Positions 1 to 64,000 of a stretch of DNA of 64,000 nt are shown piece after piece. Under the pieces are notes generated by a model. It did not search any database. It had not been told where the DNA came from and was given only the letters and a program-made list of their open reading frames with translations. Each line of letters starts with the position of its first letter. Position 1 is the stretch's first letter. The stretch comes from a virus (taxonomy: Duplodnaviria; Caudoviricetes). The DNA lies in the IMG/VR virus record IMGVR_UViG_2895374923_000001, positions 1 to 64,000 of that record; one strand, written 5' to 3'. A program made the position numbers and the translations under genes.

Positions 1-126
1 ATCAACCGACTCAAACGCCACCGAGCCCTGGCCACCCGCTACGACAAGCTCGCGGTCCGCTACCAAGCCAGCGTGCACGTAGTCGCCATCAACGACTGGC
101 TCACCCGACTTTGAAACACGTCCTAG
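1..126 (+). mobile_element. 3' end of IS5-family transposase and right IS end (partial)
   Basis: Frame 1 reads INRLKRHRALATRYDKLAVRYQASVHVVAINDWLTRL* (stop 112-114), the typical IS5/IS427 C-terminus (ATRYDK), followed by TTTGAAACACGTCC-TAG. Confidence 0.85.
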
Positions 127-601
127 GAGCGACAGGCGTGTCGCGTGCCCACTCAGGGTTCCTAGATCACCTGGCAAATCGCAGGCGGTCGCTTTGCGTC
201 GCTTCGCGCGGATGCCTGCACATAGGGCTTCGCGCGTGCTCGCGGACGTCGACGGATTGACCAAACCTTGCCATGCGGGATGGTCCGATTTCGTGGCTGG
301 CGGCAGGTATTTGGACTGGTGACAGGATCTTCGCCGTTGATCGCCGGATACCGGCAACGGTGTGCCGGTCCGGGCTGGGGTGGTGGTCGTGAAATTGCGG
401 AACGGCGACAGGCGATCGGATTGGGCTTGACCGATGCCGTGCAGGTGGGCGTCGATACACCCCCGCCCAACAGGACATGCATCAGCCCCGGCGTTGGTCA
501 GAACCGTGCTCGCCGCACGCCCGGCTGCGCCCGTGGCTGTGCTGTGCGTGGTTCATGCCCTGGGGCGGGAGAAGACAGCACAGGATGAGGGGAGAAAGGC
601 G

Positions 602-2167
602 ATGGCTGACGGCACCACCTACAAGCGGTGCTCCTGCACCGGAACCGACGGCAAAGCACTGGGGCAGAAATGCACCAAGCTACGGCGCCCCGGCGGCGGC
701 TGGAGCCACCGGCACGGCATCTGGAGCTACCAGATCGAACTGCCCGCCACCGCGGAGGGAAAACGCCGGGGCCCGCTGCGGCGCAGCGGCTTCGCCACCC
801 AGGACGCCGCCAACGACCAGCTGGCACAGGTACGCGAACTCCTCGCGCTGGCCGAGCCCAGCGAGCTGACCGTCCGCAATCAGATCGCGGATCTGATCAA
901 GAGGACGCTGGCCGAGACCGACGTTCTGCCCAGCGTGGAGGTGACCCGCCGCAAGATCCGCACCCGCCAAGACCTGACCCAGGAGATGACGGTCGCACAA
1001 TGGCTGGAGGAGTTCCTCAAGCGCAAGCGGAAGATCGAAGAAACGACCCGGCGCTCCTACGAAGGTCACATCAGGCTGTATCTGACCCCCTATCTGGGCC
1101 ATATCCGGCTGGATCGGCTCAAGGTCGGGGACGTGGCCGGGATGTTCGAGCAGATCGAGGAGTTCAACGACGTCATCGCCGAGCGGCGCGCCAGCGCGGA
1201 GCGTGAGGTGCGGGCCAGCGTCAAGTATCGGCGGCCGGTCAGCACGGCCACCATGCACAGCATCCGGGCGACGCTCCGGCATGCGCTGAACCTGGCCATC
1301 CGCCAGGATCGGCTGATCGACTTCAACCCCGCCGCCGTGCTGGAGATGCCGGCCAAGACCCGGCCCAAGGCGCTGGTGTGGACCCGGGAGCGGGTCGAGG
1401 AATGGCACCGCGCCTTCCGCGACTACCGCACAGCCGAGAGAGCGCGCCGTGGCGGACGGCGCATCGATCCGATCGACGCCTACATCCGGGTGCCGCGCCC
1501 ATCAGCGGTCATGGTGTGGACGCCGGAGCAGACCCGGCTGTTTCTCGAAGAAGCCGGCCGGCACCGGCTGTTCGCCCTGTACAAGCTGATCACCCTTCGA
1601 GGGCTACGACGCGGCGAGGCATGCGGGCTGCGCTGGAAAGACCTCGACCTCGACGCCGGAACCGCGCACATCGCCTGGCAACTGGTGCAACTGGCCGGGC
1701 GCGTACACGAGGGCAGGCCCAAAACCGACGCCTCCATGCGCACCATCGCCCTGGACGCCGGAACCATCGCGACCTTGCGCGCCCACCAGCGCCGTCAACA
1801 CGAGGAACGGCTCGCAGCAGGAGAAGCGTGGAAAGGCACCGGCTTCGTCTTCACCCAATCCGACGGCGATCGCCTCCACCCGCAGCACGTGTCCGACCAA
1901 TTCCTGTGGCTGGCCTACCTGGCCGGACTGCCACCCATCTGACTCCATGACCTACGGCACGGCGCGGCGTCGTTGATGCTGGCGGCGGGCGTGGAGATCA
2001 AAGTGGTGCAGGAGACGCTCGGGCACACCTCCAGCGCCTTCACCGCCGACACCTACACCTCCGTCTTCCCCCAAGTGGCCAAGGCCGCGGCGGAGAAAAC
2101 CGCCGCGCTGCTGCTCGGCGACGACGACCAGCAAGAACAGGGCACACTGCTGCAGCTCCACATCTGA
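602..2167 (+). pseudogene. int: Tyrosine integrase interrupted by a premature stop
   Basis: GLRRGE box I; TGA at 1940-1942 replaces Arg in PPI*LHDLRHG; the frame continues with LGH...ADTY to the stop at 2167. Confidence 0.9.
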
Positions 2168-2398
2168 CCGACGCGAGCATGTCTGACCGGATGGAAGAAC
2201 GGCCTCGTCTCGCCGCAAGCACGGCGGAACGGGGCCGTTCCTCTGCCCACTGCCCCGGCGTACAGCACGCCGGAGGGCATGTTGATCATGGTGTGTACGC
2301 GGTTGGTACGGGCGAGCACCGCGCGAGCACGGATGCCCTAGAACTGTGTTCCACAGAGGGCAAGCGATGCGCGTTTCCGCAGGTCAACGGCATGATCA

Positions 2399-2444
2399 AA
2401 GCGCGCCCTGCAGGATTCGAACCTGCGACCGTCGGATTAGAAGT
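2399..2444 (-). repeat. att core copy (displaced 3' half of tRNA-Arg), 46 bp
   Basis: AAGCGCGCCCTGCAGGATTCGAACCTGCGACCGTCGGATTAGAAGT is identical to 39806-39851. Confidence 0.95.
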
Positions 2445-2536
2445 TCTAGGCGTGGGGTTCCTGGAGGGCCCCCCAGAGCCGCTTCGCTGTTCACCGAACC
2501 TCCAGGACCCTCCAGGCACCTAGGGGACTACCCGGC

Positions 2537-2560
2537 CGTTGCTACACCCGTTGCTGCACA
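2537..2560 (+). promoter_or_regulatory. Putative integrase arm-type sites
   Basis: CGTTGCTACACC-CGTTGCTGCACA direct repeat, mirrored at 39736-39759 inside the other att end. Confidence 0.7.
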
Positions 2561-2578
2561 GGACGGCCACTCCCCCGG

Positions 2579-2821
2579 CTACTTCTTCTTCGGCACACCA
2601 CCCCTCGGAGCAGGCTCGATGCCGTTGTCCCGAGCGAGCTTTCTTACGTGCGCAGCAGTGAAGGGTGAGTGCTCCACCACGTCGGTGGGGCGCTTGCCGG
2701 CCTTTAGGGCGGCGACGACGTCGTCCACGACTTCCTGTTGCGCCTCGTCGTGCGCGGCCTTGGTGTCGCGGTATCGGCGGGTGCTCTCGTCGAGCTTGTC
2801 GAGTGGGTCCATCTGGGCCAT
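2579..2821 (-). CDS. Small HTH-like protein, putative repressor of the divergent transfer operon
   Basis: 80 aa, C-terminal PTDVVEHSPFTAAHVRKL helix-turn-helix-like segment; divergent from 2988. Confidence 0.65.
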   Translation of the reverse strand: MAQMDPLDKLDESTRRYRDTKAAHDEAQQEVVDDVVAALKAGKRPTDVVEHSPFTAAHVRKLARDNGIEPAPRGGVPKKK

Positions 2822-2987
2822 GCCAAACAGGCTAGCGCAAGTCTCTTGCGATTCCTACTGGCGTTCTCTACTCTGGAGTCAAGAGCAATCGCCACATAGA
2901 AGCGATTGCGGTAAGCGGTTAGACGGCCCCCGCCGTGCGACTCCACCGCAGGACGAGGGCCTGGACCGGGAAGAGAGCTCCCAGCTT

Positions 2988-3563
2988 ATGAACGATCGTA
3001 CGACCCTCAATGACGAGGCCGCCCGCACCACCGGCCGTGCCGATGCCGAGACGGCGCAGCCGCGCGCGAAGTACGACCGCACCCGTTACGCAGACGGGTA
3101 CGGCCCGCAGGTCCCCGAGGCGTGGGAAGACAAGGCGTACCGCGAGGGCTTCGCTGCGGCGAACAAGGTCCGCTTCCAGTACGTGGGCATGGCGAAAGCG
3201 CGCGAGAACGAGCGCGACGACGAGGCCGCCTACTGGTTGGAGAGCCACCCGTGCCCGGAGTGGTGCTCCCGTGCCCTGCACCTGGGCAGTGACCACCCCA
3301 CCGACCGCATGCATGACAGCGCCATCGGGTTCGTCTCGCTGAACACGATGGAGCCCGAGGTGTACCCCGACCCGGACCGGTTCGGCGCTCCGCAGGTGAA
3401 CTTCCAGCTGACCCAGCACTACCGCGAGGTCGAGCCGCGCATCTACGTCAGCAACAGCGCCCAGGACTTGAACCTGTACGCCTCGCTCGACGAGGCGGAG
3501 CAGTTCGCGAACGCCCTGCTGACCCTCGTCGCCCGTGGGCGCGGAGAGGGCAGCCCCACATAG
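2988..3563 (+). CDS. Hypothetical protein, DUF6907-like (CPEWC...H...H)
   Basis: ATG 2988 after a purine-rich RBS; motif common in actinomycete mobile elements. Confidence 0.6.
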   Translation: MNDRTTLNDEAARTTGRADAETAQPRAKYDRTRYADGYGPQVPEAWEDKAYREGFAAANKVRFQYVGMAKARENERDDEAAYWLESHPCPEWCSRALHLGSDHPTDRMHDSAIGFVSLNTMEPEVYPDPDRFGAPQVNFQLTQHYREVEPRIYVSNSAQDLNLYASLDEAEQFANALLTLVARGRGEGSPT

Positions 3564-3715
3564 CCGAACGGCCCTCAGCCGGTGCGTCAACACCGGCTGA
3601 GGGCCTGGACCAATCCACCTGACGTAACCAGGGGAGAGATCGTGACCACGAAGGTACAGCAGTTCGCCACGCCGGATGAGCGGCGGCAGGTGTACGCCGG
3701 AACGGAGGCGTACGC

Positions 3716-3892
3716 GTGACCGCGCACAACTACCCCTTGCGCCTCGATGGCGATGACCCGCGTTTCAACTTCGGGCTTCTCTACGACATGTCCCTGTTGC
3801 TGGAGAGCGCCGGGTACCCGCGCCTGACGGGCGACGACGTCGTGTCCCTGAGACAGGCCCTCTACGGGTTCCTGTACGGCCCCCGCACCTGA
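3716..3892 (+). CDS. Small AICE-type hypothetical protein (58 aa)
   Basis: Hand translation MTAHNYPLRLDGDDPRFNFGLLYDMSLLLESAGYPRLTGDDVVSLRQALYGFLYGPRT; not in the ORF track. Confidence 0.55.
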   Translation: MTAHNYPLRLDGDDPRFNFGLLYDMSLLLESAGYPRLTGDDVVSLRQALYGFLYGPRT

Positions 3893-3961
3893 TGAGCCGG
3901 TCCCCGGCCTGGCGACCCTACCGCCGGCCGGGGACCTCAACCGATCCCAAGGAGATCGATC

Positions 3962-4876
3962 GTGAACGAATGCTCCCATGACCTCCTTGCCCTCAACGAG
4001 GGCAAGGAGGTCGAGCCCATCCCGACCGCGAGCCCGCCCGGCCGTATCTGGGCGATCGGGGTGCTGGTGCTGTCGGCGCTTGTGTCGATGAGCATGAACA
4101 CCTGGCACGCATGGAATGCCACCAGCCTGCCCAAGCCCCTCGCCGTCCTGTACGGCGTCGCACCCGTGGCGCTGGCCGCGATGCAGTCTCATGCCGTCGC
4201 GCTTCGAGCGCTGCGCAAGGAAGAGGTCGGCGCGTTCCGGAAGGGCCTCACGTTCGCCCTGGTGCTCGGCGGTCTCGGGCTGTCGTTCCTGGGGATCTAC
4301 GACCTGTTGCGGCATGCCGTACCTGACCCGATCCCGGCCGTACCTCTGCACGAGCCCGCGGTGTTCTTCTCGATCGTGCTCGACGTGATGGCGCTGGCCG
4401 CTCTGCACGAGCTGCTGCGTGAGTCTCCGGCGTTCGCGAGTGCCGCGCTGGCCACCGTCCCGGCTGTACCTGCACCCGTGGCAGTCTCGCCCACGGTTGA
4501 GGGTGAGAGGGCCACCGAGACACCCGCCATCACTTCGGCATCTCCCGAAGTGATGGCGCCGGAAGCACCGTCCGCGCCCGCTGTACCTGACCCGATCGAG
4601 GGTGTACCTGCGCAGGTCAGCCACCAAGTAGCTATCAGCAACTCGGTACCTGCTGTCGCGGCTGCCGACCCTCTGTTTAGCCACCAGGAACGGCCCGGTA
4701 CAGAGTCCGTGTACGACGACCCGCTTCGCGGAGAGGCGCTCAAGCAGTACCTTCCCGATCTCCTGCAAGGTGGTCTTCCCACCGTCCGGACGATCAAGGA
4801 TCAGATGTCGGTAGGTACAGATCGCGCCCGCGGCCTGCAGGCTTACCTCGGGCGGCTCGTGGAGGCATCCCAGTGA
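3962..4876 (+). CDS. Spread (Spd)/DUF2637-like membrane protein
   Basis: Four TM segments, Pro/Ala-rich linker, C-terminal PTVRTIKDQMSVGTDRAR HTH-like tail. Confidence 0.7.
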   Translation: MNECSHDLLALNEGKEVEPIPTASPPGRIWAIGVLVLSALVSMSMNTWHAWNATSLPKPLAVLYGVAPVALAAMQSHAVALRALRKEEVGAFRKGLTFALVLGGLGLSFLGIYDLLRHAVPDPIPAVPLHEPAVFFSIVLDVMALAALHELLRESPAFASAALATVPAVPAPVAVSPTVEGERATETPAITSASPEVMAPEAPSAPAVPDPIEGVPAQVSHQVAISNSVPAVAAADPLFSHQERPGTESVYDDPLRGEALKQYLPDLLQGGLPTVRTIKDQMSVGTDRARGLQAYLGRLVEASQ

Positions 4877-5070
4877 ACCGTCTCAGACTGATCCTCTTCC
4901 GCGCGGCGCTGCTCGTCCTCCTCACGCTGGCCGTGTTCGGGCATGTGCTCGTGCTGGTGCTCGGGGCGCTCGACGCGCTCGTCACCGCGTTCGTGGGTGT
5001 GCCGCGCCTGTCGTACGCCTCGGGCCGCCTCGTGCGGGTCGTGGCCGCCACTTGGAAGGAGAGCCTGTGA
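4873..5070 (+). CDS. Small hydrophobic membrane protein (spd-like)
   Basis: 65 aa, hydrophobic, coupled to both neighbours by GTGA overlaps. Confidence 0.65.
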   Translation: MNRLRLILFRAALLVLLTLAVFGHVLVLVLGALDALVTAFVGVPRLSYASGRLVRVVAATWKESL

Positions 5071-5450
5071 GCGAGCGGCCGGGCCGGGCTCGTATCCCGG
5101 AGCTGTCATCGATTCCCTGGGAAGGGCCCAAGTCGATCACGCAGTACGCGCGCAACGGCCGGGACCTGTGCCGGGACCTCACGCAGGAGTTCGAGCTGGG
5201 CGCCGATGAGCTGTACGCGGTGCTGGTGCGCTCGTTCAAGGGGCACGCTTTGCTGGCCATCGTCGGCGCTCCGGACGTGCGGCTGCGCGCCAGGCGGGTG
5301 GTGAAGCGGCTGAAGCGCGCCGCCGAGCTGCAAAAGGGCGCCGGGGTGGAGCTGGTGAAGTTCCACGCCCAGTTCCGCAAGGAGTTCGTGGACATCCTGC
5401 CGCAGGCCAAGCCGGACAAGCGTAGGACCGCCTGGAAGTGGGAGGACTGA
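5067..5450 (+). CDS. traA: Plasmid transfer protein TraA-like
   Basis: DVRLRARRVVKRLKRAAEL motif; lies directly upstream of traB, as in Streptomyces plasmids. Confidence 0.65.
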   Translation: MSERPGRARIPELSSIPWEGPKSITQYARNGRDLCRDLTQEFELGADELYAVLVRSFKGHALLAIVGAPDVRLRARRVVKRLKRAAELQKGAGVELVKFHAQFRKEFVDILPQAKPDKRRTAWKWED

Positions 5451-7456
5451 TGGCCAGCAAGGAGCTGGTGCCGGTACAGGAGGAGTCCTCCCTGGCCAAG
5501 GTGACGGCCAGGGAGGTGTCCAAGCTCGTGTCCCTGACCACCCCATGGATGGTCGGGGCGTTCGCGTTCGGCCTCGCCACCGCACTCCACTTCATCCTCT
5601 ACAGCCCGGACACGATCGCGGGCTGGTCGAGCCTCACCACGATCTGCGTGCTCGTGCTGACCGGCGTGACCTACGGGCAGTCGCACGCCCGCGGCCCATG
5701 GGGGAAGACGCACACCACGCTGTCCACGTTCCTGGCCGGGATGTGGACGGTGTCCATCGTCATCTCCGGCCCCGGCCATCCCATCCTGTGGAGGCTCGGC
5801 GTCCTGGGCGGCATCACCATGGCCCTGTCGTGGAACATCCGGACGGTCATCAGGATCAAGGGCTGGGATCAGCCGGGGGCGATCACCGACCCGCTGTCGT
5901 TTCTGTTCGGGCAGGGTGCCGAGAAGGCGGGCATGCGGAACGTCGAGGCCAAGACGGTCAAGGCGACCGCGCACAAGGTCGAGGGTGAGGTGCAGCTCGA
6001 CGACGGCCGCCAGATCGCCGAGGACCTGCAGAAGAAGGTCGCCTACGTCGAGTCGGGGATCGGGCTGCCGCCCGGCTCCATCGTGGCCAGCATCGACCCC
6101 GACCGCGCCGACAAGGCAAAGGTGGTCATCTCCGATCCGCGCGTGATGAAGCACCCCATCGCGTGGGACGGGTCGTCCCGGCCGGGCCTGTCGATCGCGG
6201 ACCCGCTACGGATCGGGCTGTGGCAGGACCTCGACGAGATCGAGTACGTCATCGTCGGCCACCACCTGCAGATCATGGGACAGTCCGGCGCGGGCAAGAG
6301 CATCGGCGGGGCGTGGAACATCCTGGCCGAGGTCGTCACCCGCTACGACGTCGCGGTGTTCGCCGGCGACATCACCAAGGGTAAGCAGACGCTCGGCCCG
6401 CTGGAGGAGGCGCTGCACCGGTTCGAGACGACCAAGGCCGGAGTCAAGCAGATGATCCGGGACCTGCAGTCGAAGGTGAAGGAGCGTACCGACTACCTGG
6501 CGTCGAAGAACCTCACCAAGTGGAAGAAGGGGTGCGGGCTCACCTACTGGCTGATCTGGTTCGAGGAGTTCCCCGACATCTTCGACTGCCTGTCAGACAA
6601 GGAGCAGGAACTCTTCCTCAGCATGCTGAAGGCGGTTCGGTCGGCGGGCGGCACGATCGTCATGAGTCTGCAGCGCTCCGACTACACGCAGATGCCCACG
6701 CTTGCCCGAGGTCAGCTCGCGAAGATGTGCTTCGGCGTCGAGAGCGCCCAGGACGCCGGGTTCGGCCTGTCGGAGCGGCAGCAGGACGCCGAGTGCCGTC
6801 CGGAGGTGTGGGCCAACGGCCAGCCCGGCATGGCCTACCTGGACGCCCCCACTCTGCCGGAGGGCCGGTTCGCGATGCCCGGCCGAACCTACGCGTGGGG
6901 CATCGACGCGCGAGGAGAGTTCGACGACGAGGCGGCGGTGGCGGCGATGCGGGCGCACGCCGCCGACTGGCCCGCCAGCGCCAAGCCGGTGGATGCCACC
7001 ACAGCGGAGGTGTCTCGGCTGTCGTCTGGCGCAGCGCTGGCCGCCCCGGCGTCCGCGCTGGAGGCCGACAGCGACGACGAAGACGATGAAGAGGTGAAGA
7101 ACGTGGCCAGCGAGTACCTGGAGACCGACGACCCTGACCCCGAGGTGACCGCAGACATCGACGACGAGATCCCCGACCTGGAGGAGGGAGACCCGCCACT
7201 GTCGTTCGCCCCGCCGGAGAAAACCATGACACCCGAGGAGCGCGGCGCGGTCCTCATCGCACGCCTGCAAGAGCTGTGGGACAACGGGGCTCGAACGGTC
7301 AGCACGGGCGACTTTAAAGCCCTGTGGGAGACCACGGATATCTCACGGGCATGGTTCCAAAAGCACCTCAAGAAGCTCGCTGAGGCGGGCGTCGTCGGGG
7401 CCTATGACGAGGACCGGCAGTGCTACGCGCTGGAGGAGCGGCCGAACCTTTCTTGA
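5450..7456 (+). CDS. traB: TraB FtsK/SpoIIIE-like conjugative dsDNA translocase
   Basis: N-terminal TM helices, Walker A GQSGAGKS, Walker B WFEE, RSAGGTIVMSLQR, acidic linker, C-terminal wHTH (SRAWFQKHLKKLAEAG). Confidence 0.88.
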   Translation: MASKELVPVQEESSLAKVTAREVSKLVSLTTPWMVGAFAFGLATALHFILYSPDTIAGWSSLTTICVLVLTGVTYGQSHARGPWGKTHTTLSTFLAGMWTVSIVISGPGHPILWRLGVLGGITMALSWNIRTVIRIKGWDQPGAITDPLSFLFGQGAEKAGMRNVEAKTVKATAHKVEGEVQLDDGRQIAEDLQKKVAYVESGIGLPPGSIVASIDPDRADKAKVVISDPRVMKHPIAWDGSSRPGLSIADPLRIGLWQDLDEIEYVIVGHHLQIMGQSGAGKSIGGAWNILAEVVTRYDVAVFAGDITKGKQTLGPLEEALHRFETTKAGVKQMIRDLQSKVKERTDYLASKNLTKWKKGCGLTYWLIWFEEFPDIFDCLSDKEQELFLSMLKAVRSAGGTIVMSLQRSDYTQMPTLARGQLAKMCFGVESAQDAGFGLSERQQDAECRPEVWANGQPGMAYLDAPTLPEGRFAMPGRTYAWGIDARGEFDDEAAVAAMRAHAADWPASAKPVDATTAEVSRLSSGAALAAPASALEADSDDEDDEEVKNVASEYLETDDPDPEVTADIDDEIPDLEEGDPPLSFAPPEKTMTPEERGAVLIARLQELWDNGARTVSTGDFKALWETTDISRAWFQKHLKKLAEAGVVGAYDEDRQCYALEERPNLS

Positions 7457-7459
7457 TCC

Positions 7460-7586
7460 CGTGGCCCCTCGCCGGGCCGGGGCGGGGGGCTGGGGGAGGG
7501 TGTTACAGGTCGAGGAGGGGGCCACGGACGCGTGGCCCCTCGTGGCCCCCATGCGTGGCTCCCCACTGTGGCCCCCGCGTGGCCCC
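7460..7586 (+). repeat. clt-like locus: GTGGCCCC repeats (putative TraB recognition sequences)
   Basis: (C/T)GTGGCCCC at 7460, 7531, 7541, 7567, 7578, variant at 7554, inverted copy near 7518; immediately downstream of traB. Confidence 0.75.
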
Positions 7587-7638
7587 TTCCGTGCAAGATC
7601 AAAAAGTGGAGTGCGTGTAACCCACGCGCAGCCGCGCG

Positions 7639-8898
7639 TCATGCCCCCAATGGGAAGTCGTCCAGCAGTTCCCGGACCTCGGGCACGGTGGTGTACGGTT
7701 CGAGACGGTTGAGGACCACGAGCGCCCTCTCATGGGTTCGGTCGCTGGCCACATCCGCCGAGAGCTGCAGCATCCGCCGTGCCTGCGTCGCCGCTTCCTC
7801 CGGCTCGTTGGCGTCCGCGAGCGCCACGGCCAGCCACGACAGATAGAGCGCGAACTCGCGTGTGTGGGTGGTGTCGTAGCGGGAGAGCACGTCCGTCAGC
7901 AGCGGGACAGCCCGAAGCGGGCGACGCAACTCGGTGTACACGCGAGCCTCCATCACTTGGAGTTCGCCCGCGCTGACCCAGTACAGGTAATCCGGTCCGG
8001 GCTGGCCTCGATCTGATGCCAGGGCTTCGCCTGCTTCACCCAGGGCCCGCATCGCCGACTGTGCGTCGTTCTCGCTGGCGTGGGCCCAAGCCAGCCGATC
8101 CCATGCCAGGGCGCGGGCTCGCCCCGGGCCGTGTGTGCCCGCGGCCCTCACGGCGGCTTCGGCCAGCGAAACGGCGTGGGACGTGTCGCCGGTGTTGGCC
8201 AACTGGTAGGCGAGGGACCCGACGAGGTTGGACTTCAGGACGCTGTCCCCCGCCTCCTGTGCCGCGCTGATACCCAGCCCGTACGTCTGGGCTGCCTGCT
8301 CGTGCTGGCCAGCATCGGATGCCACCCAACCGGCGATCTGGGCGAACTCGCCGATGACGGCTAGAAGCTTCCTGCCGGTGTCCTCGGTGTGCGTGGACTC
8401 GCGGTAGATGCGCACGGCGGCGTCCAGCTCGCGGAAGGCCGGTCCGATCAGGTCCTCCCCGCCGAGGACATCATCGGCCAGGCGCAGGCCGTGCACCTGT
8501 GCGGCCAGGTCCTCGATGGTGCTTGCGCCGACGCGGCGGCCCGTTCTGGTGGCGAGCGGCGCGAGAGGGTTACTGGCGGGCAGGATCGTCTTGAGCACCT
8601 CGTCAGGGCTCTTGCGGGGAGGCTTGAGCGGGTCGGAGAACAAGCTCTTCTCTTCCAGGTTGAACGCGATGGCGTATAGCCGCCGATAGACGCTGCTCGG
8701 CTTCCAGCGCCCGGCTTCCCAGTCCCGGATCTGGCGGATGAGGGAGCTGCGGGTGGGGAGCTGCGCTTGGAGCTCTGGTGGTGCGGCGTCGTAGAGCTGT
8801 TTGGCCATCTCCTTCTGCGACCAGAAGCGCGCCTCCCGCTCGTTCTTCAAACGTGTGGCCCAGGCTGGAGGCGGCCTGCGTGTGCGCTCGTTGCCCAT
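7639..8898 (-). CDS. XRE-HTH plus TPR-like transcriptional regulator
   Basis: N-terminal WSQKEMAKQL...IRDWEAG HTH; Ala-rich helical repeats (FAQIAGWVASDAG). Confidence 0.8.
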   Translation of the reverse strand: MGNERTRRPPPAWATRLKNEREARFWSQKEMAKQLYDAAPPELQAQLPTRSSLIRQIRDWEAGRWKPSSVYRRLYAIAFNLEEKSLFSDPLKPPRKSPDEVLKTILPASNPLAPLATRTGRRVGASTIEDLAAQVHGLRLADDVLGGEDLIGPAFRELDAAVRIYRESTHTEDTGRKLLAVIGEFAQIAGWVASDAGQHEQAAQTYGLGISAAQEAGDSVLKSNLVGSLAYQLANTGDTSHAVSLAEAAVRAAGTHGPGRARALAWDRLAWAHASENDAQSAMRALGEAGEALASDRGQPGPDYLYWVSAGELQVMEARVYTELRRPLRAVPLLTDVLSRYDTTHTREFALYLSWLAVALADANEPEEAATQARRMLQLSADVASDRTHERALVVLNRLEPYTTVPEVRELLDDFPLGA

Positions 8899-8988
8899 GA
8901 CGGAACCTCACGGGGGCTGGGGGACTCTCCGCTTCTCTCCTCTATCCTCTCCTGTTCGCCCCCCGCTACGCAGCGTTGTGATGGGTTC

Positions 8989-9399
8989 GTGGATGAGACT
9001 CCTGCCGCCGGACAGCCCGCGATCGACGTCAACATCTCGACGTGTCGCGAAGCCTTGGGGTACACGCTCGCCGAGCAGTTCGACCGCTGGCGTCGGCTCA
9101 CGTGCTCACAGCTTCATGATCGTGACGTCACCTTCCGTCTGGCTGAGGTGGCGTGGGTGTCGGCGATGCACCAGACCACCTACAGCTACTCGATGACGTC
9201 GGCGACTCGGGCCCTGCTGCAGAAGGCGCCGGTGTCCTCGGTCGTGGCCGCGCTCGGCGTGGTCGATGTTGAGGCGCTGGTGAGGATGTGGCAGCCGTGG
9301 GCGTCTGGGCAGGCGGTGCTGTTCGTTCAGGGCTACGGCGTGGTGTCTCCACAAGATTGCGCGCGGGTCGGCCGACTGCTGGCCAAGGAGCGGCTATGA
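8989..9399 (+). CDS. Hypothetical protein
   Basis: Divergent from the regulator; start uncertain. Confidence 0.45.
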   Translation: MDETPAAGQPAIDVNISTCREALGYTLAEQFDRWRRLTCSQLHDRDVTFRLAEVAWVSAMHQTTYSYSMTSATRALLQKAPVSSVVAALGVVDVEALVRMWQPWASGQAVLFVQGYGVVSPQDCARVGRLLAKERL

Positions 9400-9558
9400 C
9401 CGCGCGCCTCGATCCCCCCGGCCTGTCGCTGCCGATGCTGTCGGCGGGGCGGGGCTTCAACACCCGGAACTGCCCGGCTCGTGGGGGCCGGGCTGAAGAC
9501 GGGCACGGCGGTGACCCCGTACAGGCAGGCCCCGCCGCGCCCACGAAAGCGAACCGTC

Positions 9559-9759
9559 ATGAGCGCATGGGAACCGCATCGCCCGCGAACGCCGAAGACG
9601 CGCGTGCTGGAGACCTCTCCCTGTGGCACCTACGAGTGGTGCGAAGAGGGCGGCCAGTACCTCATCCTGCGCCGATCCGGCACCCACTACGACGAGACCG
9701 GCCGCGGCCTGCACGCCGAGGCCAGGGAGGTGTGGAAGGCGCTCACCGGAAGGAAGTGA
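9559..9759 (+). CDS. Small hypothetical protein
   Basis: MSAWEPHRPRT...YEWCEEGGQYLILRR; normal codon usage. Confidence 0.55.
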   Translation: MSAWEPHRPRTPKTRVLETSPCGTYEWCEEGGQYLILRRSGTHYDETGRGLHAEAREVWKALTGRK

Positions 9760-9812
9760 TCTCCACCAGTTCGGCAAGGTCCGCACCAAGCAGTCCGATG
9801 GGAGTAACCATC

Positions 9813-10298
9813 ATGACCACGTTGACGCCGGATCAGCCTCGACAGGCTGGCGTCGTCGAACCCCGCACGCTGATCAGCGACGAGTTGTTCGGGCGGCTGA
9901 CCGCCCGCATCGAAGCCGACCACTACCTGCCTGCCGAACAGGCCGAGGCCATCATGGAACAGGCACTCGGCTTCCTGTACACCTGCGCCCGCAACCCCGG
10001 CGTGGCGCTGACGCCGTCCCCGCAGGTGGATCTCGGCTGGCACGCGTTCCTGACCTATACCCGCGAGTACGCCGCCTTCTGCGAGAAGGTGGCCGGGTGG
10101 TTCATCCACCACCAGCCCGACGAGCCCGGCACCGCCAGCCGCGACACTGGGACCGCCCGGCTCGGCCAGACCATGACCGCCATGCGCGCCGCCGGCGTCA
10201 CCCTGCAGCCCGAGTTGTGGCTGCTGCCCGCCGAATGCAGCCAGTGCTACGCCGGATGCACTGACGATCCGAGCCCGATCGAAGGAGCCGACCGATGA
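9813..10298 (+). CDS. Glycine-rich-domain (GRDP-like) protein
   Basis: PSPQVDLGWHAFLTYTREYAAFC...FIHH-P signature; C-terminal CSQCYAGC. Confidence 0.75.
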   Translation: MTTLTPDQPRQAGVVEPRTLISDELFGRLTARIEADHYLPAEQAEAIMEQALGFLYTCARNPGVALTPSPQVDLGWHAFLTYTREYAAFCEKVAGWFIHHQPDEPGTASRDTGTARLGQTMTAMRAAGVTLQPELWLLPAECSQCYAGCTDDPSPIEGADR

Positions 10299-11191
10299 CC
10301 CGTCCGCAGTGGGAAGACCTCCCGGCCGCCGTCCGCGATGCCGTACAGGAACACAGTGGACCGGTCGTCAAGGCCGAGACCGCGGTCGGCGGCATCATGC
10401 CGGGGATGGCCACGATCCTGCACACCGAGCCCGGCGACAGGTTCTTCCTCAAGGCCATCGAGATCAGCGACCCGGGCGCCATCCTGCATCAGCGGGAACG
10501 CTGGGCGGGCCTGCACCTGCCCGAGCAGGTCCCGGCACCGTGGATGGTGTGGAATGCCAGCTTCGACGGCTGGCACGTCGCGCTGTGGGACTACGTCGCC
10601 GACGCCCATCACGCCGACCTCTCGCCGGGATCACCAGACCTGCCCAAGATCGTGGACACCGTCGGGAGACTCGGCGCATGGCTCACCCCACCTCCGGCCG
10701 GCGCGAGGCTCGTCCAGAGCAACATCGAACCCCTACAGGCCAAGGCCAAGGCTATGCTCGCCAAACCGTCCGGCGAACTGGCCGACCGGGACGACTACGA
10801 GCGAGCGCTGGACGGGTTCGACGTCGCCGCGCTGCGCGGTAACACGCTCCTGCACTACGACCTCAGCGCCGGCAACCTGCTCATCACCACCAAGCAGGTC
10901 TACGTGATCGACTGGGCGTTCGCGGCCCAGGGCGCGTCCTGGATCGACGCCGCGATGCTCGCCCCGCGCCTCATCCAGGCAGGGCACACGCCCGAGCAGG
11001 CCGACACGCTGTTGTCCGGCCTGGTCGCCTGGGGTGCGGCGCCTCACCGTGCGGTGACCGGCCTCGCAGCGTTGTGGACCCTGTTCCGCCTCTATAAGGC
11101 CCAGCATGGGCCGGTGGAGGTCAGAGACGATCGTGCCCGCGCCGCCGAGGCGGGCAAGGCGTGGATGGGGTACTGGCTCTCCAAGAGCTAA
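10295..11191 (+). CDS. Aminoglycoside phosphotransferase (APH)-family kinase
   Basis: FFLKA, LLHYDLSAGNLL catalytic loop, VIDWA. Confidence 0.85.
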   Translation: MTRPQWEDLPAAVRDAVQEHSGPVVKAETAVGGIMPGMATILHTEPGDRFFLKAIEISDPGAILHQRERWAGLHLPEQVPAPWMVWNASFDGWHVALWDYVADAHHADLSPGSPDLPKIVDTVGRLGAWLTPPPAGARLVQSNIEPLQAKAKAMLAKPSGELADRDDYERALDGFDVAALRGNTLLHYDLSAGNLLITTKQVYVIDWAFAAQGASWIDAAMLAPRLIQAGHTPEQADTLLSGLVAWGAAPHRAVTGLAALWTLFRLYKAQHGPVEVRDDRARAAEAGKAWMGYWLSKS

Positions 11192-11230
11192 CAGGGAACG
11201 CCCGGTAGCCGCCCCACGCCCTGCCGGGTC

Positions 11231-11353
11231 AGGCCCCGCCCGTCCGGGTGGGCGGGGCCTGCAGCTTCTAGACACGACGAAAGGCCCCCACCCTGACCCG
11301 ATTTAGGTGCCCTATGTGGAGGGCACCTAAATCGGGAGGCGGGTGGGGGCCTT
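11231..11353. terminator. Two GC-rich hairpins between convergent operons
   Basis: AGGCCCCGCCC..GGGCGGGGCCT (11231-11260) and long IR AAGGCCCCCACCC/CCCGATTTAGGTGCCCT..AGGGCACCTAAATCGGG/GGGTGGGGGCCTT. Confidence 0.7.
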
Positions 11354-11364
11354 CTCGGTCGAGG

Positions 11365-11607
11365 TCAGCGGGTGTCGGTGGTGAAGCCTGCGGTGGCCGG
11401 GTCGCCGCCCGTGCCCGCCACGATGGATGTGAGCAGGGACACCACGGCGGCGAGACCGGCGACCGAAGCGACCGCGCTCCAGGGCACGGCGAGGATGCCG
11501 ACCATGTCGGCTCCGATGGTGGCCAGGGCGCTGGATGCGGCGGCGCGGATCATGCGCTCGGCGGCGTCCATCCAGAACAGGCCCGTGAGGAGTCGGCGCT
11601 GGGACAT
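11365..11607 (-). CDS. Holin (r1t-like)
   Basis: FWMDAAERMIRAAA motif, two TM segments, follows the endolysin. Confidence 0.8.
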   Translation of the reverse strand: MSQRRLLTGLFWMDAAERMIRAAASSALATIGADMVGILAVPWSAVASVAGLAAVVSLLTSIVAGTGGDPATAGFTTDTR

Positions 11608-11651
11608 GAGGATCTCCCCTCAGATCGGGTGCGGGATCTATAAGAGCTTGA

Positions 11652-12401
11652 TCATTTTGCGGGTGGAGTGACGGTGACAGCCCAGGTCAGAGCGCCGACG
11701 ATCCCGTCGTCGTCGAGGTTGGCGGCGCGCTGGATGTGGCGGCAGACGGTCCGGGAGTCCGGCCCATAGGCGCCGTCCGCGTCGAGGTGGTAGCCGAGGG
11801 CCTTTGCGGCGGTCTGCCAGCGGCGCACGTCGTCGCCGCGCATGACGGGCGGATACTTGAGCAGGCGACCAGGCCACGCGTCGGGGTCAGGTGGGGGGCC
11901 GCCGGGGCGCGGGCATCCGCGCCGCACCCAGCCATACAGCGCATCGCCAGGACAATCCGTCGAGTACCCGTCGCGGTGTCCCTTGATCTCCCGACCGGCG
12001 CCGCCACGCTGGCGCAGCAGTTCGATCGCGTCGAGGATGCCGATGAGCATCTCGTCCGAAGGCTCCGCCAGGCCGGTGGAGCCCAGCATGCCGAGAACGG
12101 CGTAGTGGTCCTCGTTGAGACCGGACCCGTTGGCCGCGACCAGGACGCCGGGGCCGCGGCCTTCGAGGATGTCGCCGTGCGGACAGACCCCGTACGAGTA
12201 GGCAAAGTCCACCCACCCGTTGCCGTCCATGTGCCAGCCCTGAATGTCTCGCATCAGGTCCAGGCACAGCTCATGGTCAGTCTGGAGGTTCGGGTTCACG
12301 CGCTGCCCGACGTAGTGGACCTTCACCCCTCGCGTCCTGGTGACCTTGGTGACGCTGCGGGGTCTGCGGGCGCCCCACTGTCTGCGGGTGATCACGGGCA
12401 T
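11652..12401 (-). CDS. Endolysin: PGRP-like N-acetylmuramoyl-L-alanine amidase with peptidoglycan-binding domain
   Basis: ITRRQWGA, KVHY, DFAYSY, GHRDGYSTDCPG; C-terminal DGAYGP/DGIVGALTW. Confidence 0.92.
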   Translation of the reverse strand: MPVITRRQWGARRPRSVTKVTRTRGVKVHYVGQRVNPNLQTDHELCLDLMRDIQGWHMDGNGWVDFAYSYGVCPHGDILEGRGPGVLVAANGSGLNEDHYAVLGMLGSTGLAEPSDEMLIGILDAIELLRQRGGAGREIKGHRDGYSTDCPGDALYGWVRRGCPRPGGPPPDPDAWPGRLLKYPPVMRGDDVRRWQTAAKALGYHLDADGAYGPDSRTVCRHIQRAANLDDDGIVGALTWAVTVTPPAK

Positions 12402-12880
12402 GGGGGTTCACCATCCCTGTGGTAGGAGAGCTTGAACTCGGCGAGTGTGAGCTTCACCGGGCCGGGTGCGTTGTGTTTGACCATGAGCGCGATCGAGGTT
12501 TCGGGATGGACGAACATTCCCCACGTCTTCGCTATGTACTGGCCGCCTGGGGTGATGGCCCGGTCCTCGGTGCATGTCGAGTCGTAGCCGGTGCTCAACC
12601 CGAGCGGGTCTCGGACGAAGCGGTCGCGCAGTTCGGTGTAGTTGTCGGCTTCCCAGTACATGAGCGCGTGCAGGGTGGCCCACGCGTCATGTTTCGGCCA
12701 GATCAGGCCCGAGCGCGGGTCCGGGTAGGCAGATGTCACTCCGTCCGGCTGGGCCGGGTCGTGCATGCCGTGCGCGTCGTAGGACTCGGTCCCGAAGGGG
12801 AAGCGCACGATGTAGTAGTCGGCGCCGGTTACGGGGATGGTCTGGGTGTTGGCCAGCAGGCTGCACACGTAGTCAGGCAT
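12392..12880 (-). CDS. Hypothetical virion/lysis-region protein
   Basis: 162-aa ORF in the late operon. Confidence 0.6.
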   Translation of the reverse strand: MPDYVCSLLANTQTIPVTGADYYIVRFPFGTESYDAHGMHDPAQPDGVTSAYPDPRSGLIWPKHDAWATLHALMYWEADNYTELRDRFVRDPLGLSTGYDSTCTEDRAITPGGQYIAKTWGMFVHPETSIALMVKHNAPGPVKLTLAEFKLSYHRDGEPPCP

Positions 12881-12886
12881 GGCGCG

Positions 12887-13192
12887 TCAGTCCTCCAGGT
12901 TCTCCAGGTGGGTGGTGAGCTTCTCCTCGACCCGCCTGACCGCGTCCTTCAGGCTGGAGCCGTCATTGGTCTGGACCTCGTGCTCGATGACCTCCAGGCG
13001 TTCCATCACACCCGGCTGGGGCGGATGGCCGGGCCGGGCTGGCTGGCCGCGCCAGTCATCCAAAAAGTCGTCAACACCCTGGAAGATCCGCCACAGGCGC
13101 CGCCCGATCCTGCCGAGGACGAACAGCAGGCCCAGCCCGGCCGCGATGATGCCCGCGACCACGAACACGTCGAGCAGGTAGTTGCCGGTCAT
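12887..13192 (-). CDS. Single-TM lysis-cassette membrane protein
   Basis: TM segment then DDFLDDWRG...PGVMERL...NDGSSLKDAV, common in actinophage lysis cassettes. Confidence 0.7.
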   Translation of the reverse strand: MTGNYLLDVFVVAGIIAAGLGLLFVLGRIGRRLWRIFQGVDDFLDDWRGQPARPGHPPQPGVMERLEVIEHEVQTNDGSSLKDAVRRVEEKLTTHLENLED

Positions 13193-13560
13193 CCAGCCTC
13201 CTCGGCGGCGCCGTGCACGCTCTTGAGGCCCTCCAGTTCCTTCTCCAGCTCGCGAACGCGCTGTCGGCGTAGCTCGCCCGGGTCGGCTGGTTTCGGGCGT
13301 GCGGGCAGCGTGAGACCGCGCCGGGCGAATAGATCTGTCTTCCTCGCCTCCATCAGCGCCTCGTCGTCGCCCTCGACTCGAAGCACCCGGTCCTCGGTCT
13401 TGAGTGGTGCCGAGCAGCCGGGGCAGAGGTCCGGGTCTTTTCCGGTCTCGGTGAAGTAGGCCGCTCCGAAGGTGTGCTTGCCCTGGCAGGCCGGGCAGAA
13501 GTAGATGGCGGACACCAGGTCGGCGGGCAGGTTGAGCTTCGCGGGCAGTGGTGTCGTCAT
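13189..13560 (-). CDS. Zinc-ribbon protein
   Basis: CPAC...CPGC; coupled to both neighbours. Confidence 0.6.
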   Translation of the reverse strand: MTTPLPAKLNLPADLVSAIYFCPACQGKHTFGAAYFTETGKDPDLCPGCSAPLKTEDRVLRVEGDDEALMEARKTDLFARRGLTLPARPKPADPGELRRQRVRELEKELEGLKSVHGAAEEAG

Positions 13561-14075
13561 GAGATCCTCGTCAAGATCAGCAGGGAGTTCGCTCGGACGA
13601 ACGTCGCGTTGGCGCTGGAGGTCTGCTGCGCCCAGGTCAAGGTCAGGTTTCCCGCCGTTCCCGCAACGCGCAGGATGCCCTTGTGGAGGGCGACCAGGAG
13701 CGTCGAGTTGTTGGTGATGCCGCCGTGTGAGGGTGTGCCGGACACGGACTGCGCGGTACGGCTCACCTGGTCCACGGTCGCCGTGGCGGACTGGGTGATG
13801 GCGTCGGCGACCCAATCGAACGTGGCCCCCGCCGGGGCGTCCCAGTCGGTTTTGATGTCCGCGGCCGGGTCCGCCGAGTAGATCAAGAAGACTTCGACGA
13901 AGTAGTCCGTGTTCGCCGAGACCGCCATCACCAGCTCGTTGTCCGCCTGCAAGACCGTGCTGCTGGTCACGGACTCGTCGGCGGCCTTGATGATGACGGC
14001 CTGCTGGGCGAAGTACTGCGTCATCTCGGAGGCGTCGAGGACCTCGAACGGGGTGAACGTCTTGAACCCTGGCAT
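13557..14075 (-). CDS. Tail fibre/receptor-binding protein paralog 3
   Basis: MPGFKTF..KAADESVTSSTVLQAD..WAQQTSSANAT; beta-rich. Confidence 0.7.
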   Translation of the reverse strand: MPGFKTFTPFEVLDASEMTQYFAQQAVIIKAADESVTSSTVLQADNELVMAVSANTDYFVEVFLIYSADPAADIKTDWDAPAGATFDWVADAITQSATATVDQVSRTAQSVSGTPSHGGITNNSTLLVALHKGILRVAGTAGNLTLTWAQQTSSANATFVRANSLLILTRIS

Positions 14076-14587
14076 CAGGCGATCACTCTCGTACAGCGCA
14101 GGAATGAGTTCACGAACACGCGGGTCGCGGTTCCGCTCGACGTGCCTTGCGCCCATTGGAGCTTGAACGTGCCGCCTGAGGCGGCGGTGCGGATGATGCC
14201 GGCGACGTGCACGATGCTGCTCGTGCCGGCGGCGATCGTGCCCATGACCGTGGTCGTGGCGCCCACCTTCCAGTTGCGGTCCACGTCCGTGACGGTGCCG
14301 GTGGCGCCGGAGACCGGGCCGTTGGCCAGCCACCGGACCGTGCCGCTGGGGACGACGAACTGGAGGCGGAAGTCTCCGGCCAGCGCGCCGTCCGTGATGA
14401 GGATGCCGTCGAGCCAGTAGGTGGTGTTGGCGTTCAACGTCATCGACAGATGGTCGTCGTCTTGCACGGTGGTGGACGAGGTCACGGACTCGGTGGCGGT
14501 CTTGCGCGCTACCTGCTGCTGGGTGAAGTAGGCGTTGACGTCCGCGGTCAGCGGGTACTCGTTGACGCTGAAGGTCTTGAACGCCAT
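14075..14587 (-). CDS. Tail fibre/receptor-binding protein paralog 2
   Basis: MAFKTF..KTATESVTSSTTVQDD..WAQGTSSGTAT. Confidence 0.7.
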   Translation of the reverse strand: MAFKTFSVNEYPLTADVNAYFTQQQVARKTATESVTSSTTVQDDDHLSMTLNANTTYWLDGILITDGALAGDFRLQFVVPSGTVRWLANGPVSGATGTVTDVDRNWKVGATTTVMGTIAAGTSSIVHVAGIIRTAASGGTFKLQWAQGTSSGTATRVFVNSFLRCTRVIA

Positions 14588-14588
14588 G

Positions 14589-15101
14589 TCACACCAGCTT
14601 CGTGACGATGAGACAGGACAGCGCCTTGACCTTCGTCGCGGTCGCCGAGCTGGACGATTGCGCCCACCGGAAGCCGAACACTCCGGCGGTTGCCCCGACC
14701 TTGAGCAAGCCCACGGCCGGGACGATGAGGAAGCTTCCGGCGCCGTTGGTCTGCATGTCCGGGACGCTGCCGATGGTCTGCCGGGTACGGGACACCGGGC
14801 CGAACCCGTCCGCGTCGTCGCCCAACGCGTCCGAGCACCAATCGAAGGTCGCCCCGCTTGGCCCGTACCAGCCGAGTTGGATGCCGCCGCCTGTGTCCGC
14901 CCCGTCGATCATGAGGTACGACTTGATCCAGTAGTTCGTGGTCGCGACCGCGTTGAACTTCAGGTGGTTGTCGTTCTGCATCGTCGTGGACGACGCCACG
15001 CTCTCATCGGAGGGTTTGTCCACGAGCAGGCATTGGACGATCTTCGTGTTGGCGTCGGTGGCGCCCCACTGCGCGCCGTCTACCCAGGTGCCGAACGCCA
15101 T
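14589..15101 (-). CDS. Tail fibre/receptor-binding protein paralog 1
   Basis: MAFGTW..KPSDESVASSTTMQND..WAQSSSSATAT. Confidence 0.7.
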   Translation of the reverse strand: MAFGTWVDGAQWGATDANTKIVQCLLVDKPSDESVASSTTMQNDNHLKFNAVATTNYWIKSYLMIDGADTGGGIQLGWYGPSGATFDWCSDALGDDADGFGPVSRTRQTIGSVPDMQTNGAGSFLIVPAVGLLKVGATAGVFGFRWAQSSSSATATKVKALSCLIVTKLV

Positions 15102-16969
15102 CAGAACCCCAACGGGTTGAGGTCGAGGCGGCCTCTGGTCGCGTGGCCGATGATGAAGAACGAGCCGCCGGCCGCGGTGGATTGCAGGGTCCAGCGGGTG
15201 ACCCACGCCTGTCCGGGGACAGCTTGGTGTTCGATGCCGCGGATGAAGTAGTCCTGCTCGGTCATGCTGCCGCCCCCTGGTGGCCGCCGCCGGATGGTGA
15301 TCCGGTCGCCGATGAGCCGGTTGAACGCCTGGGGGAAGAGGTCCGCTTCGCTTCTTCCGGGCTTGATCTCGATGGACTCGAATCGCTGCTCTGGCTGGGC
15401 CGACAGGCTCAGAACCCACTGCGCCATGTTGAGCGCGGAGGAGTCGTTGTTGAACAGCAGGTTGTCCCTGGTGTAGCTGCGGACGAGGTACTCAGCCTGG
15501 CTGGCCAGGTCCTCGGCCACCTGCTGCGTTCCGCCGGCCCGGGTGATGATGACCCGGTTGACGAGCTGGGTGTCGTCGTTGGCCAGCGCCAGATCGGTGT
15601 AGGGCAGTTCGGCGCCGCCGCCATCGCCGAACGTCGCCTGCGAGGTGGTCGAGCGAGAGTCATTGTTGATCGCCGCCCGGTTCCTGAAGAACACCTTCCC
15701 GTCAGCGGTGACGTACAGCTCGCCGACCTCGGTCTCGTTGGTGAGCAGCAGCTCGTCCATCAGGTTGCCGTCGAGTGTGGTCGCCTGCAGGGTGACGTCC
15801 CCGGTCGCGATGCTGCGCAGCGAGGCCGGCCAGCTGGCGTTATCGAGGATGCGGTTGATCCTCGCGCTGGTCAGCTCGGAGGGGGCCGCGACCGAGTCGG
15901 AGGCCCGCCGGTCGAAGCTACTGAAGATCTTGAAGGCGTCGGTGCACGGCACGACGCACGTGGACTTGTTCGGCCCCTCCCACGTGACCTTCCACAGATC
16001 GGCGTAGCCGCGGAACAGGTCGTAGGTGACGCTGTTCCAGATCGCCCTGATGCGAACCGGGCGCATCGCCTTGACCAGCGTGCCGCCCGACCCGCTCGAC
16101 AAGCCCGCGAGCGACTTGTGCGCCATCGAGCCGGTGGTGAAGTTGCCCGACTGCGCGTCCTCGGCCTCGGTGTACGGGCCCTCGGTCGCCGACCAGTCCC
16201 AGCTCGCACCAGGCCCACCGCCCACGGCGGAGACGAACCGCAACTCGTAGTCGGCCGTGCCTGCCGGGGTGATGGACGGCGTGTCAAAGAACGCCGTGCC
16301 GTCGTTGTCCGTGCTCGCGAACGTGGGCGTGCCTGACGCGTCGCGCACGGCAGCGATGATGACGACCCCATCCGAGGCGCTGGCCTGCGTGAAGCCGTAA
16401 GTGGACGGCTCGCTCCCACCGGCCACCTTCCACCACACCTTGGAGTGCAGCGCGTTCTCGCCGGCGTCGCGCGAGGTGAGCAACTGCCACGTCGTACCAC
16501 CGGTCGGCGTGGCCATGGCCGAGGCCGTACCCCAGTCGCCCGCCTGAAAGGCCACCAGGACGTCGCCGCTCACCACGCCGGACGGCTTGGCACACGTGTA
16601 AGAGGTGGACGTCGAGGTGGCCACGGTCGAATCCCGCAGGCTGGCCTCGATCGTCTCCGGATCAGTGCTGGCCACCGCCACCGTGAAGCCGTGCCCGAGC
16701 ACCTGCACAATGGCGCAGGCGGCCTGCTGGATGCCCGAGGCCACGGAACCGGACGGCAGCGTGTACGGCCCGGTCAGGTGGGTGGGGTCGAACCTCCTGT
16801 CGCTGTTGTTCAACTGCAGTTCGCAGGTTCCCGCCTCATACCGGATCACCGGGGACTCGACCCGGCTGGAACCGCGCTTGATGGTCAGCTTCTGCAAGAA
16901 GGCGGAGATGTCGATCCAGGTGCCGTTGTTCTCGAAGTCGCAGGCCACGTTGATGATCGGGAATGCCAT
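15101..16969 (-). CDS. Minor tail/baseplate hub protein with an inserted beta-rich domain
   Basis: Directly after the tape measure; LQLNNSDRRFDP...MRPVRIRA...LFRGYAD. Confidence 0.75.
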   Translation of the reverse strand: MAFPIINVACDFENNGTWIDISAFLQKLTIKRGSSRVESPVIRYEAGTCELQLNNSDRRFDPTHLTGPYTLPSGSVASGIQQAACAIVQVLGHGFTVAVASTDPETIEASLRDSTVATSTSTSYTCAKPSGVVSGDVLVAFQAGDWGTASAMATPTGGTTWQLLTSRDAGENALHSKVWWKVAGGSEPSTYGFTQASASDGVVIIAAVRDASGTPTFASTDNDGTAFFDTPSITPAGTADYELRFVSAVGGGPGASWDWSATEGPYTEAEDAQSGNFTTGSMAHKSLAGLSSGSGGTLVKAMRPVRIRAIWNSVTYDLFRGYADLWKVTWEGPNKSTCVVPCTDAFKIFSSFDRRASDSVAAPSELTSARINRILDNASWPASLRSIATGDVTLQATTLDGNLMDELLLTNETEVGELYVTADGKVFFRNRAAINNDSRSTTSQATFGDGGGAELPYTDLALANDDTQLVNRVIITRAGGTQQVAEDLASQAEYLVRSYTRDNLLFNNDSSALNMAQWVLSLSAQPEQRFESIEIKPGRSEADLFPQAFNRLIGDRITIRRRPPGGGSMTEQDYFIRGIEHQAVPGQAWVTRWTLQSTAAGGSFFIIGHATRGRLDLNPLGF

Positions 16970-16970
16970 G

Positions 16971-19900
16971 TCACCCCCGGATCTTCAAGGCGATGCCGCC
17001 GCGGTCCTTGGCGTACCGCTGGAGCTTCTGGACGAAGTCGGCGACGTCCTGGACGCCGTGGAAGTGGGCGTTCTGGATGATCAGGTCGCCGCCGCGCATC
17101 TTGTCCACGTTGGCCAGCGGCTCGGGGGCGCCGGTGCCGTTGTAGACCATGGACCACTCGGGCGGGAGCATGCCGCCGTCGTCGAACTTCAAGCCGTACC
17201 GGCGGGAGAACAGATCGTTGCTGGCGCCGCGTGCTGCCGGGCCGACGACGACGCCGCGGCTTCCGCGGGACTCGACGTTGGTCCCGCCGAGCGTGCCGGC
17301 CATGTGGCCGACGCCGGCGTCGGTGACGCCGACCATGAAGCCGCTCTGCCGGTTCCGGATGAAGCCGTCCGGGCCGCCGCGGGTGCCGAACGAGTGGGTG
17401 GTGTGGCGTCTGCTGTAGGGGCTCCGGCCCTGGATCACGTTCGTGATCGCAGAGGTGAAGCCGGAGCAGTCGTAGCCGTAGGGGCCGACGCCGCCCCAGA
17501 TGTACGGCTTGCCCGCCTGCGCACGAGCCCACGTCAGCGCGTTCTGTACGCCGGGACCGCCGAGCCAGACCTTGTTGTAGGCGCCTGAGACGGCCTTGCC
17601 CATCTGAGAGGCCCACGAGCCGTACAGGGCGTTCGCCTTGGCGGCCATGGCCTGCACCGACGACAGGCCGCTGATGGAGTGCTTGGCGATGATGCCGCCC
17701 GAGGCGTACCCGACGCCTTCGCCGCCCATCCGGGGAGCCCAGCGTGGACCGACACCCATCGCCTTGGCGACCGCGGACGCGCCGCCGTGGCGGGCGATGG
17801 CGTTCATGGTGTGGACGTAGCCGCTGCCAACGGCGCGGGTCCACTCCGGCCTCATGACGGCTTCACCGCCGGACAGCCCGATTTTGCCGCGCCCGTCTGG
17901 GGAGTAGAAGAAGTGGTTGTCCTTGCCGGGGCTGTAGCCGGGCAGGATGTCCGGCATGACGCCGCCGGTGGCGTTCAGCACGGTGCCGGTTGAGCCGCCG
18001 ACGTTGACGCGGAAGCCGACGAGCTTGCCGCCGGCCTTGACCTCGATCATCACGCGCCGGTTCTTGATCTTGTCGGTGGCGCCGTTGATCTGCGATGGGA
18101 GTTTGAGGTACCGGGCGACGAGCTTGTCTATCTCGGCGCGCGACAGGCCGGACTGAACGAGCACGCCGCGCAGCCGGGAGATCTCGGTGGCGAAAACCTT
18201 GTTGGCTCTGTCGACGCTGTTGGTCTGGTCGTTGACCTTCTTGGAGTGCTCGACTGCGGCGTTGATCGAGCCGATCAGCACGCGGGTGGCTTCGCGACCG
18301 GCCTTGCTGTTGATGTCGATCTTGCCGGTACGTTCGTCGATCTTGACGTTGTTCTTCCGGAACGCCTCGGTGAGTTCGTCCAGCGAGTCGCGGAACGCGA
18401 TACCGGCGAGGTCGGCGTCGCCCGTCTTGTTCTTGTACTTCGCCAGCTCTGCTGTCAGCCCGGCGACCTGGACCTTGGCGTCCTTCGCCGAGGAGCCCAC
18501 CGAGGACATGCTGTCCGCGACGTTCTTCGACGCCGCCGACGTGCTCGGCGCACCCGCGACAATGCGCTGATAGCGCCCGGTCGCGTCCGAGATGGCTTGG
18601 TTTTGGCCGGTGATCGCGTTGCTGAGTAGGAGCGCATCGCCGGTCAGCTGCTTCTGCGCCGTCCGGAACTGGCCGACCCTGCCGCCTGCGGCGTTGACCG
18701 TGGTGGCGTGAGTCTGCAACTGGGCGGTCAGCTCGGCGAGCGTCTCCTTCTCGCCGAGCGCCGCGTCGGTCACCTTCTGCAGGTTGATGCCCAGCCGTTC
18801 GGCGGCCTTGTACACGCCCTGGGTTTCCAGCGCGGACTGGATGCTCTTGACCGAGGCGTCGTCCAACGCGCCGTTGTTGGCGATGAGCGCGTCGGTCAGG
18901 TTCTTGACGTGCTGCTCCGCCTCGTCGTTGCGGCTGGAGAAGATGAGCAGACCGGCCGCGGCGGCCGTGATGGCGAGCCCCCACGGGCCGCCGAGGAACC
19001 CGGCGAAGCCGCCGAGAGCGACCCTCGACTTCCCTGCGGCACCGCTCGCCGAGGAGAGGTTCTCCCGGAACTTCGACACCGGCCCGTCTGCCGCGCGGAA
19101 CGCAGCCGCAGCCGTTCCGACCACGGCCAGGAGCGGACGCAGACGGGATGTCACCGTACCGATGACCACGCTGAACGCGAGGAACTGTACGACACCGTTG
19201 CGTAGCGGCTCGGGCAGGCCGTTGATCAGCTTGACGACGCTGGCGAGCGGACCCAGCAGGATGGGCAGCACATCGGCCACTGCGACCGCCGTGTCCTTGA
19301 GCAGGCCGAACACCTCGGCGGCCTGCTTCTGCCCTTCGACGCTTCGCGACCAGGCGGCGAAGCGGGCGGTCCCGGCCTCCAGGGTGTCGAGCAGCCCATC
19401 GCCGGTGCTCTTGGCCTGGCTGAACATGCCGACCAGGCCCTTGATCGCGTTGCCGCCGATCCGGCCGAGCTGGGCGAGGGTGTCGCCCGCCTTGACCGCG
19501 CCACGCTGCAGCATCGCGGCACCGCGCTCGGAGGAGACGAACGCGTCAGCGGCCTTGGCCCCGTTGACCGCCCACCCGGCCATCCGCTGCGCCAAGGTGA
19601 AGCTGGGACCGACGAGCCCGGACACCGTGCGCAGCAGCGGCTGAACGGCGCCGGTCACGGTGCCCATGATCCGGCTCGTTCCGGCGAACACCCGGTTGAC
19701 CGTGCCTCGGGCGAGGTCCGTCTTGCCGAACGCGGTCACTTCCCTGGCGCCGGTGTTGAAGGCGCCGGCCACGGCGAGCATGCCGGTGCGGGTCTCCGGC
19801 AGGAGGTTCACGGCGACCGGCCGTAGCTCGTTCGCCAAGCCCGCGAAGATCTTGTCTTGGACGGCCTGCTGGATGGGGTCGAACGACCTCTTCAGCCCGG

Positions 19901-20279
19901 CGACCTCGCGGACGAACCGGCGGGCGTTGGGAGAGAGCTTCTCCAACGCTTCGTCGAGCTTGGCCGCGTCGTCTTCGGCGACCGCGCTCATGGCGTCGCC
20001 GACCCCGATCAAACCGACCTTCAGGGTGGCGCTGGCCGCCTTCGTGGCCAGCAGCACCGCGGGCATCGCACCCACTGCGGCCACCGCGGGCAGGACCGCT
20101 TGGGTGAGCGCCACCGCTCCGCCCGCCGCCGCGGCCAGGCCGACGCCGGTCCGCGCGGTGGACTGCACCTTCTGCATCCGCGCTTCGAGCACGTCGATGT
20201 CGTGCGCGACGGACTTGAACACCTTCGACGCGCGTTCACGCGCGAAGATGGTGAACCCAAGGGCGGTCTGGTTGGCCAC
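16971..20279 (-). CDS. Tape measure protein with C-terminal NlpC/P60 peptidase
   Basis: 1102 aa, Ala/Gly-rich; GKPYIWGGVGPYGYDCSGF...GHM. Confidence 0.92.
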   Translation of the reverse strand: MANQTALGFTIFARERASKVFKSVAHDIDVLEARMQKVQSTARTGVGLAAAAGGAVALTQAVLPAVAAVGAMPAVLLATKAASATLKVGLIGVGDAMSAVAEDDAAKLDEALEKLSPNARRFVREVAGLKRSFDPIQQAVQDKIFAGLANELRPVAVNLLPETRTGMLAVAGAFNTGAREVTAFGKTDLARGTVNRVFAGTSRIMGTVTGAVQPLLRTVSGLVGPSFTLAQRMAGWAVNGAKAADAFVSSERGAAMLQRGAVKAGDTLAQLGRIGGNAIKGLVGMFSQAKSTGDGLLDTLEAGTARFAAWSRSVEGQKQAAEVFGLLKDTAVAVADVLPILLGPLASVVKLINGLPEPLRNGVVQFLAFSVVIGTVTSRLRPLLAVVGTAAAAFRAADGPVSKFRENLSSASGAAGKSRVALGGFAGFLGGPWGLAITAAAAGLLIFSSRNDEAEQHVKNLTDALIANNGALDDASVKSIQSALETQGVYKAAERLGINLQKVTDAALGEKETLAELTAQLQTHATTVNAAGGRVGQFRTAQKQLTGDALLLSNAITGQNQAISDATGRYQRIVAGAPSTSAASKNVADSMSSVGSSAKDAKVQVAGLTAELAKYKNKTGDADLAGIAFRDSLDELTEAFRKNNVKIDERTGKIDINSKAGREATRVLIGSINAAVEHSKKVNDQTNSVDRANKVFATEISRLRGVLVQSGLSRAEIDKLVARYLKLPSQINGATDKIKNRRVMIEVKAGGKLVGFRVNVGGSTGTVLNATGGVMPDILPGYSPGKDNHFFYSPDGRGKIGLSGGEAVMRPEWTRAVGSGYVHTMNAIARHGGASAVAKAMGVGPRWAPRMGGEGVGYASGGIIAKHSISGLSSVQAMAAKANALYGSWASQMGKAVSGAYNKVWLGGPGVQNALTWARAQAGKPYIWGGVGPYGYDCSGFTSAITNVIQGRSPYSRRHTTHSFGTRGGPDGFIRNRQSGFMVGVTDAGVGHMAGTLGGTNVESRGSRGVVVGPAARGASNDLFSRRYGLKFDDGGMLPPEWSMVYNGTGAPEPLANVDKMRGGDLIIQNAHFHGVQDVADFVQKLQRYAKDRGGIALKIRG

Positions 20280-20297
20280 AGCTCACCCCCAGATCAG

Positions 20298-20911
20298 TCA
20301 GCGGAACGGGCGCGGGAAAAGCTCGGGAGGAGCAGGAGGCGGCGCGCTGCCCCGGGTGGCGGACCGGAACAGGTAGTTCGCCTCAGCCAGCAGGTCACGC
20401 GTCTGCGCGAGCAGCTCCATCTGGGTGCTCCACGGGCCGAGGTCGGCGGTGACCGTGGCAGAGTCGCGCGGCAGACGGGACACCAGCACCAGCAGCCGGC
20501 GGACGCTCATCCGGCCGGCCCAGAACTCTTCGAGCTGGTCGGCGTCACGCGGGTAGCGCCACGCCAGGTCCGCCTCGATGTCCTCCTCGTGGGCGACCAG
20601 CAGACGGCACAGCGCGGTCAGATTTTTGGGTCAGCGTCGGAGAGCGCGTCAAACAGCTTGATCTGCAGGTCCGCCCACTCGCCGGCGGAGAACTCGATCT
20701 CGACGAACGCGGCCATCTCCTCCGCCGTGAACATCGAGTCGAGGGCGCCGACGAAGTCGTCTTGGGCGAAGCAGCGGGCGAGCTTGCCCCGCTTGATCCG
20801 CTGGGGGATGACGAAAGTGACCTTCTGCCCGACCTCGCCGGTCCACTCGAACACGCGCCCCTCGTCGGCCTCCCTGACCGGCTTCGGGCTGTTCTCGTTC
20901 CTGGTTGCCAT
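20298..20911 (-). CDS. Tail assembly chaperones G (20618-20911) and G-T via programmed -1 frameshift
   Basis: GAC CCA AAA ATC TGA; slippery CCCAAAA at 20624-20630; the -1 frame is open to 20298. Confidence 0.85.
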
Positions 20912-20982
20912 GGCGTTCTCCTTCGTGCGGTTCTGCGGTTGGTGACGGGGCGGCTGGACCGCAGCAGCCAGCCGCCCCGCGT

Positions 20983-21447
20983 CTAATCGGTGATCTGTTC
21001 CGCCACGCGCTCCATCGCGGCCCGCATCTCCTCGCGGGCTTGGGGCGCGGTCTTGGCGATCGTCGAGCGGAACCACGGATGGCCGGGCTGCTGAACCCAG
21101 CGCTCCCGGTTGCCGTACACGGGGTGGCGCCAGCCTTTGGGTGTGTCGAACCCTCTGGGGAGCATCTCCATCCCGGCGGGCATCCGGGTGACGATCCGCA
21201 CCCGGCGGGCGTCCGCTTGGATGCCGACGCCGCGGGCGATCCGCCGGCGCAGCCCTCGCGAGCGCGGCCCCTTCGCAGGGATGGTGCGGGCGGCGATCTT
21301 GGCGGCATCGCGGCCGGGTCTGGCCGCCTCACGCACGGCCTTGCGCAGCTCCTTCTGCAGGCCCTTCTCTCCGGCCAGGCGGAGACGGCGGTTGACCTCT
21401 TTCCACTCCCGCCCAAACTGGAAGGCGACCTCCCACTGGGAGGGCAT
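20983..21447 (-). CDS. HK97 gp10-like tail completion protein
   Basis: Basic protein, WRHPVYGNR..WV.Q..HPWF. Confidence 0.7.
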   Translation of the reverse strand: MPSQWEVAFQFGREWKEVNRRLRLAGEKGLQKELRKAVREAARPGRDAAKIAARTIPAKGPRSRGLRRRIARGVGIQADARRVRIVTRMPAGMEMLPRGFDTPKGWRHPVYGNRERWVQQPGHPWFRSTIAKTAPQAREEMRAAMERVAEQITD

Positions 21448-21878
21448 CAGGCGTAGGTACCGCGCGTGACCACGCCGTCCACTTGGAACTCCGCGGAGAA
21501 GCTCACCTTGTCGGAGACGCTCGACTCGGCGGTGTAAGAGGTGATCCAGCACTCACCGCTGTACTTGATCTTGCCGGTGGTGGAGCCCTCCGGCCCGTAC
21601 TCGAACGTGGCCGTGGCCGTCTGCCCCGACAGCAGGCCGCCCAGGACGACGTCCGGTCCGGTCGTCGCCGTGGAGTCGAAGTGACCGGAGACCGAGAACG
21701 TCGAGTTGACCAATCCGGGAATGTTCTTCACGCCCTGGTCGCCAAACGCCGTCACCTCCGACAGGTCCCGGCTGCCGGGCAGGCCGGACACGTTGTCGAC
21801 GTACTGGGAGAGAGTCCGCAGCGTGCCACCGGTGTCATCCACCGCGAAGACACTGCCCTTGCCGTGCACGAAAGCCAT
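21447..21878 (-). CDS. Major tail (tube) protein
   Basis: EVTAFGD..KNIPGL..FSVSGHFD..YSGECWITSY..VSFSAEFQVDG. Confidence 0.85.
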   Translation of the reverse strand: MAFVHGKGSVFAVDDTGGTLRTLSQYVDNVSGLPGSRDLSEVTAFGDQGVKNIPGLVNSTFSVSGHFDSTATTGPDVVLGGLLSGQTATATFEYGPEGSTTGKIKYSGECWITSYTAESSVSDKVSFSAEFQVDGVVTRGTYA

Positions 21879-21942
21879 CTCGCCCTCCGGGCATAAGAAG
21901 ACCCGGCGACATGGCCGGGCAGATCGAAGAGGAAGAAGGAGG

Positions 21943-22659
21943 TCAGCGGCGAGCGAACGCCGCCGCGTACGTGAAGGACGGGGTGGTGCCGGAGATCGTG
22001 TGCTGCTCGCGCACGTACCGGTTGACCGTGCCGGTGACCGTCTTGCGCTCGGACGTCGCGGCTGTGGCGGCCGTGAACGTGATCAGGTCCACGAACGACA
22101 CGTTGTCGGCGCTGTGCTGCACCTTCACCGTCAGCGACGGGGTGGTGCCCGTGACGGCGGTGACGTGCAGGGCCGCGACCCCGCCGTTGGTCGACGACGC
22201 GCCGTTGTCCACCGACGTGCTGTTGCCGGTCGTCGTCTCCGCAGTGTGGGCGTGGATGACCCGGCCGTGGTCGACGCCGTCGTCCGGGGTGGACTCGATG
22301 GTCAGGGAGACGGTCTCCGACACCGACGACTCGATGCTGTAGGACGACAGGTTCGAGGTGGTGATGAACGCCGGCTTGCCGATCGTGAAGCCGTCCGGGA
22401 GCACGCTGGCCAGCAGCCCGTTCTGGACGCCGTCGGTGGCTCGGATCATCTCGTCGATGTCGCCAGCCGCGCCGTCGAACAGGCCGTTGAGGCTGATGCT
22501 GCCGGAGCGCAGGCCGGGCAGGAACCGCGCCCCGATGTCCAGCAGGGTGGTGGTCTCGCCGAGGCCGCGTTCACCGCTCACCGTCCATCCGGTGATCCGC
22601 CCCGACAGGTGGGTGCTATTCACCATCACCCGGCTGTTCTTGCTGTGTGCGAACGCCAT
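21943..22659 (-). CDS. Second tail-tube-like protein with C-terminal extension
   Basis: MAFAHSK..ETTTLLD..RFLPGL..ISLNGLFD parallels 21447-21878. Confidence 0.7.
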   Translation of the reverse strand: MAFAHSKNSRVMVNSTHLSGRITGWTVSGERGLGETTTLLDIGARFLPGLRSGSISLNGLFDGAAGDIDEMIRATDGVQNGLLASVLPDGFTIGKPAFITTSNLSSYSIESSVSETVSLTIESTPDDGVDHGRVIHAHTAETTTGNSTSVDNGASSTNGGVAALHVTAVTGTTPSLTVKVQHSADNVSFVDLITFTAATAATSERKTVTGTVNRYVREQHTISGTTPSFTYAAAFARR

Positions 22660-22810
22660 CGCCTCTCACCTCCTCCACCGCTCCCTGCTCGATCAGCCAG
22701 CCCACGCTTTCTCTGGGCAGATCGCTGACCACGTCGCCCGGCTCGGCTCGCTTCAGCCCGCCCTTGCCGGGATAGTCCAGGCCGCACAGGACCCGGTAGT
22801 TCTTGGCCAT
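22616..22810 (-). CDS. Small virion-associated hypothetical protein
   Basis: MAKNYRVLCGLDYP..EPGDVVSDLP..WLIEQGAVEEV. Confidence 0.6.
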   Translation of the reverse strand: MAKNYRVLCGLDYPGKGGLKRAEPGDVVSDLPRESVGWLIEQGAVEEVRGDGVRTQQEQPGDGE

Positions 22811-22818
22811 CCGCCCTC

Positions 22819-23247
22819 CTACGCGGTGATCTCGATGCCGAAGTCCACGCCGACGTAACGGGTTCCGCCGCTGCCGCCCCACTCGGTCGGGCCGTAGTTT
22901 CGGGCCTCGCGGACCCGGACGAAATCGGCTGTGCCACCGAGCGACGCGTCGGTCTCCAGGACTTGCTTGATGGAGCGTGAACCTGATCCCTCCAGGTAGG
23001 CGTCCAGCTCCACCTGTGAGGAGGTGTCGTCGCTCGCCTGCACGTACACCGACACCGTGAACAGGAACTCGTCGCTACCTCGCGCCATGGTCGAGTCGAA
23101 GCGGACACAGGGTTCGCCCTCGAAGCCGGGCATGATGACGGCGGCCGGCGGGTGGATGTTGTCCGGCACCTGCGTGTGCACGGTCAGGACAGGGATCGTC
23201 TTCAACCGCGTGGCCAGCGCCGCGCGAATGGCGCTCAAGCTGGCCAT
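22819..23247 (-). CDS. Tail terminator protein
   Basis: Position in the operon; IRAALATRL..PPAAVI..DASLGG. Confidence 0.75.
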   Translation of the reverse strand: MASLSAIRAALATRLKTIPVLTVHTQVPDNIHPPAAVIMPGFEGEPCVRFDSTMARGSDEFLFTVSVYVQASDDTSSQVELDAYLEGSGSRSIKQVLETDASLGGTADFVRVREARNYGPTEWGGSGGTRYVGVDFGIEITA

Positions 23248-23837
23248 CAGGCGAACCCGGGAAGCATGAACGGCTCGATCAGGGCCCGCACGTCAGGGTC
23301 GAGGTGAGGCACGCGCATCAACCCCCAGTCGGCCGAACCTGCGACGCCTTCCGGCGTGTCCTTGCGCTTGTACAGGCGGCTCGCCTGTAGCAGAGTCGCC
23401 TGCTCGATCTCGTCGGGGACGGCCGGCCAGCCCCACCGGGCGGTGACCCGCACCCGGCTGGTTCGCGTGCCCCAGGTGCCGGTGGCCAGCAGCAGCCCGG
23501 TCACCGGGCGGCCGTCGAGCAGCGCGTTGTCCGGCGTCGTCTCGTAGCCCGTTACGGCCGACCAGGAGCCGCCGCTTCCGGTCTCGATCACCAGGCCGGA
23601 CGCGCTCCCGATGTCGTCCACAAGCAGCAGCTCGCCGCGCTCGTCCCGGACGACCCGCCCGTACGGGTTGAACGTCCGCTGAACCACGCTGCCGTCCAGC
23701 CAGAAGCGGCGGCCCGTCTTCTTGTCGATCGCCCTCGATGCCGCCGCGATGGCGTTGAACAGAACGTTGTCGCGGGCGTTGTCGGTGATGGCGAGGTACT
23801 CCTTGAGGTCGGCCAGGGTCGCGTACTCGTTGGCCAT
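23247..23837 (-). CDS. Head-tail connector (gp6/gp15-like)
   Basis: YATLADLKEYL..ASRAID...WGWPAVPDEIEQA. Confidence 0.85.
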   Translation of the reverse strand: MANEYATLADLKEYLAITDNARDNVLFNAIAAASRAIDKKTGRRFWLDGSVVQRTFNPYGRVVRDERGELLLVDDIGSASGLVIETGSGGSWSAVTGYETTPDNALLDGRPVTGLLLATGTWGTRTSRVRVTARWGWPAVPDEIEQATLLQASRLYKRKDTPEGVAGSADWGLMRVPHLDPDVRALIEPFMLPGFA

Positions 23838-23843
23838 GGCCGC

Positions 23844-24032
23844 CTACGTGGTGTCCTTGCGAGGCGCCCGACGACTCTTCGGTGCCTCGGTACGGGCCTG
23901 GTCTCCCGGAGTGGTCTCGTGGCCGCGCAGCCTGAGTTGCTCGTCCACTTGTGCCACCCGCTCGTCCATACCGCGCTGCACGTAGCCTTCCCGCTCCCGC
24001 AGCAGGGCGGCGATCATCGCATCATCTGTCAT
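23844..24032 (-). CDS. Small hypothetical protein after the capsid gene
   Basis: MTDDAMIAALLREREGY..VDEQL. Confidence 0.6.
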   Translation of the reverse strand: MTDDAMIAALLREREGYVQRGMDERVAQVDEQLRLRGHETTPGDQARTEAPKSRRAPRKDTT

Positions 24033-24090
24033 CGTCACTCCTGGAAAGGGCGCTGGGGCCCGCCGCACCGCAGGCCCCAGCAGTCGAGGA

Positions 24091-25491
24091 CTAGGCGAAC
24101 GTCGGGGTCACCAGGCCGGTCCCGGAGACCTTCCGGGAGTGCGCGTACCGGGTGAACGTGTACGCGATGTAGCCGTAGACCACGAGCAGCACGCCGAGGT
24201 TGGCGGCCTTGGGCTGCTCGGCCCGGATGAACATGGGCGCGCTGGAGTCCTCCCACAGGTGGCATTCCAGGCGGTCCACCAGGTAAATCTCGTCTTCATT
24301 TGTGCCCGCGCCGAGGTTGGTCGCGACGTTGTTATCGACGATCACGGGTGTCCCGTTGGGGAGTACACCGCGCACGCCCCGGCCGTAGGTCTCCCCGAAG
24401 TTCGCGCCGAGGGTCTGGACGACGATGCCCGGCTGAGTGATCATCGGCCACGTGCTGCCCATGGCTGCCTGCAGCCAGTACCAGCGGCGCGAGTGCATGA
24501 TCGCGATGTTGTCGCCGGACGCCTGGTCGAGCATCGCGGCTTCCACCTCGGAAAGACCCTGGATGATCTTCGGGTATGCCTCAGCGGCGGTCGGGCTCGC
24601 GTCGGTGTAGGTCACCGCCGTGGCCGCAGCCGACAGGCCGGTGGTGGCCTGGTTCAGCAGAGTGGAGTCCAGCGTGGTCGCGTACCGGCGGAACAGGTCA
24701 TCCAGGACAACCGCCTCAATACCCGTGCCACGCTCGATCGACTGCCGAGACAGGGTCTGCTGACCAGCGATGGTCTGCACGCTGATCGTCAGCAGCGTGT
24801 CGTCCATGTTCGTCTCGGACACGGCGTCGTTCTCGTTGGCCTGCAGCGCCGTGGACGATCCCGTGGTAATCCGGGAGATGTTCACCGTCATGCCGTCCGG
24901 CGGGAGCTGGTGGCCACGGCAGGCGTCGGCAAACGGCCGCATCGCCTGCGCCGCCGGCGCGTACATATCCGTGAGGTACTGCGGCACGACCAGGCCGGAG
25001 AAGGCACCGGTGCCGACCGCGCGCTGCTGCTGGCCTCGGTCGAGCTGGTCGCCGCGCTCCACCCGCTCCTCACGCATGTGCTGCGCCAGGCGGGCCTGCG
25101 CCTCGTAGTCGCCGAGGAATGCGGCAGCGACATCCCGCTCGAAGCCCTGGCCGCGCGGGTCCAAGTCGCGCCGATAGGTACGCTCCTCCATGCTGATGCG
25201 GGCGGACCGCTCGATCCCACCAGCGCGCACGCCCGTGGGCTGGATGCGCTGGGACAGGGCGGCGATCTCCTCCTCGCGGGCCTGCTCGGCGAGCAGCTCG
25301 TCCAGGACCGCCTGACGACGGGTCACCTCGGCGTCGGCTGCGTCCCGGGCGGTGACTCGCTCGGTCACGGCCTCCTCGGTCAGGTTCGGGTCCTCCCGCA
25401 GCGCGATCAGGGCGTCCTGCTCCTGGCGCCGGTTGTTGATCGCGGCGGTGAGCGCTTCTCGCGCCTGCGCGATCAGGTTGTCGAGCGTCAT
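24091..25491 (-). CDS. HK97-family major capsid protein
   Basis: N-terminal coiled-coil delta domain, GLVVPQY; follows the protease. Confidence 0.92.
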   Translation of the reverse strand: MTLDNLIAQAREALTAAINNRRQEQDALIALREDPNLTEEAVTERVTARDAADAEVTRRQAVLDELLAEQAREEEIAALSQRIQPTGVRAGGIERSARISMEERTYRRDLDPRGQGFERDVAAAFLGDYEAQARLAQHMREERVERGDQLDRGQQQRAVGTGAFSGLVVPQYLTDMYAPAAQAMRPFADACRGHQLPPDGMTVNISRITTGSSTALQANENDAVSETNMDDTLLTISVQTIAGQQTLSRQSIERGTGIEAVVLDDLFRRYATTLDSTLLNQATTGLSAAATAVTYTDASPTAAEAYPKIIQGLSEVEAAMLDQASGDNIAIMHSRRWYWLQAAMGSTWPMITQPGIVVQTLGANFGETYGRGVRGVLPNGTPVIVDNNVATNLGAGTNEDEIYLVDRLECHLWEDSSAPMFIRAEQPKAANLGVLLVVYGYIAYTFTRYAHSRKVSGTGLVTPTFA

Positions 25492-25674
25492 GGCTCGTCA
25501 CTCCTTGCTTGTGATGGAATCCAGACGCCCCGGTCCAGGTCAGACGGCCATCCGAGGCGGTTGCGCCGGATGGGCTCGTGCGCGTGAGCGCAGGGCAATG
25601 CACCCGCCAGAGGGCGGGAAGCTCAAGGGGGTACTCACTAGTGAGGGGGGTACACGCTGTCGTGTATCCGGAGA

Positions 25675-26334
25675 TCAGCGGGCGAGCGCGAGTTCCAGCA
25701 GCGCACGAGCCCGGCTGGACGTCGCGGGCTTCTCCCGCAGCGCCGCCTCCGTCGCCGGGTTGGCGCCGTAGCCGACGATCGCCACGTCGCCCCGGTGGAT
25801 GTCGTAGCGGGTGATCCGGTACTCGGTGTAGTCCGGCGACCATTGGCCGGCGTCGATACGGAAGGCGAAGCTCATCTCGTCAATGAGTCCGGCGCGCAGC
25901 TTGGGGACGATGTACGCCACGTCGTAGTCGGCGGGGTCGAGGGACGGCGCTCGGACAGAAAGGCCGCTATCGTCCTCCACCAGCTCAAGCGTGCCCGTAG
26001 TGGTGCGGGCCAGGCGGCGGAGCTGGTCGTGGCCGAGGACGAGCGGCACGTCGAGGTCGGCGCGAGCGAGCGAGTCGGCGCCGGCCCCGGCGGACACGAT
26101 CTCGGTGTACGGCCCCCACATGTCCCACATCTCATATCCGCGCTCGTAGATGGTGGCGCGGCCGAGGAACTCCAGTGAACCGCCGTCGCCCTGCTCGCGC
26201 AGGTCGATCGCGGCGGGCACCCGGGCGAGCGCGCGGGAGCCGGCATGCTCGCCGCTGCGCCGCTGTGACGGCCGGTCGCTGCGTTGCCGTACGTGCTGGG
26301 CGCGCTCGGCGGCGGCAGCAGCTCGATCATTCAT
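25675..26334 (-). CDS. HK97-family prohead protease
   Basis: LVLGHD, LARTTTGTLEL, EMSFAF, DVAIVGYGANP. Confidence 0.9.
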   Translation of the reverse strand: MNDRAAAAAERAQHVRQRSDRPSQRRSGEHAGSRALARVPAAIDLREQGDGGSLEFLGRATIYERGYEMWDMWGPYTEIVSAGAGADSLARADLDVPLVLGHDQLRRLARTTTGTLELVEDDSGLSVRAPSLDPADYDVAYIVPKLRAGLIDEMSFAFRIDAGQWSPDYTEYRITRYDIHRGDVAIVGYGANPATEAALREKPATSSRARALLELALAR

Positions 26335-27563
26335 GAGGTCGGTCCTCCTGCCGAGGCGGTGACGGGTTGCGTGCGCGGGCTGCCGAACAACGTCTCGAAC
26401 TCCGCGAGCTGCTCAGGCGTAAACGGCGGCAGGTCCTCCAGCGCGCGGGCCTCGGAAGGCGCCAGCGTGCGCGAGGTGATCCTGGTCATGATGGTGCGGG
26501 CGCGGGCCTCGGGGTCCATGGCCAGCAGGGCGCTGCGGTTCAGCTTCACGTACCTGGGACGTGGCACCAGGCGGCGGGACAGAGCATCCTCTCGACGGGA
26601 AACAGCGGGCCCCAGATGGAAGATCAAGAATTGCAAGTTGCGCTGCGTGATCGAGGCGTAGGTGACCGAGCCTGTCGAGACGGCGGCGTCGATGAGGTCC
26701 GCCGGGCAGCCGAAGAAGCGGGAGATGTCCGTCAGCCCGAACTCGCGTGACTCGATGAAGGCCGACTGCTGCGCAACCGCCTGAATCGGCCTGTACTCCC
26801 AGTCGTTGCCGTGCACGAACAGGTCGCCGTCCGCGACGGACGCCCGGAAGTGCTCCTTGGCGACCTTGGCCTCGGCCTTGTTGATGGTCTTCGCCTTGTT
26901 CACCAGCTCGGCCAGCGGAATGGCTCCGCCGGCGAACCAGTCACGGGCGAACTGCTGGGCGTTCAGCGACTCCTCGATACCCCACGCCGCGTAGGCGACC
27001 GGAGACAGGCCCAACGGCATCCCGGCCACGGTGAACTGCCGCTCGTGCCATACCTCGTGCGGCTCGTACTCGGCGCCGGCGATGACGTACTTCGTGATCT
27101 CGGCGCCGGTCGCGCGCACGGTGACGTCCGACAGCGCGACGAGGTCGATGCGTGCGGGAAGGCCGCGTCCGTCCGGGCCGAGCACGCCCGATCGCTCGGT
27201 GATCAGCCCGAAGCAGTTGCCCGCCCGGTCCAGGTCGAACTGAGTGGAGTAGAGCCACTCCATCATTCCGACCTGTTGACCTCCCGGGTCCACCAGGACG
27301 GGAGGCTTGGCCACCTCGATCTGGACGCCGTTCACCCGCCGGTAGACGTCCACCGGCATGACGGACACGAGATCGGCCCGCACCCGCAGGCAAGCCCACA
27401 CGGCGCTTTGCCGCAGCGCGCTTTCATTGGTGACCAGGACGCCGCCCGTGCCCGTACGCCGATCGCGCGCCATCGCGAGCAGTTCCTCAGGGGTGGTGAT
27501 CTCGGCGTGGCGAGACTCCCCCGGGGAGGACAGCCAGCCCCGCACCGTCGACAAGATGCCCAT
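26331..27563 (-). CDS. HK97-family portal protein
   Basis: AVWACLRVRADLVS, GLSPV, ISRFFGCP. Confidence 0.92.
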   Translation of the reverse strand: MGILSTVRGWLSSPGESRHAEITTPEELLAMARDRRTGTGGVLVTNESALRQSAVWACLRVRADLVSVMPVDVYRRVNGVQIEVAKPPVLVDPGGQQVGMMEWLYSTQFDLDRAGNCFGLITERSGVLGPDGRGLPARIDLVALSDVTVRATGAEITKYVIAGAEYEPHEVWHERQFTVAGMPLGLSPVAYAAWGIEESLNAQQFARDWFAGGAIPLAELVNKAKTINKAEAKVAKEHFRASVADGDLFVHGNDWEYRPIQAVAQQSAFIESREFGLTDISRFFGCPADLIDAAVSTGSVTYASITQRNLQFLIFHLGPAVSRREDALSRRLVPRPRYVKLNRSALLAMDPEARARTIMTRITSRTLAPSEARALEDLPPFTPEQLAEFETLFGSPRTQPVTASAGGPTS

Positions 27564-27573
27564 GACCCTCCCC

Positions 27574-29073
27574 TCAGCCGAACGAGTCCGCGACGTCGTA
27601 GTCCTCTTCAAGCAGGTGCATGCGCATCTCGTACGCCCAGCGCGCGATCGTGACCGACACCACCGGGCTGATGTCCGTGGACGACACCCGCCGCCCCCAC
27701 GCCCACGCCTCACCCAGAGGCCGCGTCTTCACCCCGCGCACAGCGGAGTCGAGGACCTCCTGGCCAATGTGCCGAAGCGTGCCCTGCCGTACCGCATCAG
27801 CGAACTGGCCACAGGCCGCCCCCACCTCCTGCACGCTCGGGATCGCCAGATCCCCGCGTCTCGGGTGCTCGGCATCCTCGGGCGAGGTGATGCCCGCCTT
27901 CTCCAAGGGGACCAGCAATGAGCCGGCCGGGCCCTTCACATCCAGGCCGATCGCGACCGGATCCCAGCGCTCCCTCAGCGCCACCAGCCGATCCACCACC
28001 CAGTCCGTTCCCGGCCGATGGTCGGCGACCTCCACATGACCGAGCCCATCACTGCGCAGCCCATACACGGAGATGCAGGACGAGTCCCGCGACGGGGTGA
28101 CATCCACGGCGAACGCCACATCACCCTGCCGGCGCGACTCCGGGTCGGTCAGCTTCAGCCACGCCTCGACACTCAACTCGCTCGCGCCGTCGCTGGCCCG
28201 TGGCAGCCACGCGCCCAGCCGCTCGACGGAGAACTTGTCGCCGAGACCGGACGGCTTGGCCTCGTCCTCGACGAACTCCTCGGTGATCCGGATGCCCAAG
28301 CTTGGGTTGCACGCGTACCACAAGTCGCGGTCCCGGGCAGCTCGCCGCCGGTCGGCCTCGTTCGTGACATCCAGGTCGGCGCCCCAGTCGAAGTGCGCGA
28401 TACGGTCAGCGCCCGCTTCGCCATCCGCGCGCAGGCCGTACGCCCACGCCGCCGGGTCATCAGGTGGGGTGCCGAAGAACCACTCCTGCGGGTTCGGCTG
28501 AGCCGACAGGGTCGGCAGCATGGCCGCCCGTTGTTGGGCGGTCAGCTCTTGCGCCTCGTCGAGCACGTTCTTGCCGCCCGAGAAGCCGCGACCCGACGTC
28601 CGGCTGCGGGCCACGAACCTCAACCGTGCGCCGCCGGCCGACTTCGTCAGCTCGATGCCCTGCTCTCCATTCGCCTGCCAGTAGCGGTTGACGCGCCGGT
28701 CCAGGTCCGGGGTCTGCTCGCACAGGCCCTTGATCCGCAGGTAAGCCTCTTGGGCAGTTTTGTACTCGTGCGCGCTGTGCAGGATCAGCTTCTCGCCGAG
28801 CAGGAACAGCCAGCCGAGTTCCAGCGCCTCGATGATGCCGCCCTTGCCGTTCTGCCTGGGCACCCAGCACGAACACTTCGTGGCCGCCCACCGCCCGTCA
28901 GGGCGTTCGCCCAGGCCATGCGTCAGCACGAACTGCTGCCAAGGATCGAGCACCAGCCCCGCGGACTCGGCCAGGTCGATGAACTCCGGAGCCGCACTCA
29001 CGGCGTAGCCAGGCCACCTACCCACCCGCGGCGTTTGCGCGCCGATCCGCACGTCTGGAAGCAAGCTCGTCAA
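27574..29073 (-). CDS. terL: Terminase large subunit
   Basis: LDPWQ, PRQNGKG, LDEAQ, NPSLG, AVDV. Confidence 0.93.
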   Translation of the reverse strand: MTSLLPDVRIGAQTPRVGRWPGYAVSAAPEFIDLAESAGLVLDPWQQFVLTHGLGERPDGRWAATKCSCWVPRQNGKGGIIEALELGWLFLLGEKLILHSAHEYKTAQEAYLRIKGLCEQTPDLDRRVNRYWQANGEQGIELTKSAGGARLRFVARSRTSGRGFSGGKNVLDEAQELTAQQRAAMLPTLSAQPNPQEWFFGTPPDDPAAWAYGLRADGEAGADRIAHFDWGADLDVTNEADRRRAARDRDLWYACNPSLGIRITEEFVEDEAKPSGLGDKFSVERLGAWLPRASDGASELSVEAWLKLTDPESRRQGDVAFAVDVTPSRDSSCISVYGLRSDGLGHVEVADHRPGTDWVVDRLVALRERWDPVAIGLDVKGPAGSLLVPLEKAGITSPEDAEHPRRGDLAIPSVQEVGAACGQFADAVRQGTLRHIGQEVLDSAVRGVKTRPLGEAWAWGRRVSSTDISPVVSVTIARWAYEMRMHLLEEDYDVADSFG

Positions 29074-29263
29074 GGCGACTCACCTCCTTGCCGCCGGGCA
29101 GGCTCTCCAACTCCGCGATGGTCGAGCGCAGCTCTTTCGCGAGGGCGGCTGTGTCGCGGCCGGACGCATCGCGCAGCTCGGCGGCGAGCTTGTCCCGGAT
29201 GGCTTCCAGCGAGGCCCGGCGGTCGCCGCTCAGCACGGCCGAGGCAAGATCAAGCTCACTCAT
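29018..29263 (-). CDS. terS: Terminase small subunit
   Basis: Overlaps the terL start; ends LDELASRRADRR. Confidence 0.75.
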   Translation of the reverse strand: MSELDLASAVLSGDRRASLEAIRDKLAAELRDASGRDTAALAKELRSTIAELESLPGGKEVSRLDELASRRADRRANAAGG

Positions 29264-29269
29264 GATCAC

Positions 29270-29364
29270 CGCCTAGGGTTTCGCGGGGAGAGAAAAACGG
29301 ACGCCTAGTCGCGGGGTCATCCAGACCCTTGGTCAAAAGTCCCTGACCTGCGGAAACGCGGAAG
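29270..29364 (-). other. Putative cos region of element 1
   Basis: Lies between HNH and terS; minus strand GACCCCGC...TTTCTCTCCCC, also present at 62604-62631. Confidence 0.55.
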
Positions 29365-29664
29365 CTACCAGTCTTGCGAGGTTCGCAGGGGTGTGCTGGT
29401 CAGGAGCTTGTCGCCCTTCTCCTGGTTGCATTTGCGACCACACACGGGGCATGGGGCGTTGGCTCCGTGGCTTGGCCGCATGGCGTGGGGGTCTACGGGC
29501 TGGTGTGGGTCCAGGCTGATGGGGATGAGGTGGTCGGCTTCGCCTGCTCCGTGGTGTCCGCAGATCCAGCAGTCCGTGCCGTAGATGAGGAACATCTGCT
29601 TGCGTGCTCTGCGGTAGGGGCGTCCGCTGCGGTGCCTGACGTTGCGCTGTCTACTCGTGGTCAC
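29365..29664 (-). CDS. Terminase-associated HNH endonuclease
   Basis: CWICG..EADH..H..CN..KG. Confidence 0.85.
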   Translation of the reverse strand: MTTSRQRNVRHRSGRPYRRARKQMFLIYGTDCWICGHHGAGEADHLIPISLDPHQPVDPHAMRPSHGANAPCPVCGRKCNQEKGDKLLTSTPLRTSQDW

Positions 29665-29947
29665 CGTTGTGGCCTGGGGGTTGAGGGCACCAGCGGTACG
29701 GGTCGGGTGGGTTGAGCAGGACACCGCACTCGGTGGCTGGTGAGGCGACGGGGCTGTGGTCACCGTGGTGGTTGGCAGGTTCACGGCACCACTGCTGTTC
29801 GTTGCGTGGGTCCACGGTTCCGCATTCGCCTGGTCTGGCGTCGCCGTGTCGGCGTTCTCCGGTGGCGAGGTAGGTGAGGACTTGGGAGGCGGTCATGCCG
29901 TGTGGTGTGCCGACTGCTGAGGCTATCTCGGTGAGAGCGTCCGTCAT
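29651..29947 (-). CDS. Hypothetical protein with two C..C..HxGDH metal-binding repeats
   Basis: ECG..WCREPANHHGDH and ECG..WCPQPPGHNGDH. Confidence 0.55.
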   Translation of the reverse strand: MTDALTEIASAVGTPHGMTASQVLTYLATGERRHGDARPGECGTVDPRNEQQWCREPANHHGDHSPVASPATECGVLLNPPDPYRWCPQPPGHNGDHE

Positions 29948-30169
29948 TGCGTCACCTGCTCTCTGGTGTTGGGGAGGTGAGGCCCGCACGCTCGGGGGTA
30001 CGTGGGGCCTCACCTCGTGCCGTGCGGGGCACCCTCGGGCCTGCACGGCTGGCGCAGCCGGGTCCCCCTCCGGCGTGCGCGGCTTCTGGTCTGGGTACGG
30101 GAGAAGCCCCAGCTCACGGGGAGCTGGGGCTTCTGGACAACCGTGACCACGCTATCGATTCACAGCATG

Positions 30170-30946
30170 TCACCTGGTGGTTGCGTGCGCAACTTTATGG
30201 CGCATGAGGGTGGCGATGTCGGTCAGCCGGTAGAGGTTGCGGCCCTTGTCGTCTACGCCTGCGGGGGTGAGTTTGCCGCGTGCGGCCCACGTGCGGATGA
30301 GGTCGGGCTTGATCGGTCGGATGAGGATGGACAAGGTGAACGCTGCCTCGGGTGGGGCCATCATCGACACCTGGAGGGTGGCGAGCATGGCCTGCTTGCT
30401 GGCTTCTACGTCGTGGTGAAGGTGTTCTCCTTCGGCGTCTACGCAGGTCTGGCAGTAGGCGAACTCGGCTCCCTGCTTGGCGTACAGCGCGGTCCCGCAG
30501 ACGGTGCACTGTCCGGCGTAGATCCTGGGGACGGGCCGGTCGATGACGTGGCGTACGGCGCGTACGGCGTCGCGGATCTCGGTGACGGCGTCGGGGCCGG
30601 CGGGGTGGTGGCGGAGCCACTCAAGGTGTTCGAGTAGCCATCGACTGAGGGGTGCGAGGCCGTCGAGCGGTTGGGGGAGGCCGCGCTGGTCGGCGATGAG
30701 CGTGCACCAGGAGGCGAGGAGCGCCTTGAGCGCGCGGCCTCGTGCCTCGGCGTCGAAGTTGGCGGGCATCTCGATTCGGGTGGGTCCGCCTCCGCCGAGG
30801 CTCGTTTGCTTCGAGAGGGCGATGTCGAGTTCGTGGTCGAGGCCGGGGACGTCTTCGAGATCTCGGCGTAGCGCGTGGGTGCAGCGCGTGCAGACGTTGG
30901 CCAGGTCGGCGACCTCGGCGCCGCAGAGCTGACAGGTTACGGTCAT
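30170..30946 (-). CDS. Putative late-gene regulator (Zn fingers plus C-terminal MerR-like HTH)
   Basis: CQLC..CTRC, WLRHHP, CTVC..CQTC, IRTWAARGKL..YRLTD; last early gene. Confidence 0.7.
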   Translation of the reverse strand: MTVTCQLCGAEVADLANVCTRCTHALRRDLEDVPGLDHELDIALSKQTSLGGGGPTRIEMPANFDAEARGRALKALLASWCTLIADQRGLPQPLDGLAPLSRWLLEHLEWLRHHPAGPDAVTEIRDAVRAVRHVIDRPVPRIYAGQCTVCGTALYAKQGAEFAYCQTCVDAEGEHLHHDVEASKQAMLATLQVSMMAPPEAAFTLSILIRPIKPDLIRTWAARGKLTPAGVDDKGRNLYRLTDIATLMRHKVAHATTR

Positions 30947-31008
30947 CGGTCCCCCTGAAGTCGAAGCCAGCCCTGCACGACTTGGGAGCCGTGCAGGGCT
31001 GCGGAAGG

Positions 31009-31467
31009 CTATCGGCCCATGACCTGGGCGACGGCGGTCAGCATGCCTTCGTCGAAGGGCATGGTCGGGTTCATGAGGAATGCACGGTCGGGGAACCACC
31101 ATTCGGAGATGTCGCCGCCGTAGTCCTGGTGGAAGGCGCCGCTGAGGGTCTTGCCGTCCTTGACCGCGTAGCGGGGGCCGAACTTGCGCTCGTGTGCTCC
31201 GTCGCGGCTGTTCATCGTCATGAGGAAGCCGGGGAACTTGGCGGCGTCGAGATAGACGGCGGCGCCCACCTCATAGTTGGGTCCGCCTTTCAGGTTGCTA
31301 CGGGCGATGTCGGCCAGCTCTTCGGCTTCGACAACGGGTGCGCCGACCACGAACCAGGTGAGGGCAGCGCCGTACCCGGCGTGGAACTCGCTGGTGTACG
31401 AGCGGTCGATGACGCTGAAGTCGACGAAGGGTCCGCGGTGGATGCGCCGAATGGGTGTGGGCTCCAT
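31009..31467 (-). CDS. Hypothetical protein
   Basis: RBS plus ATG 31467, in operon. Confidence 0.55.
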   Translation of the reverse strand: MEPTPIRRIHRGPFVDFSVIDRSYTSEFHAGYGAALTWFVVGAPVVEAEELADIARSNLKGGPNYEVGAAVYLDAAKFPGFLMTMNSRDGAHERKFGPRYAVKDGKTLSGAFHQDYGGDISEWWFPDRAFLMNPTMPFDEGMLTAVAQVMGR

Positions 31468-31474
31468 GGCTGCC

Positions 31475-31891
31475 TCAAAGGTTGACGGCGATGTAGACGC
31501 CCTGCATGACGCCTTGCCAGAACGCGGATTCGGAGTGGAAATACCAAGTGCGTTCCCACGGGATGTCGCTTTTCCAGGCGTTGCCGAGTTCGGCTTTGCG
31601 CTGGGCGGTGTAGGTGGGCCCATGGAGGACTTCGACGCCTTGCCCGGCCTGTTCGAGGTAGGCGAGGAACGTCGGATAGAGGCTGGCGTCGAGCCAGTAC
31701 GTGGACCAGTCGCCGTCTTCTCCGGCCCGGATCTCCATGTGGATGTCGGCGAGTCGCTGTGCCTCCTGCTGTGTGGGATGGGTCTTCACCCAGCCGAGGG
31801 CGGTTTGGAGGCCGACGTTGAACTCGGTGATGTAGTCGTGGGCTTCCTTGCCCACGTTGAGGATTGTGGTCCTGATGGGTGTGATGGTCAT
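31475..31891 (-). CDS. Hypothetical protein
   Basis: 138 aa, coupled to the upstream gene. Confidence 0.6.
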   Translation of the reverse strand: MTITPIRTTILNVGKEAHDYITEFNVGLQTALGWVKTHPTQQEAQRLADIHMEIRAGEDGDWSTYWLDASLYPTFLAYLEQAGQGVEVLHGPTYTAQRKAELGNAWKSDIPWERTWYFHSESAFWQGVMQGVYIAVNL

Positions 31892-32289
31892 TGCGCGGCC
31901 TCCTTTACGGCGTGCTCCTTGATCCGGTTGAGCCCGGCGAACGTATGGATGACCTTGTGGGCTTCAGCTCGGAGGGCGCGGAACTGGGCGGCGAGACACA
32001 CCATCGCGGTGTCGATATCACTCGCGCTGAGCTTGCTCGTAGGGATCATGACATGGGCGCCGTCGTCGCGGATGACGTCTACGCACCCGGCCATGGCGAT
32101 CGTCTGGTCGCGGAGGTTGAGCGCTTCGTCCATGAGGGCGGTGTGTTCTTCGAGGATGTCGGCGGCGGTCATCTCGGGAGAGGTGTCCTCGAACCCGAAG
32201 GCGTAGTCGACGCGGCTTTCCGCTGACCAGGTGGTCATGAGGGTCTTGGCGTAGTGCTCGGCCAGAGCGGCGAGCTGGTTGTTGGTCAT
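31888..32289 (-). CDS. Hypothetical protein
   Basis: 133 aa, GGAG RBS. Confidence 0.6.
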   Translation of the reverse strand: MTNNQLAALAEHYAKTLMTTWSAESRVDYAFGFEDTSPEMTAADILEEHTALMDEALNLRDQTIAMAGCVDVIRDDGAHVMIPTSKLSASDIDTAMVCLAAQFRALRAEAHKVIHTFAGLNRIKEHAVKEAAQ

Positions 32290-32340
32290 ACGATGCTCCT
32301 GACTGGCCGGGCCCGATGTGAGCGGGCCCGGCCGTAGTTG

Positions 32341-32871
32341 TTAGCTGGTGGGAACGTGCTCCGGCGCGCAGTCGAGATCCGTGCAGGCGTAGGACGGGCG
32401 CAGCAGGTGGAAGTCTCCGTAGATGCCGTTCCGTAGGTCGTGAACCGTCCACTCGGTGGCCGCGGTGGCGGTGCCGCTGGTGTTGTCCACGGCGATCAGG
32501 CCGTGGTGTGTGTCGATGTGGACGGCAGTGAGCCCAGAGAGGTGGATGGTGAGGACACCTTCTGTCAGCGCCATCTCGTGGGCGTGCTCGTGCTGGCGGC
32601 GCCTGAGATTCGCCGAGGTGATGAAGTCCTTGAACATGTCGTCGGTGTAGCGGGCAGGCAGCCTCTCGAACACTGGGTCACAGGTCGCGGCTTCGCAGGC
32701 CAGGAAGCGGTTGCGGCCGTCGATGAGGACGGTCCCGTCGTAGTTGAGCGTGATGGGCTGGCGCAGACCTTGCCGCTTGATGTCGGCGACGAGCGCCTCG
32801 AAGTCTGCTCCTTCCATAAGAGGGAAGGCTGCGAGCGCCGGGTGGATGGTGAACGGGCCGAGCTGGTTCAT
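32341..32871 (-). CDS. ParB N-terminal domain protein
   Basis: HPALAAFP..LVADIKRQGLRQPI..LIDGRNR..ANLRRR. Confidence 0.8.
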   Translation of the reverse strand: MNQLGPFTIHPALAAFPLMEGADFEALVADIKRQGLRQPITLNYDGTVLIDGRNRFLACEAATCDPVFERLPARYTDDMFKDFITSANLRRRQHEHAHEMALTEGVLTIHLSGLTAVHIDTHHGLIAVDNTSGTATAATEWTVHDLRNGIYGDFHLLRPSYACTDLDCAPEHVPTS

Positions 32872-32935
32872 GGTGATCTTCCTGTCTCGTGAGAGGGTGA
32901 TCGGGGCCGTGCCCGCCGTAATCGGGCACGGCCTC

Positions 32936-33277
32936 CTACTTCGTGGCCTGCTCGGTGACGGCCCGGTAGATGGCCGTCGTCAGGGCGGGGTCGTGGCTGG
33001 GGCAGCGCGGACCGATGCCCTGGTGGAGGCGCACCTTGTGGGTGGTACCGCAGTACGACTGCGTGGAGGCCGACCAGTACGAGCAGTGCCGGACCGTGAG
33101 AACGACAGGGGTCTCCTCCTTGTAATCCCTCTCGTTCACCCGGAGCTTCTGCAGTTCGCGGAGGGTATGGCCCTCGCCGCCCATGTAGCTGCAGCGTGGG
33201 CAGCAGTGGGGGCGCGGTCGGCCGGGAAAGGGGTCCTCCGGCTTCACTCCGGGCGCCGGGATTTGGTTTGCGGACAA
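32936..33277 (-). CDS. Cys-rich hypothetical protein
   Basis: TTG start after AGGAGG; CPRC, C..C..CPSH. Confidence 0.5.
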   Translation of the reverse strand: MSANQIPAPGVKPEDPFPGRPRPHCCPRCSYMGGEGHTLRELQKLRVNERDYKEETPVVLTVRHCSYWSASTQSYCGTTHKVRLHQGIGPRCPSHDPALTTAIYRAVTEQATK

Positions 33278-33279
33278 GG

Positions 33280-33537
33280 TCAGTCCTCCTTGGGGCCGGT
33301 GTAGGAGCTGTTCAGGTTGCGGAGGCGTTCGGTCATTTCGTTGACTCGAACGGTGTTGCGCTGCAGGTCGGCCAGCCGCTCCTCGTGGAGCTTCCGGTTG
33401 CGCTCCCACGCCTCGTTCCGGTCGGCGCGCGCCTGCTTAAGGGACTCCTTGAGTCCCCTCCGGTCGGAGATCAGGACTCCGATCAAGATGGCGGCGGCCA
33501 TCACCACGTAGATGAGGATGATCACTGCGGTTTGCAT
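33280..33537 (-). CDS. TM plus coiled-coil hypothetical protein
   Basis: N-terminal hydrophobic helix. Confidence 0.55.
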   Translation of the reverse strand: MQTAVIILIYVVMAAAILIGVLISDRRGLKESLKQARADRNEAWERNRKLHEERLADLQRNTVRVNEMTERLRNLNSSYTGPKED

Positions 33538-33554
33538 GGCGGTCTTGCCTTTCG

Positions 33555-34085
33555 TTAAGCCGCGGTCGCGGCGTTAGTGAAGCGGGTACGGGGAGTGCCC
33601 GAGTAGCCGGGCAGATTGGCGATGCGCCACTCGTGGGCGACCTCAGCGGCCTTCTCCTTGTCGGCGAAGGTGCCGAGGTAGAGCGAGCGGCCGTTGAGCT
33701 TGGCCTGGGCCACCCACTTGTTGCCGGCGCGGACGACACCGCGCATACCGGTGGAGGAGAGGGCTCGGCGGTTCCCGGCGTTGGACTGGTGGGTGGCCCA
33801 GCGGAGGTTGCTGAGCCGGTTGTCGAGCGGGTCGCCGTTGACGTGGTCGACGAGGCGTCCGTCACCGCGGCGGGCGTTCATCAGCCAGCGGTGGAGGGGC
33901 GTGTCCTGCTGCTCCACTCTCAGTGCGGCGTAGCCGTGGCTCCCGAGGTGGAGCCGCCGCTTGCCGAGACGTTCGGCGCCCTCGGGGCACAGCCACACGA
34001 TCACGGGGCCGTTCCGGGTGGAGGCGGGGACGGCGACGGCTGAGGGGTCTTCGAGGTGGAGCGGAGGTTGGAAGTTGGCTGACAT
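33555..34085 (-). CDS. HNH-AP2 homing endonuclease-like protein
   Basis: LHR..VDHVNGDPLDNRLSNLR..N; GMRGV..KWVAQ..YLGTF. Confidence 0.88.
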   Translation of the reverse strand: MSANFQPPLHLEDPSAVAVPASTRNGPVIVWLCPEGAERLGKRRLHLGSHGYAALRVEQQDTPLHRWLMNARRGDGRLVDHVNGDPLDNRLSNLRWATHQSNAGNRRALSSTGMRGVVRAGNKWVAQAKLNGRSLYLGTFADKEKAAEVAHEWRIANLPGYSGTPRTRFTNAATAA

Positions 34086-34156
34086 CGGATTCCCTACTTT
34101 CCGTGTCGGATGGCCGGTGTATGGCTAGCCATGTGTCGGCGCAGGTCAGACCGGGT

Positions 34157-34240
34157 GTGTAGGGATGTGCATGGTTTTCCGTAACTCGCTACGCGCGCAC
34201 ACGCATGAGAGATTCCGGGAAACCCTTCACAGCCCTACAC
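34157..34240. repeat. 25-bp imperfect inverted repeat, candidate replication origin
   Basis: GTGTAGGGATGTGCATGGTTTTCCG / CGGGAAACCCTTCACAGCCCTACAC (4 mismatches), just downstream of the helicase gene. Confidence 0.55.
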
Positions 34241-34249
34241 TCCTGCAGG

Positions 34250-35617
34250 TCAGCGGCCCTCTTCCTCGTCGTCGCCTTGACGCTCGACAGTGAGAACGAG
34301 CCCGCGGTAGATGAACCCGCCGCTGGTCCGGACCTTCTCGAAACCGCGCTTGGCCATGGACTCGGCGAACATGACCTCGCTGCTGGGGACTTCGCCGCTG
34401 GCGAGACACCAGCTCGACCAAGCGGCGTAGAGTTCACGGGCCTTCTCGCGGCCCGCGTTCGTGGAGTGCGTACGTTCGGATAGGAACCGCGCCATGACGT
34501 CGCTGGTGGCTTGGTACTTCTGGGTGCGGACTCGTACTGCTTCGGGTGGATCGAGGCCCTTGTCCTGGTAGTCCCGCCACCCTTGATAGGCCCACGCGAG
34601 TACAGCGGGAGCAGCGGCTTTGAGCCTGTCGGGCAGGTCGCTGTCTCGCTCGTCCTCGGGGATGACGACGTCGAAGGGGACCACCAGGATTCGCCGCCAC
34701 ACGGCCGGGTCGTCGCCGCTGACGATCGGGAGGAAGTTCGTCAGCATGATCAGGGTGTGGGACGGATCGAACGTGATCGGGTTCTTGTGCATGAGGTTGG
34801 CCTCGATGGGGTCGCCACCGACGAGCCGCTTCATGGTCGCTTCAGCGAACCGGCGTCCCTTCTCCGTCTCTGAGCAGAAGACGAGGCGGGCACCCCGAAG
34901 GCGCATCTTGAACGCGCCATGCCGTTCGTGCTTGGACTCCATCAAGATGGCCGGGTCCACTTCAATGGCGTAGTCGCCGAAGGCGGCCATCAGGGCATCC
35001 CTGAGGGTGCCCTTGCCGTTGGCACCTGTCCCCGTCCAGATGGGCATGACGTGCTCGGTGACCTTGCCCAGCATGGAGTAGCCGACAAGCCTCTGAACGA
35101 AGGCGCGAACGTCTTCGTCCGGCAGGATCTTCAGGAGAAAGGAGTCCCACTCGGCGTTCTCGTCTGAGTGGAGATTCCCGCCCGCGACCTTGGTGATCAG
35201 ATCATTCCGGTCGTTTGGCCCACTGGACCCGGTTCGCAGGTCGAGCGTGCCGAAGGGTGTGTTGAACAGGAAGGCGTTGGCGTCGAGCTGGTCCGATGCG
35301 ATCGCGAGGGGCTTGATGTTCGCAGCGATGCGGAGGACGCCCTCCAGCCCGGAAGCGGACTCGCATCTCCCTGCATCCTCTAGGAGCGCCTTCTTGGCGT
35401 CCTTGTTGAGCCGCGCGGCCTGGTTGCGGGCATCCTTCACGGTCTTGATGGCGCAGCGGTGCGCCCCGCCGTCCTTGTCCTCGGCCCACCGGGTGTTATC
35501 CCAGCGGTACCAGCCAAGCCCGTGGACGTAGCGGAGGGCGTCAGCGTGCTGGCTGGTGAACCGTTCTGCGATCCGGAGTTGCCCCCTGTGCTGTTCCTGG
35601 ACCGTGTTGCTTCGCAC
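34250..35617 (-). CDS. P4-family phage/plasmid primase-helicase (D5-like SF3 helicase)
   Basis: D5_N region (W..WD..RW..D), Walker A GTGANGKG, AVWRRI. Confidence 0.9.
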   Translation of the reverse strand: MRSNTVQEQHRGQLRIAERFTSQHADALRYVHGLGWYRWDNTRWAEDKDGGAHRCAIKTVKDARNQAARLNKDAKKALLEDAGRCESASGLEGVLRIAANIKPLAIASDQLDANAFLFNTPFGTLDLRTGSSGPNDRNDLITKVAGGNLHSDENAEWDSFLLKILPDEDVRAFVQRLVGYSMLGKVTEHVMPIWTGTGANGKGTLRDALMAAFGDYAIEVDPAILMESKHERHGAFKMRLRGARLVFCSETEKGRRFAEATMKRLVGGDPIEANLMHKNPITFDPSHTLIMLTNFLPIVSGDDPAVWRRILVVPFDVVIPEDERDSDLPDRLKAAAPAVLAWAYQGWRDYQDKGLDPPEAVRVRTQKYQATSDVMARFLSERTHSTNAGREKARELYAAWSSWCLASGEVPSSEVMFAESMAKRGFEKVRTSGGFIYRGLVLTVERQGDDEEEGR

Positions 35618-36651
35618 TAGCGGACCCCCTGCAGGCGGCGCGGGTGGCGCATGCCGGCGGTCAGGCCGGACCTGATGGTTCTCGTGATCTGGGAAGGCCC
35701 GCAGTTGGGATCAACGTCGAGGCCGACGCCGTACGCGGCGTCAGTGAGGGCGCGCTCGGCGGCGGCCTGGTCGAGGGCGCCCGCGCCCACGAGGGTCCCG
35801 AGGATGAACGCGCTCTTGTTGAGCTGGTCGCATCTGCCCGGCCGACCCTTGCCGCCCTTGGGGGCATCCATGATCGCCTGGACCTCACCAGCTACGGCGG
35901 CCGAGACATACCGGTCGCGAAGCTGAGGAAGGTCAGGAGCCCGGCGGGCCTTCTCTGGAAGAGGCTTCTCGCGCAGGTAGTCCGCGAGCCGATGGTGAAG
36001 CGGCGTCAGGGGGAGGCGGATCGTGTCCCGGTCCCACCTGTACGCCTGGCCGGTCTTGCTGCTGACGGACGGCGCGGTGACGAAGTAGCCCCCGTCCGCC
36101 TTGACATCGAGTCCGCGGCCCAGCCGGTTGGAGCCACCCTTGATCCGTCCGCCGGGGTGGGCGTACAGGAGGTGCATGCCGCCAGACGGGGTGCGCTGCA
36201 CGACGGTGTCCGGGAGGTAGCCCGCTTTCCGTCCGCGCTCGGCAGCGGCGTAACCGTCGACGCCGTGCCCGGCCATGCTGTCGATGTCGAGGACGACGAG
36301 CCCGGACGGTGCCCCTGTCCGGATGGCGACAAGCCCACGCGGGATCAGCCCGGCCATCTCCCGCAGCCTCTCGGGGTCGCTGGTGGCTGCGTAGAAGCCA
36401 TGGCACGTGACGTGTGTGCACGCCTCGCGCTGGTCGTTGGTGAGGTGGTGCTTGTCGCAGTAGTCGCAGTTCTTGGTCGGAACCTTGCCGGAACTGAGGA
36501 GGAACGGCTTCCAGCCACACGCTGCGTAGGCGAGCAGCGCCTCATACGCCGAGGTTTCCGGCGTGATGCTGATCGTCGCGGGTGTCGCCGCGAGCTGGTA
36601 GTAGGAAATGGTCGTAGCGCCGTTGGCGGCGCCGGAAATTGGCGTCACCAC
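35617..36651 (-). CDS. Bifunctional DNA primase/polymerase (Prim-Pol)
   Basis: HGFYAAT, IRTG..SGLVVLDID, TPSGGMH, DVKADGGYFVTAPS. Confidence 0.9.
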   Translation of the reverse strand: MVTPISGAANGATTISYYQLAATPATISITPETSAYEALLAYAACGWKPFLLSSGKVPTKNCDYCDKHHLTNDQREACTHVTCHGFYAATSDPERLREMAGLIPRGLVAIRTGAPSGLVVLDIDSMAGHGVDGYAAAERGRKAGYLPDTVVQRTPSGGMHLLYAHPGGRIKGGSNRLGRGLDVKADGGYFVTAPSVSSKTGQAYRWDRDTIRLPLTPLHHRLADYLREKPLPEKARRAPDLPQLRDRYVSAAVAGEVQAIMDAPKGGKGRPGRCDQLNKSAFILGTLVGAGALDQAAAERALTDAAYGVGLDVDPNCGPSQITRTIRSGLTAGMRHPRRLQGVR

Positions 36652-36705
36652 GGTCCCCCGGGTTCTTAGTTCTGGTTGTACGTCGGGGGAAGAAGGGGAC
36701 CGTGG

Positions 36706-37047
36706 CTAGCCAACAGCGAGGGCGTCGTCGTGCGACGCCTCAGCCTTCATCCACTCGATCCACGCAGCGAAGCACTCCACCGGAATACGGCGGGAGCGCG
36801 GCGTGGGCTTGACGCTCTTGAGACGCCCGGACTGAATTGCCCTGCGGATCGTGCCCTTGGACAGGGACGACTCCTGCTCAACACGGCGAGGAGTCATGAG
36901 CCGCGGGAGGTGCGCGTACGCGCTGAGGTCGATCTCGATCGGGTGGTTCGTGGACGACTTGCGCAGAGGGCGCTTCGGGGCAGCATCCGACAAGGGGGTT
37001 CCGACGTGCGTCTGTGCACACGTAGAATCAAGGCCGACTTGGCCCAT
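36706..37047 (-). CDS. xis: Excisionase / HTH_17 DNA-binding protein
   Basis: LMTPRRVEQESSLSKGTIRRAIQSGRLKSVK..RRIP; AAGGAG RBS. Confidence 0.75.
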   Translation of the reverse strand: MGQVGLDSTCAQTHVGTPLSDAAPKRPLRKSSTNHPIEIDLSAYAHLPRLMTPRRVEQESSLSKGTIRRAIQSGRLKSVKPTPRSRRIPVECFAAWIEWMKAEASHDDALAVG

Positions 37048-37370
37048 GGTGGTTCTCCTTGTTCCTGGAAGTTCAAGCGGGGTCATGCTGGGTTAAGTTG
37101 TCGGCCCCCTCAGTGGGATCGTGCGGTAGCAGGAGTTGCACCTCCTGTTACCTGCACCCCGCTGGGGGGCTTTGTGCTTTGCGGACACCAAGAGTCTCCG
37201 GGATTCCCCCAGACCCCTCCTTGGTCCACTACATAAGCTAACGGGTCCGATGGTGGTTCACAACTCGCCTCGACCCTTGCAGCTTGCGCAAGGCGCAGGA
37301 CGGGAGCCCAAGGACTTATGCGCATCCGCATAGCGCGACACAGAACGGCGTGTTCGAATCCTTCTGGGCA

Positions 37371-37721
37371 CGTTGCTACTCGTTGCTACTCGTTGCCACT
37401 CGTTGCAGGAGACGAGGCTGATCGAGAGCGAAGCAATGTAACGCAGGACAACGCAAGCAGATGACTGAAGATGCATGAAGATCAGAGATAGTCAGAGATC
37501 GCCTGGTAGCAAGGCAGTCCTGGGCAGTTTTAGGCACCCGGACGGTGCGAAGGCTCCTCTGAACTGGTAGGGAACAGTAGGGAACAGAAGGAATCGTGTC
37601 GGCCTGGGGTTTCATGACAGCCCGCCATTCCTAAGCAGTGATCTCCGATGTGCACTTCTTCGCACACCCCAGGCAGTCCAGGAGATCCATGGGAGTCCCT
37701 AGAGTCTGTATAGGTCTGTAG
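37371..37721. repeat. Array of distinct 10-bp-period tandem repeat blocks in the xis/repressor intergenic region
   Basis: For example CGTTGCTACT x4, GGAACAGTAG x3, (A/T)(G/A)(A/G)GTCTGTA x2. Confidence 0.8.
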
Positions 37722-37825
37722 AAGACTTGCGGCCATGCATGATGAAAGCTACCTTCTCATGCATGAGCTGTCCGCGATGTGCGCACCCTTGGCGCGTTCT
37801 GGACGCTCCTAACCCCACTCTGGAG

Positions 37826-38401
37826 ATGCTCTTGACCGAGTTCGCCGACTGGCTCAGCACGACCGCGAGGGGCCTCGGCTACCGCACGGACGCCCAGCTC
37901 GCTGCCGCCCTTGAAGTGCAGCAATCCACTGTCACGCGGTGGCGCAAGGGCAACCAGCCGCAGATCAAGCACCTGATCGAGATGGCCCGCCTCTTCCAGA
38001 TGCCGGTGGCTCCCCTGCTTGTCCTGGCAGGCCACGTGCCGGCGGACCTCTTGGGGGGTGTAGAGCCTGCTGGGCTGCCAATGACGGAAAGTGTGCGACG
38101 GATTCGTGATGCGCCGCTGACTGACCTGCAGAAGAAGGCGTTGACCGTCTACTGGGACAAACGTCTCGCTGACGAGCGCCAGAAGTTGTCATATCTCATC
38201 GACTGGATCGCGGCCGGTGACAGCACGTCTCGGCAAGAGGCAGGTGACTCGCTGTTGGACCTGATCACGCAGGGGGTCCGATCGCAGGCAGCCACTCACC
38301 TCATGGAACTGATCGAGACCCTTGTCGCAATCGAAGCGACGCCGCGAAAGCGACGCCGCCGCACAGTCCGCCAGGACTCCCCCGACGACATACCGGAGTA
38401 G
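37826..38401 (+). CDS. XRE-family repressor of element 1 (start uncertain; 37739 or 37762 possible)
   Basis: TDAQLAAALEVQQSTVTRWRKG HTH; directly upstream of int. Confidence 0.8.
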   Translation: MLLTEFADWLSTTARGLGYRTDAQLAAALEVQQSTVTRWRKGNQPQIKHLIEMARLFQMPVAPLLVLAGHVPADLLGGVEPAGLPMTESVRRIRDAPLTDLQKKALTVYWDKRLADERQKLSYLIDWIAAGDSTSRQEAGDSLLDLITQGVRSQAATHLMELIETLVAIEATPRKRRRRTVRQDSPDDIPE

Positions 38402-38403
38402 CC

Positions 38404-46836: not shown

Positions 46837-47372
46837 GCCCGAAGGAGCAGGCGCTGCGCCTGGCCGTCGTCCGCGTCCTGAAAGACCTGCTCGCGGCGGC
46901 CGACGCCGGCGACCGCGAGCAGGTAGCCGCCGAGTGGCTGCCCGGCGACCGGCTCGGCGGCGCCATCAACCGGCAGGCGGTCGGCCACGTCCAGCTGAAG
47001 AACGGCACCAAGACCGCTTCCGTCACCGATCCGAAAGCGTTCGAGAACTGGGTGACCCTCAACCGGCCGGAGGAGTGGGAGACGATCACCACCACCCGGG
47101 TACGGCCCGCCTACCTGTCAGCCGTACTGGACGCCGCCAAGAAGACCGGCGACGCCGTCACCTCCGACGGCGAGCCGATCCCCGGCATCACCGTGAAGAC
47201 GGGTGACCCGACGGTCGCGGTCACCCTGGCCAACGACGCCCACCAGGTGGTGCGGCAGGCGTGGGAGTCGGGCGAGCTGTGGGAGCTGATCGGCTCCGTC
47301 CTGCCCGCCCTCGACCCCACGCCCGGCCCGGCCGAGCCCGTCGACGAGCCCGCGGCGGCCGGCGATGGGTGA
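46833..47372 (+). CDS. Hypothetical protein in the recombination module
   Basis: Coupled to the ATPase; DGEPIPGITV. Confidence 0.6.
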   Translation: MSPKEQALRLAVVRVLKDLLAAADAGDREQVAAEWLPGDRLGGAINRQAVGHVQLKNGTKTASVTDPKAFENWVTLNRPEEWETITTTRVRPAYLSAVLDAAKKTGDAVTSDGEPIPGITVKTGDPTVAVTLANDAHQVVRQAWESGELWELIGSVLPALDPTPGPAEPVDEPAAAGDG

Positions 47373-47652
47373 CCTGCGCTCCGCCGCGCTGGCGTACGTG
47401 CGCGCGGGCCAGGTCCGCGCGCACACCGTCGCCACCCCGCCCGGCGCCCCCGCCCCGGTCCTGGTCGTGGCGACGGTCCACGGCCACAACGGCCGCTACC
47501 AGATCGTCTACGACGCCACCCGCCCGCCCGAGGACCGCTGGTCATGCCCGTGCCGTCACAGCGACCTGTGCCCGCACATCGCCGCCGTCGGCCTGTGGGC
47601 CGGACACCCGGGCCTTGCCGCCCGCACCATTCCCGAGAGGACCCGCCTGTGA
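47365..47652 (+). CDS. SWIM zinc-finger protein
   Basis: WSCPC...CPHIAAV. Confidence 0.7.
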   Translation: MGDLRSAALAYVRAGQVRAHTVATPPGAPAPVLVVATVHGHNGRYQIVYDATRPPEDRWSCPCRHSDLCPHIAAVGLWAGHPGLAARTIPERTRL

Positions 47653-47888
47653 CCAGCCGAGGCCGCCACAGCCCGGTTCCCGCCCCGCCGAGGCCGAGCC
47701 AGCACACCACCCAGATCCGCGTCATCGGCCCAGCCCACGCCGTCGAGGCCGTCAAAAGCCTGCTCGCCATGGCCGACGACTCGCTACCCGGCTTCAAGGT
47801 CCTCAAGGTCTCCCGCGACCAGAGCGCCGAACGCGCCGGCCACGTCCGCATCTACATCGACGTCCGGGTGGAGAAGGCCGATGGCTGA
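47649..47888 (+). CDS. Hypothetical protein
   Basis: GTGA coupling. Confidence 0.5.
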   Translation: MTSRGRHSPVPAPPRPSQHTTQIRVIGPAHAVEAVKSLLAMADDSLPGFKVLKVSRDQSAERAGHVRIYIDVRVEKADG

Positions 47889-48021
47889 CCAGCCCACCAT
47901 GCCGCGGCTGCTCACCAGAGTCGAGGTCGCCGCCCGCTTCGGGGTGGACCCGCACACGGTGACCCGCTGGCCGCCGACCGTCCTGCCCTACACCCACACG
48001 CCCGGCGGCCACCGCCCCTAA
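47881..48021 (+). CDS. Truncated BldC-like (MerR/HTH_17) protein, 46 aa
   Basis: LLTRVEVAARFGVDPHTVTRW..THTPGGHRP*; not in the ORF track. Confidence 0.65.
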   Translation: MADQPTMPRLLTRVEVAARFGVDPHTVTRWPPTVLPYTHTPGGHRP

Positions 48022-48036
48022 ACCAAGGAGAGCCTG

Positions 48037-48543
48037 ATGCCCACCAGCCGTGAGACCCGGATCGCAGAGGGGACCGTCTCCGCGATCGACTTCTTCTCCC
48101 GCCTGATCGGCGCCATCGAGTCCGGCAACTGGCACTACGCCGACGACAAACTCAGCCAGCTCGGCCGCACGCTCGGCGAGCTCGACCAGCAGCTGACCCG
48201 GACCGACCAGCCCGCGTCCGGCCAGCCGGTGGCCGCCTACGTCGCCGAGCACTCCCAGCACTACCGCATCGGCCGCGCCCTGTACGGCACCCCCAAGGAG
48301 CGGGCCACCGAGCCGGAGATCCGGCCGGAGGTCGCCGCGCACGTACTCCACCACTTCGGCTGCGACAGCGGAGTGCCGACCTCCGGGTTCAAGACCGCGC
48401 TCATGGCGGCCATCGCCCAGGCCGACGCGCCCAACCGCGAGCACCTGGCCAAGGCGTTCCCCGACTATGTGGCCGCCTTCAACCTCGCCCAGACCACAAG
48501 CCACGGCACCGCCGCCCTGCAGAAGCTCGCTTCCCGGGACTGA
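48037..48543 (+). CDS. Hypothetical protein
   Basis: AAGGAG RBS. Confidence 0.6.
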   Translation: MPTSRETRIAEGTVSAIDFFSRLIGAIESGNWHYADDKLSQLGRTLGELDQQLTRTDQPASGQPVAAYVAEHSQHYRIGRALYGTPKERATEPEIRPEVAAHVLHHFGCDSGVPTSGFKTALMAAIAQADAPNREHLAKAFPDYVAAFNLAQTTSHGTAALQKLASRD

Positions 48544-48545
48544 TC

Positions 48546-48881
48546 ATGAGCGACGAGCCCAACGACCGCGTCCCCAGCCAGGACGCCATCGCCGAGGAAG
48601 GCGAGCACGAGCAACAGCCGGCCTGCGAGTGCGGCCCGGACGACTCCTGTACGGCGTGCGTGCCCTGCGACGTCTGCCGCGAAGACGAGGAGGAGTGCGG
48701 CTGCGACGGCGACGGCTGCTACTCGTGCGACGGCTCCGGCTACCGGATCCCCGAGCACTGCTGCGACTGCGGCGGCTCCCCCTACTGCGTGAAGTGCCAC
48801 ACGTGCGGCGTCGAGTGCATCGGCGAGTGCCGGTGCCCGGTGACCGTCCAGCTCTCGGACGGCGGCCGGCTCGTCCTGTAA
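48546..48881 (+). CDS. Cysteine-rich (19 Cys) metal-binding protein
   Basis: Multiple CxC/CxxC motifs in ~70 aa. Confidence 0.65.
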   Translation: MSDEPNDRVPSQDAIAEEGEHEQQPACECGPDDSCTACVPCDVCREDEEECGCDGDGCYSCDGSGYRIPEHCCDCGGSPYCVKCHTCGVECIGECRCPVTVQLSDGGRLVL

Positions 48882-48886
48882 AGCCC

Positions 48887-48925
48887 GGTGGGTTCCCGCC
48901 GCTCGGGGTTCGGCGGGAACCCACC
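48887..48925 (+). terminator. GC-rich hairpin
   Basis: GGTGGGTTCCCGCCG...CGGCGGGAACCCACC. Confidence 0.65.
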
Positions 48926-48971
48926 ACCCTCCCGAACAGCACAGCCAGCTCAGCCGGAAGGAACGACCCCC

Positions 48972-50258
48972 ATGAACCACCCTACGTCCGCCAACGCCGT
49001 CGGATACCCGGTGTTCGACGTCGCCGGCCGCCTCAACCTCGAGGGCCACGCCGAGTTCCTCGGCGTCAAGCTCCACACCGACCGGCCGCCCACCAGCGCC
49101 CTACGCGTGATGGGCGTGGACATCGAATTCAGCGACCCGGCCGAGGCCGACCGCTTCGCCCACGTCGCGAAGGTCATGGCCGACCAGCTGCACCTGGCCT
49201 ACGAGCGCGGCATCGCCCGCGAGCCCATCACCGCCGACACCGCCCCCCGGAGCGACACATGACCAGCCACCCGCCGTACCAGCCCGCCACGCCCGCCGAG
49301 CGGGTCGGCCCGCAGGCAAAGCGCACCCTGCTCACCGACGCCCGGCACCAGCTGGCCAGGCTCGACCAGCAGATCCGCGACCTCGACCAGAGCATCGCCG
49401 ACCTGCAGGCCGACCGCGCCGAGGTGGCCGACGCCCGCAGCCTGGCAGCTGAGACGGTCGCGCACTACCAGAAGAAGATCTCCGACGCTCCCGAGTGGAC
49501 CGGCCCGCAGACCGGAGCGATCAACCTCCCTCCGGCCACGGCCAACGCCGACGAGATCCTCGGACTGCCCCGCGCATCGAAGGCCCGCCAGCTCGTCAAC
49601 CCGCAAACGCCTGAGGCGGGGTCGTGAACCGCCTCCGCGAGCTCTGGCGGCGGCTGACCCGCCAGCGCCGCCCCGGCCGCCACCGCACCCCTGAGCAGGC
49701 CACTCACGCCATCACCGCGCTGGCCGAATCGTGTGAGTTCTTCGGCCGCGCCTTCGCCCGCAACGAGCCCCGGCGCCCGCGGGTGATCCCTCTCGACCCC
49801 GGGGGCCGCACGTGATCACCGTGGACCTGCAAACGCTGGCCGGCATCGTCGTGATCATCGGCTCGATCATCACGCTGACCGCGGTCATCTGGCGGCTGCC
49901 CGAGAGCCTGACCGGCAACGCGGAAGCCCGCCGCCGCCACCCGTGCAACCGGCCACTCGCCGACCGGCTGGATGCCGACGACACGGTGTGTACGCCAGCG
50001 GGCCACCCGGAGCCGTGGTCGGACCGACCGGAGGCCATCGACGCGGCGCTGGCCGAGCTGCACAACCGGCTGTGGCCCGGCGAGGAGTACCGCGCGACGC
50101 TCACCTGCCGGACGCCGGAGCTGACCGGGTACCACAGCGTGGCCGAAGCGATCGAGGACATCGGCCCGACCGCGGCCACATACAGCTGCCGCTGCGGCCA
50201 GGTACACGCCCGCCGCCGCAAGATCCGCCTCACCTGGCTGGGAGGCCGCCGTGGATGA
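48972..50258 (+). CDS. Four coupled hypothetical genes (48972-49262, 49259-49627, 49624-49815, 49812-50258)
   Basis: Consecutive start/stop overlaps. Confidence 0.5.
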
Positions 50259-50694
50259 CCGCCTCCTCGACCCGCACCGGCTCATCCTGCCCCTGTACCA
50301 CGCCCGGGACAGCCGGGGCTGGACGCAGGAGAAGATCGAAGACACCGCGGGCATCAACAGGCGAACCGTCTCCGAGGCCGAATCTGGCACCGCCTGGCCG
50401 AAGCTCAACCCGCTGATCTGGTGGGCGGGAGCTCTGGATCATCACCTCACCGCCATCACCCGCCAAGGGCGCCACACAGTCACCGACATGCGCATGCTCG
50501 CCTACCTCCTCTACCTGGAGCGCGACAGCCGCGGCTGGTCCCGGACCACGACCGCCAAGACGGCGGGCGTCTCGCCGGAACGCCTGACCGTGTGGGAGGA
50601 CGGCCAGCACGACCCGCAGCTGCGGAAGCTGCTGCGGTGGGCGGCCGCACTCGACACCCGCTTGGCTATCGAGCCCGCGCGCAGGCCCTCATGA
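50251..50694 (+). CDS. Tandem XRE-HTH protein
   Basis: Two repeats of RDSRGW(T/S)..TAG(I/V). Confidence 0.75.
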   Translation: MDDRLLDPHRLILPLYHARDSRGWTQEKIEDTAGINRRTVSEAESGTAWPKLNPLIWWAGALDHHLTAITRQGRHTVTDMRMLAYLLYLERDSRGWSRTTTAKTAGVSPERLTVWEDGQHDPQLRKLLRWAAALDTRLAIEPARRPS

Positions 50695-53153
50695 GCAGCC
50701 CGCCGCGCCGCGCTCTCGGGACAGCGTGCGCTGCGGCGGGCCTGGCGCTGGCCGCCGCTGCGGGGCTCGCGGCCTGCGGCACGGCCAGCGCCCCCACACA
50801 GACCCCATCGCCTGCCCCGCAGGCACCCCCTACGCCCACCTGGAGCACACCATGAGCACACCCACCTACCGCCCCGGCGAACGCCTGCAGATCATCCTCG
50901 ACGTGGAGGTGATCGCACCGCCGGACGAGTCCGGCACCTACCTCCTCAAGGCCGGCGCGCTCGAGCTGGACCTGCCGCTCGGCGACCCCGCTTTCAACGC
51001 CGAGATCCACCGCGCCATGCCAGCCGACGGCATCCCCAAACCGTGCGAGATCTGGGCCGACGCCCACGGCGCCGAACTCTGGGCCGTCTACGTCGCTGAG
51101 GACGAAGTCCACCTCATCGACTACCTCGGCTACAACCGGCATTGGCGACACGTCCACGCCGACCCCGAGACCGGCCCTATCCGCCTGGTGCGCCCGGCGC
51201 CCGGCAAGCCGGGACCCGCGTGCACGACACCCGCCCCGATGACAGCGGGACAGTCCTGATGGACCCCCTCTACTGGGTCGGGCTCGTGATCCTCGCTGTG
51301 TGGCTCGGCTGGCGCGCCTGCACCTGGCGGCACAGCCAGGCGAGCCCGGACGAGCCCGCCCACCACGAGTGCACCGCCCCGGCCGACACCGTCGAGGCGC
51401 TCGAGGCCGACCTCGAGCAGGCGCGCAAGCGGCTCGCCGCCGGCGCCCGCGAGCGAGAGGGACTGCGCGCAGAGCTGACCGCCGCACACCTGGCCTACCG
51501 GTCCGCCGAAGCCGAGCTCAAGCACGTACGCGCCCAGACCTCGACCGCGGTGGACGAGGGCTTGCTGAAGCGGATCGACGAGCTGGAGGCCCTCAACGCC
51601 CTGCTCACCGACAACCCGTCCAGGTCCGAGGTGCTGCGCCTGCGGGAGACCATCCGCCGCCTGGACGCCGAGGTGACCCGGCTCAGCCTGGCCAGCCAGG
51701 CCGCCGACGTCGGCGTCGCCGCGCCCTGCCAGTGCACCGCCGCCACCACATGACCACGGAGCCCAAGATGAGCACACCACTCGCCACCCGGCTGGCCCTG
51801 GCCTGCGGCCTTGCGCTGAGCGTCAGCATCATGACCATCGTCCGCCTGGCCGGCCGCCCCGACACGATCGACCCGCCCAGCGTCGCCCTAATCAGCATCA
51901 GCCTCGCCGCCGCGGGCGCGCTGTGGTCGGCCGTACGCCGCATCCGCCGCCGCGGTGGCCTCGCCTACATCAGCACCGCCAGCGGGCACGCGGCCCTGTA
52001 CTGCAGCACCTGCAACCTGCACCTGGACGCGCTGAAGGAAGGCGCCCGCCTCGACGCCCTGGCCGGCAAGCGCGCCAACCACACCTGCGACCACTCATGA
52101 GCACGGCCACCGAACACCCCGTCAGGATCCTGGTCGCCGTCGAGCTCGCCGCCGGCGCCTGGGTCCAGGCCGTCTGCCGCACCAGCGGCTGCCCGTGGCG
52201 CGGCCCAGCCCGGCCGGAGCGCTGGCTGGTCGAGAGGGACCAGAACAGCCACCGCCAAGACCACCTCGAGCCCAGGCGGTAGACGTGACAGACGCCCTGT
52301 TCGACATCGATACCCCGCCGCGGCCGCCCGCGCCGGAGCGCGAGTCGGCCACGGTACGGCGCACCCGCCGCCAGGCCGAGCAGTTGGCCCGCGGGATCCA
52401 CCCGCTGGCCGGTCGCGGCCTGCACGAGCAGGCCGCCCCCGCCGACGACCGCGACGAGGTCGGCCGCCGGTGCGGCAACTGCCGCTGGCGGCGGACGCTC
52501 AACTACCGGAGCGGCAGCTACCCGAAGTGCGTCCACCCCGGTACCCGAAGCGCCGAGGACTACGAGGTCCTCGGCCCGCCCCGGGCCGCACACAGCGAGG
52601 CCAGCGACTGCCGCGCCTGGTGGCCGGCATGCCGCGACCACGAGCCCGGCGACCCCCGCCTGCCCGACGCCATGCGCTGGGTGCCCGACCCGGCGGTGAT
52701 GCGCTGATGCCCGCCTCTGCCTGGTCGCTGCACCACACCGACGAAGCCCGCGCCCACTCCATCACCCACGTGCCATACGCCGACCGGCAAGGACAGCAGG
52801 CCGAGCGGCGCGAGCGAGTCAAGGTCGCGCTCATGGTGCTGCTGCGCGTCGAGGGGGCAGCCCTGATCCTCGACATCCTCGGCATCCCGGCCGACGAGAT
52901 CGCGCTCGCCCGCCGCGTCCACGCCCGGCTCCTCGAGGAGATGGGCCTGACGCCGCGGCCCGAGCCGTCGCCGACGGTCCCCCCGGCCGCAGCCGACGGT
53001 CCGGCAGCCAGGTGGTGTCCGCGCTGTCGTACCACCAAGACCGAGGCCGACTTTCACCGCAACGCCTCCAGACCCGACGGCCTGGCCGTCTGGTGCAAGC
53101 CCTGCATGGCCGAGGTCCGCACCCGCACCCCGGGAGCGGGGGCGGCCCGATGA
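50691..53153 (+). CDS. Seven coupled hypothetical genes (50691-50855, 50852-51259, 51259-51753, 51750-52100, 52097-52282, 52285-52707, 52707-53153)
   Basis: Start/stop overlaps; several CxxC motifs and TM segments. Confidence 0.5.
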
Positions 53154-54334
53154 CGCCCGACGCCAAGACCCTCAGCCGCCTCGCCGACGCCTACGGCGAT
53201 CCCGCCACGACCATGCGGGCGCTGATCGATGCCTGCGCCCATGCGTGTGGTCTGGCCCGCCCCTACGAGCTGCCGCCCGCGGACGTCGATCTGACGCCGC
53301 TGGGCGATCTCGCCGCGTGGGGTGCCTACGAGCTGGGCACCAGCTACGAGCAGATCATCGCCAAGGACGACCGCGACCAGCAGGGCGCCTTCTACACCCC
53401 GGCGCCGGTCGCGGACTTCCTGGCCCGGTTCGCCCTCGGCCTCGACGTACGCGGCGGCCTGTACGCCACCCCGGATGACGCGCTTGACGCGCTCGTGCTG
53501 GACCCGTCCTGCGGCGCCGGCGTCGTCCTGGAGCACGCCGCCTGGGTCACTGCCGTCCTGTACGCGGCACTGCTGTGGGAGCGGCCCGACCCGCCCCGCT
53601 ACGCCATCAACACCGTGCTGCCCGACGTCTACACCGCCACCGTCTACGGCGTCGACATCGACCCGGTCGCCGTCGAGGTCGCTCGCGCGGCGTGCTGGCT
53701 GGATGTGGGCGGCCGGGCGGCGTTCGACTTCATGGCCGACAACATCACCGTCGGCGACCCGCTGGCCGGTCATCTGCCCGCCGCGCTCGACAAACGGCTG
53801 GCCGAACCGGTCCCGCTGCACATCGTCGGGAACCCGCCCTACCGCGAGCACGCCAAGGGCGCCGCCCCGTGGCTCGAAGCCCGCCGAGTAGCGGGCGCCG
53901 AAGAGCTCACGCCGCGGCCGTCGATGGACGAATTCCGGGCTAGCAGCCGCACCGACGGCAAGTTGGCCAACCTATGGACGTTCTTCTGGCGGTGGGCCCT
54001 CTGGCAGGCCCTGGAGGCCCGTCAGCAGCCCGGTGTCGTGGCGCTCGTCACCCCCAGTGCCTATCTGTGCTCCGACACCTTCGCCGGAATGCGCGAGCAC
54101 CTACGCCGCACCGCCGACGAAGGCTGGATCATCGACCTCACGCCCGAGGGTCACCAGCCGCCAGTCCCCACCCGGATCTTCCCCGGTGTCAAGACCCCCG
54201 TCGCCGTCGGCATCTTCGCATGCCGCGGTCCGGCCGACACCGGCACCCCGGCGCCGATGAAGTACATGGCGATCGAGGGCGCCCGCGAGGAGAAGTTCGC
54301 CGCGCTCCGTCAGCTGGTGGGGGTGGCGGCGTGA
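53150..54334 (+). CDS. N6-adenine DNA methyltransferase (type ISP/IIG-like MTase core)
   Basis: GAFYTP, LDPSCGAG, GVDID, VGNPPY, FFWRWA. Confidence 0.88.
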   Translation: MTPDAKTLSRLADAYGDPATTMRALIDACAHACGLARPYELPPADVDLTPLGDLAAWGAYELGTSYEQIIAKDDRDQQGAFYTPAPVADFLARFALGLDVRGGLYATPDDALDALVLDPSCGAGVVLEHAAWVTAVLYAALLWERPDPPRYAINTVLPDVYTATVYGVDIDPVAVEVARAACWLDVGGRAAFDFMADNITVGDPLAGHLPAALDKRLAEPVPLHIVGNPPYREHAKGAAPWLEARRVAGAEELTPRPSMDEFRASSRTDGKLANLWTFFWRWALWQALEARQQPGVVALVTPSAYLCSDTFAGMREHLRRTADEGWIIDLTPEGHQPPVPTRIFPGVKTPVAVGIFACRGPADTGTPAPMKYMAIEGAREEKFAALRQLVGVAA

Positions 54335-54528
54335 CGCCCGAGCAGCTGCACGCCGCCCTCGAGGAGCACCGCCTCGCGCACGACCTCACCCGCTGGGAAC
54401 TCACCGTCGACCTCGACTGCGGGCTCTCCGATCTCCGGGACATGCGCATGGGCCGCGTCAGCGCCAACCTGCGCGACCGGGCCGAGGAGTGGCTGCGGCG
54501 AAAACAGAACCAGCCCAGGAAGGAGTGA
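54331..54528 (+). CDS. Small HTH-like hypothetical protein
   Basis: GTGA coupling, 65 aa. Confidence 0.5.
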   Translation: MTPEQLHAALEEHRLAHDLTRWELTVDLDCGLSDLRDMRMGRVSANLRDRAEEWLRRKQNQPRKE

Positions 54529-54568
54529 CCGAGACCACCCCTGACACCGAAGGACGGCAAGCAACACC

Positions 54569-55456
54569 ATGACGTGGTTCAAGGTTGACGACTCGTTCCA
54601 CTCCCACCCGAAGATCCTGGCGAGCCGACCGGCGGCGCTGGGCCTGTGGGTGGTCGCCGGCTCCTGGTCAAGCGCGAACCTCACCGAGGGGTTCGTGTCA
54701 GACCAGGTGCTCCCGCGGCTACTCCCGGGCGCGGCCAAGCTGGCGCGCGAGCTGGTGAACGTAGGGCTGTGGACGCGAACGAAGGGCGGCTACCACTTCC
54801 ACGACTGGACCGATTGCCAGCCAACGAAGGAAGAAGCCACCGCAGCGCGACGAAAGAAGTCACTCGGCGCGAAGCTGGGCAACCACCGACGATGGCACGC
54901 AGACAGGGGCGTCCGTGACCCCGAATGCCCCTTCTGCCTGGACGAACGCGGAAAACCAGGATCAGATAACCGATCGGACTCCGATCACTCCAGCGATGCC
55001 GAAGCGAATCGCAATCCGATTCCCCCGTCCCGTCCCGTCCAGTCCCCGAAGGGGACTAGGACGGATACAGGTAGTCAGTCATCGTCCCGCCGTAACGCGC
55101 ACGCGAGAGACGACGAGGACGACACCATCGATCGCGCCATCATCACCCTCCTGCACGAGCTGGCCGGCGCCACCGTCGACGGCTGCTGGGCCGCCCGCGT
55201 GCGCCGCCGCATCCTCGACGGCCACAACATTCGGCACAGCCGCCTGGCCTACGTCACCGCCTCCGTGCGCAACGCCCCCGCCAAGTGGCTACCGCCTGAC
55301 CAGCAGCCACCCGAGGTGACACCGCTCCGCGTGGTGCCCGACCGGCCGGAGTGGTGCGGCACCTGCGACGAACGCACCCGGCTGCTCGACGTGCCCGGGG
55401 CGCCGATCGCGCGATGTCCCGTCTGCCATCCCCTAGCCCATCGGAGGAGCTCATGA
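54569..55456 (+). CDS. Phage replication initiator-like protein
   Basis: MTWFKVDDSFHSHPK..ALGLW..GLW..GYHFHDW; C-terminal WCGTC..CPVCHP. Confidence 0.75.
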   Translation: MTWFKVDDSFHSHPKILASRPAALGLWVVAGSWSSANLTEGFVSDQVLPRLLPGAAKLARELVNVGLWTRTKGGYHFHDWTDCQPTKEEATAARRKKSLGAKLGNHRRWHADRGVRDPECPFCLDERGKPGSDNRSDSDHSSDAEANRNPIPPSRPVQSPKGTRTDTGSQSSSRRNAHARDDEDDTIDRAIITLLHELAGATVDGCWAARVRRRILDGHNIRHSRLAYVTASVRNAPAKWLPPDQQPPEVTPLRVVPDRPEWCGTCDERTRLLDVPGAPIARCPVCHPLAHRRSS

Positions 55457-56016
55457 CCACCCTCGACCCGTACGAGGCGACCCTCCAGCACATCGAGCTG
55501 ATCGCCCGCAAGCGCCAGAAGCTCCTCGCCGTGCAGCGCGACGCCGAACGGCAGGTTCTCCACCGAGCGGGCCGGGATTACGTTGCCGGCCTGCTGCCGC
55601 CAGAAGCGCTCGTCGCGCTCTACCAGCGCTATCGCGATCTCATCGCGATCAACGCCTGGCGGGCAACGACGGACCTGTGGTACGCCGCGATCCCCGTTCG
55701 GCCCGAGCAACTGCGCATGCGCACCAGCCCAAGGCCCAACATCGACGGGACCTGGCGAGGGGACTTCCCCTTCGCCGAAGACTGGCGGCCGCCCACCGGC
55801 CAGAGCGTCGTCTACGTGCTCTACGACGCCGCCTCGACGCCCTGCTACGTCGGTAGCACTGACCAGTTCAACGCCCGGCTGAACGCACACTCACGCGGCA
55901 AGAGCTTCACCCGATGGATCGCCTACCCGTGCGACGACCGCGAGGCCGCCTACCAGCTCGAAGACCGCCTGCTGAAGGAGCACAAGCCGTACCTGAACAG
56001 GAGGGCCGGCCGATGA
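55453..56016 (+). CDS. GIY-YIG nuclease domain protein
   Basis: VVYVLYD..YVGST..RLNAH..E..P.LN. Confidence 0.8.
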   Translation: MTTLDPYEATLQHIELIARKRQKLLAVQRDAERQVLHRAGRDYVAGLLPPEALVALYQRYRDLIAINAWRATTDLWYAAIPVRPEQLRMRTSPRPNIDGTWRGDFPFAEDWRPPTGQSVVYVLYDAASTPCYVGSTDQFNARLNAHSRGKSFTRWIAYPCDDREAAYQLEDRLLKEHKPYLNRRAGR

Positions 56017-56402
56017 GCCCCTGCCCGCACGGCCTGGCCAACCCGTTCATGTGCCCCGACTGCCGGGCCGCCGACCGCCGCCGCAGCGACAAGCCGCCGG
56101 CCGACATCCACCGCGCCAGCGCCGAGCTCGTCGCCCTCGCCCTCGCCGTACGGCCCGACTGGGACGAGGCCGACATCCGCGCCGCCCTGGCCGGAGCGCA
56201 CGCGGTCGGCCAGACCTGGGAACAAGCCCTGGTCGGCCTGGCCCGGCTCATGGTCGACGGCCGCGCCGTACCACGCGAGCTCGTCCCCAACGCCCGCGAC
56301 CCCCTCGCCCTGCGCCGCATCCCCGAGCCCGACGTCGCCCACCGCGGCGCCGAGCTCGCCCGCGAACTCCTCACCCAGCCCGACCAGCCTGGAGAAGTCT
56401 GA
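56013..56402 (+). CDS. Hypothetical protein
   Basis: CPHG..CPDC; RPDWDEADIRAAL. Confidence 0.55.
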   Translation: MSPCPHGLANPFMCPDCRAADRRRSDKPPADIHRASAELVALALAVRPDWDEADIRAALAGAHAVGQTWEQALVGLARLMVDGRAVPRELVPNARDPLALRRIPEPDVAHRGAELARELLTQPDQPGEV

Positions 56403-56929
56403 TGAAGGCTCTGTCCATCAAGCAACCCTGGGCGTTTCTCATCGCCTCCGGGCACAAGGACATCGAGAACCGCAGCAAGGGCACCTCGCACCGTGGCGTC
56501 ATCGCCATCCACGCCAGCCTCACCCTGAACCGGGGATTCCGCATCCCTGTCCGAGAAGGGGCGGTCGCCCTCGACGAGGTCGGCGGGCTGGGCAACCTCT
56601 GGGAGCCGCGCTACGCCGTCGACGGGCTCGCGCCGACACCGTCGCCGCTGCTCGCGTGCGGCGCCATCATCGCCGTCGCCGAGATCGGTCACGACCACAA
56701 CAGCCACGACGGTCAGGACGGCTGCTGGGACAGGCCACGCTGCTACGACCGTGAGCATGGCGTGTGCTCGCCCTGGGCGGTCCCCGGGCAGCACCACTGG
56801 CCCATCACGAACGTCCGCCCCCTGCCGAAGCCAGTAGTCGCGCGCGGCTCGCTCGGGCTGTGGAAGGTACCGCCGGACATCGAGGCCGCCGTCCATCACC
56901 AACTCAAGACCAGCGAGCCCGAGCCGTGA
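56402..56929 (+). CDS. ASCH domain protein
   Basis: MKALSIKQPWAFLIASGHKDIENR..RG.LGLW. Confidence 0.88.
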   Translation: MKALSIKQPWAFLIASGHKDIENRSKGTSHRGVIAIHASLTLNRGFRIPVREGAVALDEVGGLGNLWEPRYAVDGLAPTPSPLLACGAIIAVAEIGHDHNSHDGQDGCWDRPRCYDREHGVCSPWAVPGQHHWPITNVRPLPKPVVARGSLGLWKVPPDIEAAVHHQLKTSEPEP

Positions 56930-56937
56930 GGGGCGCC

Positions 56938-59900
56938 ATGCCGGCGGACCAGCCCGGCCTGTGGGACCTGCCCGAGGTACGGCCCGCGACGCCCACCCGG
57001 CCGCCGCGGCCGCGCATCCACGCCTCCGCGCCCCGCCGGGCCAAGACCCAGCGCGAGCGCGACTGCGACCCGCGCTGCCTCGTCTGCGGCCACCCCGAAG
57101 GCCGCGGCCTATGCACGCCACGCTGCGCCGTCGTCTGCGTCCACGCCGCCCAGCCCTACCGCGCCGAGGTGTGCATCGCCACCGTCCACGTCACCGCCCA
57201 GCTCGCCGTCGGCCTGCCCGGCGCCCGCCCCGGCCGCCACCTCGCCGTCGTGGACCCGTGCCCGCGCTGCGGCCAACGCCATGCCCATGCCGAGCGATAC
57301 GGCCGCGCCTGGAGGCTCGCCCCCTGCGGCCAGCCGTACATCGTCCACCTACCGCGCCCCGCCGCCCCCGGCCCGGCCGCCATCGATGAGCCGCCCCCAG
57401 CCGGGCGACAGACCACCACCACCCGCGGCGCCGCCCTCGCACGCCAAGCCCTCACCCGAACCGAAGGAGTCGCATGATCCCGCTTCAGATCCGCCCGAAC
57501 CTCGAAACGGCCCCATGGGACGACATCACCGACGACAACCTGGCCGACGGGGGCACGATCGAACGCGTCGGACTCCTGCCGAACGCCACCAGAAGGGGGC
57601 GACCGGCCTTCGTGCTCGTCGTCCGCCTGCCGGACGGCCGCGCCGTCCTCGCCCAAACCACCTGGGCCCTGATGGAAGGCGCCGTCCGCGCACTGGGCGC
57701 ATCGCCGGTCGCCGATCTCGACCGGCGGGAGCACGGATCATGACCCAGCTCGGCCCAGGAGCGAGCAAGCTCCTGCGCATCATCAACGACCACGACGAGG
57801 GCGAAGGCGTCGAGTTCGTCCCCGCCCCCTACGGCCGGTGGCGACTTGCAGGAAGCACCTACGTCGTCAACACCCGGACCTTCCGAGTCCTCGCCGCCCG
57901 AGGGCTGATCGACGTCGGCAACGGCCACACCGACCCCGTCCGCGCCACCCAGGCCGGCCGCGACCATCTCGCCACGAGGGGGACCCTGTAATGGACGTGA
58001 TCACGATCGTGCCCGGCCGGGATCCCGACGCACCCACCGACTGCCTCATCTCCTGGCAGGGGCACGACTGGACGGCGTCCGTCGAAGTCGTGCGCGCCAC
58101 AGCCGTAGACCTCTTCACCGTCGCCACCTGGGCCGACGTGATGATGCACGCGACCCTCAAGCTCAAACTGGACCCGCACACGGCGAGCGAGTTCACCGGC
58201 ACCCGCCCCGCTCCGCCCGCCGGGCCGTACAGCGGTGCGCCGACTGCAAGCGCCGCATCTGGTCGGCCAAGTCGCTCCGCCCGCGGCTCGGCGTCCTGCT
58301 GGGCGAGGGCTGCTACCGCAAACGGGTCCAAGCTGCCCGCCGCCGCGGCGTCCGGATCCGCGTACGAGACCCGGGCCACATCCCCACCCAGCTCGTCATC
58401 TTCGTCTTCCCCGACCCCGACCAGGAGACCTAGTGATCATGATCCCTGTACGCCTGCCCGCCACCTTCGAGCCCTACATCGTGCGCGACGACTGCACCCT
58501 AAGCGCCGACCACCCGCTATACGGCAGCCCCTGCCCCGTCTGCCCGACCCCGCTCGGCACCGACGGCAAGCCCGTCGCCCTGGTCGCCGTCGGCATCGAC
58601 CCGGACGATCGCAAGCCCGTCGGCTGGATGACCGGTGCGGCCGTCGCCGTCCACACCGCCTGCGCGCGCCGGCCCCGGCCGGACAGCCAGTGAACCGCCG
58701 CCTCGGCATCGCCCTCGCCGTCGCCGTACCGATCGCCTACGGCTTCGGCCACATCGCCATGGCCACCGCGAACTACGTCGTGCTCGCAGCCGTACTCGGC
58801 TACCTGCTGACCATGGTCGCCATCCTGCTCGTCGTCCGGCGCCGCCAGATACGCCGCCGGAACCGGCCGTGATCTGGCCCTGGCACCGGCACCGCTGGGT
58901 CACGGTCGAAAACACCGGCCGCGTGATCACCCAGAAGTGCGCGACATGCCCGAAAACTCGCGTACGAGTCCTCTAGGAGACCCATGAGCACCGACGGCCC
59001 TCTCGCACGCCTGGGCACAGCCCTCAAGAAGCGGGCCCGAGCCGACTACCTGCGCAAACTCTGCTGCTTCGCCGCACTCGGCTACGCCCTCGCACAAGAG
59101 GCGTGGACGATCGCCGCCTTCCTGGTCGCCATCCTCATCGCCTCAATGGTCATCAGCGTCAAGGCCGCCCGCACCGGGCCACCACGCAGCCTCACCCGCG
59201 TCCTCACCGTCCTGCTCACCGGAGGCGCCAACATCAGCGGCGCCACCATCCAGCTCCTCGTCGGCGGCTCGGCCTGGAGAATCTGCGACCACCTCGACCA
59301 GCTCGAAGAAGACGGCTGGATCACCCGCACCATCGAGACATCCGCATCGGCCGACCGGCCGCCACACCACTACTACGCCCTCACCCGGTATGGCCGCGCC
59401 CAAGCCCTCGCCTTGCTCAACCTCGGCACCGAGGCCGCTCGGCCCGGAGGCGACCAGCCATGACCTACCGGGAGATCACCACCAAGCTGACAGCCGCGAC
59501 ATCCCAGGCCCTCGGCGAGCTCACCGGGCCCTGCAGCTGTACGCCCGCCTCGAAGCCGAGCAGCCGCCGGACGGCAGATCCTCGCCCACGACCCGGAAGG
59601 AGAGACGCATGTCCTCACCTGGCACTGACGACCTCCGCCACCGCAGACACGGACCCGAGATCGTGGGCCTTCGCCGGAGCGTCCGGTTCGCTGTGTCGCT
59701 GACCCTCTTCGGACTGGGTGCCGACCTCGGCTGGATAGCCATGGAGGCTGCTACGAGGTTCGCCCTCGACCAGGACTTTGGCTGGGCAGCGGCCTTCGGA
59801 GCCGAGGGCATGGCGTTGATGGGCATCGCTCTCCGTGCGTCCCAACGGCAAGTCGAAAGGACGGCCCAGAATGGATGACAACCTCTACCAGCAGGCGGCC

Positions 59901-60813
59901 GACCTGCTCGGGCAAAATGCGAAACCCGGCCAGATCCATCTCGCGGCAACGCTCCTGAGGAGAACGCAGGAGGCCGACCGCTGCTTTCTGGAGGATCACA
60001 AGGGACGCCTAGAGCACGCCGAAGGCCAGGTGAAAGACCTTCGAGCCGCCCTGGAGCGCATCCGTGAGGTCCACCGCTGCGTCACCCACAGGAAGCCTCG
60101 CGGCGAGGAAGTTTCGACGTGCGCCCACTGCAGCGAGGACTCCTACCCGTACTACGAGGTGCTCTGGCCCTGCCCAACCATCGCGGCCCTCAACGGCCCC
60201 CAGGAAGAGACATGAGCACGCGCGCCAGGTGCGATCACTCCTCCGCCGTACCCGTCGAGTCCGCGCTCACCGGCGAGACCCTCGCAGCGCTCTGCCCCAC
60301 CTGCGACACGCAGCTGCCGGCCGAATTTCTCGGCTGCGAGCACGCGAACGCCATCGACATCTACACCCTCGCCGGGCCGCCCGGCGAGCAGATCTGCAAC
60401 GACTGCGGCACCTACGGCTGGTACGGCACAGCCACCACGCCGACCGTCCTCCCGTACCAGGCCGGCCCAGACGGTCCCGGCATTCCCCCTCGAATCGCTG
60501 TGGGAGCACCATGACGAGTAAACCGCCGGTCCCCGGCGTCGCTGACCCATTCCCCCTCATCCCCGTGGATGAGAACGCCGACAGCCCCTTCAGCCTCATC
60601 CTGCGGATTGGCTGCCGCGCCGCCGACGGCTGGGCCGTGCGCTCCTGGGCACAGCTCACCATCGGCATGTCGCCCAGGGACATCGCACGAAGCCAGATCC
60701 GCGAAGCCCTCCTTCACCTCCTCGAACTGGGCCTGATCGACATCGACGAAGACCGGCTCGACGCCGTCGAGAACCACCCACTGCCCGCCTGGAGGGAGGC
60801 CGCCGGTGGCTGA
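56938..60813 (+). CDS. Run of small hypothetical genes (56938-57477, 57474-57743, 57740-57991, 57991-58433 disrupted, 58433-58693, 58690-58872, 58984-59463 TM plus wHTH, 59609-59878, 59871-60215, 60212-60514, 60511-60813)
   Basis: Coupled starts and stops, C-rich codon usage, several CxxC motifs. Confidence 0.5.
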
Positions 60814-60828
60814 GATCGAGGCACGACC

Positions 60829-61494
60829 ATGACGCGCCGCGCCGTCGCACCGGCGCTATGCCTGGCCACACACCGGCATGACCCGGAGCGGCCACGCCAG
60901 GCCGCACCCGGGCTCAACCTGTGCCCCGGCTGCCACGTCGGCCTGGCCCGCCACCTGGCCGACCTGCCCGGGCTGCACGACGACGTCCTCGACCAGCTCC
61001 CCGCGAACGGGACCGTGGCCGGGCCCGCCGTGTCCGGCAGCCCCGGCCAGCCCCTGCCATACAATCCCGCCGCCGGCGACCTGCTCTCCCAACTCCGCCA
61101 CGACCTGACCTGGCTGACCCGGCTCGTCGCCGAACAGCGCGGCCTCACCACACCCCCACCACGACCGCCAGACCAATGCGCCTGGCTCTCCCGCCACACC
61201 GACTGGATCGCCGCCCATCCCGACGCCGGAGCCATCAAAGGCACCCTGACCGAACTCGTCGGCCGCGCCTGGGCCGTCATCGACCCCGCCCGGCGCCCCC
61301 TCCTCATCGGGCCCTGCCTCGAAACCATCGACGACCAGCCCTGCGACGGAACCCTGCGCGCCACCGTCCGCCGCGACGGCGACCCCACACCCTCCGAGAT
61401 CTACTGCGACACCTGCCCCCTGAGCCTGGACACCACCCAGTGGCACCGATTCGGCAAGCGCTACCTGGCCGAGCGCGCGAGGATAGCCGGATGA
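60829..61494 (+). CDS. Putative late regulator, Zn-finger part (homologous to 30170-30946)
   Basis: LCPGC..LADLPGLHD..WIAAHP..IGPC..CDG..CDTC. Confidence 0.65.
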   Translation: MTRRAVAPALCLATHRHDPERPRQAAPGLNLCPGCHVGLARHLADLPGLHDDVLDQLPANGTVAGPAVSGSPGQPLPYNPAAGDLLSQLRHDLTWLTRLVAEQRGLTTPPPRPPDQCAWLSRHTDWIAAHPDAGAIKGTLTELVGRAWAVIDPARRPLLIGPCLETIDDQPCDGTLRATVRRDGDPTPSEIYCDTCPLSLDTTQWHRFGKRYLAERARIAG

Positions 61495-61754
61495 ACGCCG
61501 ACGACGCGCTGAACGGGGCCGCGGCCCAAGCCGCTGCGCAGTACGGCATGAGCGCCGAGCAGGCCCTCGCCTACCTCACCACCACCGACGCCCAGCGCAT
61601 ATACGACATACCAGCCCGCACCATCCGCCGCTGGATCCACGAAGGCCGCCTCACCCACCAGCGCGACGGACGCACCATCCTCGTCTCCTGCGACGAACTC
61701 GACCAGCTCGCCGACATTCGCGCAGGCCGGCGCTTGCCACGAACACCCAAATGA
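61491..61754 (+). CDS. HTH_17/MerR-like protein
   Basis: YLTTTDAQRIYDIPARTIRRWIHEGRL. Confidence 0.7.
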   Translation: MNADDALNGAAAQAAAQYGMSAEQALAYLTTTDAQRIYDIPARTIRRWIHEGRLTHQRDGRTILVSCDELDQLADIRAGRRLPRTPK

Positions 61755-61917
61755 CCCCATCATCTGAATAACCTCAGATCACTTGTCGGCCCGGCCAAGC
61801 CCGGGCCATCGTCATGCCAGGCACCTGGTGGGGGCCAGGCGTCGGGCCCGGCCGGCACGAAGGTGCGGGCGGAGCGGCCGAGCCCGACACCCCCGCCCCT
61901 GCCGCAGAAGGGCCGTC

Positions 61918-62055
61918 ATGCCCCAGCTGATCCTCTACCTCGTGATGCTCATCTGCTTCGCCCTGGCCGCCTTCAACATCGGCGGACGCATCAACCTCAT
62001 CGCGGTCGGCCTCACAGCCTGGGCACTCGCCCTCGTCTGGGACGCCATCCCCTAA
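61918..62055 (+). CDS. Small membrane protein (45 aa)
   Basis: MPQLILYLVMLICFALAAFNIGGRINLIAVGLTAWALALVWDAIP. Confidence 0.55.
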   Translation: MPQLILYLVMLICFALAAFNIGGRINLIAVGLTAWALALVWDAIP

Positions 62056-62258
62056 CTCCAGCGCAAGCCGGGGCTCATCAACAGGGGGCCACCCCACCAG
62101 CCCCAGGCCACAGCACACGGCCGCCCTCCCCACCCCACCGCCACGCTGCCCGAGACACCAGCACCACGCATCAACCCAACGCGCTGGACCCCAGCGCGCA
62201 CCTGGCCCACACCACCTCCGGACACCACCCGCCCCCACCCCCGCGCAAGGGATCGAGC

Positions 62259-62534
62259 ATGGCAGCCAAGGCAGGACGCAGCGGCTCACGCTACCGAGAG
62301 CTGCGCGCATGGCTGAAGGCCCAGCCCCACGGCTGGATCTGCTGCCGATGCCAGCACCCCATCGACCCTGAGCTCCCGCCCCGACACCCGATGTCTTGGA
62401 CACTCGACCACCTCGTCGCCCTCGTACATGGTGGTCCACTCCTCGACCGAACCAACGCTCGCGGCGCGCACTACTCCTGCAACAGCCGCCACGGGCGCTC
62501 CATCCAAGACGCCACCACCTCACGCCGGTGGTAA
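62259..62534 (+). CDS. Terminase-associated HNH endonuclease
   Basis: CCRC..TLDH..HGG..N..AH..CN. Confidence 0.85.
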   Translation: MAAKAGRSGSRYRELRAWLKAQPHGWICCRCQHPIDPELPPRHPMSWTLDHLVALVHGGPLLDRTNARGAHYSCNSRHGRSIQDATTSRRW

Positions 62535-62669
62535 AGCTGCAGGTCACAGGCCCGGACGGGTAGGGGGGCACCATGCCCGCGAAGACGATCAATACCCCTG
62601 GGAGACCCCGCCCTCTCCCATTTCTCTCCCCAAGCGGTTGCTTGGGCGGCCAAGTGGTTGCTTGGTCTC

Positions 62670-62930
62670 ATGGCTGAGCTGGTCGAAGAGGTCGGGTCAG
62701 GCGACCGGCGCAGGGCGTTGAAGGCGTTGAGGGACAAGCTGGCGGCCGAGCTTTCGGGCTCGGAGGGGCGGACGTCGGCCGCGCTGGCGAAGGAGCTCGT
62801 GGCCGTGCTGAGGGAGCTGGATTCGCTGCCGTTGCCGAAGGAGGCGAGCTCTGTTGACGATCTCGCCGCCAAGCGTGCTGCTCGGCGCGCAGGCGCCTCG
62901 GGTCTCGACGGTTCCACCTCGGTTCAGTAG
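62670..62930 (+). CDS. terS: Terminase small subunit
   Basis: Similar to 29018-29263 (RDKLAAEL..AALAKEL). Confidence 0.75.
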   Translation: MAELVEEVGSGDRRRALKALRDKLAAELSGSEGRTSAALAKELVAVLRELDSLPLPKEASSVDDLAAKRAARRAGASGLDGSTSVQ

Positions 62931-64000
62931 CGCCGGCCAGGAGGCGGTCGAGCTCGCGGCGAGCGCGGGCCTGCATCTGGATCCGTGGCAGGCGCGCGCC
63001 CTGGATCTGGCGCTGGGTGAGCGTGCTGACGGCACGTGGGCGGCGTTCGAGGTGGGGCTGATCGTCGGCCGGCAGAACGGCAAGGGATCGGTGCTGGAGG
63101 CCAGGGAACTGGCCGGCCTGTTCCTCTTCGGCGAGCGGCTGCTGCTGCACTCGGCGCACGAGTTCAAGACCAGCGGCGAGGCGTTCCTGCGGGTGAAGGC
63201 GCTGATCGACAACACCGATGATCTGCGGCGCCGGGTGGCGCGGATGCGGACCTCGCACGGCGAGGAGGGCATTGAGCTGATCGGCGGCCAGCGGCTGCGG
63301 TTCGTGGCCAGGTCCACCGGGTCGGGCCGCGGTTTCTCGGGCGACACGGTGATCTTGGATGAGGCGTACGCGTTGACGGCGCCGATGATGGCCGCGCTGC
63401 TGCCGACGCTCAGCGCGAAGCCGAATCCGCAGGTCTGGTACGCGTCGTCGGCGCCGCTGCGCACCAGCGAGGTGCTGAAGAAGATCGTGGCGCGGGGCCG
63501 TGAGGGGTCGCCGCGGATGGCGTACCTGGAGTGGTCGGCGCCGCAGTCGGCCGCGTTGGACGATCGTGAGGCGTGGGCGCAGGCCAACCCGGCGCTGGGG
63601 ATCCGGATCAGCTCGGAGTTCGTCGAGGCCGAGCGGGTGGCGCTGGAAGAGGAGGAGTTCGCCCGGGAGCGGCTGGGCATCGGGGCGGACGACCAGTCCG
63701 GCATGGTGATCGACTTGGGCGCGTGGGCGGCGCTGGCCGACCCGGCGTCGCAGATGGCGGATCCGGTGGCGTTCTGCATGGACATGACGCCGGAGCGGTC
63801 GGTCGGGTCGATCGCGGCGGCCGGGCGGCGCGCGGACGGGCGGCTGCACGTCGAGGTGGTCGAGCACCGTCCGGGCACGGCGTGGATGGTGGCCCGGCTG
63901 CAGGAGCTGCGGGAGCGGTGGAAGCCGTGCGCAGTCGTGATCGACCCCGCCGGGCCGGCAGGGTCGCTGATCGCCGAGGTGGAGGCGTCCGGTGTCGAGG
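62854..64000 (+). CDS. terL: Terminase large subunit (partial, runs off the window)
   Basis: LDPWQ, GRQNGKG, HSAHEFKT, ILDEAY, NPALG. Confidence 0.92.
   Translation, partial: MTISPPSVLLGAQAPRVSTVPPRFSSAGQEAVELAASAGLHLDPWQARALDLALGERADGTWAAFEVGLIVGRQNGKGSVLEARELAGLFLFGERLLLHSAHEFKTSGEAFLRVKALIDNTDDLRRRVARMRTSHGEEGIELIGGQRLRFVARSTGSGRGFSGDTVILDEAYALTAPMMAALLPTLSAKPNPQVWYASSAPLRTSEVLKKIVARGREGSPRMAYLEWSAPQSAALDDREAWAQANPALGIRISSEFVEAERVALEEEEFARERLGIGADDQSGMVIDLGAWAALADPASQMADPVAFCMDMTPERSVGSIAAAGRRADGRLHVEVVEHRPGTAWMVARLQELRERWKPCAVVIDPAGPAGSLIAEVEASGVE

What the first reader, a model, noticed from the sequence alone, without database searches (positions are those of the whole stretch)
37371..37721. 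Library of different operator-like 10-bp-period repeat blocks in the switch region of element 1
Seen: the ~780-bp xis/repressor intergenic region carries consecutive unrelated tandem blocks, each with a one-helical-turn period: CGTTGCTACT x4 (37371-37406), AACGCAGGAC/AACGCAAGCA (37440-37459), ATGACTGAAG/ATGCATGAAG (37461-37480), ATCAGAGATA/GTCAGAGATC (37481-37500), AAGGCAGTCC/TGGGCAGTTT/TAGGCACCC (37511-37539), GAACTGGTAG/GGAACAGTAG/GGAACAGAAG (37561-37590), AGGCAGTCCA/GGAGATCCAT/GGGAGTCCCT (37671-37700), AGAGTCTGTA/TAGGTCTGTA (37701-37720). Known: Xis/BldC-type proteins bind head-to-tail on ~10-bp direct repeats. Inference: this is more specificities than one repressor needs. It may be a collected array of binding sites for regulators of other mobile elements, acting as a sensor that couples induction to co-resident phages or as a decoy that titrates their repressors.
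Basis: partly seen in the sequence, partly recalled or inferred. Interest (0 to 1): 0.85.

Follow-up and report, generated by a model that had tools for sequence, protein, structure and literature searches.

The report
Phased repeat blocks in prophage switch
The control region of a 37-kb prophage holds about a dozen short, unrelated direct repeats, each spaced exactly 10 bp; one block copies the phage integrase's arm site and one copies a neighbouring prophage's operator, so this looks like an unusually long multi-protein docking region, not a chance pattern.

Summary
The 786-bp gap between the xis-like gene and the repressor-integrase operon has strong, strictly local lag-10 self-similarity: z = 8.5, and 12 tandem 10-mer pairs against 1.2 expected. 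Only four other places in the 11.4-Mb genome score as high, and all are plain one-unit tandem arrays.

The property is conserved but the sequence is not. Ten of eleven related elements have it, with different units at different places. Seven loci with a related repressor but no such xis lack it.

The blocks are not arbitrary. Block 1 (CGTTGCTAC) is the motif paired on both att arms of this prophage and all relatives. The last block matches the operator repeat of the adjacent prophage 2 at 18/19, but relatives in genomes without that repressor carry the same site. Repeated words are shared among elements five times above a reversed-sequence control. A conserved GGTTC x5 array sits at the xis start, and a GGTTCA pair sits on relatives' P arms.

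Best reading (about 0.5): helically phased sites for the phage's own integrase N-domain and Xis-type protein, a long multi-specific variant of the P2 Cox / 186 Apl switch. The decoy or sensor library idea is not excluded (about 0.12).

The parts
2399..2444 (.). attL core: 46-bp exact copy of the 3' part of tRNA-Arg(tct); left end of the prophage
   Evidence: BLAST of the tRNA region against the genome
2537..2557 (+). P-arm pair of the arm-type motif CGTTGCTAC / CGTTGCTGC, 12-bp spacing
   Evidence: the same pair lies on the P arm of G056, G097 and L028
36706..37047 (-). Xis-like HTH_17 gene, first gene of the leftward early operon (followed by PrimPol, D5-type helicase, HNH/AP2); start ATG 37047 behind an AGGAGA ribosome-binding site
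   Evidence: Pfam HTH_17, PHROG 66; model matches Pukovnik Xis, RdfS, BldC and P2 Cox
37051..37095 (+). GGTTC-type motif x5 at exact 10-bp phasing, overlapping the xis ribosome-binding site and start region; candidate RDF (Xis) operator
   Evidence: positions 4/14/24/34/44 in the window and in the close relatives; a GGTTCA pair 10 bp apart lies next to the core on the P arm of G056, G097/L028 and L030
37103..37181 (+). Conserved long hairpin followed by a T-rich run; terminator-like or small-RNA-like on the + strand (antisense to the xis leader)
   Evidence: alignments A2 and A3; 27 pairs, 6 with compensatory changes; several G-U pairs that would be A-C on the other strand
37371..37406 (+). 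Block 1: CGTTGCTACT x3.6, a copy of the integrase arm-type motif at 10-bp spacing
   Evidence: 12 exact copies of the 9-mer in 11.4 Mb, 5 of them in this prophage
37440..37459 (+). Block 2: AACGCAGGAC/AACGCAAGCA; its reverse complement carries GCGTTG, the 5' half of the arm site. The AACGC type is the most widespread block type among relatives
37461..37500 (+). Blocks 3 and 4: ATGACTGAAG/ATGCATGAAG and ATCAGAGATA/GTCAGAGATC (GAGAT type, shared with L006, L028, L030)
37511..37539 (+). Block 5: GGCAG x3; the only periodic block that aligns positionally with relatives
   Evidence: alignment A1
37561..37590 (+). Block 6: GGAACAG x3 (GGGAAC type, shared with L005, L041, L043)
37671..37700 (+). Block 7: AGGCAGTCCA/GGAGATCCAT/GGGAGTCCCT, the weakest block (5-6/10)
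37701..37720 (+). Block 8: AGAGTCTGTA/TAGGTCTGTA; the same two-unit site as the prophage 2 operator repeat, and as a reverse-oriented block in L005, L006, L028 and L031
37727..37765 (+). Putative repressor-int promoter (TTGCGG, 17 nt, TACCTT; inferred by eye) interleaved with the palindrome CATGCATGA-N14-TCATGCATG; likely repressor operator
   Evidence: palindrome I14; conserved in A1. The promoter is inference only: the consensus scan found none
37832..38401 (+). HTH_3 repressor (189 aa), in an operon with int
38404..39708 (+). Tyrosine integrase, 434 aa, with about 90 aa ahead of the SAM-like domain
   Evidence: no Pfam arm-domain hit
39736..39756 (+). P'-arm pair CGTTGCTAC x2, 12-bp spacing, between the int stop and the att core
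   Evidence: conserved next to the int stop in all relatives
39806..39851 (.). attR core inside tRNA-Arg(tct) (39808-39882, minus strand)
42862..43005 (.). Prophage 2 switch: RGTCTGTA repeats in both orientations around its cI (HTH_31) and cro (HTH_3) starts; includes the 18/19 match to block 8

Best explanation
The region is a composite docking surface in the lysis-lysogeny switch of a temperate siphophage. It is a chain of short runs of 2-4 head-to-tail sites spaced one helical turn apart. Proteins that bind direct repeats as cooperative monomers would assemble on them. These are the N-terminal arm-binding part of the integrase, which is co-transcribed with the repressor and so present in lysogens, and the Xis-type winged-helix protein, which is the first product of the lytic operon. 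The palindromes near the repressor promoter would serve the repressor. Through these sites the recombination proteins would also read or set the state of the divergent promoters. This couples excision to the switch, as P2 Cox and 186 Apl do, but over about 350 bp and with several unit types. Units turn over quickly by 10-bp duplication and decay, which keeps spacing and total length but not sequence. Shown: the periodicity, its conservation, the identity of block 1 with the att-arm motif, the shared unit repertoire, and the Xis fold. Inferred: who binds what, and the regulatory outcome.
For: The periodicity is real and local. It is conserved as a property in 10 of 11 elements that share the int<-rep | xis-> module, with z10 = 3.8-7.7 and an intergenic length of 745-784 bp wherever both gene starts are defined. 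Their replication modules differ: PrimPol+D5, HTH_36+DnaB, PrimPol+DUF3987. It is absent in 7 loci with a homologous repressor but without this xis (z10 = -1.7 to 2.9). Block 1 is the motif paired on both att arms here and in every relative; L028 holds an intact attP. L005 and L030 carry an identical arm-like 20-mer in opposite orientation and position, and tandemly repeated 6-mers are shared 20 times against 4 in the reversed-sequence control. GGTTC x5 lies at the xis start, and a GGTTCA pair lies on the P arms. The xis product models as an Xis/RdfS/BldC/Cox-type winged helix. Literature: RDFs bind direct repeats one turn apart, cooperatively and with low specificity; those of P2-like phages are the first lytic gene and use att-like sites in the switch (PMC7498355, PMC3936717). 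Int and RDF repress int through att sites in KplE1 (PMC2951348). RdfS reads long regions without a consensus (PMC11963761).
Against: No binding data exist. At least five block types have no counterpart at the att arms, and the phage has few obvious direct-repeat binders. Arm sites are spaced 12 bp at att but 10 bp in the switch. In the window's own P arm the GGTTC pair is degenerate. Clear arm-like blocks are seen in only 4 of 11 elements, or more if the AACGC type is counted as a half-site. Pfam finds no arm-binding domain in the integrase N-terminus. Promoters are not mapped.
Confidence: 0.5

Rival explanations
1. Phase-filtered spacer. The roughly 400 bp between the conserved xis-side module and the repressor-side module is mostly filler. 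Only its length and helical phase matter, for example for looping between proteins bound at the two ends. Only insertions and deletions of one helical turn survive, and insertions arise as tandem duplications, so the spacer fills with decaying 10-bp duplicates of arbitrary sequence.
For: Units are unrelated, with no common consensus or global phase. Turnover is fast while total length is conserved. Distances between conserved anchors are 552, 564 and 581-586 bp, roughly whole turns apart (my Rayleigh estimate by hand gives p about 0.09, and two of the six are close kin).
Against: It does not explain 3.6 copies of the exact arm motif, or the identical 20-mer in L005 and L030 in opposite orientation, or the five-fold excess of shared repeated words. 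Only lag 10 is enriched, never lag 11, although B-DNA has about 10.5 bp per turn.
Confidence: 0.2
2. Sensor or decoy library. Blocks are binding sites for regulators of other mobile elements. They couple this phage's decision to co-resident prophages or titrate their repressors.
For: Block 8 matches the prophage 2 operator repeat at 18/19. RGTCTGTA occurs 5 times in the window, all in the two switches. CTGTA-N5-CTGTA occurs only twice in the genome, once in each switch. The two phages share no regulators, only terminase. Precedent: satellite P4 carries cox-boxes read by helper P2's Cox (PMC3936717).
Against: Block 1 is the phage's own motif. The same two-unit TCTGTA site occurs in relatives in G056 and G097, where no homologue of the prophage 2 repressor was found, and it is the only such site in the 12-Mb G056 genome. 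Other blocks match nothing else in this genome beyond chance. The unit repertoire is shared across elements from different hosts.
Confidence: 0.12
3. Binding platform for a host nucleoid protein (Lsr2-type silencer or a bending protein), or intrinsically curved DNA, in a region of lower G+C.
For: G+C is 0.57-0.61 against 0.67-0.72 around it. Locally periodic sequence gives locally coherent bends.
Against: No phase-coherent A/T or purine wave of period 10 runs across the region in 7 elements. The repeats are whole 10-mers, not A-tracts. G+C is still near 0.6.
Confidence: 0.08
4. Iteron-type replication origin for the adjacent PrimPol/D5 helicase genes.
For: It lies next to the replication genes and has direct repeats and lower G+C.
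Against: The array goes with the int-rep-xis module although the replication modules differ among relatives. The units are not one repeated iteron, and there is no A+T-rich unwinding stretch.
Confidence: 0.05

Closest known systems
P2 Cox / 186 Apl switches (RDFs that double as lysis-lysogeny regulators)
   Same: The gene order is att-int-repressor | RDF-replication, and the RDF is the first gene of the lytic operon with a winged-helix fold. Direct repeats one turn apart lie in the switch, and motifs are shared between att and the switch (PMC7498355, PMC3936717).
   Different: In P2 and 186 the region is about 60-110 bp with 6-7 copies of one degenerate box between face-to-face promoters. Here it is 786 bp with about 12 tandem pairs of at least 7 unrelated unit types. 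The clearest att-derived motif here is the integrase arm-type site, not the RDF box. There is no detectable sequence relation to Cox or Apl.
KplE1 IntS/TorI and P4 Int/Vis autoregulation through att sites
   Same: Integrase arm-type and RDF sites also act as operators (PMC2951348).
   Different: There the promoter lies inside attL, so the same sites serve both roles. Here an extra set of arm-type copies sits 2.3 kb from att, in the switch region.
BldC, Pukovnik Xis and RdfS: head-to-tail winged-helix oligomers on direct repeats
   Same: These are the best structural matches of the xis-like protein. Pukovnik Xis matches with rmsd 1.0 A over 50 residues and TM 0.85 normalised to the target; RdfS and BldC follow. 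RdfS reads long regions without a consensus (PMC11963761).
   Different: The protein here has a disordered N-terminus of about 45 aa and a long C-terminal helix. Binding was not tested.
P4 cox-boxes read by helper P2 Cox
   Same: One element carries sites for another element's regulator, as block 8 may do for prophage 2.
   Different: This phage is complete, not a satellite. The site type is also found in relatives whose genomes lack a homologue of the partner's repressor.

Membership tests
P2 Cox / 186 Apl-type RDF-regulated switch | The RDF is the first gene of the early lytic operon, divergent from a repressor-int operon next to att | tested here: met
P2 Cox / 186 Apl-type RDF-regulated switch | The RDF has the Xis/Cox winged-helix fold | tested here: met
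   pLDDT is above 90 for residues 45-100. Top matches are Pukovnik Xis 4j2n, RdfS 8dgl, BldC 6ama and GIsul2 excisionase; P2 Cox 4lhf is at rank 19. Foldseek E-values are weak, 2e-3 at best
P2 Cox / 186 Apl-type RDF-regulated switch | The same RDF box occurs as direct repeats one turn apart both at att and in the switch | tested here: inconclusive
   GGTTC x5 lies at the xis start, and a GGTTCA pair lies on the P arm of G056, G097/L028 and L030. The window's own P arm has one GGTTC plus a different CCTCCAGG x2-3 array. Assigning the box to the RDF is inference.
P2 Cox / 186 Apl-type RDF-regulated switch | [quoted passage not shown] | tested here: inconclusive
   The intergenic region is 786 bp. 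The consensus scan found no promoter. A repressor-proximal promoter read by eye would make the arrangement back-to-back.
Arm-type sites of a heterobivalent tyrosine integrase | A repeated motif lies on both arms flanking the core, conserved with the integrase | tested here: met
   (pairs at 12-bp spacing on P and P' arms; intact attP in L028)
Arm-type sites of a heterobivalent tyrosine integrase | The integrase has an N-terminal arm-binding domain | tested here: inconclusive
   About 90 aa precede the SAM-like domain, but no Pfam arm-domain model hits them. The domain was not folded.
Iteron origin | Several copies of one iteron, an A+T-rich unwinding element, and linkage to the initiator gene | tested here: not met
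   Units are unrelated. The array persists with three different replication modules.
Cross-element operator copy (P4 cox-box type) | The site is identical to another element's operator and depends on that partner | tested here: inconclusive
   Identity is met for block 8 only. Partner dependence is not supported: the site is present in G056 and G097, where no homologue of the prophage 2 repressor was found.

The most novel reading that the evidence does not exclude
The array is an exchangeable address board. Each 2-4-unit block is a self-contained docking module for a different direct-repeat-binding protein. Modules are gained, lost, flipped and moved between phages, and some, such as block 8, are tuned to regulators of co-resident prophages. 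The switch would then integrate signals from several mobile elements in the same cell.
Probability: 0.12. Interest if true: 0.85.

Novelty: new variant of a known kind. Interest (0 to 1): 0.6.

Why it matters
Phage switches are usually described as one or two regulators on a few operators. Here a family of Streptosporangiaceae prophages keeps a region of roughly 350 bp whose only conserved property is local 10-bp repetition. It is built from a shared but shuffled set of units. One unit type is the integrase arm site, placed 2.3 kb from att.

If integrase and Xis assemble there, this is a clear case of recombination proteins wired into the lysis-lysogeny decision in actinobacterial phages. It would also show how cooperative head-to-tail binders evolve sites by one-turn duplication. 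The block shared with the neighbouring prophage gives a concrete, cheap test of cross-talk between prophages.

Tried and rejected
- **DNA similarity:** searching the region against the phage collection and against 40 relatives found nothing. Relatives had to be found through the proteins.
- **PrimPol as query:** it found only an unrelated context (L002).
- **RNA families and promoters:** Rfam gave no credible hit, and the promoter/terminator scan found none.
- **Hidden common motif across blocks:** rejected. A fixed register of the conserved positions was also rejected.
- **Global 10-bp composition wave (curvature or wrapping):** rejected.
- **Blocks other than block 1 at the att arms:** not above chance.
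- **Genome-wide near matches of the switch:** about as many as my own rough uniform-composition estimate predicts. The hit at C1:4070 and the hit on C52 were set aside after inspection.
- **CTGTA pair at G097:C5, next to a tRNA:** it looked like an arm site, but the neighbouring ORF is not an integrase.
- **Viral-contig scan for the block 8 site:** it returned only low-GC or coding matches.
- **Satellite (PICI-like) reading of the element:** rejected. The att repeats are 37.4 kb apart and enclose terminase, portal, protease, capsid, adaptor and tape-measure genes.
- **Sequence search of solved structures with the Xis profile:** nothing useful.

Full report
**Context**

The window comes from an 11.4-Mb actinomycete genome. 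Its closest relatives are named Nonomuraea in public records.

A 46-bp repeat of the 3' part of tRNA-Arg(tct) lies at 2399-2444 and again at 39806-39851. The two copies bracket a 37.4-kb prophage. It has large terminase, portal, protease, major head, adaptor and tape-measure genes, so 'element 1' is a complete temperate siphophage.

At its right end the gene order is tRNA/attR, integrase (38404-39708), HTH_3 repressor (37832-38401, same operon), and a 786-bp gap. Then, on the other strand, come an HTH_17 Xis-like gene (37047-36706), PrimPol, a D5-type helicase and HNH/AP2. This is the P2/186 gene order.

**The observation**

- Lag-10 self-identity is 0.45 against 0.25 expected (z = 8.5). It is still z = 6.6 without the CGTTGCTACT array.
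- Lags 9 and 11 are at background, and lag 20 is weakly raised.
- There are 12 tandem 10-mer pairs of at least 7/10, against 1.2 expected.
- In the whole genome only four other 200-bp stretches reach comparable lag-10 identity. All four are ordinary arrays of a single unit.
- The blocks share no common motif in register.
- There is no period-10 wave of A/T, purine or any single base across the region.

The signal is therefore purely local: a chain of independent 2-4-unit head-to-tail repeats.

**Conservation**

No relative could be found at the DNA level. Through the repressor and the Xis-like protein I collected eleven elements with the same int<-rep | xis-> module. They come from Nonomuraea and Streptosporangium genomes and from metagenome assemblies.

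Wherever both gene starts are defined the gap is 745-784 bp. Ten of the eleven have lag-10 z = 3.8-7.7. The exception (L042, apparently the same element as L007) has a divergent Xis (31% identity) and integrase (45%).

Seven loci with a homologous repressor but without this Xis show z = -1.7 to 2.9. Replication modules differ among the ten (PrimPol+D5, HTH_36+DnaB, PrimPol+DUF3987). The array therefore goes with the int-rep-xis module, not with an origin of replication.

Alignment shows conserved ends: about 190 bp on the xis side and about 100 bp on the repressor side. The periodic middle cannot be aligned except for a GGCAG stretch.

**What the blocks are**

*Block 1.* The 9-mer CGTTGCTAC occurs 12 times in 11.4 Mb, and five of these are in this prophage. 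Two (plus one copy with one mismatch) lie in the switch. The rest lie at att: a pair on the P' arm between the int stop and the core (39736 and 39748), and an exact copy at 2537 on the P arm, about 100 bp inside attL, paired with a one-mismatch copy at 2549. Every relative has the same pair next to its int stop. Relatives G056, G097 and the intact attP in L028 also have it on the P arm, even where the target tRNA differs. Pairs on both arms are the signature of integrase arm-type sites.

*Arm-like blocks elsewhere.* In the switch regions of L005 and L030 an arm-like unit (TGCTACAACT x2) is present as an identical 20-mer but in opposite orientation and position. L044 has it as well. The widespread AACGC-type blocks, including the window's block 2, contain the reverse complement of the 5' half of the arm site. 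That resemblance is suggestive only.

The six closest elements have the same five-fold array. A GGTTCA pair 10 bp apart lies next to the core on the P arm of G056, G097/L028 and L030. Direct repeats one turn apart, on one arm and again in the switch, is the pattern reported for Apl and Cox (PMC7498355, PMC3936717). I therefore take GGTTC as the candidate box of the Xis-like protein. Its model matches Pukovnik Xis (rmsd 1.0 A over 50 residues), RdfS, BldC and, lower in the list, P2 Cox.

*Shared repertoire.* Taken together, the units are drawn from a shared set. Tandemly repeated 6-mers are shared between elements 20 times, against 4 in a control that compares real with reversed sequences. For 7-mers the counts are 4 against 0. 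Recurrent types are arm-like TGCTAC, AACGC, TCTGTA, GAGAT, GACAG, GGGAAC and GGCAG.

**The block shared with prophage 2**

- RGTCTGTA occurs five times in the window, all in the two switch regions.
- CTGTA-N5-CTGTA occurs only twice in the genome, at those two places.
- In prophage 2 the word is the repeated operator around its cI and cro starts.
- The two phages share no detectable regulator, only terminase.

This is real support for cross-talk, and P4's cox-boxes for P2 Cox are a precedent (PMC3936717).

However, the same two-unit site is also present in L005, L006, L028 and L031, in reverse orientation and elsewhere in the gap. In the 12-Mb G056 genome it is the only such site, and G056, G097 and G344 have no homologue of the prophage 2 repressor. 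The site type therefore belongs to the family's own repertoire. Whether prophage 2's repressor also reads it remains open.

**Weighing the explanations**

A neutral or length-only spacer explains the arbitrary units and the conserved length. Anchor-to-anchor distances (552, 564, 581-586 bp) differ by roughly whole turns. It does not explain the exact arm motif, the shared and re-oriented units, or the absence of 11-bp repeats.

An origin of replication is unlikely because replication modules vary. Curvature or nucleoid-protein wrapping lacks the expected global phase.

The best-supported reading is a multi-protein docking region for the phage's own direct-repeat binders. The integrase is made with the repressor in lysogens, and the Xis-type protein is made first on induction. 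The palindrome at 37734-37765 would be the repressor's operator. RDFs are known to bind with low specificity and strong neighbour cooperativity and to spread (PMC7498355), and RdfS is proposed to read long regions by indirect readout (PMC11963761). Duplicating a tolerable 10-mer is a cheap way to add one protomer to such a chain. That would produce exactly this pattern of short, decaying, unit-specific runs. The orphan blocks remain unexplained, and no binding has been shown, so I give this 0.5.

**Novelty**

I file this as a new variant of the Cox/Apl kind of switch. It is far longer and multi-specific, and it has integrase arm-type copies away from att. In three literature searches I found no paper describing that arrangement.

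Noticed in passing
window 37103-37181: A long hairpin is conserved in 9 elements. Its outer stem is sequence-conserved, its inner stem has 6 compensatory pairs, and a T-rich run follows on the + strand. Several G-U pairs favour the + strand RNA, which is antisense to the xis leader. The invariant GGGTTAAGTTG just upstream could hold a -10 (TAAGTT). It may be a small antisense or immunity RNA, or an attenuator. There is no Rfam match.
   Followed up: partly
window 37051-37095, and the P arms of relatives (L046 from about 1550; L028 attP): GGTTC x5 at exact 10-bp phasing lies over the xis ribosome-binding site, and a GGTTCA pair lies next to the att core in relatives. This is a candidate Xis/RDF box and an Apl-like dual use.
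   Followed up: partly
window 2500-2530: The window's own P arm carries a different 10-bp phased triplet (CCTCCAGGAC / CCTCCAGGCA / CCTAGGGGAC) between the core and the arm-type pair. It may be the local RDF sites. It resembles the reverse complement of block 7 (37671-37700) only weakly, and not significantly.
   Followed up: partly
window 42848-43015: The prophage 2 switch is itself built of 10-bp tandem pairs of one word (RGTCTGTA, plus ATCACTACAG/ATCACTACTG) in both orientations. The cro ATG at 43017 lies about 10 nt after a TAGTGT -10-like hexamer, which suggests a leaderless mRNA.
   Followed up: partly
window 2399-2444, 39806-39851; G000 C2:99060-99101: tRNA-Arg(tct) is flanked by prophages on both sides, and a further partial copy of the tRNA lies 59 kb downstream. 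G056 has three core copies in tandem (36.9 kb and 56 kb apart), so this tRNA is a stacking hotspot in the genus.
   Followed up: partly
G000 C45:334746-334815 and C23:174818-174870: Two other short 10-bp phased arrays were seen. One has a change of unit (TAAATCCG x3, then AAACACGG x2); the other is CGCTCCAGGC x5. Their gene context was not examined.
   Followed up: no
window 27.9-29.2 kb and 62.7-64.0 kb: The two neighbouring prophages share only their terminase genes (about 50% amino-acid identity, 66% DNA identity).
   Followed up: no
L043 (record CP109131.1, named Streptosporangium sp. NBC_01755): This relative has the switch, hairpin and periodic array (z10 = 5.1), but only a fragment of integrase follows the repressor. 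It may be a decaying copy.
   Followed up: no
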